Under the pieces are notes generated by a model, which did no database searches, had not been told where the DNA came from, and worked only from the letters and a program-made list of their open reading frames with translations. Source: a virus. From it: a DNA stretch of 41,381 nucleotides. Shown in pieces: positions 1-41,381 of this stretch. The translations under genes were made by a program, and so were the position numbers. Position 1 is the first letter of the stretch, and every line of letters starts with the position of its first letter. Location of the stretch: the UHGV virus genome UHGV-0383272. One strand, given 5' to 3'.

Positions 1-607
1 GGCTTATACCTTTAGTACCAACGTTTTAGAACCAAATGAAAATGTTGGTATACCAATTGACAACCAACCGGTATACCAAATGGATACACAGGTTAGGTTA
101 GGTAAGGTTAGGTTAGGTAAGGATAGGTTAGTAGTAATACAGAAAAAAATTCACGACTACTACGAAAATAATGGATTTGGTTCCATCACTCACAAAACAA
201 TTACCGACTTCGCTTATTGGCTGGAGGATTTAATAAATATCGGAGCTACTGATGAAGATGCAGGAGAAATGATCATTCATGCTCTTGGAATAGCAATTGA
301 CAATAATGTCAGAAAATATTCCTATGTCAATTCAATACTAAAGGACTGGGAAAAACGAAAGTTTACATCGGTGAAACAAGTGAAATCCGAAGATATAAAA
401 ACTGCTAACAAGCAAAGTAAACAACCTGCTGGTAATAGGAAACCACGATCAGAGAGTTACGTAGCTATGCAGTATGAAGTGTTCATTCGTGAGAAGCAAT
501 TCGATTCTGGATTAACTCTAACTGAATATGCAAAACGAAAGAAATTGAAAACAGAAGAAGTCGAGGAACTGAAACAATACATTGCGAAACAAGGAGAACC
601 GAATTGA
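1..607 (+). CDS. replisome organizer, 3' part (DnaD-like C-terminal domain); continues the ORF that runs off the window at 41381
   Basis: Frame of ATG at 80 stays open back to nt 2 with no stop. Codon 41380-41381+1 (aag) joins in frame. The C-terminal sequence fits the DnaD domain pattern (Y.EN.G...L..W...E.I..A...A..N.R.Y...IL.NW). Confidence 0.6.
   Translation, partial: AYTFSTNVLEPNENVGIPIDNQPVYQMDTQVRLGKVRLGKDRLVVIQKKIHDYYENNGFGSITHKTITDFAYWLEDLINIGATDEDAGEMIIHALGIAIDNNVRKYSYVNSILKDWEKRKFTSVKQVKSEDIKTANKQSKQPAGNRKPRSESYVAMQYEVFIREKQFDSGLTLTEYAKRKKLKTEEVEELKQYIAKQGEPN
89..135 (+). repeat. tandem GGTTA/GGTAA pentamer array (15-nt unit GGTTAGGTTAGGTAA x2 plus a degenerate copy); candidate origin iterons inside the organizer gene
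   Basis: Direct tandem repeats read in the sequence, encoding VRLGKVRLGKDRL in the organizer linker. SPP1 and lactococcal phage origins lie inside their organizer genes. Confidence 0.45.
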
Positions 608-1020
608 CATTCTACACATTACATTTAGAACCTAAGCCGCAGTCAAGACCTCGATTTGGAAGATATGGCACCTATGAAGACAAAAAGATGAACCAGTGGA
701 AACGAAACTGTGAGAGTCAACTTAAATTAATGAATCCTAGAATTATCGAGAAGGGCGCTATATTCGTCGCTATGACGTTTTACATCTATCCGCCTAAACG
801 GATAGCCGAGATGAAAAAGAAACGCTTAGAACTCGAATCAGAGACGATTTACGTTGATAAGCGACCAGACATAGACAATTACATCAAAGCAGTTCTGGAT
901 TGCGGTAATGAAATACTCTTCAAAGATGATGGGCAGGTAGCTGCACTATCGTCACAAAAACTTTATTCGTTAAATCCGCGAATAGAAATTGAAATTACAA
1001 GCTTGGAGGAAAACAAATGA
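604..1020 (+). CDS. rusA: RusA-family Holliday junction resolvase
   Basis: 138 aa with RPRFGRYG...[14 protein letters not shown]...FKDD motifs. TTG start overlaps the organizer stop. Confidence 0.7.
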
Positions 1021-1490
1021 TAAACAATGTGGTTCTAGTAGGAAGGTTAACGGCTGATCCAAACTTACGATACACAGCGAGTGGCACTGGAGTAGCAACA
1101 TTCACTCTCGCAGTGAACAGAAACTTTACCAATCAAGATGGTAACAGAGATGCAGATTTTATTAATTGTGTGATTTGGCGGAAGTCAGCAGAGACGTTAG
1201 CCAATTACGCTAAAAAAGGAACGCTGCTTGGTGTGACTGGCCGCATTCAAACAAGAAGCTATGAAAATCAGCAAGGACAACGTGTCTATGTAACCGAAGT
1301 AGTTGCTGAGAACTTTCAATTGCTTGAATCACGTAGTGCGAGTGATCAGCGTCAGAATACTAACGCCAGTACTAACTCAAGTGGCAACTATGATCAATCA
1401 AATAAAAATAGTGTGCCTGATTTTGGTAGAGATAACGATCCTTTTAGTGGTTCATCGATTGACATCGGCGACGATGACCTGCCGTTTTAG
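1017..1490 (+). CDS. ssb: single-stranded DNA-binding protein
   Basis: OB-fold N-terminus [16 protein letters not shown], acidic C-terminal tail DDDLPF. Confidence 0.85.
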
Positions 1491-1500
1491 GAGGGGTTAA

Positions 1501-1989
1501 ATGAGTAGACGTAAAACACCAGAACAACAAGCGGCGTGGAGCGAATTGTTATTATTGATCAATGATCCAGAGTGGTATTTAGACAGGGAAAAAAGTGATA
1601 GGCATAAAACGCTTATGAAAATCATATTAGCGGATGACAAAGACGACTCCTCAAAATCGAAAAAAGAAAAATATCAGGACTATTTGAACAAACGTCCAGG
1701 GATGGAGAAGAAAATAGTTGAAATGATTAGACAGGGAAAAACAATAGCTCAGATTCATGAGGTATACACGATTGATCGTAAGATATTTGCTTATGTGAGG
1801 CACAAACACCAGTTACCAAAATTTAGAAAGCTAGTGGTTCCTACTGCCGAAGAATTGGAAAAGTCATACAAAAGCGGCGGTTGGAAGAAAGCGAGTCGAG
1901 ATTTTGGTGCGTCCCAAGGAACGATTTATCAATGGATGCGGAAATACGGAATTGAAAGAAACTATGTGATAAACGAAATGGAGGATTAG
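1501..1989 (+). CDS. hypothetical early protein with C-terminal helix-turn-helix
   Basis: 162 aa, SD before the start. The C-terminal GASQGTIYQWMRKYGI looks HTH-like. Confidence 0.5.
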   Translation: MSRRKTPEQQAAWSELLLLINDPEWYLDREKSDRHKTLMKIILADDKDDSSKSKKEKYQDYLNKRPGMEKKIVEMIRQGKTIAQIHEVYTIDRKIFAYVRHKHQLPKFRKLVVPTAEELEKSYKSGGWKKASRDFGASQGTIYQWMRKYGIERNYVINEMED

Positions 1990-1990
1990 C

Positions 1991-2233
1991 ATGCATATAG
2001 CAAATATCTACGGTGAGTCTATCGTGGGTGAAGAAATCGAATATCTAGATCAACCCTACAAAAACATAATTATCGTGGAGGATTCTAACGGTGACAAACA
2101 CGTGGTTCACAAAGACACGATCGATAGGAATCGTAAGCGAAAACCAAGCCGTGCAGGAGTGAGGTTTGACCTTCTAGGTTGTCAGGCGCATGGAAGAAAA
2201 GGGACGTTGAGAAAGTGGCGGAGGATTGGTTAG
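1991..2233 (+). CDS. hypothetical protein
   Basis: 80 aa ORF in the same-strand operon. Confidence 0.4.
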   Translation: MHIANIYGESIVGEEIEYLDQPYKNIIIVEDSNGDKHVVHKDTIDRNRKRKPSRAGVRFDLLGCQAHGRKGTLRKWRRIG

Positions 2234-2490
2234 GACATAAGAAAAAACTCCGCAAACTGGAGCTATCACGTAGAAAGAAGGTGACCATCTTGCGGTCAAT
2301 TTATCAAGTGACTTTTAGTAAAAAAGATAACAAAATGACTTGGGTCAAAGCGGTTGTAGCAACGTCAGAGGAAAATGCAAAGAAAGTATTCGAAGAAGAA
2401 AATCAGTTTGAAGAAATTAAAGGTGTCAGGATATTAGGGAACGTAGTAGACGAACTAATGGACGATGGAATCGGATTTGAGAATGAATAG
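2179..2490 (+). CDS. hypothetical protein (start uncertain; TTG at 2179 overlaps the previous gene by 55 nt)
   Basis: 103 aa ORF with an acidic C-terminus. Confidence 0.35.
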   Translation: MSGAWKKRDVEKVAEDWLGHKKKLRKLELSRRKKVTILRSIYQVTFSKKDNKMTWVKAVVATSEENAKKVFEEENQFEEIKGVRILGNVVDELMDDGIGFENE

Positions 2491-2498
2491 TTCCACAA

Positions 2499-2741
2499 AT
2501 GGAGGATATGAAGGAGATTAGACAGTTGAATTATAAAGATAGAGCATGGCACATAAAGACAGGAGAACTTGGATATGTTTTGCGAGGTAAGGCGTATCTA
2601 ACTAATCCACTACAGTATGACTTCATTACAGATAGTGGAATAAACCGTTTTGTGACTGATGACGACATCGTACTCATCGATGAAGAAAAACAGAAAAAAG
2701 AAAACTTAAACAGAAAATGGGCAAAACGAAAGGGACGCTAG
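2499..2741 (+). CDS. hypothetical protein
   Basis: 80 aa, SD tggagga upstream. Confidence 0.4.
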   Translation: MEDMKEIRQLNYKDRAWHIKTGELGYVLRGKAYLTNPLQYDFITDSGINRFVTDDDIVLIDEEKQKKENLNRKWAKRKGR

Positions 2742-2767
2742 CGACCACTATCAAGGAGGAAAAATTC

Positions 2768-2971
2768 ATGAACGAGAATAAAACATTAGCAATCTATTTT
2801 GAAAATGGAAGCACAGCTTTTTTTGAGAGAGTCGAGAATTTCAAGTACGACAATGTACATGATATTACGATTGAGTTTGATTATTTTGGCATTAGATCGC
2901 AAGTTAAGCGTCATGCAGTATTTAATTTTGATGTTATCGCAGGCTATGCTTTGCAGGAGGATGGCGAATGA
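2768..2971 (+). CDS. hypothetical protein (start moved to the ATG with SD aaggagg)
   Basis: 67 aa; the track ORF 2717..2971 has an internal Met at a good SD. Confidence 0.4.
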   Translation: MNENKTLAIYFENGSTAFFERVENFKYDNVHDITIEFDYFGIRSQVKRHAVFNFDVIAGYALQEDGE

Positions 2972-3183
2972 ACTCAGAAGACTTTATTTGTTACGAGAGA
3001 TCTGATGATTGGTTAGAAGAAGGAATGAAAATCTATTTTGCTTCCGTTGAAAAGCCAACTAAGAAAACAGATCAGATTAAAAATGAAATTGAAGAAATGG
3101 ACACAGTGCAACGGACCGAAGTGTCATGCCGGATGTTGAGCCTTTTCTTAGAGAGAGTGGCCAATAAGATTAAAAATGATTAG
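2968..3183 (+). CDS. hypothetical protein
   Basis: 71 aa, SD caggagg, ATGA overlap with the upstream gene. Confidence 0.4.
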   Translation: MNSEDFICYERSDDWLEEGMKIYFASVEKPTKKTDQIKNEIEEMDTVQRTEVSCRMLSLFLERVANKIKND

Positions 3184-3225
3184 TTCCGGTAACCACGCCA
3201 ATTATGTAGGAAATGGAGGGATACA

Positions 3226-3984
3226 TTGAAAGCATTATCTCTCTTTTCGGGGATCGGCGGATTAGACTTAGCAGCAGAATGGGCAGGCATTGAAACTGTC
3301 GCCTTTTGTGAGAACGCCGATTTTCCAAAAAAAGTATTGAAAAAACAATGGCCAACAGTGCCGCAGTTTGAAGATGTGAAACAGTTAGATATTCAGTTGT
3401 TAGAAAGTAGTGGGATAGATGCAAGAACAATTGGAATTATTCACGGCGGATTTCCTTGTCAGCCTTTCTCACTTGCAGGAAAAGGAAAGGCCGAAAACGA
3501 CGATCGCTACTTGTGGTATGAGTTCGCAAGACTCGTCAAAGAAATTCAACCTCGTTGGGTTGTCGGCGAAAATGTACCAGGACTTCTTAACAGAGGGCTC
3601 GAAACAACCGTCAACGACTTGGAAAAGGAAGGCTACGAAGTTTGGGTTTTCAGTGTTGCAGCTAGTGATATCGGGGCCATCCATAAAAGGCAAAGGTTCT
3701 TTATCGTTGCTTGCAACACCGACAGCCAGTCAAGCCTACAAGAGGATTCGCCCGCTTGCACCTTCAGAAGCGAACGGCAAGCATGGCAAAGTTCTTCCTG
3801 GAAGTCTTGGAGAGAATTTCGAGAGTTACATTGGAAAGTACCCGAACCCGGCATTTGTCGAGTGGATGATGGGGTATCCAGAGAATTGGACAAAAATAGA
3901 TTGATTGCTTTGGGGAATGCGGTCCAACCACAACAAGTATATCCGATCTTTAAAGCAATTATGGAAATTGAAAACGGAAGTTAA
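3226..3984 (+). CDS. C5 cytosine DNA methyltransferase; the middle segment is encoded in the +1 frame (3720-3895)
   Basis: Motif I FSGIGG, motif IV GFPCQPFS, motif VI GENVPG and motif VIII RQRFFIVA lie in frame 1. The motif IX-like EWMMGYPENWT lies in the frame of ORF 3419..3904. Motif X LGNAV is back in frame 1. Confidence 0.7.
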   Translation: MKALSLFSGIGGLDLAAEWAGIETVAFCENADFPKKVLKKQWPTVPQFEDVKQLDIQLLESSGIDARTIGIIHGGFPCQPFSLAGKGKAENDDRYLWYEFARLVKEIQPRWVVGENVPGLLNRGLETTVNDLEKEGYEVWVFSVAASDIGAIHKRQRFFIVACNTDSQSSLQEDSPACTFRSERQAWQSSSWKSWREFRELHWKVPEPGICRVDDGVSRELDKNRLIALGNAVQPQQVYPIFKAIMEIENGS

Positions 3985-4056
3985 CTCAGCCTATCAAGTA
4001 AGAATCTATGTGATCATTAATCGATTTTTTGATCACATAGAATTTAGGAGGTATTT

Positions 4057-4581
4057 ATGAATAAACAAGATAAGAAAAAATTGACGAAACATATAGAACT
4101 CAATCAACACATGACAGAAATTAGTATGTTTGGCAGAACAGCAGTAGTAGACGTTGTTCCATCAGATCGACTTATAGACTTAATTGATGAGTTAGCGAGT
4201 CCAGTCAAAGTGCCGAAATTCGTTGGAGAATTACTTGACTATTATCGTAATTCTACTGACGTCGACTTATTGGCGCTGCTCATCTGCTTCAAAGATTGGT
4301 ACTTTAGAAAAGACAAACTCAGCGAGAATGAAGAGGCGATTGATTGGCTTGTTAGACATCCAGAAAAATTTATGAAGGCATGGCTAGACGGCTACGAAGT
4401 CGAGGAAGAGCCGAAGTATCGAGTTAATATCGGTGGACTTTACTTGAAAGAACCTTTAGCTGACACGAACGACTTCACTATCAGCATGACTTGGAATAAA
4501 GATTATGCTTATCCATTTGATAGTTGGAACATGGCAAGAGAGCATACGTCAGAGTTAGGTGGCACAGTCGAGAAAGTGTAG
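4057..4581 (+). CDS. hypothetical early protein
   Basis: 174 aa, strong SD taggagg. Ends ...VEKV followed by the repeated junction GTGTAGGTGTGAT. Confidence 0.5.
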   Translation: MNKQDKKKLTKHIELNQHMTEISMFGRTAVVDVVPSDRLIDLIDELASPVKVPKFVGELLDYYRNSTDVDLLALLICFKDWYFRKDKLSENEEAIDWLVRHPEKFMKAWLDGYEVEEEPKYRVNIGGLYLKEPLADTNDFTISMTWNKDYAYPFDSWNMAREHTSELGGTVEKV

Positions 4582-4590
4582 GTGTGATAA

Positions 4591-4794
4591 ATGCTAAACA
4601 AGAAAAACATTATGGGCATCATACAAGACCATCAAGATGAAATTGATCAATTGGAGTATGAACTTGAACAAGCAAGACAGTGGTGCATGACGGAAAGCGT
4701 GAAGTCACTAAGTAACAGATTATCTTATCTGAGAGACAACCAGTACAGATATAAGCTTCAAGCAAAAGCTTGGGGCTTGATCGAGAAAGTGTAG
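4591..4794 (+). CDS. hypothetical protein
   Basis: 67 aa; ends ...IEKV with the same junction repeat as the upstream gene. Confidence 0.4.
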   Translation: MLNKKNIMGIIQDHQDEIDQLEYELEQARQWCMTESVKSLSNRLSYLRDNQYRYKLQAKAWGLIEKV

Positions 4795-4803
4795 GTGTGA
4801 TCG

Positions 4804-4983
4804 ATGAATAAGCAAGAAGTTTTAGATGAACTTCAGAAGAAATATGACGAGGCGATTGAAGCCCAAGAAAGATGCCTTGTTGGATATGGTATGTGGCAAG
4901 CATATGAAAACAGAGCTATCGCATATTCAAATGCAATAAGTATTGTTCATCACCTAAATGAGAGAGAGCAGGTAAGAGAATGA
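4804..4983 (+). CDS. hypothetical small protein (59 aa)
   Basis: Below the track threshold. Starts after the repeated SD-containing junction and is coupled to the next ORF by an ATGA overlap. Confidence 0.35.
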   Translation: MNKQEVLDELQKKYDEAIEAQERCLVGYGMWQAYENRAIAYSNAISIVHHLNEREQVRE

Positions 4984-5147
4984 TCAATAAAAAATATAAA
5001 ACAATTTATCCGAGTATTGTTCCAAAAGGATCAATTGGAACTTGCGTGGATGTTGAGATCGGAGTTCTTATAGCCTTTCGGCTTGAGTTTGAGAATGGTG
5101 AATCTCTGTGGTTCATGAAACGGGACTTGGAGGAGGTGGCGGAATGA
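4980..5147 (+). CDS. hypothetical small protein (55 aa)
   Basis: Overlapping start and stop with its neighbours. Confidence 0.3.
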   Translation: MINKKYKTIYPSIVPKGSIGTCVDVEIGVLIAFRLEFENGESLWFMKRDLEEVAE

Positions 5148-5431
5148 GCAAGTTTTTCGAAGAACTATTCGCTACAACGATGATCCTTTTTAAAGAGATT
5201 ATTGGTTTTATCAGTTATTGTTGGAACCTTGAAAATAGAGATAAAAGCTGGAAAGACTTTCCGGTAACCGAAGCAATAGAGGAGGAAATAATGAGTAAAG
5301 TAATTCTATGTTCAATGATTGTATCTGGATTAGTATCTTTCGGCATGATGAGGTTTCAAATGCGGATGATGGAAAAATGGCTTGATAGTTTTTTTTTGAA
5401 AAAGAGACAGAGTGGAATAAAGAGACAATGA
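5144..5431 (+). CDS. small membrane protein
   Basis: MSKFFEELFATTMILF... has two hydrophobic segments. ATG at 5144 follows SD ggaggaggtgg. Confidence 0.4.
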   Translation: MSKFFEELFATTMILFKEIIGFISYCWNLENRDKSWKDFPVTEAIEEEIMSKVILCSMIVSGLVSFGMMRFQMRMMEKWLDSFFLKKRQSGIKRQ

Positions 5432-5474
5432 GGGATTTTGTCCGGTCCATCGAGAAAACAATTGGAGGTAGACG

Positions 5475-5756
5475 ATGATACCGAATATCGAAATCGGGAA
5501 AATTTATAAATTGTCTGATGCAAACCCGCCAGCATTTGCAAAAATCATAAAAAATTCTAAACACGATGTTTGGAACGATGTTTTAGAAGAGGATGAATTA
5601 ACGCAGCTTGCATGGGGAGATTGGTATCAATGGGATAATAAGGATATCTACTGCCTTTTTGGAGCTGGATTTGATACGTATAGACTAGTTCCGGCGACTA
5701 AAGAAGAAATTGCCATTTACGAGGATAAAGTTAGAAAATATCGATCGGAGGAATGA
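5475..5756 (+). CDS. hypothetical protein
   Basis: 93 aa, SD ggaggt. Confidence 0.45.
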   Translation: MIPNIEIGKIYKLSDANPPAFAKIIKNSKHDVWNDVLEEDELTQLAWGDWYQWDNKDIYCLFGAGFDTYRLVPATKEEIAIYEDKVRKYRSEE

Positions 5757-6020
5757 GTGATGATCCTCGAATATAATAAAAAGCTTTCTAGTTGTACAAA
5801 GCAAGAACTCATCTTGATGTTACAAGGCGAGGGTGAAAATAGGCAGAAGTTAGTAAAGATATTAGACAAAGCATATGAAGACTGTGAGAACGATGCCGAA
5901 GACCCAGTATATCCACATTATCAGTCTCAGTACAAACAAGGGTATCTACGCGGGATAGAAACTGCGGAAAATATTGTTAAGAATTTTTACAGGTTTGATA
6001 ACAAGGAGGTGCCACAATGA
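5757..6020 (+). CDS. hypothetical protein
   Basis: 87 aa, SD ggagg. Confidence 0.45.
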   Translation: MMILEYNKKLSSCTKQELILMLQGEGENRQKLVKILDKAYEDCENDAEDPVYPHYQSQYKQGYLRGIETAENIVKNFYRFDNKEVPQ

Positions 6021-6154
6021 TCAACAACGACTTAGCAATCGACAGACTGCAAGATTTAATTCTTACGTCTGTTAATCTAACTGAATGGCAGAAAGAGCAG
6101 ATTAAAGATGCTATTAGACTGTTGGGAGGGGAAATGAATGGTACAAAGATTTAG
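6017..6154 (+). CDS. hypothetical small protein (45 aa)
   Basis: ATGA overlap with the upstream stop, SD aaggagg. Confidence 0.3.
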   Translation: MINNDLAIDRLQDLILTSVNLTEWQKEQIKDAIRLLGGEMNGTKI

Positions 6155-6530
6155 AGCGTGGGATAAATATCACGAGATAATGGTTATTATCATATCCATT
6201 GATTTTGAAAGAAAAATTGTCTATGTAGGACGGGAAGATGGTGATCGATGGGAGATCCATTTTGATAACCTAATATTCCTTCAATCAACAGGCCTGAAAG
6301 ACAAGAACGGCGTTGAGATTTACGAAGGGGATATAGTGAAAGTGACTAATCATCCTTTTCAAAAGAAAGAAGACAGTGCAGGCATCGAAATAGATGGCGA
6401 TTACTTAATCGGATGGTCTGATCATAATTTAACTTGGCTAGCTGGCGATTTACTTTTGTATCAGCTAAAACCTTATATCGAAGTTATAGGCAACATCTAC
6501 GAAAACCCAGAGTTGTTGGAGGTGGAATAA
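6138..6530 (+). CDS. YopX-family protein
   Basis: C-terminal ...YIEVIGNIYENPELLE is typical of the YopX family. Confidence 0.55.
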   Translation: MVQRFRAWDKYHEIMVIIISIDFERKIVYVGREDGDRWEIHFDNLIFLQSTGLKDKNGVEIYEGDIVKVTNHPFQKKEDSAGIEIDGDYLIGWSDHNLTWLAGDLLLYQLKPYIEVIGNIYENPELLEVE

Positions 6531-6836
6531 ATGTTAGACATGAAAATATTTGATTATCGAATTACTAGCGATTCACGTCAAGTGATTTTGAGTAAAGCGC
6601 TGAGAAATGAAGATGGAGAACTGTATGAAAGAAAAACTCCTAAAGGCGAAATGGAAGAGGCTCGCAGTGTTATTGGCTACTATTCTAATGTCAGCAAGGC
6701 TTTAATCGGCTTACAACGCGATTATGTGTTACATGGCGACAAGCCTATTAACGACATCAAAACATATAAAGAAGAGCTAGAAACGATTACTAAGGCGTGT
6801 GAGGATAGATTAAACATGGGAGAACCATTTAATTAA
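6531..6836 (+). CDS. hypothetical protein
   Basis: 101 aa, coupled to the upstream gene (taaATG). Confidence 0.45.
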   Translation: MLDMKIFDYRITSDSRQVILSKALRNEDGELYERKTPKGEMEEARSVIGYYSNVSKALIGLQRDYVLHGDKPINDIKTYKEELETITKACEDRLNMGEPFN

Positions 6837-6877
6837 TCCGCTAATGTCGCCTATTGCATAGGGTTAGGAGGTATGAA

Positions 6878-7129
6878 ATGAACTTTATTTTCTTGATTAG
6901 TGGAGTAATTATCGGATTTGCTTATCGATCTATAACATTTAATTATAGATTTTCATTAATGGTAAACAGCTTTGAAAAGATAAAAGTGTTTAACATTGAA
7001 CTGATGGAGAAGCAACAACAGAATAGCAATCGTTATTACTACATCAAGGGAGTCTTGGACGGATGCCAAGGAACCGGAGAAGTACTTCTTGGAAAAGAAA
7101 ATGTTAGTAAGGCTGTAAATAATGATTGA
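6878..7129 (+). CDS. small membrane protein
   Basis: MNFIFLISGVIIGFAY is an N-terminal TM helix; SD ttaggagg. Confidence 0.4.
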   Translation: MNFIFLISGVIIGFAYRSITFNYRFSLMVNSFEKIKVFNIELMEKQQQNSNRYYYIKGVLDGCQGTGEVLLGKENVSKAVNND

Positions 7130-7271
7130 CGAACTTAAATGTTGAGTTAGCATACAGGAGTTAAAAACACAATATATTGTAGGCGAAAGCAAGTTCCCAC
7201 GATATATTGTGGATAAACCTGTTGATATGTGTATAACAAAAATAAAACGTTAATCAAGTGGGGGATAGTCA

Positions 7272-7688
7272 TTGTCAGAATTAACTAAAACTAAGTTAGC
7301 GGATTTGGAAGAGGATTTCAGATCATATAAAAAGATACCTAGCAAGATAGCAGAGGCTTTGGTTGCTAGAGAGTGGAAACCAGAAGATGCAAATTCTTGG
7401 ATTAAGGGTAGTCAAACTCATACAGAAAAAGCCCTGACTGATTTAATAAAGAGAGAAGACAATAAAAGCTATCTTTATTATTCTAAACTATATATGGATA
7501 TTTCAAATGCATATGAGAGCCTCAGTTCAGAACTAAAGGGCATTGTAGATAAATACCTATGGGGAGAGTTAGATTATCTAGAATGGCGCGAAATTGCTGA
7601 ATATGAACATTGCTCTAAAACGGCAGTATATAAAAAGCGATTTAAAATTTTAGAAAGTTTAGCGATCCAACAAGGAAAAGTGTTCTAA
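7272..7688 (+). CDS. ArpU-family phage transcriptional regulator (late gene activator type)
   Basis: 138 aa. Size, composition and position just before the packaging genes match ArpU, TP901-1 Alt and similar regulators. Confidence 0.65.
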   Translation: MSELTKTKLADLEEDFRSYKKIPSKIAEALVAREWKPEDANSWIKGSQTHTEKALTDLIKREDNKSYLYYSKLYMDISNAYESLSSELKGIVDKYLWGELDYLEWREIAEYEHCSKTAVYKKRFKILESLAIQQGKVF

Positions 7689-7699
7689 AACGTGTGGTA

Positions 7700-8830
7700 G
7701 ACCACCCTGTCAATACCCTAAAATAGTATTATCAGAGAGTTATGAATTAATTCACCAAGCAGACGACTCAACCTAACTTTATTGGCAGACGTTTCTCCTT
7801 GTAATCCTTAACATACAAACGTCTAGCTTGGTGGATTTAATGGCGGCACACAAAAAAATTAAAGATGAATGGAGTTGAAAAACTCCATTTCTGAATAAAG
7901 TTCAGTGCCGCCTGCATTTTGAAAATTGAAAACTCAACAGATTCAAACCTAGTGTAGATCGTTTGAACAACGAGCTAGGGCAACGTGGGATAAGTCGTAA
8001 TAAGCGAGAATACGGGATACTGTGTTCTAACTTAGGTATGGGTCGTAGTAATATGATCGGAACTAATGGTAAAAGCCATTATATGCAAAGCGGTGCGTAG
8101 ACATTATGCAGAGGTAAGGTGCAAGACTTTCGGGCGAGATAATAGACGCTCCAGTGGAGAATAATCTTAGTCAGGTGTGGTGTGAGAAGCCAGACAAACC
8201 TAAGAAAACTCAAAATAATCGCTACTGATGAGAAACCTAGAAATAGGTGAATGACGAAAGAAATTGGCACGAGTAGCTTAACTTGTCAGGCATTACATTA
8301 AAATTCCAAGCTATGGAAAACAGATAATGCTGAATGTTCAAGTGAAAGTTGTTGGCTGTTATGCCAGACCACGCAAGATAAGCAAGAAGAAGCATTACTG
8401 TAGCTCGGTAGTGTTCAGCCTTCTTGGGCGTGTAACCTAATAACCTTGAAAATAATTGAAGCAGGAAGAAAAGCCTGAATCTATTGAGTTTTGAGTTTTT
8501 AAACATGTCACTGTGGCGGAACTAGAAGACGCAACAGATAAGCAGAAACCTTCACAGGCGCTATGCGATTTGATCTATTTTAGATAGATATGAGTGGGGC
8601 AGTACCACTCCAGTGACTTAGACGTGTAGCTCAGTTGGTAACCTCGTTTCACGTCAATAGCAACCGAGGATATAAGTGGTACGTGGAGGAACAGCACGAT
8701 GACGGTGCTATGTAGGTTGCTTTATACATATTTGGTTAGATGGTCGGAGTTAGTGATAGACTAATTCCACGATGGCTGGGATAGAATCGGTAACCCTGTC
8801 TATCTAAAGTACATAATCAAAATTACTTGA
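7700..8830 (+). ncRNA. candidate large structured noncoding RNA (ORF-free, hairpin-dense); class unresolved, GOLLD/ROOL-like placement
   Basis: No plus-strand ORF of 60 aa or more across 1.15 kb in a genome that is otherwise over 90 % coding. Read by eye: a 9-bp stem with GAAA tetraloop at 7868-7889, nested in GGCGGCAC/GTGCCGCC at 7842-7849 and 7905-7912. Further stems at 8573-8589, 8592-8610, 8621-8626 with 8650-8655, 8660-8665 with 8715-8720, and 8693-8697 with 8705-8709. Confidence 0.3.
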
Positions 8831-8844
8831 AAGAGGTTTTGGAT

Positions 8845-9006
8845 ATGATGTTAAAACAATGGAATGAATTAAGAAATGACTACAGAACTTTTGAGAAAAA
8901 CAACTTAGAAAAGAGAATTGAATTCGAAAAGAAAAACAAAGAGTTCAAAACTAAGAATGAAAAGTTCAGAAAAAATGTAGAAGAACAATTAAAGAAATAT
9001 ACATAA
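8845..9006 (+). CDS. hypothetical small Lys/Glu-rich protein (53 aa)
   Basis: SD aaagagg 8 nt upstream of ATG, followed by a terminator. Confidence 0.35.
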   Translation: MMLKQWNELRNDYRTFEKNNLEKRIEFEKKNKEFKTKNEKFRKNVEEQLKKYT

Positions 9007-9010
9007 TCGA

Positions 9011-9036
9011 GATCGCTTAGGCGGTCTTTTTATTTT
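9011..9036 (+). terminator. rho-independent terminator
   Basis: GAUCGC-UUAG-GCGGUC hairpin then UCUUUUUAUUUU. Confidence 0.45.
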
Positions 9037-9085
9037 GGCCGAAAACCTACATTTTCGATGGCCGATTATTGGAGGAAAAATAATT

Positions 9086-9244
9086 ATGGACGATGAATTA
9101 ATTAGTGAAGCTAGAAAGATAGCAATTGACTTTAACGGGGTTGAACAAAAATTAAAGCCAGTTCATTTACAACACAGAATGCGAATTGGAATCAACAGAG
9201 CAACAAAGCTATATGAGCAGTTAAAGAATGAAGGCTTAGTTTAG
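9086..9244 (+). CDS. standalone FtsK-gamma-like winged-helix DNA-binding mini protein (52 aa)
   Basis: LQHRMRIGINRATKLYEQLKNEGLV matches the FtsK gamma-domain core ([25 protein letters not shown] in E. coli FtsK). SD ggagg. Confidence 0.55.
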   Translation: MDDELISEARKIAIDFNGVEQKLKPVHLQHRMRIGINRATKLYEQLKNEGLV

Positions 9245-9481
9245 CAGTCTCCTCGTGAGGCTGTTTTATTTTGCGCACAAAAAAAGAAGATCACTGTTTC
9301 CGCAGTGCTCCTCTTATGTAACAAGCAAGAAAAATATAGCATTTTATGCCATACATTTCAACACAAAAATAGACCACTATCGGGTAATAGTGGTCAGGAA
9401 TTAAATGAAAAAGATGTTAGGGTTGTTAGCTAAGTATAACATCATAACGCTTACAAAACAATGCAAGAAGGATAAATTATT

Positions 9482-9706
9482 ATGAGAACTTACTGGTATG
9501 TGTCATTAAACAATAAATACCCGCCGCCGATGAAAGGACAATGTAAACGTGTAGTGATGTCTGTTCAAATGAAGGCGGAGTATTCAATTGTCGAAATGAC
9601 AAGAGAGGCAACGCCAGTAGAGATTGATTATTGCAAGCTAGTCTATTGTGGTTATGGACATTGGAAAGATGAGCATATCCAAAAAAATATCAAGAAATAC
9701 GTTTAG
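9482..9706 (+). CDS. hypothetical protein
   Basis: 74 aa ORF between the packaging-proximal hairpins and terS. Confidence 0.4.
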   Translation: MRTYWYVSLNNKYPPPMKGQCKRVVMSVQMKAEYSIVEMTREATPVEIDYCKLVYCGYGHWKDEHIQKNIKKYV

Positions 9707-9731
9707 TTTGTTTTAGTTTGGAGGTGATTTT

Positions 9732-10088
9732 ATGAAACTTACTAATAGGCATAATAAGGCTATAGAATTGCTGTTCGAAGGCTCTTTGAAGCGGATTGAA
9801 ATCGCTGAAGAACTAAAGATAAGCGAACAGACACTTTACAATTGGTTAAAAGACGAAGATTTCACTCATGCTTATGATGAATATGTAAAAACTATCATGG
9901 GTAAGTCATCTGGTAAAGCGTTGAATACAATGTTGAAGCTTTTAGCAGCCAGATCAGAAATGGTTCGTTTTAATGCAGCTAAAGATATTCTTGATCGTGG
10001 AGGATTCGCTCCTGTTGATAAGAAGGAGATTACTTCAATTGAGCCTCCTGTATTTAAGGATGACATCAGTGGTGAGCCAGATGGTTAA
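9732..10088 (+). CDS. terS: terminase small subunit (HTH)
   Basis: 118 aa. N-terminal HTH IEIAEELKISEQTLYNWLKDE. Immediately upstream of terL with an 8-nt overlap. Confidence 0.65.
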   Translation: MKLTNRHNKAIELLFEGSLKRIEIAEELKISEQTLYNWLKDEDFTHAYDEYVKTIMGKSSGKALNTMLKLLAARSEMVRFNAAKDILDRGGFAPVDKKEITSIEPPVFKDDISGEPDG

Positions 10089-11376
10089 ACTATCTGAGTA
10101 TTTGCCAAAAGCTTTTCATAGTACGTGGAGAGCAGCAATTGATCCAGAAATTCTTCATATTGTTGAAAAAGGCGGTCGTGGTTCAGGTAAATCTTCTGAT
10201 ATTGCGCATGTAATCATACAATTAATCATGAGGTATCCAGTCAACGCGGTTGCTATTAGATTCATCGATAACACAATTGAATTATCAGTTTTTGAACAGT
10301 TGAAGTGGGCAATCGAAGAACAAGGGGTAACGAGCTATTTCAAGATCAATAAAAGTCCAATGAGAATTACCTATCTGCCCAGAGGGAACTATATTACCTT
10401 TCGGGGTGCACAGAATCCAGAACGGATAAAATCTTTGAAAGATAGCAGATTTCCATTCGCAATAGCTTGGATAGAAGAATTAGCAGAGTTTAAAACAGAA
10501 GAAGATGTAACGACCATTACAAACTCCCTTTTACGTGGAGAGCTTGCAGATGGTCTTTTTTATAAGTTCTTTTACAGCTACAACCCTCCGAAGAGAAAAC
10601 AAAGTTGGGTAAATAAAAAATACGAGACTAGTTTTCAACCAAAAAATACGTATGTCCACCATACAACATATAAAGACAATCCCTTTATAGCTAAAGCCTT
10701 TATAGAAGAGGCAGAAGCAACAAAAGAACGTAATTCGTGGCGTTATGATTGGGAGTATTTAGGCAAAGCCATCGGTTCAGGTGTTGTTCCGTTCGATAAT
10801 CTTCAAGTAGAACCAGGAAGTATTACGGATGAGATGGTTGCGAACTTTGACAACATCAGAAATGGTCTCGATTTCGGATATGCTACTGATCCGCTAGCAT
10901 TCGTTCGTTGGCATTATGACAAAAAGAAAAATGGGATTTACGCTATCGATGAAATGTACGGCGTGAAGATTAGTAACCGTGAAATCGCAAAAATGTTACA
11001 TGTAAGAGGCTATCAAAACGATGAGATATTCTCAGACTCCGCCGAGCCGAAAAGTAATGCAGAACTGAAAAATGAGCATGGTATCAAGCGTGTTCGAGGC
11101 GTGAAAAAAGGTCCTGACAGTGTTGAATACGGCGAGCAGTGGTTAGACGACTTGGATTTTATCTGCATCGATCCACAACGCACGCCAAACATTGCAAAAG
11201 AATTCGAGAATATCGATTATCAAACTGATCGCGACGGTAATCCGAAGCCGCGGCTAGAAGACAAAGACAATCATACGATCGACGCTACTCGATATGCGTT
11301 TAACGAAGACATGTGGGCGAAACGTAAGTCGAATGTATCGAAAGAAACCCGCCAAATAATCAAGAGGATGTTTTAA
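10081..11376 (+). CDS. terL: terminase large subunit
   Basis: Walker A VEKGGRGSGKS, about 431 aa (PBSX-type size). ATG at 10081 overlaps the terS stop. Confidence 0.85.
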   Translation: MVKLSEYLPKAFHSTWRAAIDPEILHIVEKGGRGSGKSSDIAHVIIQLIMRYPVNAVAIRFIDNTIELSVFEQLKWAIEEQGVTSYFKINKSPMRITYLPRGNYITFRGAQNPERIKSLKDSRFPFAIAWIEELAEFKTEEDVTTITNSLLRGELADGLFYKFFYSYNPPKRKQSWVNKKYETSFQPKNTYVHHTTYKDNPFIAKAFIEEAEATKERNSWRYDWEYLGKAIGSGVVPFDNLQVEPGSITDEMVANFDNIRNGLDFGYATDPLAFVRWHYDKKKNGIYAIDEMYGVKISNREIAKMLHVRGYQNDEIFSDSAEPKSNAELKNEHGIKRVRGVKKGPDSVEYGEQWLDDLDFICIDPQRTPNIAKEFENIDYQTDRDGNPKPRLEDKDNHTIDATRYAFNEDMWAKRKSNVSKETRQIIKRMF

Positions 11377-11388
11377 GGAGAGTGAACA

Positions 11389-12894
11389 ATGGATAAGGTA
11401 AATGAATTTGAGCACGGTATTGATTCAAATACGAAAGACGGCGTGAATATCAATTACGTTACTTTCCCGATTGAATCGAACCTACATTATCGCTTTTCGT
11501 CTGCGGAAGATTTGCTGGATGATTTAGACACATTGGCTGCAATGATTATGGATCATTATCAAAATCAAGTTCCGAGGCTTGAAGTGCTAGACGAATATAG
11601 CAAGGCTCGTAACACGAATATTCTACGTAATCAACGACGTAAAGAAAAAGAGAAAGCCGATCATCGTGCTGCGCATAACTTTGGCAAGATTATTTATACG
11701 TTTGATGTTGGTTACAATACAGGAAATCCAATCAAGGTTGAGATTGAAGACGAAACGAGTCAGCAAGCGATTGATGAGTTCAATACAAATAACGATATTG
11801 ATGGCTTAAATAGCGAACTATGGTTAGACGTTGACAAATATGGTCGAGCCTACGAAATCCACTATCGCGATGAAGATGACGTAGATTACGTAGATTTATC
11901 TAATGTTTTTGAAACATTTGTTGTTTACGATCTGACAATGAAACGCAGGCCTATCTTAGCAATTAGATATCCAAAGGCACAGTTTAATAAAAATGCTGAT
12001 AAGATGCGAATCATGCCCATTGTTTATACAGCGGATGAAACGATCTATTATCAAGAAACGAAACTAGATGCAATCAAGCTTGTTGAGGATCATCGCGAGT
12101 CGCATAGTCATAAGGAAGTTCCTGTCGTTGAATACTCAAGCAATCGCTTTAGGATGGGAATATATGAAGATGTTCTTTCTCAAATTGATTTATACGATTC
12201 GGCTCAGTCTGATACCGCTAATTACATGACGGACTTAAATGATGCTTTGTTAGTAATTAGCGGAGATATCGAAGCTGCAGGTCTATCAGCCGATGACGCT
12301 GCAAAAATGAAAGATGCAAACATGTTGCTGCTTGAATCAGGTGTCGATATTAACGGAAATAAAACCGCGGTGACTGCAGGATACATCTACAAGCAATACG
12401 ATGTTCAAGGCGTGGAATCGCACAAGGATCGTGTCAAAAGTGACATCTATGAAACTGCTATGGTTCCCAACTTAACCGATGAAAAGTTTTCTGGTGTGCA
12501 ATCAGGCGAAGCGATGAAGTATAAACTTTTCGGCTTTCAGCAAATGACCGCGACCAAACAACGGCTCTTTAAAAAATCGCTGACGCGGCGCTATCGGTTG
12601 TTGTTCAACTTAAAGCAAGAAGTAAGTGAACTAACAAATGCTGATCTGAAAGGTTTGAAAATCAGCTTTACACCGAACTTACCAAAGGCGATCCTCGAAG
12701 AGTTGAAAGCACTAGTTGATTCTGGTGTGCAGTTCAGTCAAGAAACGTTGCTTGGTCTGGCTTCTTTCGTTGAAAGTGTGCAGGACGAGATTAACAAAGT
12801 TAAAAAAGAAGAGCCGAAAAGAACGGTTCCAGACTACGACTTCACCGGAACTAATTATTTGCAGGAAACGAAAGATAAAGCTGGTGTTGAGTAA
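11389..12894 (+). CDS. portal protein
   Basis: 501 aa, acidic, positioned after terL. SPP1 gp6-like size and composition. Confidence 0.8.
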   Translation: MDKVNEFEHGIDSNTKDGVNINYVTFPIESNLHYRFSSAEDLLDDLDTLAAMIMDHYQNQVPRLEVLDEYSKARNTNILRNQRRKEKEKADHRAAHNFGKIIYTFDVGYNTGNPIKVEIEDETSQQAIDEFNTNNDIDGLNSELWLDVDKYGRAYEIHYRDEDDVDYVDLSNVFETFVVYDLTMKRRPILAIRYPKAQFNKNADKMRIMPIVYTADETIYYQETKLDAIKLVEDHRESHSHKEVPVVEYSSNRFRMGIYEDVLSQIDLYDSAQSDTANYMTDLNDALLVISGDIEAAGLSADDAAKMKDANMLLLESGVDINGNKTAVTAGYIYKQYDVQGVESHKDRVKSDIYETAMVPNLTDEKFSGVQSGEAMKYKLFGFQQMTATKQRLFKKSLTRRYRLLFNLKQEVSELTNADLKGLKISFTPNLPKAILEELKALVDSGVQFSQETLLGLASFVESVQDEINKVKKEEPKRTVPDYDFTGTNYLQETKDKAGVE

Positions 12895-13820
12895 TGAACT
12901 CAAAAGATTACTGGCGTCAACGTGAGGAGCAACACATTGCACAAATGATCAAAGACGAAAAGCAAATGAAGAAAGCTATCGCTGATCGATTTCAAATAGC
13001 AATTGATAATATCAACAAAGAAATTGATGCGAACTGGCAACGTTTTGCGAACAAAGAAGGCGTATCTCTTTCTGAAGCTAAAAAAGTTTCAATGGAACAT
13101 GACGTTAAAGCTTTTGCTAGAAAAGCAAAGCAATATGTTAAAGACAAGGACTTCTCTAAGACTGCTAACGAAGAGTTGCGGCTCTATAATGTCACAATGC
13201 GAGTCAATCGATTGGAGCTTCTTAAATCGCAAATAGGACTTGAACTGATTGCCTTATCTGACGACTTAGATAAGTACACAGCAGATTTACTAACTAAAGA
13301 AGGTATTGCTGAAGCGAAAAGGCAAGCAGGAATATTAGGAGAAACCATTTTTGATGGCTACAGAGATGTTGTAGAAGCTGTCGTGAATGGTTCTTTTCAG
13401 TCTGCAACGTTTTCTGAACGCATATGGGGTAATATGCAAGCTTTCAAAGCAGAATTGGATAAATTACTTGTCCAAACGATTACGCAAGGGAAGAACCCAC
13501 GAGATATGGCTAGAAAGCTACGTAATTTATTCGAGTCTAGCAAGTATGAAGCGGAAAGGTTAATGAGAACTGAGTCTGCGCGAGTTCAAACAGCAATTCA
13601 AAAGCAAAGTTATGATAAATACGAAATAGACGAATATGAATACATTGCTGAACCAACAGCATGTAGCGTTTGCCTACCGTTAAATGGGAAGATATTCAAA
13701 TCAAAAGACATGTTGTCAGGGACTAACGCCAGTCCAATGCACGCAAATTGTAGATGCAGCACAGCACCTTATGTCGATCGCGAAGCACTTGGTAGTTCGC
13801 TAAAAGAAAGAGGTTTATAG
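12894..13820 (+). CDS. minor head protein (SPP1 gp7 / Mu F-like)
   Basis: C-terminal motifs ...CSVCLPLNGKIF...HANCRCS are typical of the gp7/F family. Confidence 0.7.
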   Translation: MNSKDYWRQREEQHIAQMIKDEKQMKKAIADRFQIAIDNINKEIDANWQRFANKEGVSLSEAKKVSMEHDVKAFARKAKQYVKDKDFSKTANEELRLYNVTMRVNRLELLKSQIGLELIALSDDLDKYTADLLTKEGIAEAKRQAGILGETIFDGYRDVVEAVVNGSFQSATFSERIWGNMQAFKAELDKLLVQTITQGKNPRDMARKLRNLFESSKYEAERLMRTESARVQTAIQKQSYDKYEIDEYEYIAEPTACSVCLPLNGKIFKSKDMLSGTNASPMHANCRCSTAPYVDREALGSSLKERGL

Positions 13821-13821
13821 A

Positions 13822-14127
13822 ATGAAAGACTTTAACGAAGTGATTCTTACTCTAAAAGTAAAAAAAGAGCTAGCTGAAGTTTATAAAAAAGCTATCGAAA
13901 CTGAAAATAGTACGCAATGGAAAAAGAATCCTATATATAACAGCAATAAAGAATTAGTCAGCAATGAATTGCTGCCAGTTTGGAACGGAAATCATGCAAG
14001 CGTTGAGGTTGGTGAAGAGGGGTTGCTAACAATCACACTTATTTCTCACACGCTACCAAATCTGTTAGAAACAGCTAGTTGGTACGAACGCATGGGAGCT
14101 AAGACGATTTACAAAAACATTATTTAA
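13822..14127 (+). CDS. hypothetical protein
   Basis: 101 aa, SD gaaagagg. Confidence 0.45.
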   Translation: MKDFNEVILTLKVKKELAEVYKKAIETENSTQWKKNPIYNSNKELVSNELLPVWNGNHASVEVGEEGLLTITLISHTLPNLLETASWYERMGAKTIYKNII

Positions 14128-14145
14128 CATAAGGAGCTGATGTTT

Positions 14146-14487
14146 ATGTGTTTCCACTGGAGCGTTGATGGAAAGTGTTGTTTATTCTGTGGAGCCTCTG
14201 TTCCGGAACAATCTCGAGCTAGAGCAAAAGAAGTTGTTGCTAGGACAATTAAAAGTGAATCATTTACCAGTGAGCCATCATCATTAAACGAATTAATGCT
14301 AGAAACTGCGATTGAATTTTTACACGACATTAATTCTGAAGAAATCGAAACTATTCAAATTAATTCAACAAAGCACGATGATAGATCAAGAAGTATCAAA
14401 ATTGAGATTACCTATCCTCCTGAACTTACGGAGTTTGAGAAACAAGCAAAAGAAGTTTGGGATCGATTAAAAAGTAATATCGAATAG
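14146..14487 (+). CDS. hypothetical protein (start at the second ATG, which has better SD spacing)
   Basis: 113 aa; SD taaggagctga context repeated at 14490. Confidence 0.4.
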   Translation: MCFHWSVDGKCCLFCGASVPEQSRARAKEVVARTIKSESFTSEPSSLNELMLETAIEFLHDINSEEIETIQINSTKHDDRSRSIKIEITYPPELTEFEKQAKEVWDRLKSNIE

Positions 14488-14506
14488 TAATAAGGAGCTG
14501 AACGTT

Positions 14507-14677
14507 ATGGAAAACAGTAACCGAAATAGCGAAAACGATTTTGTCAATTTTTTTAAAGGATTAGACGAAAGCTATCAGCAGTACCTCATCAATGAAATGA
14601 AGAAGAAACCGCCAGATCACCAACCAGAGCTGAAAGCCGATATGGCGGAAAGTGAAGGTGGTCCGAAATCTCGTTAG
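14507..14677 (+). CDS. hypothetical small protein (56 aa)
   Basis: SD taaggag 9 nt upstream. Confidence 0.35.
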   Translation: MENSNRNSENDFVNFFKGLDESYQQYLINEMKKKPPDHQPELKADMAESEGGPKSR

Positions 14678-14708
14678 CTGTCATTAAAGCTGAAAAGAGG
14701 AAAAAATA

Positions 14709-14930
14709 ATGGATTTTCTTGAATTGAAACAGAAAAAAGAACGAGGGGTAACAAATGCAGAATTCATGGATGGGTCAAAGGAATTCTTTGAAAAAGCGGA
14801 CAGCATTGTTGTTGTCGGCATTAACCCAGACGGAATTATTAGCACATTCTATACACAATCTACATCCACTAACGCTATTGGAATGATGGAAATCGCAAAA
14901 CAACAACTAATCTCAGAATTGGAAGTCTAG
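14709..14930 (+). CDS. hypothetical protein
   Basis: 73 aa; followed by a terminator-like motif shared with 18754-18783. Confidence 0.4.
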   Translation: MDFLELKQKKERGVTNAEFMDGSKEFFEKADSIVVVGINPDGIISTFYTQSTSTNAIGMMEIAKQQLISELEV

Positions 14931-15056
14931 CCAAACGCTAAGGCTTTTTATTTTGCCTTCTTACTGCTTGCAGGCGTTAAAGAGAAAGCTGTTCTCGATT
15001 GATTGGCGTAACTAATCAAATTTATCGGGTAGCGGCGTAACCGTGGAGGTTTACTC

Positions 15057-15680
15057 ATGAAAAAACGTTTATTAATGCCATTAAACTTACAATTTTTTGC
15101 TGAAGGTGGAGAAGGAGGAAATGGTGAGGGGACTGATGGAGGGACGTCGACTAACTCTCAAGATGGTCAACAGGCACAAAACTCGCAACAATCCGCGAAC
15201 GGCGAAGGAGAACAAAACACTGGCAAAACATTTTCTCGTGATGATGTAGCAAAAATGATTGCTGCTGAAACGAATAAGGCTAAGGCCGTGTGGGAAAAAG
15301 AACTCGAAGCAAAAAAAGAAGAAGCTAAGAAACTAGCCAAAATGAATGCAGAAGAAAAACTGCAACATGAACTAGAACAAAAAGAAGCTGAAATTGCAGA
15401 GTTAAAGCGCGGACAAACGTTAAACGAAATGAAATCAGAAGCTTCAAAAATGCTCTCTACAGCTAGTTTGCCACATGATGATGAATTACTCAGTTTAATC
15501 GTTTCCGATGACGCAGAAGCCACTAAAAAGGCAGTGTCGGTCATTACTAACTTTGCATCACTGATCAAGAAAGAGAATGCTCGACAGACTACACCAGGTG
15601 AAGGCGGTCAATTTACAGCTGACAAAGAAACAAAACAAACCGTGGCTAATTTAGCTGCTAAAAATCGAATTATCAAATAG
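15057..15680 (+). CDS. scaffolding protein
   Basis: N-terminal LQFFAEGG plus a low-complexity Gly/Glu segment, then a long coiled-coil. Sits directly upstream of the capsid gene. Confidence 0.6.
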   Translation: MKKRLLMPLNLQFFAEGGEGGNGEGTDGGTSTNSQDGQQAQNSQQSANGEGEQNTGKTFSRDDVAKMIAAETNKAKAVWEKELEAKKEEAKKLAKMNAEEKLQHELEQKEAEIAELKRGQTLNEMKSEASKMLSTASLPHDDELLSLIVSDDAEATKKAVSVITNFASLIKKENARQTTPGEGGQFTADKETKQTVANLAAKNRIIK

Positions 15681-15694
15681 GAGGAATAAACAAT

Positions 15695-16579
15695 ATGGCA
15701 CAAACATGGAATCCCGACAACGTAACCGTCTATGAAACAAAAGAGGGTAAAATCCCCGACAAGTACAACACGCTAATTTTGAATGAGGTAATGGAAAACT
15801 CTAAAATCATGCAATTAGCGAAATACGAAGAAATGACTGACAAGGAAAAGAAATTTGAATACTTTGCTGAAGGTCCTGGCGCATACTGGGTTGGTGAAGG
15901 TGAAAAGATCAAGACGTCTAAACCAAAATGGTTAAATGCAACAATGGTCGCTAAGAAATTGGGTGTAATCATTCCTGTTTCACGTGAGTATTTAACATAC
16001 AAAATGTCAGATTTCTTTACTGCAATGCAGCCAAAAATTGCTGAAGCATTTTATAAAAAGTTTGACGCAGCGGCATTGTTAAACACTGACAATCCATTCC
16101 CACAATCGTTAGATGAATCAGTAGTCGCAGCTTCTAATGTCATCAACGGTCCATTGAGCTACGACAATATTTTAGCATTAGAAGATTTGCTAGGAGAAAA
16201 CGAGTTTGAACCAAATGCGTTTATCTCAAATCGGAAAAACCGTACAGAACTGCGTGCTGCCGCTCAAACGGTTGGTTCAAATGTAGAATTCATCTATGAT
16301 CGTGCAGCGAATACGATTGATGGTTTCCCTGTCGCTGACTTAAAAGCATTAGAAAAAGGCAATCTTTACGCTGGAGACTTCGATTATATGTTCTACGGTA
16401 TTCCGTTTAATATCTCGTTCAAAATCTCGGAAGAAGCACAACTGTCAACATTAACGAATGAAGATGGAACGCCAGTCAATTTGTTCGAACAAGAATTATT
16501 GGCTTTGCGTTGCACGATGGATGTAGGTTTCATGATCGTTAAAGACGAAGCTTTCGCGAAAATCAGCCCAAAAGCGTAG
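15695..16579 (+). CDS. major capsid protein
   Basis: 294 aa, strong SD taggagg, positioned after the scaffold. Confidence 0.75.
   Translation: MAQTWNPDNVTVYETKEGKIPDKYNTLILNEVMENSKIMQLAKYEEMTDKEKKFEYFAEGPGAYWVGEGEKIKTSKPKWLNATMVAKKLGVIIPVSREYLTYKMSDFFTAMQPKIAEAFYKKFDAAALLNTDNPFPQSLDESVVAASNVINGPLSYDNILALEDLLGENEFEPNAFISNRKNRTELRAAAQTVGSNVEFIYDRAANTIDGFPVADLKALEKGNLYAGDFDYMFYGIPFNISFKISEEAQLSTLTNEDGTPVNLFEQELLALRCTMDVGFMIVKDEAFAKISPKA
16567..16573 (+). other. candidate -1 ribosomal slippery heptamer C_CCA_AAA, 2 codons before the capsid stop
   Basis: X_XXY_YYZ pattern in the capsid zero frame. The -1 frame opens only at 16543 and stays open to 16860. Confidence 0.45.
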
Positions 16580-16860
16580 CGCCTGCTACCGGAATCGTTC
16601 CAAGCCAAAAAACTTGGACCGGTAAGGTAGGCGATACTAAGACGTTTACGATCACTACAGATCCAGCTGATGCTTCTGATTCTGCAACAGTGATTGCAGC
16701 AACCACAGCTGCATCTAGCGATGAGTCAATCGTTACTGTTGCCAAGACTGGCGATGGAGTATTTGAAGCCACGATCGCTACAGCTGGAACAGCTACAATT
16801 AACTTTACGTCAGGAACGTTTACGACGTCAATTGCAGTTACAGCTCAAGCAGCTGGATAG
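16573..16860 (+). CDS. Ig-like (Big_2-type) domain extension of the major capsid protein, reached by -1 frameshift
   Basis: -1 frame translation SVAPATGIVPSQKTWTGKVGDTKTFTITTDPADASDSATVIAATTAASSDESIVTVAKTGDGVFEATIATAGTATINFTSGTFTTSIAVTAQAAG. No independent start codon or SD. Confidence 0.55.
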   Translation, partial: SVAPATGIVPSQKTWTGKVGDTKTFTITTDPADASDSATVIAATTAASSDESIVTVAKTGDGVFEATIATAGTATINFTSGTFTTSIAVTAQAAG

Positions 16861-16871
16861 GCGGGGATCTT

Positions 16872-17204
16872 ATGGCTGAAACAATCGCAGAAGATGTTAA
16901 AAAGCTACTCTCTGGCACAATCGATGAAAAGCTTGAGATCATCGAACGGCGGACAAAAGAGCGTCTAGGGTCGTTGCTGAGCGTGTCCGAAATTCCTGCA
17001 GAGTTTGAGTATATATCGTACGAAGTGACTCTCAAAAGGTTCAATCGGATCGGACAGGAAGGTATGCAATCTTATTCGCAGGAAGGACTTTCGATGGTCT
17101 TTCCTGATTCTGATTTTTCAGAGTACCGCCGAGAGATTGATGAGTTCAAAGATCAGGAGAAAGGTCTGCTTGGCCCGAGAAAGGGCAAGGTGAGATTCTT
17201 ATGA
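16872..17204 (+). CDS. head-tail connector (gp6-like)
   Basis: 110 aa, position and size. Confidence 0.5.
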   Translation: MAETIAEDVKKLLSGTIDEKLEIIERRTKERLGSLLSVSEIPAEFEYISYEVTLKRFNRIGQEGMQSYSQEGLSMVFPDSDFSEYRREIDEFKDQEKGLLGPRKGKVRFL

Positions 17205-17527
17205 GGTACACTGATGAAATCACCTTTGTAAAAGATTCTAGGGAATCAAAATATGATCCAGATCTTGGTGAGTGGGTTGATGGCGAAGCAAAACGAACTG
17301 AAACGGTTGCTAATGTGACCGATCTTGGTACAGAACGTAGTGTGAAAGTTTTCGGTGATATCAGAGAAGGGGCAAAGGTCATTCGAACCTTGCCTCTTTT
17401 TTCTTTGCCTGAATTTGATCATATCGAGATTGATGGCAAGACATTCAGGGAAACCACTGCTAGAAATCCGTCAGGACGGCATAGCCTGATTGTACAAGAG
17501 GTGGCTGTTAATGAAACCAAAGCTTGA
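17201..17527 (+). CDS. head closure / head-tail adaptor protein
   Basis: 108 aa, ATGA coupling. Confidence 0.5.
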   Translation: MRYTDEITFVKDSRESKYDPDLGEWVDGEAKRTETVANVTDLGTERSVKVFGDIREGAKVIRTLPLFSLPEFDHIEIDGKTFRETTARNPSGRHSLIVQEVAVNETKA

Positions 17528-17849
17528 GTTTAAAGGAACAGACTCATTGATCGCACATATTGAGCGTGCGATTAGTTTGGAAGCAGCAAAGAAGGTCGTA
17601 AAGTCGAACACTGCTGAGTTAGCAAATCAAATGCAAAGACAGGCACCTGTTGATACAGGCTTTCTGAGACGTTCTGTGACTATGGCGATCATGAGTGGAG
17701 GATTAGTGGGAATGGTGACGCCAACAGCAGAGTATGCACCTTACGTCAACTATGGAACAAGATTTCAAGCAGCGCAGCCTTTTATTTCAAATGCTTTTAA
17801 TTATCAGAAAGTCAAATTTATCGCAGAAATGCAAAGGTTGGTGAAATGA
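17511..17849 (+). CDS. tail completion protein (HK97 gp10-like)
   Basis: Start set to the ATG with SD agaggtgg; 112 aa. Confidence 0.5.
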   Translation: MKPKLEFKGTDSLIAHIERAISLEAAKKVVKSNTAELANQMQRQAPVDTGFLRRSVTMAIMSGGLVGMVTPTAEYAPYVNYGTRFQAAQPFISNAFNYQKVKFIAEMQRLVK

Positions 17850-18238
17850 TGATAAAACAACCGGATCAAGAACTATATGATGAAGTTTTCAAGATTTGTC
17901 AAGGTTTGGGATACAACGTTTTCGCATATCTCCCACCAGATAAAACGCCTTATCCGTTCGTTTACATAGGCGAATCTCAGGAGCTGCCAACAGCGACTAA
18001 ATCAATACTATTTGGAACGATTCAACTATCCATTCACATTTATGGGTTGCATACAAAACGTAAGCAGGTTTCTGATATGAAAGGCGCTATTATGCATGAA
18101 CTTAGGACTTTTCGGCAATCAGAAAACTTTAATTGGAAAATATTGAACAATAGTACACAGCCACAGATGCTGCAAGATACAACGACAAACACCGCACTCT
18201 GGCACTGTGTAATTCCGCTAGAAATGCGATTTTATTAG
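17846..18238 (+). CDS. tail terminator / tail-to-head joining protein
   Basis: 130 aa, ATGA overlap, sits before the major tail gene. Confidence 0.5.
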   Translation: MMIKQPDQELYDEVFKICQGLGYNVFAYLPPDKTPYPFVYIGESQELPTATKSILFGTIQLSIHIYGLHTKRKQVSDMKGAIMHELRTFRQSENFNWKILNNSTQPQMLQDTTTNTALWHCVIPLEMRFY

Positions 18239-18249
18239 GAGGAATATTA

Positions 18250-18759
18250 ATGGGAGCAATTCAAGGTAAAGACAAGCTTTTATTAGTTCGTCGTTTAGAC
18301 GAAGCTGATTCTGCAGCTGCGACAAAGCCGCTTTATCAGATTGAACATAAATGGGAATACTCGCGCGATAGCAAGTCGCAGCAGACAAAAGATGGAGCTG
18401 TGCCGACATCGGGCGGGTTAGAAGTGTCGCTATCATTGAAGGGATTAGCGTCACGAGATGACGAAAATGAATACATGCTGAGCGCTGTTGAGGATGGCGC
18501 TACAGTAGAGTTTTGGGATGTTGATTTAAAAGGAGTCCAAAAGGAAGGGAAATACCCCGCTCGATACGCTCGCGGTAAAGTCGGCAAATGGAGTGTTCCT
18601 TCGAACGTTGAAGATTTGGACGAAATCGAGACGGAGGCAACAATCGAAGGGAAGCCGGTTAAAGGCTATGCGACTGTTTCAGATAAAGTCATTGAAGAAG
18701 CGCAATATGCATTTAGAGACACTACTGCAGGTAGTGAAGAAGAATCGGGACAAGGTTAG
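18250..18759 (+). CDS. major tail protein
   Basis: 169 aa, strong SD ttaggagg, followed by a strong terminator. Confidence 0.65.
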   Translation: MGAIQGKDKLLLVRRLDEADSAAATKPLYQIEHKWEYSRDSKSQQTKDGAVPTSGGLEVSLSLKGLASRDDENEYMLSAVEDGATVEFWDVDLKGVQKEGKYPARYARGKVGKWSVPSNVEDLDEIETEATIEGKPVKGYATVSDKVIEEAQYAFRDTTAGSEEESGQG

Positions 18760-18783
18760 GCAAACGCCTAGCCTTTTTATTTT
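18754..18783 (+). terminator. rho-independent terminator after the major tail gene
   Basis: 8-bp stem GGUUAGGC-AAAC-GCCUAGCC then UUUUUAUUUU. Confidence 0.55.
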
Positions 18784-18795
18784 AGGAGGAAAACC

Positions 18796-19149
18796 ATGAA
18801 TCTTGATATTAACGGAAAAGTTATCGAAGTGAAGTTTACCATTGGAGCGATTGAAGCGTTAGATCGTGTTTATGAAGTTCAAAATGGCGGAGCTAAATTC
18901 GGCATGGGAGTTAGTTCTTCGTTAGTTTATTTGCAACAGTATAACCCTGTTGTTCTTCGAAATATTATTGAAGCTTTACAAGTAGACAAGGCAAAAGTTG
19001 GTCGTTCAGAAATTGAAGCATGGCTGATGTCGCAGGATATCGAAAAGCTTTCGGAGGAAATGATTGATGAATTGGGAAAGCAGGACTTAACCAAAGCAAT
19101 GATCAAAAAGTTGAAAAAACAAGCGGCGAAGGTAGCAAAACAAAAATAA
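18796..19149 (+). CDS. tail assembly chaperone (gpG-like)
   Basis: 117 aa, immediately upstream of the tape measure, with an overlapping -1 ORF. Confidence 0.55.
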   Translation: MNLDINGKVIEVKFTIGAIEALDRVYEVQNGGAKFGMGVSSSLVYLQQYNPVVLRNIIEALQVDKAKVGRSEIEAWLMSQDIEKLSEEMIDELGKQDLTKAMIKKLKKQAAKVAKQK

Positions 19150-19178
19150 CTAAAACAAGCCGTCAATTTTATGAAGAC

Positions 19179-19529
19179 TTGGCGATTAATGCTTTTCGTT
19201 TTCTGGGTTGTAAATCGTTTAAAGAGATCAATCAGATGACCTTGCGAGAATTTGAATTGCGAATGATTGCTTTCAAGCTTTCTCAAGTTGACGAGGATAT
19301 GAAGCGTCATGAGCAAGCCTTTTTAAATAACTCTGTAAGGGCTAGAGATAGAAAAGGCAACGCGATTTATAAGGAGTTCATCGATTTTTATGATTACGAA
19401 GAACGAATTAATGAGGCATTAGAGGGTACTGATTTTCATAAAAGCAAATTGGACGAAAAACGAATCAATGAGTTGAAACAGATTGCTAGGAACCTTCGTG
19501 AGTATAGAGAAGGGAGGGGGACGATATAG
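19179..19529 (+). CDS. tail assembly chaperone T part (frame open from 19071; likely made as a G-T fusion by -1 frameshift)
   Basis: The -1 frame relative to G is open from 19071 and lacks a good SD or start. An A6 run sits at 19114-19119 inside the overlap. Confidence 0.5.
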   Translation: MAINAFRFLGCKSFKEINQMTLREFELRMIAFKLSQVDEDMKRHEQAFLNNSVRARDRKGNAIYKEFIDFYDYEERINEALEGTDFHKSKLDEKRINELKQIARNLREYREGRGTI

Positions 19530-19642
19530 CAGAATCATTTTCAGTTGAGGCTTACCTGAAGGCGACCGACAGCGGATTTGTCCAGACATTCAAGGATGCT
19601 CAATCTGCAGTCGAAACCTTCGAAAAAGATTCAAATAGCACG

Positions 19643-21814
19643 ATGATGGCTGTTGGATCAACGATGCAAAGTGCCGGGAAGTCAATGACAAAACTTCTTA
19701 CAGTGCCAATACTTGGTGCTGGTGTCGCCGCTGCTAAAATTGGCGGAGACTTTGAAGAGCAAATGAGTCGTGTAAAAGCGATCTCTGGGGCAACTGGCGA
19801 TTCTTTTGAACAACTGAAGCAACAAGCGATCGATTTAGGTGCTAAAACGGCCTTTAGCGCGAAAGAATCCGCAGCAGGTATGGAAAACCTAGCCTCTGCA
19901 GGTTTTGATGCAAACGAGATCATGGCTGCAATGCCTGGTCTTTTAGACTTAGCAGCTGTTTCTGGTGGCGATGTGGCTTTGGCATCTGAGAATGCAGCAA
20001 CAGCGTTGCGAGGATTTGGACTTGAGGCAAGTCAAGCAGGTCATGTTGCGGACGTGTTTGCACGTGCGGCAGCTGACACGAATGCTGAGGTTGCAGATAT
20101 GGGAGAAGCGATGAAATATATCGCTCCAGTAGCAAATGCGATGGGAATTTCGCTTGAAGAGGCATCCGCAGCGATTGGTATCATGTCTGATGCTGGTATT
20201 AAAGGATCACAAGCAGGGACATCACTTCGCGGAGCTTTATCTCGTTTAGCAAAACCGACCGATCCAATGATCGCAAAAATGGATGAGTTAGGTTTGAGTT
20301 TCTATGATGCTGAAGGCAACATGAAATCACTGGAGCATCAAATTGGTATGTTGCAACACGCTTTCCAAGGATTAACACCGGAACAACAGCAAAACGCATT
20401 AGTGACTCTTTACGGGCAAGAATCGCTATCAGGAATGATGGCATTAATTGAAAAGGGACCAAATGCAATAAATGAATTAACTAACTCATTAAAGAATTCA
20501 AATGGTGCTGCTGATGAAATGGCTCGGACAATGCAAGACAACATGAACTCATCTATTGAACAAATGATGGGAGCTTTTGAGTCTGCTGCAATAGTAATTC
20601 AAGAAATCATGGCACCAGCAATTCGAGGTGTTGCGGATACAATTGGCGGATTAGTTGAAAAGTTCGTTAATGCACCGGAGCCTATTCAAAAAATGGCACT
20701 GGCGATCGCTGCTTTAGTAGCTGCGATTGGCCCTCTGCTTTTTGTCGGAGGATCAATGCTTGTATGGTTCGCAAAACTTAAAGTTGCGGTCGGATTCCTT
20801 TCTACTTCATTCCCAGCTTTAGGTGGGGTATTTACAGCTCTAACTGGACCGGTTGGAATAGTAATCGCGATCATTGCTGCATTAGTTGGAGCGTTTATTT
20901 TCGCTTGGAACACCAGCGAAGGTTTTCGGAATGCTGTCACAACGATTTGGGAATCTATAAAAAATACAATTTCATTTGCTGTTCAAACCGTATCAAACAC
21001 GATCCAACGAATTTTTGGCGGTGTCGTTGCTTGGTGGAAAGCTAATAACGAGGAAATCGCTGCTGCAGTAAATACGATTTGGAATGGAAAAATCGGTCAA
21101 TTTATTCGAAATGCTATGGGTGTGATTCAAGGCATCGTTGTTGGAGTATGGACTGCGATTAAAGGAATAACCGAAGGGATTTGGATAGCAATTTCAGCAG
21201 TGATTGAAGGTGCTTTACGAGTAATCCAAGGTTTGATCAAGTTTATTCTCGGTATACTTTCAGGGGATTGGTCGATGGCTTGGGAAGGAATGGTGGAAGC
21301 CGCGTCTGGAATTTTATATGGACTCGGCGGAATTGTTGTTGGAGCTTTAGAAGCGGTGATCGGTGTTGTTAGAGGATTTTTCTCCACCTTCAAAAATGCC
21401 GGTTGGAATCTGGTAAAAATGATTGCAGATGGAATTTGGTCAGCAATTAGTTTGCCGGCTAAGGCTATCAATGCGGTTGTTTCAAAAGTTCGTAAATATT
21501 TACCATTCTCTCCAGCCAAAGAAGGACCACTTAGCGATTTAGATAAGTTGAATTTTGGCGGAACAATCTCAACAGGGATTTACTCTGGACAGGATGAGAT
21601 TAATCGCGCGATGGCATCAGTTTTAGACATTCCTGCGCTTGCCAATTTAAACGCAAGTCTAGGGGTGAAGCACACTGTCACAAGAAACGAAAACCAGTCA
21701 ACGAAACAACCAGCTGTAATTAAACTTCGTTTAGGCAAGCAAGAGTTTAGTGCGTTTGTTCAGGATATTTCAGACGAACAAGGAGATGTAGCAGATCTCA
21801 ACTTACTATTTTAG
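19643..21814 (+). CDS. tape measure protein
   Basis: 723 aa, Ala/Gly-rich with internal hydrophobic segments. The reading frame is open upstream to 19508 (see findings). Confidence 0.8.
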   Translation: MMAVGSTMQSAGKSMTKLLTVPILGAGVAAAKIGGDFEEQMSRVKAISGATGDSFEQLKQQAIDLGAKTAFSAKESAAGMENLASAGFDANEIMAAMPGLLDLAAVSGGDVALASENAATALRGFGLEASQAGHVADVFARAAADTNAEVADMGEAMKYIAPVANAMGISLEEASAAIGIMSDAGIKGSQAGTSLRGALSRLAKPTDPMIAKMDELGLSFYDAEGNMKSLEHQIGMLQHAFQGLTPEQQQNALVTLYGQESLSGMMALIEKGPNAINELTNSLKNSNGAADEMARTMQDNMNSSIEQMMGAFESAAIVIQEIMAPAIRGVADTIGGLVEKFVNAPEPIQKMALAIAALVAAIGPLLFVGGSMLVWFAKLKVAVGFLSTSFPALGGVFTALTGPVGIVIAIIAALVGAFIFAWNTSEGFRNAVTTIWESIKNTISFAVQTVSNTIQRIFGGVVAWWKANNEEIAAAVNTIWNGKIGQFIRNAMGVIQGIVVGVWTAIKGITEGIWIAISAVIEGALRVIQGLIKFILGILSGDWSMAWEGMVEAASGILYGLGGIVVGALEAVIGVVRGFFSTFKNAGWNLVKMIADGIWSAISLPAKAINAVVSKVRKYLPFSPAKEGPLSDLDKLNFGGTISTGIYSGQDEINRAMASVLDIPALANLNASLGVKHTVTRNENQSTKQPAVIKLRLGKQEFSAFVQDISDEQGDVADLNLLF

Positions 21815-21828
21815 AAGGAGGATGAAGC

Positions 21829-22614
21829 GTGGAAGAATGGGAAAATCCAATGTATCAATTTAGAGACACAACGAAACGACCCGCTTACAAATCGTGGATT
21901 CCGACTTCTGCGATGATATACGGCGGTACAATGATTGAAAAAATTATTCCCGGATACCAGACGCTATTCGTGGAAGGTCGCGAAATGCTGTCACTTGATT
22001 TGGAATCCGAGAAGAAGAATGTAGGGGTTCATATATCAGCACAGCGATTACCTGAACGCTCATTGATAATACACTACAAACTAACAGAGTCTAATCCAGT
22101 TGAGTTTCAGCGAAGCTTCAAAAAGCTGATGCGAATTTTATACAAACAAGAAGATGTCGAGATTCATTTTAATGATGAACTCGACACTTTTTATTATGGC
22201 CGCTACTCTGCTGCAGAAAAAGTTCCAGGGAATACTGACAGCGTAGTTTCTAGTTACACAATTACTTGTCCAGATCCGCGAAAGTATTCAAGACAATTTG
22301 AAACAGGCGGGGAAATTTCCGAGTATATTCCTTATGACTCTGTGCCGGATTCCATTAGTTTTACCGCTTCAAAGGATAACAGCGTCAAAGTAACGAATGG
22401 TCGGCAAACAATCAGTATTTCAAATGCGGCTCTAAAAAAAGGCGATCGTGTCGAAATGTTAATCCGCGAGGGGAAAATACTGATCAACGGAGAGAATAAA
22501 ACACGGGTCCTTGATCTGACTAGCCCATTCAAAAGTTTCACTGTGCGAACAGGAGAAGTTATCAAAAGTGACAACGGTACTCCTTTGATTAAGTATCGAG
22601 GGGTGTGGTTGTAG
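21829..22614 (+). CDS. distal tail protein (Dit-like)
   Basis: 261 aa, directly after the tape measure. Confidence 0.5.
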   Translation: MEEWENPMYQFRDTTKRPAYKSWIPTSAMIYGGTMIEKIIPGYQTLFVEGREMLSLDLESEKKNVGVHISAQRLPERSLIIHYKLTESNPVEFQRSFKKLMRILYKQEDVEIHFNDELDTFYYGRYSAAEKVPGNTDSVVSSYTITCPDPRKYSRQFETGGEISEYIPYDSVPDSISFTASKDNSVKVTNGRQTISISNAALKKGDRVEMLIREGKILINGENKTRVLDLTSPFKSFTVRTGEVIKSDNGTPLIKYRGVWL

Positions 22615-25493
22615 TGGAAAGTTTCGATAAGGATGTCTATTTCTTTGATGACAATCAAAAACTCATCAAAGTAGTAGGTGAAGAAAATTTATTCTCGAAT
22701 ATTCAAGAAATGGAAATCACACCAAACAAAGAAGAATTGATCAATGATAAATTGTCGGTCAGCACCGAGTTTGATGAAGAAATTAAGGATGCAGTTTATA
22801 TGGCGGTTCGCGAAAGCGGGTCGTCTTTTTCTATGTACAAAATAGCTGGGATTGCTGATCCAGGTTCACTATTAATCTTTACTGGGGTTAATTTCGGACC
22901 TGATGAGCTTGAAGGTTACATCATCAATGATATTCGACCTGCGAATGAGTTCTTTCAAAAAACGATTCAACGAGTCATCGACTATACGTTAGGAGAGTGG
23001 CGCGTTGGTTACTTGGATTCAACTCTTCCTAAAGTATCAATGAATTTTTATTACTGCAGTGTTCGTGAAGCACTGAAAATGCTCCAAACGTTAGGTTGCG
23101 AGATTCTTTTTAAATGCAATCTTACTGGTGAAGGAATCACTGATAAGTGGATTGAAGTACATCGGCAAATCGGTGAGTACAGTAATGAAAGATACGATTA
23201 CGGCGATAATGCTTTAACAATTGAAAAAGAAGTCAACCGAAGTAATCTATTTACTTCTTTAATTGGGAGAGGTAAAGGAGAAGAAGTGGGTGACGGCTAT
23301 GGCCGACGCATTGAGTTTGATCAAGTCTATTGGTCAAAGTCAAAAGGTGATCCTCTCAATAAGCCAACAGGTCAGATCAATTTGGAAATTCCTGAAATGA
23401 CGGAAAAATACGGTATTCCTACAAAAAATGGAAAACGTCGCAAACGTGAGAAAGTCGTTATTTTTGAAGACTGCGAGGAACCGACTGAACTGATTCAGCT
23501 CACCTATCAAGAACTGGTGAATTGCTCAAGACCGCTTGTTCAATTCAAATCGACTATTTTTGGCGCAGATAAGTTGGGTAATACTATACGCATTCATCGA
23601 GAAGATCGCGGCTATCACTATGAAACGCGAATTTTCAGCGTGAAGATTGACCGCTTAACTGGAAAAGTCGAGACCGGGTTAGGCGACAATTTAAACAACT
23701 CAGCTACTCGTCAAGCTTCAAATACACAAAATGCTTTGCAGACACTCGATGAAACGAAGATGACTTTCTATGAATCCACCGAGGTTTCTAAATGGCAGTC
23801 AGATATTATCCGAGGTGCTAAGGGTGGCTCGATCATCATGATGAATCCGTGGGACACCGGAAAAGGCGAAAGCCGGCAACCGTATCAAATGGTTTGGATG
23901 AATGGTGATTCGATCGATACTTCAAATCACTTTCTTGTTGCAAATTCCGAGGGGATCGGATTCATCGATGGAAAATTCAACGAAGCGAATTTCAAGACTG
24001 CATGGACCATTGATGGAAACTTCAATGCGAATTATATCCAGTCAGGGCGTATTAGAGCTGATATTTTTGAAACTTCATTTAATGCTGTTGGTGATCAATT
24101 AAAGCTCGTAAAAGGTGCATTGCAGGTAGTTAACAGTAATAAAAAAATAATGGAGCTAACGAAAAAAGGGATGCAGTTCTGGAGTGGTACCAAAGAAATT
24201 GGAACGATTGGAACAACGGACTCTGCCGGCAATCCATTTCCTGATGCTTCAACGCCAACACCAATTCCTGATAACGCACTGGTAATCCGAACTGAAGGCA
24301 GCGGAAAGTACATTTTAATATCACCAAATAAAGGCAAAGGATTTATCATGCTCGCAAACGGAACCACTATTCATAACGGTGATATGAATATTCAAGGCAA
24401 GTTGCGAGTGTTTGGTGATCTAGATGTTCAAGGCAAACTAACCATCAAAGGTCAGGAAGTGTTTCCTGGTCAGGGAGGGGGTACTGATCCGGGAGGAAAC
24501 TGGAACGGAGAATACCCGCCGGGAGTCACTTCTCAAGCTGACAAGTTCGCTTGGGAGCTATGGGTGATACTTCTTTTGAAAGGCTACTCTAAAGCTGCAG
24601 CTGCAGGTATCTTGGGTAACGTTCAAGGCGAAGCCGGAGTTTCAATGAATCCTGACATCGCTCAAATTGGCGGACCTGCCTATGGGATTGTTCAATGGGA
24701 TGGCTCGGCTTATCCGCTTGTTGGTTCTCCTACTTACGATGGCCGGACCTATGTCCAACATTTAATGGCTGCAGCTGGTATCACAGAGGATTATCGAACA
24801 ATGGCTGCTCAAGGTAAGTTGTTAGATTGGACGATGTACAACGGCCAGTGGTTAGGAATCGTTCAACCAACTACTCAAGCAGCATTCAAAGCAATTACTG
24901 ATCCTTCTCAAGCAGCGTATGCATTTGAAAGAAACTATGAACGACCAGCAAATACACACCCTGAGCGTCAAGGATGGGCGGTAAATTGGTATAACAAGTT
25001 CAAAGATTTGGAAGTTTCATCTGGTGGCGGTGGAAGTATTTTATCTACTGCGAAAAGTTTACTAGGTTATTTTCATTATTCTATGCCATTAAGAACACAA
25101 TTTGGTTCTGTTGAAAATCCAGACAGGAACGGCTATGCCGATTGTTCTTCGTTCGTTTGGCTGGTTTTAACAAAAGCTGGGTATCGTACACCACCAGGAG
25201 TTGGCTGGTACACAGGTTCAATGACAAGTGATGCGCGTGGCGCAAGAAACTGGCTAACTGAGATTCCTCAAAACCAAGGGAAGGCCGGAGACGTGTTGAT
25301 TGTAAACCAAGGCGGCGGAGCTGGATCAGATGGACATACTGCGATTCTAGCCGAGGACTGGCACGGCTATACTACATCCATCATCGAGATGGGCGGAATG
25401 CAATCTGGCGGTGTCGGAGTAGGACGCGTAGATATGTCGTTTGGTTGGTTATTAAATGGTGGCGATGTATGTATAGCAAGAGCGAAGAAATAG
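22605..25493 (+). CDS. tail-associated lysin (Tal) with lysozyme-like and C-terminal Cys/His peptidase (NlpC/P60 or CHAP-like) domains
   Basis: 962 aa. GNVQGEAGVSMNPDIAQIGGPAYGIVQWDG segment; C-terminal NGYADCSSFVWLVL...H Cys-His dyad. Confidence 0.7.
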   Translation: MVVVESFDKDVYFFDDNQKLIKVVGEENLFSNIQEMEITPNKEELINDKLSVSTEFDEEIKDAVYMAVRESGSSFSMYKIAGIADPGSLLIFTGVNFGPDELEGYIINDIRPANEFFQKTIQRVIDYTLGEWRVGYLDSTLPKVSMNFYYCSVREALKMLQTLGCEILFKCNLTGEGITDKWIEVHRQIGEYSNERYDYGDNALTIEKEVNRSNLFTSLIGRGKGEEVGDGYGRRIEFDQVYWSKSKGDPLNKPTGQINLEIPEMTEKYGIPTKNGKRRKREKVVIFEDCEEPTELIQLTYQELVNCSRPLVQFKSTIFGADKLGNTIRIHREDRGYHYETRIFSVKIDRLTGKVETGLGDNLNNSATRQASNTQNALQTLDETKMTFYESTEVSKWQSDIIRGAKGGSIIMMNPWDTGKGESRQPYQMVWMNGDSIDTSNHFLVANSEGIGFIDGKFNEANFKTAWTIDGNFNANYIQSGRIRADIFETSFNAVGDQLKLVKGALQVVNSNKKIMELTKKGMQFWSGTKEIGTIGTTDSAGNPFPDASTPTPIPDNALVIRTEGSGKYILISPNKGKGFIMLANGTTIHNGDMNIQGKLRVFGDLDVQGKLTIKGQEVFPGQGGGTDPGGNWNGEYPPGVTSQADKFAWELWVILLLKGYSKAAAAGILGNVQGEAGVSMNPDIAQIGGPAYGIVQWDGSAYPLVGSPTYDGRTYVQHLMAAAGITEDYRTMAAQGKLLDWTMYNGQWLGIVQPTTQAAFKAITDPSQAAYAFERNYERPANTHPERQGWAVNWYNKFKDLEVSSGGGGSILSTAKSLLGYFHYSMPLRTQFGSVENPDRNGYADCSSFVWLVLTKAGYRTPPGVGWYTGSMTSDARGARNWLTEIPQNQGKAGDVLIVNQGGGAGSDGHTAILAEDWHGYTTSIIEMGGMQSGGVGVGRVDMSFGWLLNGGDVCIARAKK

Positions 25494-25503
25494 AGGTGAT
25501 TGC

Positions 25504-26010
25504 GTGATAGATAGAAAAGGATTGAATCATTTAAAAAGTTTGATGAATCAGCCAGTTGGCAATCATCAATGTTATGCGCTTAGTGCGGAATACGCTGGTG
25601 TAATGATTGGACCAGATATGGGAGCTGGAACGAAGTATGAAATCAAGGTGAGACATGGAAATGTTTTTTCTGCTGCTGATATTGGTTCTGCTTACCAGTG
25701 GCCTCTTTATTTTTGGTCAGTTATTGAGGAACCAAGTTATGACCAATTGGAAGTTGGCTCGATCATTAACTGGAAGCGTGGCGCGAGAGTAGCAAGTTGG
25801 TGTGCATCACAAACCTTCGGGCACACAGGTGTAATCAGAGGGCTTGAAAATGATCGCGTTCAAACTTATGAACAAAACGCTGAATCAGGAGAGATTGTCG
25901 CTGAATACGATAGAGAGTTTTTTGACTCTGATCAAATCGCATCTATTTGTATCCCGCCTGATTTTGAGAGAGGAGTGATGAATATATGGCAAAATGGAAC
26001 GTTTCACTAA
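25504..26010 (+). CDS. CHAP-domain peptidoglycan hydrolase (tail-associated)
   Basis: GNHQCYALSAEYAG Cys motif and GHTGVI His motif; GTG start. Confidence 0.55.
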   Translation: MIDRKGLNHLKSLMNQPVGNHQCYALSAEYAGVMIGPDMGAGTKYEIKVRHGNVFSAADIGSAYQWPLYFWSVIEEPSYDQLEVGSIINWKRGARVASWCASQTFGHTGVIRGLENDRVQTYEQNAESGEIVAEYDREFFDSDQIASICIPPDFERGVMNIWQNGTFH

Positions 26011-26894
26011 GCACAACTGATAGCTTCAATTATGTTGGCATTATGACGGTTCGAAATGGTAACCGGAATTCGGAAGTCATGGAAGCCCTGATCACTGAGA
26101 ATGGTAAACCATATGACCTGACAGGATGTAAAGCCTACTTTGAAGCAATTTTGACTAATGACTCTGCGGTGCAACGATCAGCAAAAATCATAGATGCGAA
26201 GAACGGTAAAGTACAGTACACGTTCGATGAGTATTCAATGCAGGCTATTCATAAACAAACGGCGAATCTAGTCTTTTACAAAGGTGATGATTTGATTGCT
26301 ACAACTCAAGACTTCACTTATTTTGTTGTTCGTGCTGTTTCAAAAACAGAAGGTGAAATGGGGTCTTATTGGCAGACCGTTGAAGATTTGATCATCGACA
26401 TGATTGCTTTCCTTAATGAAAACAAGGGTGACTTCACTGATTGGATGAATGATAGAAAGAAAGAGTTTGAGACTTGGAGCAAATATCAAAAAGAAACATT
26501 TGAATCATGGCGAGCAGGTCAAGAATCAGATTACCTTCTTTGGCTTGAATCAATCAAAGACATTCTGAAAGGGATTGATCCCGGTGGAACAATGTTGGCG
26601 GAGTTGATGGATGCTCGTGTGGATATTCAAGGAACACGGCACAATTCTATTTCGGAACGATTGTTGGCTGATGCAGATTACTTATATCAAAAACTCAGAG
26701 CTGCCCTTTTCACAATTGAATATGGTGAAATCGAAGTTGTGGACATTTTACAGGATGATCTATTCTCAGATAATCACGAAGTCGAAAAAGTCAGCTCGAT
26801 TAATTACCCAATCGAAGAAGGTGCACTGGTGATTGCAACTGTCGATGATCCTAAGCAGAACGTATTCACTCTTGAGAAAGTTGGGGTGATTTAA
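25986..26894 (+). CDS. baseplate upper protein (BppU-like) / fibre adaptor
   Basis: 302 aa; ends ...FTLEKVGVI, the shared C-terminal junction motif. Confidence 0.45.
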   Translation: MAKWNVSLSTTDSFNYVGIMTVRNGNRNSEVMEALITENGKPYDLTGCKAYFEAILTNDSAVQRSAKIIDAKNGKVQYTFDEYSMQAIHKQTANLVFYKGDDLIATTQDFTYFVVRAVSKTEGEMGSYWQTVEDLIIDMIAFLNENKGDFTDWMNDRKKEFETWSKYQKETFESWRAGQESDYLLWLESIKDILKGIDPGGTMLAELMDARVDIQGTRHNSISERLLADADYLYQKLRAALFTIEYGEIEVVDILQDDLFSDNHEVEKVSSINYPIEEGALVIATVDDPKQNVFTLEKVGVI

Positions 26895-26896
26895 GA

Positions 26897-27694
26897 ATGG
26901 CTAAGTCAAAACGAATGATGGAAACCGATGAGAAAACGGGTGTCCAACGGCAGTTCTTTCCAATTACTCACATCTCAGCAGTTATCGGACTTGAAAAAAT
27001 CATTTCTGGTCAATCGAAAGTGTTGTCAGTAAATGGGAAAATTGGGGCGGTAGTTATTACCAAAGAAGATCTTGGTCTTGGCAATGTCATAACTGAATTG
27101 CCCTACGCCAATGAGATGGAAGACGGAATCATCACTGCTGAAATGTATCAGAAGATTTTAAATTCTGGGGCAGGTGATTACGTGCTGCCGATCGCTGGCA
27201 TTGATAAGCTCGGTGGGGTAAAAATCGGTGATCTGTTGACCATTGATGAAACAGGGAAGCTATCCGCTATAAAGCAAACTGACTACAACTTTACTCTTGA
27301 AATGAAGCAGAAGCTTGATTTTCTTCAGAATTATTCTGCAGGTCAAAATATCAACATCGATGCAGATGGAGTTATCAGTGCAGTGATTGAGCCCGGCCAA
27401 GAGTACAATCTGCCAACAGCATCGGCTGAAGAAAAAGGTGGCATTAAGATTGGTAATCGCTTGAGTATTGATGAAGATGGGACTCTAAGTGCTGATCCAC
27501 AATTTAACTATACAGCCGGTGCAAATATCAGCATCAGTAACACTGGTGTGATTTCTGCAACTGGCAGTGGAGAAGGTGGCGGAGTGAGCCAAGAATATGT
27601 CGATCAAAAGGCAAGCGAAGCCTATCAAAACGCCAAAGCTTATGCAGACTCTAAGATTCCGAGTATGACGTTCGAAAAGGTAGGGGAGGTTTAA
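26897..27694 (+). CDS. tail fibre protein with internal beta-helix-like repeats
   Basis: Repeats KLGGVKIGDLLTIDETGKLSA and EKGGIKIGNRLSIDEDGTLSA; ends MTFEKVGEV. Confidence 0.5.
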   Translation: MAKSKRMMETDEKTGVQRQFFPITHISAVIGLEKIISGQSKVLSVNGKIGAVVITKEDLGLGNVITELPYANEMEDGIITAEMYQKILNSGAGDYVLPIAGIDKLGGVKIGDLLTIDETGKLSAIKQTDYNFTLEMKQKLDFLQNYSAGQNINIDADGVISAVIEPGQEYNLPTASAEEKGGIKIGNRLSIDEDGTLSADPQFNYTAGANISISNTGVISATGSGEGGGVSQEYVDQKASEAYQNAKAYADSKIPSMTFEKVGEV

Positions 27695-27698
27695 ATAA

Positions 27699-28058
27699 AT
27701 GACAGATATTGTAAAAGTGAAACAGGATGGGGCGCAGGTCTATCCTCAATCACATTGGGAGGCAATCGAAGGCAAACCCACATTACTCAAAGGAGATAAA
27801 GGTGATCCGGGAAATGCCGCCACAATAACAGTAGGAACCGTAACAAGTGGAACGACTGCTTCAGTTACCAATGCAGGTACGATTTCAGCTGCAAAGTTCA
27901 ACTTTGTTCTTCCAAAAGGTGACAAGGGTGATCCTGGAACAAATGCTACTACAACTGCTGTTGCGACAACTTCAACAAACGGACTGATGTCGGCTGCGGA
28001 TAAGACTAAGTTAGACGGATTAAACAATATTACATTTGAGAAAGTAGGCGAAGTTTAA
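27699..28058 (+). CDS. collagen-like repeat tail fibre segment
   Basis: GDKGDPG triplet repeats x2. N-terminal MTDIVKVKQDG, C-terminal ITFEKVGEV. Confidence 0.55.
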   Translation: MTDIVKVKQDGAQVYPQSHWEAIEGKPTLLKGDKGDPGNAATITVGTVTSGTTASVTNAGTISAAKFNFVLPKGDKGDPGTNATTTAVATTSTNGLMSAADKTKLDGLNNITFEKVGEV

Positions 28059-28552
28059 TGTCGGATATTGTACAACTAAAAGAAGATGGCGTTGCAAAAT
28101 ATCTAAAGACACATGCCGATGCGATTGACGGTGTGGATGGTAAATTGGTTAAAGCAACTGGAAATGAGACTATTTTAGGAGTAAAAAATTTCCAAGATGG
28201 TGTGCAGTCAAAAAGCAAAAATGTTTTGATCCAGAATGGTGAGAAGGTATATGATCACACAAGTGCCACAGACTCTTCAATCCAGTCTGGGGTAGTACGA
28301 TTCGTTCGGTACGGCGATATGGTTTTGGTTAACTTTAACTTTCAATGTCGTTCAGCAAATATTAACTCAGGTGGCAATCTGATTGGCAATTTAGAAACAG
28401 ATATTATTCCTGCTTATTCGATTCAGGTTGATGTTACTGAAGATAAAGCATTGACTATTGATGCATCAGGTAAAATTACCGCTCTTTGGGGATTAGATGC
28501 TAATAAGTATTACGCAGGATCTGCAATGTATTTTGCGAAGAACAAACTTTAG
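28058..28552 (+). CDS. putative receptor-binding protein (distal fibre module)
   Basis: N-terminal MSDIVQLKEDG is paralogous to the 27699 N-terminus; the C-terminal domain is unique. Confidence 0.45.
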   Translation: MSDIVQLKEDGVAKYLKTHADAIDGVDGKLVKATGNETILGVKNFQDGVQSKSKNVLIQNGEKVYDHTSATDSSIQSGVVRFVRYGDMVLVNFNFQCRSANINSGGNLIGNLETDIIPAYSIQVDVTEDKALTIDASGKITALWGLDANKYYAGSAMYFAKNKL

Positions 28553-28563
28553 GGGGATAGACA

Positions 28564-28938
28564 ATGAAAACAATTTATAAAGTGTTGTATCCATTAGGAT
28601 ATGAGCCGCACGAAGTGGAAGATGGCTTTCCAGTAGTTTTACCTTTTGTTGAAGTTAAACCGCTAGAAGGACTAAAAAATGTTCAATCTCAATTCTACAA
28701 TTTTGCAGAGAAGAAATGGGAAGAAGCAGTCACACAAGATTATTCGAAGAAAATTGAATTATTGGAAAACATTTCTGCTGGGCTTCAAGTTGATAACACT
28801 GCTCTAAAAGAATCAAATGCGGTACTAACTGCTAAAACTGATTCGATGGCGCAACTTAATGCCAAATTAATGCTGAATGATGTCGCAATCAATAAAGAAA
28901 TTGAAACGCTAAAAACGCAAATCGGAGGTGCTGAATAA
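28564..28938 (+). CDS. hypothetical tail or lysis-proximal protein
   Basis: 124 aa, coiled-coil C-terminus. Confidence 0.4.
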   Translation: MKTIYKVLYPLGYEPHEVEDGFPVVLPFVEVKPLEGLKNVQSQFYNFAEKKWEEAVTQDYSKKIELLENISAGLQVDNTALKESNAVLTAKTDSMAQLNAKLMLNDVAINKEIETLKTQIGGAE

Positions 28939-29066
28939 TGTTCACTTACACAGACGTTAAGATGATGTTTGACTGGGGATGCTTCACAACGAAGCAAGTA
29001 AGGGAGTTTGTCCCAGACTGCATTACTGAAGCACAATTTGAGCGCATTACTGGAGAAGCCTTTTAG
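28938..29066 (+). CDS. XkdX-family small protein (42 aa)
   Basis: MFTYTDVKMMFDWGCFTTKQVREFV...FERITGEAF matches the XkdX pattern; sits before the holin. Confidence 0.5.
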   Translation: MFTYTDVKMMFDWGCFTTKQVREFVPDCITEAQFERITGEAF

Positions 29067-29105
29067 GCTTATTTTTTTAGCCTCGTTTTCGGACGAGGCT
29101 TTTCA
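29056..29105 (+). terminator. tandem rho-independent terminators
   Basis: AAGCC-UUUUA-GGCUU then a U-run, followed by AGCCUCGU-UUUCGG-ACGAGGCU then UUUC. Confidence 0.5.
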
Positions 29106-29128
29106 ATTCTAAGGAAGGGTGGTACAAA

Positions 29129-29515
29129 TTGGTGATTTTAGACAACGGAGTTTTACTACATGAATTTAAGAATTTGTTGAGTAATGGATATTTACAGGTT
29201 TTTGTATGGCTTGTTTTTGGGGATATCGTAACTGGATTGTGCAAAGGTTTTTTTGTCAAAGAAGGGAATAGTACGAAAGGATTACTAGGAATTGTTAAGC
29301 ATCTATTAGTTATTTGTTTAGTAATTGTTGCTTATCCATATTTAAAAATAATGGGATTTGAAGCAATTGCGACAAGCTTTGTATTCTTCTACATTGCAGT
29401 TTATGGTATTTCAATTGTCGAAAACTTAGGGCAACTAGGCGTGCCTTTTCCTGATTGGATAAAAGATAGATTTTCTAAATTGAAAGATACAACCGAAAAG
29501 AAGGAGGAAAAATAA
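29129..29515 (+). CDS. holin (toxin-secretion/phage-lysis holin family-like, 3 TM)
   Basis: 128 aa, three hydrophobic helices, charged C-terminus, directly upstream of the endolysin. Confidence 0.65.
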   Translation: MVILDNGVLLHEFKNLLSNGYLQVFVWLVFGDIVTGLCKGFFVKEGNSTKGLLGIVKHLLVICLVIVAYPYLKIMGFEAIATSFVFFYIAVYGISIVENLGQLGVPFPDWIKDRFSKLKDTTEKKEEK

Positions 29516-29516
29516 G

Positions 29517-30590
29517 ATGGCGTTAAACGGAATTGATATTGCAAGCTGGCAATCAGGAATCAATGTTGGAGCAAATGGTGTAGCAGCGGATTTTGTCATT
29601 ATCAAAGCGACCGGTGGTACTGGTTATGTGAACCCTGATTGTGACCGTGCGTTTCAACAAGCGATCAAAAGTGGGAAGAAAGTTGCTGTGTATCATTATG
29701 CGCATGAACTAGGCTTTCAAGGAACAGCACAACAAGAAGCAGATTTCTTTTTGAAGAATGTTCAAGGATATATCGGAAAGGCTATTCTCGTTTTAGATTG
29801 GGAATCTGACAATAAAGGTGATGTCGCATGGGCGAAAGCTTGGTTAGATCATGTACAAAGTAAGACGGGTGTGAAACCTTTGTTTTATACGTATACAGCC
29901 GTTCTAAACAGTTACAACTTTAGTAGCATTGCGAATGCTGATTATGGTTTGTGGGTAGCTAATTACGGATCTGATGCGCCACAAGGTTACTCTCAGCCCA
30001 ATCCGCCAGCTTCTCCTTACTGGAAATCGACAGCGATGTATCAATACACATCAAATGGTCGATTGAACGGTTGGGGTGGCCGATTAGATTTGAATGTATT
30101 CTACGGTGATAAAAAGGCTTGGGACGCATACGCTGGAGTCAAATCATCTGGTAGCACGCAAAAACCAAGCACTCCCGCTCCTTCTAAACCTTCAGTAGAT
30201 CCAACGACAGCTGGTGGAGGATACTCGATTCTTCAAGATCCTAAGTTTCCACAAAACAAAGCTCATTTAGATCGTTTTGGACCAGTGGGAACTAAGCTCG
30301 TTGTAGAAGGTTGGCACACAACAGTTTCTAATCACGAGTTTATCATCATTATGGATCGAGTGAAAAACAAAGAACTGGCTAGAAAAGAAGTGAAGCCAAT
30401 TGCTCGTCCAGATGTCAAAAAAGCATTCGGGTTGTCTTATGATCAAGTCGGATTCAAAACAGAATTTGACCTAGCTCCGCTTAAAGGACATTCAGTCATT
30501 GTGCTGATGCGTGCTACAAACGATCCAAAAGGTAACACAGCTGGTGGCTTCCAAGATTTCTATGAAACTCGCTGGTATCACGATATTTAA
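29517..30590 (+). CDS. endolysin: GH25 muramidase with C-terminal cell-wall-binding domain
   Basis: N-terminal GIDIASWQSG...VAVYHYAH GH25 signature; 357 aa. Confidence 0.8.
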   Translation: MALNGIDIASWQSGINVGANGVAADFVIIKATGGTGYVNPDCDRAFQQAIKSGKKVAVYHYAHELGFQGTAQQEADFFLKNVQGYIGKAILVLDWESDNKGDVAWAKAWLDHVQSKTGVKPLFYTYTAVLNSYNFSSIANADYGLWVANYGSDAPQGYSQPNPPASPYWKSTAMYQYTSNGRLNGWGGRLDLNVFYGDKKAWDAYAGVKSSGSTQKPSTPAPSKPSVDPTTAGGGYSILQDPKFPQNKAHLDRFGPVGTKLVVEGWHTTVSNHEFIIIMDRVKNKELARKEVKPIARPDVKKAFGLSYDQVGFKTEFDLAPLKGHSVIVLMRATNDPKGNTAGGFQDFYETRWYHDI

Positions 30591-30653
30591 TAGAAACCTC
30601 TGAAGAAATATCTCCTCTGTAGCAAAAATAGTGGAGAAGGAGGCGATGGAGAC

Positions 30654-30839
30654 ATGTCAAAATTTGTGACTCAAGGAGAGCTAAAAACTGAACTTGAACT
30701 TCTAGAATCGAAAATAGACAATAAATTCCTTGACTTGAAGCTGGAATTAAAAAATCAACAATCTCTCAACGTTAGATGGATGATTGGCACTGCAATAGCT
30801 TTAGCCGGCGTTATTATTGCAGCGATAAAACTGTTGTAA
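30654..30839 (+). CDS. XhlA-like small membrane protein
   Basis: 61 aa, coiled-coil N-terminus plus C-terminal TM (WMIGTAIALAGVIIAAIKLL). Confidence 0.5.
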   Translation: MSKFVTQGELKTELELLESKIDNKFLDLKLELKNQQSLNVRWMIGTAIALAGVIIAAIKLL

Positions 30840-30884
30840 ACAAGATTAATCCAGCACATATAAAAGGATTCAAATACTAAAAGC

Positions 30885-30929
30885 AAACACCCTCTACAGC
30901 CTTAGGTGGTTGTGGAGGGTGTTTTTTTG
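30885..30929. terminator. bidirectional rho-independent terminator between the lysis cassette and the minus-strand moron cluster
   Basis: 15-bp stem (30887-30901 with 30908-30922), loop UUAGGU, U-runs on both strands. Confidence 0.55.
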
Positions 30930-30936
30930 GTTTTAA

Positions 30937-31437
30937 TTAGTTTTCTAATTGCCACCAAGATTTTGCACGTTGATCGACATTTTTTAATCGAACTGTTTTT
31001 GCTTTGTTGGAATTTATGAACTCTGGATCCCAGTCTGATTTGATTGCGTATCCTTTATCTCCGTCAGTCATATCGGCTTTTACACTAATGCCAACGTTAG
31101 AGAAATTTTTAAGACTCTTTTTGTTTAATATTTTAACTGTTTGAATGACTTGGTCTTTAGCATAGTTCATTCCGTTAGCATCAGCATCAAGAGTAATCTG
31201 AACCGTATAGTTTCCTTTTTCTGTGTATGATCCATTCACTTCTAAAATATTCAAAGCATGAGTTTGTTTTTTTAGATACTTCTTAATTGATTTATTTGAA
31301 TTGAGGGGTGTTTTTTTCTTTGCAGCATAAGCTACATTAGCATGTTGAGAACCGATATTGTAATCAGTATTTAGAGCAACACAGCCTAAAAGACTACTGT
31401 ATAAAATGATTGCACTGTATTTTATTATCCTTTTCAA
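30937..31437 (-). CDS. secreted lipoprotein (moron; candidate superinfection-exclusion or surface protein)
   Basis: Signal peptide MKRIIKYSAIILYSSLLGC with lipobox LLGC; own transcription unit on the opposite strand. Confidence 0.6.
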   Translation of the reverse strand: MKRIIKYSAIILYSSLLGCVALNTDYNIGSQHANVAYAAKKKTPLNSNKSIKKYLKKQTHALNILEVNGSYTEKGNYTVQITLDADANGMNYAKDQVIQTVKILNKKSLKNFSNVGISVKADMTDGDKGYAIKSDWDPEFINSNKAKTVRLKNVDQRAKSWWQLEN

Positions 31438-31499
31438 AACAAAACCTTCTTTCGTTAAAATAATTAATTCATTATTATTTTAACATCCAGAATAGAAAA

Positions 31500-31754
31500 T
31501 TAAACTGATAATTTTTCGAACTCTATCATTATCTTTGTTTTACCAAGCACGCCGTATTTTTTCACGATAAATTGTTTCCTAGAATTGTATTCACCAGCAA
31601 TAGCAATTTGCATACCATTTTCCACATCAGCTAAAAAATTTAAGGAATGACTAGCTATCAAACAAGGTTGATCATCCAACTTAAAATAGACTAAAGGACG
31701 TTCGGAAAGCTTCAATATTTTAATACTACTCACTAAACCACTCATGCTCATCAT
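31500..31754 (-). CDS. hypothetical protein
   Basis: 84 aa, overlaps the upstream ORF by 29 nt. Confidence 0.35.
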   Translation of the reverse strand: MMSMSGLVSSIKILKLSERPLVYFKLDDQPCLIASHSLNFLADVENGMQIAIAGEYNSRKQFIVKKYGVLGKTKIMIEFEKLSV

Positions 31755-31938
31755 TTAAACCACTCCCATATCTAAGAATATATAAATCGAAATTGTGAAA
31801 ACCGTTAGCTTTCTTGCAGTAAAACTCAAAACATTTTTCACCGACTTCAAAAATACTGTTTGGTCCAAAATCCCACAATAAGTCTTGTAATGTAGAAAAA
31901 GGTATATAGCCTTGTTCGTAGAGCAAAATAGGGTTCAT
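31726..31938 (-). CDS. hypothetical protein
   Basis: 70 aa, ATGA-coupled to the upstream YolD-like gene. Confidence 0.35.
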   Translation of the reverse strand: MNPILLYEQGYIPFSTLQDLLWDFGPNSIFEVGEKCFEFYCKKANGFHNFDLYILRYGSGLNDEHEWFSE

Positions 31939-32333
31939 TTCAGCTCACTCCATTTGTGCCAGTCGTACAACTCTACATGTCGTATTTCATCGTAATCTAC
32001 TTTTTGATCATCAATGTAGATTCCTAATTCGTCATAGCCTTTTATCATACCTACCACATCATCTAAATATTTACCTTCCATATCTAGCTGTTCTAGCTGA
32101 ATTGCGACAGGGCGTCTTTTTAAGCGAGCATGCTCTAAAACGTGTTGTATTTCGTGAGGGTACATCTGTGGCTTTTGTTCATTGACTCGTGATCGTTCAG
32201 CAACATCTTTTTGCATTGCTGCAGTGTGATCGGATAAAAAGAATCCTGTCAACCATTTCAACATGCCCCTATCCTCATAAACGCTTTTGGCCTCTAAAAA
32301 AAGCTTTTCTGCTGACTCATCATCATAAATCAT
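31935..32333 (-). CDS. YolD-like protein candidate (UmuD-analogue family); start set to the internal ATG with SD gaggtgaagg
   Basis: RGMLKW...SDHTAAMQ...KPQMYPHEIQ... pattern, recalled from the YolD-like family from memory, not verified. Confidence 0.4.
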   Translation of the reverse strand: MIYDDESAEKLFLEAKSVYEDRGMLKWLTGFFLSDHTAAMQKDVAERSRVNEQKPQMYPHEIQHVLEHARLKRRPVAIQLEQLDMEGKYLDDVVGMIKGYDELGIYIDDQKVDYDEIRHVELYDWHKWSELK

Positions 32334-32404
32334 AACCTTCACCTCATCGACATTATACGAACGTATGTTCTGGTTGTAAAGCGAACAAATTATTAAGAAT
32401 GAAA

Positions 32405-32621
32405 TGACCATACTTTGACCATATATAATAGAAGAAACTAGAATAATCTAGAACTTCGAATTGAAGAATAAACTTCGACATGGTTGCATTTGAGTCTATC
32501 TAGAATAGGTTAGGACTACCCTAGATAGACTATGCAAAATAATTACAAGGTGCTAAATTCCTTTATATCAAGGGGTTTAGCGCTTCTTTTTTTGTTTTGA
32601 CCATACTTTTGACCATACTAT
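32405..32621. other. attP region: two tandem pairs of TGACCATAC(T) arm-type repeats flanking a 10-bp inverted repeat with 17-nt spacer
   Basis: Repeats at 32405-32424 and 32598-32621. Inverted repeat GTCTATCTAG ... CTAGATAGAC at 32494-32530. Lies immediately downstream of the int stop. Confidence 0.4.
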
Positions 32622-33773
32622 TTAAAAGTTGATGTATTTCGCGAATTTTTCAGCAGATTTTTCTTGCTGATTTTTTGTTACGTGGGAGTAAATTTCGAGG
32701 GTTGTTCTGGCGTTGCTATGACCTAATCTATATTGAACTTCTTGAATGGACAAGCCCGCTTCAAACAGAAGGCTGCAATGAGTGTGTCTAAGTCCATGAA
32801 CTTTTATATCTTCAAAATTGTTAGCCTTACATATTCTAGATAAAATGCGGTTTATTCTTGCGTGATCTAGAATTTGATTTGACTTGCTAGAAAAAACCAA
32901 TTGATTGGGAGCTAAGGAATTACTACCATAACTCAATAAATATTTTCTTTGATCGATTCGCCATTTTTTTAAAATTTTGATTGTTTCATTGTCTAAGGAG
33001 ATTCGGCGATTCGAGCTATGATTTTTAGGATCGGTAATTATAGGTCGACCATTATAATTTCTTGCTGCAGTTTTATTAATGTCTAAGGTTTTATTATCGA
33101 AATCTAAATCGTTCCATGTTAATGCTAAGAGTTCTCCTTTACGTATTCCTGTAAAAGACAGAAGTCTAAATAAAGGATATGTTAAAGGGTAGCTATCCTC
33201 AGAGCAACATTTTAGGAATCGTTCAAGTTCTTCCTTTTCGAAGAATTTCTTTTCTTTGATTACCTCCTTCTTTTTCTTTGGAACAGGCACATGTTCCATA
33301 GGGTTATCATCTATAAGACGTAGTTCTTTTGCGTAGTTAAAGACAGCCGATGTGTAAGAACGAATAGCTTTGTAAGTTTTGTACTCCTGATACCATTCAT
33401 TAACAATATTTTGGCAATAAGGAATATTAATCTTGGAAATTCTTTTTTCTTTAAAGTGTGGCAGTATATTGCTTTGGAAGATAGTATACACTCTACTGTA
33501 TGAACTTTCTTTCACTGTATTTTTGTAACTTTTGAGCCATTTGTCAGCAACTTCTCCAAAAGTCATATTTGATTGCGGCGTGTACTTATTATCTTTAGCT
33601 TGAAGTTCCAACTTTGCTAAAGCTAGTTTTGCCTCCTTTTTTGTTTTAAAACCTCTTTTTGTTGTGTACTGCTTTTTTCCAGTTAAGGGATTAATACCTA
33701 GATATGTTTTGAAATACCATGCTTTATCTCCGTTTTTCTTCTGGTATTGTTTTATCATTGCCATGTGACTCAC
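32622..33773 (-). CDS. int: tyrosine recombinase / phage integrase
   Basis: C-terminal HGLRHTHCSLL...LGHSNARTTLEIYSHVT (R-H-R-Y catalytic motifs); 383 aa. Confidence 0.85.
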   Translation of the reverse strand: MSHMAMIKQYQKKNGDKAWYFKTYLGINPLTGKKQYTTKRGFKTKKEAKLALAKLELQAKDNKYTPQSNMTFGEVADKWLKSYKNTVKESSYSRVYTIFQSNILPHFKEKRISKINIPYCQNIVNEWYQEYKTYKAIRSYTSAVFNYAKELRLIDDNPMEHVPVPKKKKEVIKEKKFFEKEELERFLKCCSEDSYPLTYPLFRLLSFTGIRKGELLALTWNDLDFDNKTLDINKTAARNYNGRPIITDPKNHSSNRRISLDNETIKILKKWRIDQRKYLLSYGSNSLAPNQLVFSSKSNQILDHARINRILSRICKANNFEDIKVHGLRHTHCSLLFEAGLSIQEVQYRLGHSNARTTLEIYSHVTKNQQEKSAEKFAKYINF

Positions 33774-33788
33774 TCCTCTTATTTTCGT

Positions 33789-34103
33789 TTATGGAATTTC
33801 CAGTTCTGCCATAGAATCATCAAAATTTTCTACATAGTCATTTTCAGCAAAAAAATCTAACCATATTTGATACCCATTAAATTTAGGAACGCCTTTGTGT
33901 GTTTTGATTTGCTCGTAGGCGTTTTTCACAACATCAGCCCACATTGACTCTACTTGACGCTCCATTTGTCTATCAGTCCACTTTTTTGTTTTTCCGGTTC
34001 TCTTTTTATTCTTTTCCTTTCGTGACTCCATAGCCTTAATAATAAAGATTTCATGCCCACGAGTATTTTGTTCTAACCATTCTTTGAATTCTTGGTGTTG
34101 CAT
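33789..34103 (-). CDS. hypothetical lysogeny-module protein
   Basis: 104 aa, between int and the ImmA-like gene. Confidence 0.45.
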   Translation of the reverse strand: MQHQEFKEWLEQNTRGHEIFIIKAMESRKEKNKKRTGKTKKWTDRQMERQVESMWADVVKNAYEQIKTHKGVPKFNGYQIWLDFFAENDYVENFDDSMAELEIP

Positions 34104-34172
34104 TTTTATTGCTCCTTTCGAATGTATGTTCGGTAAAAATGATAAAAAATTAATAATAGCTTTAATAGCTAT

Positions 34173-34601
34173 TTATAGATACCTTATTAATTCGTGAGGT
34201 AAACCAAAATAATCCATAATTTGAAACTCTGTTAATCCATTTAAGTCATCTTTGTCTTGCATATAAATTAATAGTTTCATAGCGAGAGAATTTGCTTCAC
34301 ACTCCATTTTGGAAATAAATGAATCCAAACCAACTGATCGATAAAATGGGGTAGTAGAACCTCCATGCATTTTTATATGGCTAAATTCATGAAGGATGAC
34401 GAATTTTTGATACCATTCGGGCCAATTCACATTCACAATAATTGTGTGACAACGATGACTAGTTAGAGTGCAACCACCCGTTTCATCATCTAAATCTGCA
34501 TAAAATAATTTGCAATGAGCCTCTCGTATTAATTCATAGACGTTGAAGGGCCGATATTTCTTAATAATTTTATCAAACGCATCGTCTACGTAGTAACTCA
34601 T
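34173..34601 (-). CDS. ImmA/IrrE-family zinc metallopeptidase (anti-repressor protease)
   Basis: HEFSHIKMH (HExxH) motif, located immediately downstream of the XRE repressor. Confidence 0.7.
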   Translation of the reverse strand: MSYYVDDAFDKIIKKYRPFNVYELIREAHCKLFYADLDDETGGCTLTSHRCHTIIVNVNWPEWYQKFVILHEFSHIKMHGGSTTPFYRSVGLDSFISKMECEANSLAMKLLIYMQDKDDLNGLTEFQIMDYFGLPHELIRYL

Positions 34602-34616
34602 ATAAGGCCCTCCTAA

Positions 34617-35030
34617 CTAGTCTCTATAATCTTTACGGGTGAATTTTTGTTTTGCTTCTTCTTTGTTCATCTCCATTGCAGTACGAATAGCTATCAATAG
34701 ACGATCTTTTTGATCTTTCGTAGCTGGCTCACCGTAGAAGTTCAAATTTTCCCCGTTAGCAATCCCCTCTATTAATTCTTCTGCCTGAATAGCGATATCT
34801 TTTTTCTCTTTGTCAGACAATTCATAGTATTTCTTTTTCTCAGTTCGACCTAGTAGATAGTCAGTGGAAACATCGAAGTAATCAGCAACTTTTTGCAGTT
34901 TGTCGGATGCAGGACTGGTTTTATCCCATCGGTATATAGAGTTCTCACCAATTCCAATATTTGCTGCAAGTTCTTTAATAGTTACGTCTCTTTGTTTAGC
35001 TAGTAGTTTTATTCTGTCTAAAGTATTCAT
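34617..35030 (-). CDS. XRE-family HTH repressor (CI-like)
   Basis: IKELAANIGIGENSIYRWDK HTH; divergent from cro. Confidence 0.7.
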   Translation of the reverse strand: MNTLDRIKLLAKQRDVTIKELAANIGIGENSIYRWDKTSPASDKLQKVADYFDVSTDYLLGRTEKKKYYELSDKEKKDIAIQAEELIEGIANGENLNFYGEPATKDQKDRLLIAIRTAMEMNKEEAKQKFTRKDYRD

Positions 35031-35085
35031 AAAAATCACCTTTCAAGGAAAAGAGCACACTAAATAAAATATCTACCGAAAATGG

Positions 35086-35114
35086 TTGACAACTACCAAA
35101 TTAGATAGTATACT
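35086..35114 (+). promoter_or_regulatory. candidate early rightward promoter (TTGACA-17 nt-TATACT)
   Basis: Consensus -35 at 35086-35091 and -10 at 35109-35114. The spacer carries the imperfect palindrome ACTACCAAATTAGATAGT. Confidence 0.45.
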
Positions 35115-35206
35115 CAGTTCAGGATATAAGAAATGAGCAAAAATTAAGATATAAAAAAGCAATAAATCTTGGCGGATTTAGAATGCTTATTTCTGTATGT
35201 CTATAG

Positions 35207-35220
35207 TACCACATGTGGTA
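35207..35220. promoter_or_regulatory. 14-bp perfect palindrome TACCACATGTGGTA, candidate operator
   Basis: Read directly. Shares the TACCA half-site with the palindrome in the promoter spacer. Confidence 0.4.
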
Positions 35221-35266
35221 GATTTGTCAATTGTTTTTACCGAAAAAGATTGGAGGTGGACGCATT

Positions 35267-35470
35267 ATGGTTTCGATTGTTGCCAATATAAAAAGTATAG
35301 CAAAAGAAAAAGAGCTTACCATCAAGCAAATTGGTAAAGATTCGGGAGTTGGTGCAAATGCTATTTATAGGTGGGATAAGCAAAATCCTAACTTAGCTAG
35401 TCTAAAAAAAGTATCAAATTATTTGAATGTACCGATTGAAGAATTATTAGATGAAAAACAGGAGGTATAA
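35267..35470 (+). CDS. Cro-like XRE-family HTH regulator
   Basis: IKQIGKDSGVGANAIYRWDK HTH; ATG after SD ggaggtgg. Confidence 0.55.
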   Translation: MVSIVANIKSIAKEKELTIKQIGKDSGVGANAIYRWDKQNPNLASLKKVSNYLNVPIEELLDEKQEV

Positions 35471-35472
35471 CC

Positions 35473-35778
35473 ATGAAGACTGTTCAAGTCAACAACGAGT
35501 TTTTTATACCAGATGAAATTTTACATCAAATTGCTGATATTACCGCTGATATTGTGCTTGAAAAAATTAAGGATCAGTTGGATATCTGGGATAAGATAAT
35601 CGATTTGCCGCCAGCACCTAATAAATCACAAATCATGAAGACGTTAGGAATTGGGAACGACACCTTGAACTTTCTTATCGCAAACGGAGCAACACCAATG
35701 GTGTGGGGAGAGAATACAGTTCGGATCGAACGATCTGATCTTAGAAAGGCATTCGAGAAAACAAAAATAGCTATGTAA
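35473..35778 (+). CDS. HTH DNA-binding protein (excisionase/AlpA-type candidate)
   Basis: C-terminal TLNFLIANGATPMVWGENTVRIERSDLRKAF resembles Xis-type HTH_17. Confidence 0.4.
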   Translation: MKTVQVNNEFFIPDEILHQIADITADIVLEKIKDQLDIWDKIIDLPPAPNKSQIMKTLGIGNDTLNFLIANGATPMVWGENTVRIERSDLRKAFEKTKIAM

Positions 35779-35791
35779 AGGAGGCAATAGC

Positions 35792-36709
35792 ATGAATGAA
35801 ATTAGCGAGACTTTCGACTATTCAATAGTGGATGATCGGACTGCTAGCTTTCTCAAAGTAAAAGAGCAGGAAATGAGAACAATCGTTTTGAATGGTTCGA
35901 TTCAACTCGGTGAAAAATTAATCGAAGCTCAAGAGCAGCTCGCTAAATTTAACAACGGTACTTTTGAAAGTTGGTTTACCTCTATTGGTTTAAAAAAAAG
36001 AACAGTTTACAACTATATCAATCAAGCTAAATTCGTGCATCAAATGCACGAATCGGAACAGATAGATATGTTCCAAGAACTACCAACAACGTTAAGAACT
36101 GAAATATCAAAACCCTCTGCTGAACCGGAAGCAGTCGAGTTAGTTCTATCTGGCGATATAAAAACCACAAAGGAATATCGAGAATTAGAAAAGCAGCTAA
36201 AAAAGAAAGATGAACAAATCGATAACCTTTCAGAAGTGATCAATGACATGAGTATTCAACAACCAAGAGTCATCGAAAAGGAAGTAGTTGTTGAAAAAAT
36301 TCCGGATGATTACGAAAATTTGAAACAATCCTATTCAGAATTAGAAGAACGAAGTTCGCAACTTGAATCAAGTTATAGATATTTGTTAGCTGAACGAAAA
36401 GAAGTGGATGAGAAATCGTCTAAGTATGAACAACTATCAAAGGCAATCAACCAAGCTGAAGGCAAACTAAACGAAACTCAGCAACTTATTTCTAACTACA
36501 AGAATCTATCAGATGTATTAGAAAAATCGAATGAGTTCTTGTCAGAGGCAAGCATCTTAATCTATCAGGATTTGTCAGAGGTGATCAGTCGGGACGGACT
36601 TGCAAAAAGAGAACTAGACTTTCTAACCGAAAGGTTGGAGAAATTTTTATCAGACTTAAAATCAATTAGCAAAAACAACATATTGGAAGGAGAGATTATC
36701 AATGAGTAA
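35792..36709 (+). CDS. hypothetical early protein with long coiled-coil
   Basis: 305 aa, SD aaggagg. Confidence 0.5.
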   Translation: MNEISETFDYSIVDDRTASFLKVKEQEMRTIVLNGSIQLGEKLIEAQEQLAKFNNGTFESWFTSIGLKKRTVYNYINQAKFVHQMHESEQIDMFQELPTTLRTEISKPSAEPEAVELVLSGDIKTTKEYRELEKQLKKKDEQIDNLSEVINDMSIQQPRVIEKEVVVEKIPDDYENLKQSYSELEERSSQLESSYRYLLAERKEVDEKSSKYEQLSKAINQAEGKLNETQQLISNYKNLSDVLEKSNEFLSEASILIYQDLSEVISRDGLAKRELDFLTERLEKFLSDLKSISKNNILEGEIINE

Positions 36710-37175
36710 TCAGCTATTAGAACTAGAGAAAAACCTAGAAAATCAATTAGTTTTGGTGAAAGAAATGCGCCTAATCAAGAGCGACGTTTCCAAGATGAAA
36801 GAGGAAATCACGAAGGATGTTCAAGAATTGCGAGATAGTATCACATTGAACCGTCACGAAGGAGCAGAAATTCAGTCAGCAGTTGGGAAGAAAGCATGGG
36901 ATTTAGCAAAAGAATACTTCGATCATAAAGTGTCAGATGATTTGTTTTTGGCTAAAGTTGGACACTTCCGCGGAATCATCTACAAGCGATTAAAAGAAAC
37001 TTTTAATGTACCGAGATACTATGATATTCGCCGTATTGATTTTACTAGGGCAAAACAAGTTATAGAAATCGTGTCATTAAGCAACTTAAAAGATTACCAA
37101 TTACGATTAACAGCACGGCAAAAAGAAATAGCTTACTTGAATGCTGACGATGTTGAAGGATTAGAGATTGCTTAA
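36702..37175 (+). CDS. hypothetical early protein (ORF6C-like C-terminal domain)
   Basis: 157 aa, overlapping start with the upstream gene. Confidence 0.4.
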   Translation: MSNQLLELEKNLENQLVLVKEMRLIKSDVSKMKEEITKDVQELRDSITLNRHEGAEIQSAVGKKAWDLAKEYFDHKVSDDLFLAKVGHFRGIIYKRLKETFNVPRYYDIRRIDFTRAKQVIEIVSLSNLKDYQLRLTARQKEIAYLNADDVEGLEIA

Positions 37176-37380
37176 GAGGAGAGAAAAAATGAAAAAACTC
37201 TATTGGCTCCGTAGAACAGGAGCAATGCTATTGGCGTTCGGGATAGGTGCAGCACTGACAGGAAGTATTCCAGAATGGTTAAAGGCAGTTTATGTAACTG
37301 CAGTGTTCGGATTGGTACTTATCTATGACGTAACTGAATACGAAGTAAAAAAGCCAACCGAGGGGGCTGACTATGAGTAG
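37168..37380 (+). CDS. small membrane protein
   Basis: 70 aa, two TM segments. Confidence 0.4.
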   Translation: MLKRREKMKKLYWLRRTGAMLLAFGIGAALTGSIPEWLKAVYVTAVFGLVLIYDVTEYEVKKPTEGADYE

Positions 37381-37412
37381 ACGAGACAAAATTGAATTTG
37401 GACTACTTATAT

Positions 37413-37916
37413 TTAGTTTAATTCTTTCACTAACTTCTCTATTGGCGAGTTTGTATTTTTGATATCAACCATTTTACTTATCTGTGTTCGGTTTAGACTG
37501 AAAATCATTTTAGTTTGATTACTCAATACACCATTAAAGTTTTTATTACCTACTTCGAAAGCTAAATAAAAAGACATTGCACTTTTCGGAGGGATATTTA
37601 AAGGAACTGATTCTGAATAAATTCGGTTGTCACCTGTCGATCCTCCTTTAGCAATTAGCTTTCTATATGGAGTCGCAGCCCATTTATGATCTAGCTTATC
37701 TGATAAAAGTTCTAGATTCACCAACATTGCTGGCTCAGTTAAAAAATTAGAGACGATTATCTTTGTATAAAGCATATCGGCTGCAAAGTAAGAAGCATTC
37801 AGAGCTACTTCTAATTGTGGACGCATTCCTCTGATTTTTACTATCGTCAACGAAGTGCTAAGAAGGAAGCTAATTATCGACATCCATTGGAAAATGGATA
37901 ATCCTAAGAATTCCAT
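37413..37916 (-). CDS. reverse-oriented membrane-anchored protein (moron; candidate superinfection-exclusion or abortive-infection factor)
   Basis: 167 aa with an N-terminal TM helix. It is the only minus-strand gene inside the plus-strand early operon, flanked by noncoding spacers. Confidence 0.5.
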   Translation of the reverse strand: MEFLGLSIFQWMSIISFLLSTSLTIVKIRGMRPQLEVALNASYFAADMLYTKIIVSNFLTEPAMLVNLELLSDKLDHKWAATPYRKLIAKGGSTGDNRIYSESVPLNIPPKSAMSFYLAFEVGNKNFNGVLSNQTKMIFSLNRTQISKMVDIKNTNSPIEKLVKELN

Positions 37917-37972
37917 AATATCACCATCCAGTTTTTAAACCATTATATCAAATTGAAAGGGGTGAGGAGAGT

Positions 37973-38119
37973 ATGAGTAAAAAAGAAGCATTACAAATTG
38001 GGAAAATCATTGCTGATCGATGGTGGCATCATAACGAGTCAACGATTCTAGCAAAACAGAACATCGAGCGAAGAAAAGCTTGGGAACAAAAAAAGCTCAC
38101 TACGCCGGCAAGCAATTAG
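37973..38119 (+). CDS. hypothetical small protein (48 aa)
   Basis: SD gaggagag; restarts plus-strand transcription after the reverse gene. Confidence 0.3.
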   Translation: MSKKEALQIGKIIADRWWHHNESTILAKQNIERRKAWEQKKLTTPASN

Positions 38120-38156
38120 TGAGCAAACAATATTTTATTTTCAAGGAGAATATACC

Positions 38157-38495
38157 ATGTTTGATTACGATAAAGCAATATCAGATCCTGATAATCATGT
38201 TTTTACGAATGTTAATCAGACGCAAATTAAAAATGATAAATCAGAATATGACTATATGTATGATGATTTTGGCACTCAAGTATTGCCGGATGATTTAGTT
38301 ATGAAAGTAGTTTTTAAGAAACGAAAAGTAGCAAATGATTGCTTAACAACAATTACGTTCGCGAAATATGTGACGATTGATAACTATGTGGAATTAATTG
38401 ATGATGTCGGCATTGAATATCAAGATTACAGCTTTGCTATCGAAGGCAAAGAGTATCTTCGAAAGAAAATAGAAGGGACGTTAGCTTGTGAATAG
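38157..38495 (+). CDS. hypothetical protein
   Basis: 112 aa, SD aaggag. Confidence 0.45.
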   Translation: MFDYDKAISDPDNHVFTNVNQTQIKNDKSEYDYMYDDFGTQVLPDDLVMKVVFKKRKVANDCLTTITFAKYVTIDNYVELIDDVGIEYQDYSFAIEGKEYLRKKIEGTLACE

Positions 38496-38578
38496 AAAAT
38501 GCCCAAGATGTAGAAACGAACGTATCAAAGACGATCATAAGTTTTGTTCGATTTGCGGACTGAAATTGGAGGGTAAGG

Positions 38579-39118
38579 ATGATGAACATCTTAGAAAAAT
38601 ATGAATTAGAAGATTTGGAGCAAACTTCAGTAGAAGGATGGACCATCGATGATATCGGTGGCGCAGATTGGGCACTAAGAAAAATTTCAGCTCTTCAAAG
38701 TCAAAATGATGAAATTAAGAAGTTCGCTGATTTGGAACGAGAAAGAATCGCGAGTTGGGAGACAAAAGAAACCGAAAGTAATAACGAGAGAATCAGTTTT
38801 TTCGAAAAGAAGCTAAGTGAATACTTAAATAAATTACGGAAAGATGATCCTAAAGCTCGAATCAAAACGCCACATGGAACAGTTGGGACAAGGAAAGTTC
38901 CCGATAAATGGGAATACTCTTCAGAGGCTGTTGCAGAGTTGAAAAAATTAGGGATGACTGAATACGTGAGGATTAAAGAAGAAGTTGATAAAGAAGCATT
39001 TAAGAAATCGGTATCGGTTCTTGAAGGTGGACGAATTGTAAATAGTGACGGTGAAGTAATTGAAGCGGTTAAGGTTATTCCGCAAGGCGAAAAATTATCC
39101 GTAAAGGTGGAAAAATAG
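38579..39118 (+). CDS. recombination-module protein (Siphovirus Gp157-like candidate)
   Basis: 179 aa, immediately upstream of the Sak4-like ATPase. Family assignment is from memory. Confidence 0.35.
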   Translation: MMNILEKYELEDLEQTSVEGWTIDDIGGADWALRKISALQSQNDEIKKFADLERERIASWETKETESNNERISFFEKKLSEYLNKLRKDDPKARIKTPHGTVGTRKVPDKWEYSSEAVAELKKLGMTEYVRIKEEVDKEAFKKSVSVLEGGRIVNSDGEVIEAVKVIPQGEKLSVKVEK

Positions 39119-39119
39119 C

Positions 39120-40118
39120 ATGGAAGTTAAAAAGGCGAAGCGGGAAAAGCTAAAAGTTCCCATTATGATCACTGGAGCAAGCGGCAGCGGAAAAACAGTA
39201 TCAGCTCTTTTAATTGCAAAAGGGATCGTTGAAAAAATGTATCCCGATTTATCAGACGAGGAACAGTGGTTGAAAATCGGGGTTATTGATACGGAACATA
39301 AGAGAGCACTTTTATATGCAGAGTCCACTGTGGCTGGTGTATATATCGGAGAATTCTTACACTTGGACTTTGAGCCTCCATACACAGTGAACAATTATAT
39401 TCAGGCATTTCGGTTAATGAAAGCTGAAGGCATCGAAGTAGTGATAATTGATTCAATTTCTCACGCTTGGAGCGGTGAAGGCGGGATTTTGGAACAAGTA
39501 GAAAGTTTTACCAAAGGTAATTCAAGTAAAAATATGCAGGCTTGGGCGAAAGTAAAACCACTGGAAAAAGAATTTCTTAAACTAGTGACTGGCAACTCAG
39601 TTTATGTGATTGCTACATCTCGAAGCAAACAAGCCTATGATTTCGATAAGGATGAAAAAGGTAAAACGAAGATAGTAAAAATGGGGCTTAAGCCAGACCA
39701 AAAAGATGCCCTTGAATATGAATTCGCTATTGCATTGAGGATGGATCAAGACCATATTGCCGAAGCAACGAAAGATAACTCTAATATGTTTGATCTTCCG
39801 TTTAACGTGTCATTGGAAACTGGACGGAAAATTTATGATTGGTCTGATCAGGGAATCGATCTAGAAAAACAGAGACGGGAATTAGTGATGGATATCATAG
39901 GCATGTCTGAAGAATCATCAGCGAGAAAGTCTGTCTTCGATGAAATGATGGGGAAAGCTAACGGAAGAAGAATTGATGATTTACCAATAAAGAGTTTGAA
40001 AAATTTAAAAGGGATTCTTGAAAGAACGGAAGAACCTAAAGCTGACGATCCTAAAGAGGATGAAGAAGTAAAACAAGAAGAATTGTTCGATAAGGACAAA
40101 CCACCTGTAAGAGAGTGA
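39120..40118 (+). CDS. Sak4-like RecA-fold AAA ATPase (single-strand annealing/recombination)
   Basis: Walker A GASGSGKT and Walker B VVIIDSISH; 332 aa. Confidence 0.7.
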   Translation: MEVKKAKREKLKVPIMITGASGSGKTVSALLIAKGIVEKMYPDLSDEEQWLKIGVIDTEHKRALLYAESTVAGVYIGEFLHLDFEPPYTVNNYIQAFRLMKAEGIEVVIIDSISHAWSGEGGILEQVESFTKGNSSKNMQAWAKVKPLEKEFLKLVTGNSVYVIATSRSKQAYDFDKDEKGKTKIVKMGLKPDQKDALEYEFAIALRMDQDHIAEATKDNSNMFDLPFNVSLETGRKIYDWSDQGIDLEKQRRELVMDIIGMSEESSARKSVFDEMMGKANGRRIDDLPIKSLKNLKGILERTEEPKADDPKEDEEVKQEELFDKDKPPVRE

Positions 40119-40122
40119 TGAA

Positions 40123-40875
40123 ATGTTGAACATAAGAATCGTAGGCAAGCAGTCTAACGGCGACTTTGTTGTTCGACCGATTGATGACAGTAAAGAAGAG
40201 TTAGAACTGCTCGTCAAACGACGTAAAACGTTGCTGACGGCTCAAGCATTCAATCCGAATAAAGTAACACGCCCGCAACAGAAAATCGCTCATGCGTTGA
40301 TTAGAGACATTGATAGCTATACGGATAATGAGTGGTTTATTCAAAATACCGAAGATGATCTAAAGATTAAGTTTTGTATTGATCGAGGACTGCCTTATGA
40401 AAAACTATTCTCATTATCGAATTGCAGCAAAGATTTAGCAACACAATTTATCTCATGGTTAGTTGAATACTGTTTTCATTATGACATTCCATTTGATGGA
40501 AAGGATTTATATCTAGTTCACGATATGAATAGAAAAATGTTCTTGTCGGCGCTTCACAACCGTTGTTTCGTCACTCAAGCACGCCGACAAGATGCGGTGC
40601 TACACATACACCACGTAAACGCCGTCGGGATGGGAAAACGTTCTAAGGTTGATCATCGTGGGCGCTATTACATGATACTTAGAGCCGAATTACACAATGA
40701 GATTCATCAACTTGGATATGACGAGTTTTGTCAAAAATGGCATGTAGGAGCAATCAAACTCTCTGATCAACAAATTCTAGACTTCGGACTGATGAGCGAA
40801 AAGCAAATGAAACAATTGGATGATAACCCAGATTATGAAATAAAGGATTGGCAATTGCCAGAAAGGGCGGGATAG
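40123..40875 (+). CDS. hypothetical protein with His-rich nuclease-like motif
   Basis: 250 aa; HIHHVNAVGMGKRSKVDH...H motif (HNH-like arrangement). Confidence 0.45.
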   Translation: MLNIRIVGKQSNGDFVVRPIDDSKEELELLVKRRKTLLTAQAFNPNKVTRPQQKIAHALIRDIDSYTDNEWFIQNTEDDLKIKFCIDRGLPYEKLFSLSNCSKDLATQFISWLVEYCFHYDIPFDGKDLYLVHDMNRKMFLSALHNRCFVTQARRQDAVLHIHHVNAVGMGKRSKVDHRGRYYMILRAELHNEIHQLGYDEFCQKWHVGAIKLSDQQILDFGLMSEKQMKQLDDNPDYEIKDWQLPERAG

Positions 40876-41042
40876 GAATGGTTTTTGAGAAATCAGGTTA
40901 TACAGTTGGTGAAACATTTTTCTGGTATGGAAAAGCCCTAAAAATAAAAAGTATTCAAGCAAAAACAGCCTATGATAAATTCGGTCAGCCCCATGTACTC
41001 GTTCGAGCTGATGACGGAAAAATATATTGGTTAAGAGCTTAG
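40848..41042 (+). CDS. hypothetical small protein
   Basis: 64 aa. Confidence 0.4.
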   Translation: MAIARKGGIGMVFEKSGYTVGETFFWYGKALKIKSIQAKTAYDKFGQPHVLVRADDGKIYWLRA

Positions 41043-41055
41043 CAGGAGGGATAAA

Positions 41056-41381
41056 GTGGCAGAACGCAGAATGTTCGCAAAAACAATTATCGATAGTGAT
41101 GCTTTTTTAGATATGCCGCTATCAAGTCAAGCTTTATATTTTCATTTATCTATGCGCGCTGATGATGATGGCTTTATAAATAATCCAAAGAAAATTCAAC
41201 GAATGGTTGGATGTGGGGATGATGATTTAAAGCTTTTGATGGCGAAGAAATTCATCTTAGTTTTTGAGAGTGGAGTAATTGTGATCAAGCATTGGAAAAT
41301 CCACAACTACATTCGCAACGATAGGTATAAGCCGACCTTATATCAAGAAGAAAAAGCAATGCTGACTGATAAAGAAAGTAA
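41056..41381 (+). CDS. replisome organizer, 5' part (phage_rep_org_N-type domain); ORF runs off the window end and resumes at 1..607
   Basis: GTG 41056 (ATG at 41071) after SD aggagg. MAERRMFAKTIIDSDAFLDMPLSSQALYFHLSMRADDDGF... is the classic organizer N-terminus, with no stop before 41381. Confidence 0.65.
   Translation, partial: MAERRMFAKTIIDSDAFLDMPLSSQALYFHLSMRADDDGFINNPKKIQRMVGCGDDDLKLLMAKKFILVFESGVIVIKHWKIHNYIRNDRYKPTLYQEEKAMLTDKES

What the first reader, a model, noticed from the sequence alone, without database searches (positions are those of the whole stretch)
16543..16860. Programmed -1 frameshift at C_CCA_AAA fuses an Ig-like (Big_2) domain to the major capsid protein
The capsid ORF ends at 16579. 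Two codons earlier lies the heptamer C CCA AAA (16567-16573), a canonical X_XXY_YYZ slippery site in the capsid zero frame.

The -1 frame is closed upstream by TAA at 16540-16542 and then runs open for 106 codons to TAG at 16858-16860. It encodes ...TWTGKVGDTKTFTITTDPADASDSATVIAATTAASSDESIVTVAKTGDGVFEATIATAGTATINFTSGTFTTSIAVTAQAAG, a typical bacterial Ig-like (Big_2) domain sequence. This segment has no start codon or SD of its own.

This matches the known pattern of frameshift-added Ig-like decoration domains on phage capsids and tails (Fraser and colleagues). In this phage the fraction of capsid subunits carrying the domain would be set by the shift efficiency.
Basis: partly seen in the sequence, partly recalled or inferred. 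Interest (0 to 1): 0.6.

Follow-up and report, generated by a model that had tools for sequence, protein, structure and literature searches.

The report
Frameshift adds Ig domain to capsid
In this Enterococcus-type temperate phage, a fraction of ribosomes very probably slips back one base just before the capsid gene's stop codon and adds a 95-residue immunoglobulin-like domain; the same device was shown by experiment in Lactobacillus phage A2, so this is a well-supported but ordinary new example.

Summary
The capsid ORF is 15695-16579. C_CCA_AAA lies in the 0 frame at 16567-16573, one codon before TAG. The -1 frame is then open to TAG at 16858-16860 and has no start codon before 16690.

- The extension passes Pfam Big_2 marginally. 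It folds at pLDDT 95 into an Ig-like domain that matches Big_2, lambda gpV and N4 decoration domains.
- A -29.4 kcal/mol hairpin starts 6 nt after the heptamer.
- Substitutions against relatives fall mostly on third codon positions of the -1 frame.
- In 61 of 61 IMG/VR loci found through the extension protein alone, a canonical heptamer (47 C_CCA_AAA, 14 A_AAA_AAA) lies exactly 3 nt before the 0-frame stop.
- The site (C CCA AAA GCG TAR CGCCTG) is identical to that of phage A2's major head gene, where the frameshift was shown experimentally. The extension is 46% identical to A2's (E 1e-19), yet the capsid bodies show no BLASTP similarity.
- Other relatives carry an Ig-like domain in frame, or none.

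Verdict: a new member of a known kind. Public annotations call the extension a separate hypothetical ORF. In passing, the slip site, stop, stem and linker look like a portable cassette shared by unrelated capsid and tail genes.

The parts
15695..16579 (+). Major capsid protein gene, 0 frame (294 aa, 33.1 kDa). It is an HK97-fold protein of the staphylococcal phage 80alpha type.
   Evidence: ORF listed. Pfam PF05065 at E 8.5e-31. phrog_10 major head protein at 2.8e-56. PDB 6b0x, the 80alpha major capsid protein, at E 2.2e-97. AGGAGG lies 9 nt upstream of the ATG.
16567..16573 (+). Slippery heptamer C_CCA_AAA in X_XXY_YYZ register in the capsid frame.
   Evidence: Read directly. It is the only in-register heptamer in the overlap. 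The same heptamer occurs in B1578/D2SVT and in the phage A2 head and tail genes. In 14 of 61 homologous loci it is replaced by A_AAA_AAA at the same position. It is absent (CAA CCA AAA) from IME197/EFC-1, which lack the extension.
16574..16579 (+). Six-base spacer: one sense codon (GCG) plus the 0-frame stop TAG.
   Evidence: The distance from heptamer to stop is exactly 3 nt in 61 of 61 loci found through the extension protein.
16580..16633 (+). Predicted 3' stimulatory stem-loop. CGCCUGCUACCGG pairs with CCGGU-AA-GGUAGGCG, with an inner hairpin CCAAG/CUUGG at 16599-16618. The 3' arm is formed by the Val-Gly codons of the conserved KVGD motif.
   Evidence: MFE -29.4 kcal/mol, z -3.7 against shuffles. 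The same fold is predicted in B1578, -26.4 kcal/mol, z -4.3. A stem starts at the same CGCC in most cassette variants. Covariation is modest. It is not terminator-like.
16573..16860 (+). The -1 frame extension: 95 codons (SVAPATGIVPSQKTW...AQAAG) plus TAG. It is read only after the shift.
   Evidence: Translation. No start codon before 16690. Third-position bias of substitutions: 56 of 88 against B1578. 46% identical to the A2 gp5B extension, E 1e-19.
16603..16824 (+). Big_2 Ig-like domain (residues 11-84 of the extension).
   Evidence: Pfam PF02368 at E 5.9e-5, 23.4 bits against cut-off 22.8. AF2 pLDDT 95.2, eight strands. Foldseek matches: 7quz Big_2, 7t4f lambda gpV (TMq 0.80), 9e99 N4 decoration protein.
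16872..17204 (+). Next gene, the head-tail adaptor. It bounds the extension on the 3' side.
   Evidence: phrog_132 at 3.9e-30.
15057..15680 (+). Head scaffolding protein gene immediately upstream (context).
   Evidence: phrog_172 at 1.4e-46.

Best explanation
The site is a programmed -1 ribosomal frameshift at the end of the major capsid gene.

Most ribosomes read ...CCA AAA GCG and stop at TAG, which gives the 294-aa capsid protein. A minority behaves differently. These ribosomes are paused with the Pro and Lys tRNAs on CCA AAA by the stem-loop that begins 6 nt downstream. They slip one base back to CCC AAA and continue in the -1 frame (AGC GTA GCG CCT ...). They bypass the stop and add a short linker (SVAPATGIVPSQ) and a Big_2 Ig-like domain. 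The product is a 388-aa, 42-kDa capsid-Ig fusion that co-assembles into the shell. The domain is probably displayed on the outside, at a density set by the shift efficiency.

**Shown here by computation:**
- the anatomy of the site;
- the fold of the extension;
- purifying selection on the -1 frame;
- conservation of a canonical heptamer 3 nt before the stop in all homologous loci;
- homology to the phage A2 site.

**Inferred:**
- that the shift occurs in this phage;
- its efficiency;
- incorporation of the fusion into virions;
- the role of the domain. Weak adhesion to surface carbohydrates or capsid stabilisation are the usual proposals for phage Ig-like domains, from my own knowledge of Fraser et al. 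2006.
For: 1. **Anatomy.** Heptamer, stop and open -1 frame are as described, and the -1 frame has no start of its own.
2. **The extension is a real domain.** Pfam Big_2, phrog_215, AF2 pLDDT 95.2 and Ig-like structural matches that include phage decoration and tail Ig domains.
3. **Selection on the -1 frame.** Against B1578, 56 of 88 nucleotide differences fall on third codon positions of that frame.
4. **Hairpin.** It starts 6 nt after the heptamer, -29.4 kcal/mol, z -3.7, and is conserved in B1578.
5. **Search independent of the slip site.** All 61 IMG/VR loci found through the extension protein have a canonical heptamer exactly 3 nt before the 0-frame stop: 47 C_CCA_AAA and 14 A_AAA_AAA. 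One slippery site has been exchanged for another slippery site. None has an in-frame upstream ORF.
6. **Presence and absence go together.** IME197 and EFC-1 have an 80%-identical capsid, CAA CCA AAA instead of the heptamer, and no extension.
7. **In-frame fusions.** Many ~398-aa homologues (60-63% identical) carry an Ig-like domain (PF18316) in frame at the same junction.
8. **Homology to the experimental case.** Phage A2 head gene ORF5 ends ACC CCA AAA GCG TAA CGCCTG, and its -1 extension is 46% identical to the window's (E 1e-19). [quoted passage not shown] PMC6950654 names CCCAAAA as the slippery sequence of this phage group's major head gene.
Against: - There is no protein or ribosome-profiling data for this phage.
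- Pfam Big_2 passes its cut-off by only 0.6 bit.
- Covariation support for the stem is modest: score 0.21 against 0.167 in shuffles, with 34 of 500 shuffles as high. One subfamily (L059 type) has a mismatch at the informative pair.
- In A2 itself the equivalent region does not fold better than shuffles, z +0.7. A strong stem is therefore not universal in this cassette.
- X_XXA_AAA is not the most efficient bacterial heptamer known (own knowledge), so the shift efficiency could be low.
Confidence: 0.9

Rival explanations
1. The extension is a separate small gene (a decoration protein) translated from its own start codon. This is how public records annotate the homologues.
For: B1578 and D2SVT annotate a separate 87-aa CDS that starts at a GTG 18 nt after the capsid stop. 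Enterococcus genomes list 86-88-aa 'hypothetical' or 'Ig-like domain-containing' proteins.
Against: - In the window that GTG is GTT. The first possible start is GTG 16690, which would remove strands A-C of the domain.
- No Shine-Dalgarno sequence precedes either position.
- The frame is closed only 2-23 codons upstream in all 61 loci, and a slippery heptamer is always present.
- The conserved PKSV[AT]P stretch lies upstream of every annotated start.
Confidence: 0.03
2. The arrangement is a dead remnant. An ancestral in-frame capsid-Ig fusion suffered a 1-nt indel (or the assembly has an error), and the extension is no longer made.
For: In-frame capsid-Ig fusions exist among relatives.
Against: - The in-frame domains are a different family (PF18316) and are only loosely similar.
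- The out-of-frame arrangement is identical in independent assemblies: L058, L066 and L069 at 99-100%, and dozens of B1578-type contigs.
- The -1 frame shows third-position substitution bias and stays intact over about 30% nucleotide divergence.
- The heptamer is kept, or swapped for another slippery heptamer.
Confidence: 0.03
3. The fusion arises from transcriptional slippage by RNA polymerase on the A run rather than from ribosomal slippage.
For: Some relatives have a run of seven A at the site, where polymerase slippage is conceivable.
Against: - The window has only four A. From my own knowledge, that is too short for appreciable polymerase slippage.
- The register of the heptamer relative to the 0 frame is conserved in 61 of 61 loci, and a structure sits at the ribosomal spacing. 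Both are features of ribosomal frameshifting.
- A2 was described as ribosomal (title cited).
Confidence: 0.03

Closest known systems
Lactobacillus (Lacticaseibacillus) phage A2 major head protein gp5A/gp5B, produced by a -1 frameshift (Garcia, Rodriguez and Suarez 2004, cited in PMC5009743). The same site is noted in its relatives BH1, Lrm1, J-1 and PL-1 (PMC6950654).
   Same: - The slip site and following bases are identical: C CCA AAA GCG TAR CGCCTG.
- The stop lies 3 nt after the heptamer.
- The -1 product begins PKSV[AT]P.
- The Big_2 extension is homologous (46% identity, E 1e-19).
   Different: - The capsid bodies show no BLASTP similarity (E 5.4). A2's is a 400-aa precursor with an annotated mature peptide. 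The window's is a 294-aa 80alpha-type protein with a separate scaffold gene.
- The window's predicted stem is much stronger (-29.4 against -17.9 kcal/mol) and starts 3 nt earlier.
- The title of the A2 paper calls gp5B essential. In this capsid lineage IME197 and EFC-1 do without any extension.
Phage A2 major tail protein -1 frameshift (Rodriguez et al. 2005, cited in PMC5009743).
   Same: The same C CCA AAA GCG TAG site with a Big_2 extension that starts PKSV.
   Different: It sits on a tail tube gene, and the extension is only 29% identical. The window's own major tail gene (18250-18759) has no such site.
T3/T7 gene 10A/10B and the capsid frameshifts of Listeria phages A118/A500 (-1) and PSA (+1), as reviewed in PMC5009743.
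   Same: A minor, C-terminally extended capsid species is made by recoding at the end of the major capsid gene. The extension is Ig-like in T3.
   Different: According to the review, the direction differs in PSA and the T7 extension is not Ig-like. Their slip sites were not compared here, and no sequence relationship was tested.
Capsid proteins with an in-frame C-terminal Ig-like domain, such as the ~398-aa PF18316+PF05065 prophage capsids of Lachnospiraceae. From my own knowledge, phi29 gp8 also has a BIG2 domain.
   Same: The capsid family is the same (60-74% identity), and an Ig-like domain is attached at the same C-terminal junction.
   Different: Every subunit carries the domain and no recoding is involved. 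The domain family differs (SbsC-like).

Membership tests
A2-type -1 programmed ribosomal frameshift at the 3' end of a phage major capsid gene | A canonical X_XXY_YYZ heptamer in the 0 frame, shortly before the capsid stop codon | tested here: met
   C_CCA_AAA lies at 16567-16573, 3 nt before TAG. It is identical to the A2 site.
A2-type -1 programmed ribosomal frameshift at the 3' end of a phage major capsid gene | A -1 frame that is open past the stop, encodes a folded domain, and has no start codon or ribosome-binding site of its own | tested here: met
   The first start codon in that frame is at 16690, inside the domain.
A2-type -1 programmed ribosomal frameshift at the 3' end of a phage major capsid gene | A stimulatory RNA structure 5-9 nt downstream of the heptamer | tested here: met
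   A predicted stem-loop spans 16580-16633 with a 6-nt spacer, -29.4 kcal/mol, z -3.7. It is conserved. Covariation is only modest. Function was not tested.
A2-type -1 programmed ribosomal frameshift at the 3' end of a phage major capsid gene | An extension homologous to A2 gp5B's C-terminal extension | tested here: met
   46% identity over 95 aa, E 1e-19.
A2-type -1 programmed ribosomal frameshift at the 3' end of a phage major capsid gene | Two capsid products (short and long) present in infected cells and virions | not testable with these tools
   This needs SDS-PAGE and mass spectrometry of virions.
Big_2 bacterial Ig-like domain (PF02368) | A profile score at or above Pfam's gathering threshold | tested here: met
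   23.4 bits against 22.8, E 5.9e-5, which is marginal. Cassette homologues score up to E 1e-19.
Big_2 bacterial Ig-like domain (PF02368) | An Ig-like beta-sandwich fold | tested here: met
   AF2 pLDDT 95.2. Foldseek matches: 7quz Big_2 (E 2.4e-5), lambda gpV Ig domain (TMq 0.80) and LigA Big domains.
HK97-fold major capsid protein (PF05065) | A profile match, a solved homologue, and position in a head-morphogenesis module | tested here: met
   PF05065 at 8.5e-31. 80alpha capsid 6b0x at E 2.2e-97. Flanked by the scaffold and head-tail adaptor genes.
Separately encoded capsid decoration protein | Its own start codon and ribosome-binding site upstream of the complete domain | tested here: not met
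   There is no ATG/GTG/TTG between 16543 and 16690, and no SD-like sequence. The GTG used in the B1578 annotation is GTT in the window.

The most novel reading that the evidence does not exclude
The slip site, one sense codon, the stop, the 5' arm of the stem and the PKSV[AT]P linker (CCCAAAAGCGTAR CGCC) may form a portable recoding cassette. It would move by recombination between unrelated structural genes and carry interchangeable payload domains.

**Genes that carry it.** It ends at least 20 BLAST-unrelated proteins. These are capsids of 280-640 aa, including two long (570-640 aa) upstream ORFs whose identity was not tested, and tail tube proteins of about 200 aa.

**Payloads seen in the -1 frame:**
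- Big_2 domains;
- a double domain of 216 aa;
- an SbsC-like domain;
- an unknown 143-aa domain;
- a 57-aa HeH/LEM-like domain;
- Ser/Ala-rich linkers.

On this reading the window's capsid acquired a ready-made sub-stoichiometric display module, rather than evolving a frameshift site in place.
Probability: 0.55. Interest if true: 0.55.

Novelty: new member of a known kind. Interest (0 to 1): 0.33.

Why it matters
**For this phage.** The result corrects the gene model. The 290-bp stretch after the capsid gene is neither a gap nor a hypothetical ORF. It is the C-terminal part of a second, minor capsid species. Public records of relatives misannotate it as a separate protein (B1578, D2SVT and several Enterococcus genomes).

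**Biologically.** The phage would be able to display an adhesin-like Ig domain on a fraction of capsid subunits, set by the frameshift efficiency. This bears on phage adherence to cell surfaces or mucus and on capsid engineering and display.

**More generally.** The data suggest that the A2-type recoding signal is far more widespread than the handful of Lacticaseibacillus phages in which it is cited. It appears to travel together with its payload.

Tried and rejected
- **Megablast against phages.** The capsid-plus-extension DNA and the first 25 kb of the window gave no close relative. Only protein-level searches found B1578/D2SVT.
- **Other long alternate-frame ORFs.** Among 46 genome loci with related capsids, several (L016, L021, L028, L043, L020, L032, L047) have long -1 or +1 ORFs after the capsid gene. 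All proved to be ordinary downstream genes with their own ATG, not frameshift extensions.
- **A2 hairpins.** Folding the A2 head and tail sites gave no significant structure, z +0.7 and -0.3. A strong stem cannot be claimed for the whole cassette.
- **Formal covariation.** The count on the long-range stem is only weakly above shuffles.
- **Rfam.** No family matches 16400-16900.
- **Hairpin as terminator.** Rejected: no T tract follows it and no terminator-like site was found.
- **Primary papers.** The A2 papers PMC355979 and PMC1291274 are not held. The experimental claims rest on citing reviews and papers.
- **Literature on the cassette.** Searches for CCCAAAA found only the BH1 paper as relevant.
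- **Coordinate errors.** Two comparisons used wrong A2 coordinates and were redone.

Full report
**1. The observation**

The window is a nearly complete ~41-kb temperate siphovirus genome. Its morphogenesis module runs portal 11389-12894, minor head protein 12894-13820, scaffold 15057-15680, capsid 15695-16579, head-tail adaptor 16872-17204, connector proteins, major tail 18250-18759 and tail chaperones.

The capsid ORF (294 aa) matches Pfam Phage_capsid at E 8.5e-31. It also matches the solved staphylococcal phage 80alpha capsid protein, 6b0x, at E 2.2e-97.

The capsid ORF ends ...ATC AGC CCA AAA GCG TAG. C_CCA_AAA therefore lies at 16567-16573 in exact X_XXY_YYZ register, one codon before the stop. 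The -1 frame is closed at 16540-16542 and then open to TAG at 16858-16860. Its first ATG/GTG/TTG is at 16690. A shift yields a 388-aa, 42.2-kDa protein against 33.1 kDa.

Chance does not account for this. A 95-codon open run occurs in 7e-4 of windows in shuffled sequence. An in-register heptamer within the 11-codon overlap is expected 0.05 times.

**2. What the extension is**

- Alone, it passes Pfam Big_2 marginally: 23.4 bits against a cut-off of 22.8, E 5.9e-5.
- It hits phrog_215, 'structural protein with Ig domain', at 6e-11.
- With a 12-sequence alignment, AlphaFold2 gives an all-beta model with mean pLDDT 95.2.
- The best PDB matches are Big_2 domains (7quz), S-layer SbsC Ig domains, a phage SU10 tail protein, the N4 capsid decoration protein and the C-terminal Ig domain of lambda tail tube protein gpV (TMq 0.80).
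- Against the closest phage relative, 56 of 88 nucleotide differences fall on third codon positions of the -1 frame. That frame is therefore under purifying selection as coding sequence.

**3. The recoding signals**

A stem-loop is predicted from 16580 to 16633, starting 6 nt after the heptamer. Its energy is -29.4 kcal/mol and its z-score is -3.7. Enterococcus phage B1578 gives the same fold, -26.4 kcal/mol and z -4.3.

The 5' arm is the CGCC... that directly follows the stop. The 3' arm is formed by the Val-Gly codons of the conserved KVGD motif of the domain.

Across cassette variants, the third base of the Pro codon in the 5' arm tends to pair with the third base of the Val codon: CCU/GUA, CCG/GUC and CCA/GUU. 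One subfamily breaks this rule. The formal covariation count is only modestly above shuffles, 0.21 against 0.167, with 34 of 500 shuffles as high. I therefore treat the stem as well predicted and conserved, but not proven by covariation.

It is not terminator-like, no promoter-like site lies on the + strand within the extension, and no Rfam family matches.

**4. Comparative evidence**

*Close relatives.* B1578 and the record named 'Acinetobacter phage D2SVT' share an 88%-identical capsid. They have the same heptamer, a stop at the same place and a 70%-identical extension. The extension is annotated there as a separate ORF from a GTG that is GTT in the window.

*Relatives without the extension.* IME197 and EFC-1 have an 80%-identical capsid, read CAA CCA AAA (no heptamer), and have no extension at all.

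*In-frame fusions.* More distant capsid homologues (60-74% identical, mostly Lachnospiraceae prophages) carry a different Ig-like domain (PF18316) in frame at the same C-terminal junction.

*A search that did not use the slip site.* Searching IMG/VR with patterns from the extension protein returned 61 loci. All 61 have a canonical heptamer exactly 3 nt before the 0-frame stop: 47 C_CCA_AAA and 14 A_AAA_AAA. None has a long in-frame upstream ORF. The carrier proteins fall into at least four BLAST-unrelated groups. The exchange of one slippery heptamer for another at a fixed position is hard to explain other than by selection for slippage.

**5. Relation to what is known**

Lactobacillus phage A2's major head gene ends ACC CCA AAA GCG TAA CGCCTG. 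Its major tail gene ends GCC CCA AAA GCG TAG. The window's extension is 46% identical to the A2 head extension (E 1e-19). The two capsid bodies show no BLASTP similarity (E 5.4).

[quoted passage not shown] It says the same kind of recoding acts on a coat protein gene in Listeria phages A118, A500 and PSA. It cites Garcia et al. 2004 and Rodriguez et al. 2005. PMC6950654 names CCCAAAA as the slippery sequence of the major head gene in BH1, Lrm1, J-1, PL-1 and A2. The primary A2 papers are not held.

The finding is therefore a new member, in an Enterococcus-type phage with an 80alpha-type capsid, of an experimentally established kind.

**6. Mechanism, and what remains inferred**

*Best explanation (confidence 0.9).* Tandem slippage of the Pro and Lys tRNAs from CCA AAA to CCC AAA, promoted by the downstream stem. 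This gives a minor capsid-linker-Big_2 fusion that co-assembles with the major form.

*Not shown:* the efficiency, incorporation into virions, and function. The title of the A2 paper calls the long form essential. Here the existence of IME197 and EFC-1 without any extension suggests that it is accessory in this capsid lineage (inference).

*Rivals, about 0.03 each:* an independent small gene, a dead remnant or assembly error, and transcriptional slippage. The reasons against each are given in the rival section.

**7. Beyond the finding**

Almost all hits lie at the end of a 200-640-aa structural ORF that ends ...PKA*. The -1 frame then continues PKSV[AT]P into different payloads. These are Big_2 domains, a 216-aa double module, an SbsC-like domain, an unknown 143-aa domain, a 57-aa HeH/LEM-like domain and Ser/Ala-rich linkers.

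The carrier proteins form about 20 BLAST-unrelated clusters, including tail tube proteins. Short-payload variants have a compact hairpin at the same place with compensatory changes: CGCCAUC/GAUGGCG, CGCCACC/GGUGGCG and CGCCGUC/GACGGCG.

This suggests a portable recoding cassette. I found no description of it in the searchable library, but key older papers are not held. I rate it as a plausible and modestly novel generalisation, not as established.

**8. Verdict**

Novelty: a new member of a known kind. Interest is moderate to low for the finding itself (0.33). It has practical value for annotation, and the cassette gives a side lead of somewhat higher interest.

Noticed in passing
IMG/VR loci L052-L170 (e.g. 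L080 6403, L055, L065, L130). Phage records LF1, phiPYB5, phiAQ113 and KC5a.: The same CCCAAAAGCGTAR-CGCC frameshift site delivers a 52-65-aa HeH/LEM-like domain (...KPTDAQTVDEIKAWLDAHSIDYTGKTLKADLLALVP) to capsid proteins. Pfam HeH scores E 1.8e-4, below its cut-off. In several Lactobacillus phages the same domain lies within the annotated major head protein CDS. What a DNA-binding-type motif does on a capsid is unexplained.
   Followed up: partly
L176, L177, L189, L196-L206: In 14 of 61 loci with a homologous Ig extension, the slip site is A_AAA_AAA (GTA AAA AAA GCG TAA CGCC) instead of C_CCA_AAA. The position and the following bases are the same. The seven-A run could also allow transcriptional slippage there.
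   Followed up: partly
All 61 loci; window 16574-16579: The distance from the heptamer to the 0-frame stop is exactly one codon (nearly always GCG) in every locus. Whether the adjacent stop or the GCG contributes to frameshifting is unknown.
   Followed up: no
L046 2439-2501 (Pediococcus acidilactici DSM 20284 prophage): A capsid 38% identical to the window's ends TCC CCA AAA GCG TAA. Its -1 frame gives only a 20-aa tail (PKSVNPVVGEGEADSAVLAE). This may be a cassette that has lost its payload.
   Followed up: no
L163 3401 and 6124; L129 5846 and 8240; L157 6969 and 9403; A2 (L051) 5568 and 7927: Several phages carry the cassette twice, once on the capsid gene and once on the major tail gene. 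In L163 both copies carry nearly the same 216-aa payload (Big_2 plus a further ~120-aa domain).
   Followed up: partly
window 18796-19529: The tail assembly chaperone pair is present. G is 18796-19149 (phrog_183). The T part is in the -1 frame at 19179-19529 (phrog_441), with no credible start of its own (TTG). The A-rich run ATC AAA AAG TTG AAA AAA at 19102-19119 is the likely site of the usual G/GT -1 frameshift.
   Followed up: partly
L002 (PQ554527.1, 'Acinetobacter phage D2SVT'): In this 4-kb head module the record has the same feature coordinates as Enterococcus phage vB_ElaS_B1578 and is nearly identical to it in the aligned junction. The whole family is otherwise from Enterococcus and other Firmicutes. 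The Acinetobacter host label looks doubtful.
   Followed up: no
window 19698-20695: Part of the tape measure gene (19643-21814) is 77% identical at the DNA level to the tape measure gene of Lactococcus phage TP901-1, whereas the rest of the first 25 kb of the window has almost no DNA-level match to known phages. This is a mosaic segment.
   Followed up: no
P0121-P0130; L001/L002 2400-2663: Homologues of the extension are annotated in Enterococcus avium, E. malodoratus, E. devriesei, E. hulanensis, E. hirae, Vagococcus and two phage records as free-standing 86-88-aa 'hypothetical' or 'Ig-like domain-containing' proteins. This is a systematic misannotation of frameshift extensions.
   Followed up: partly
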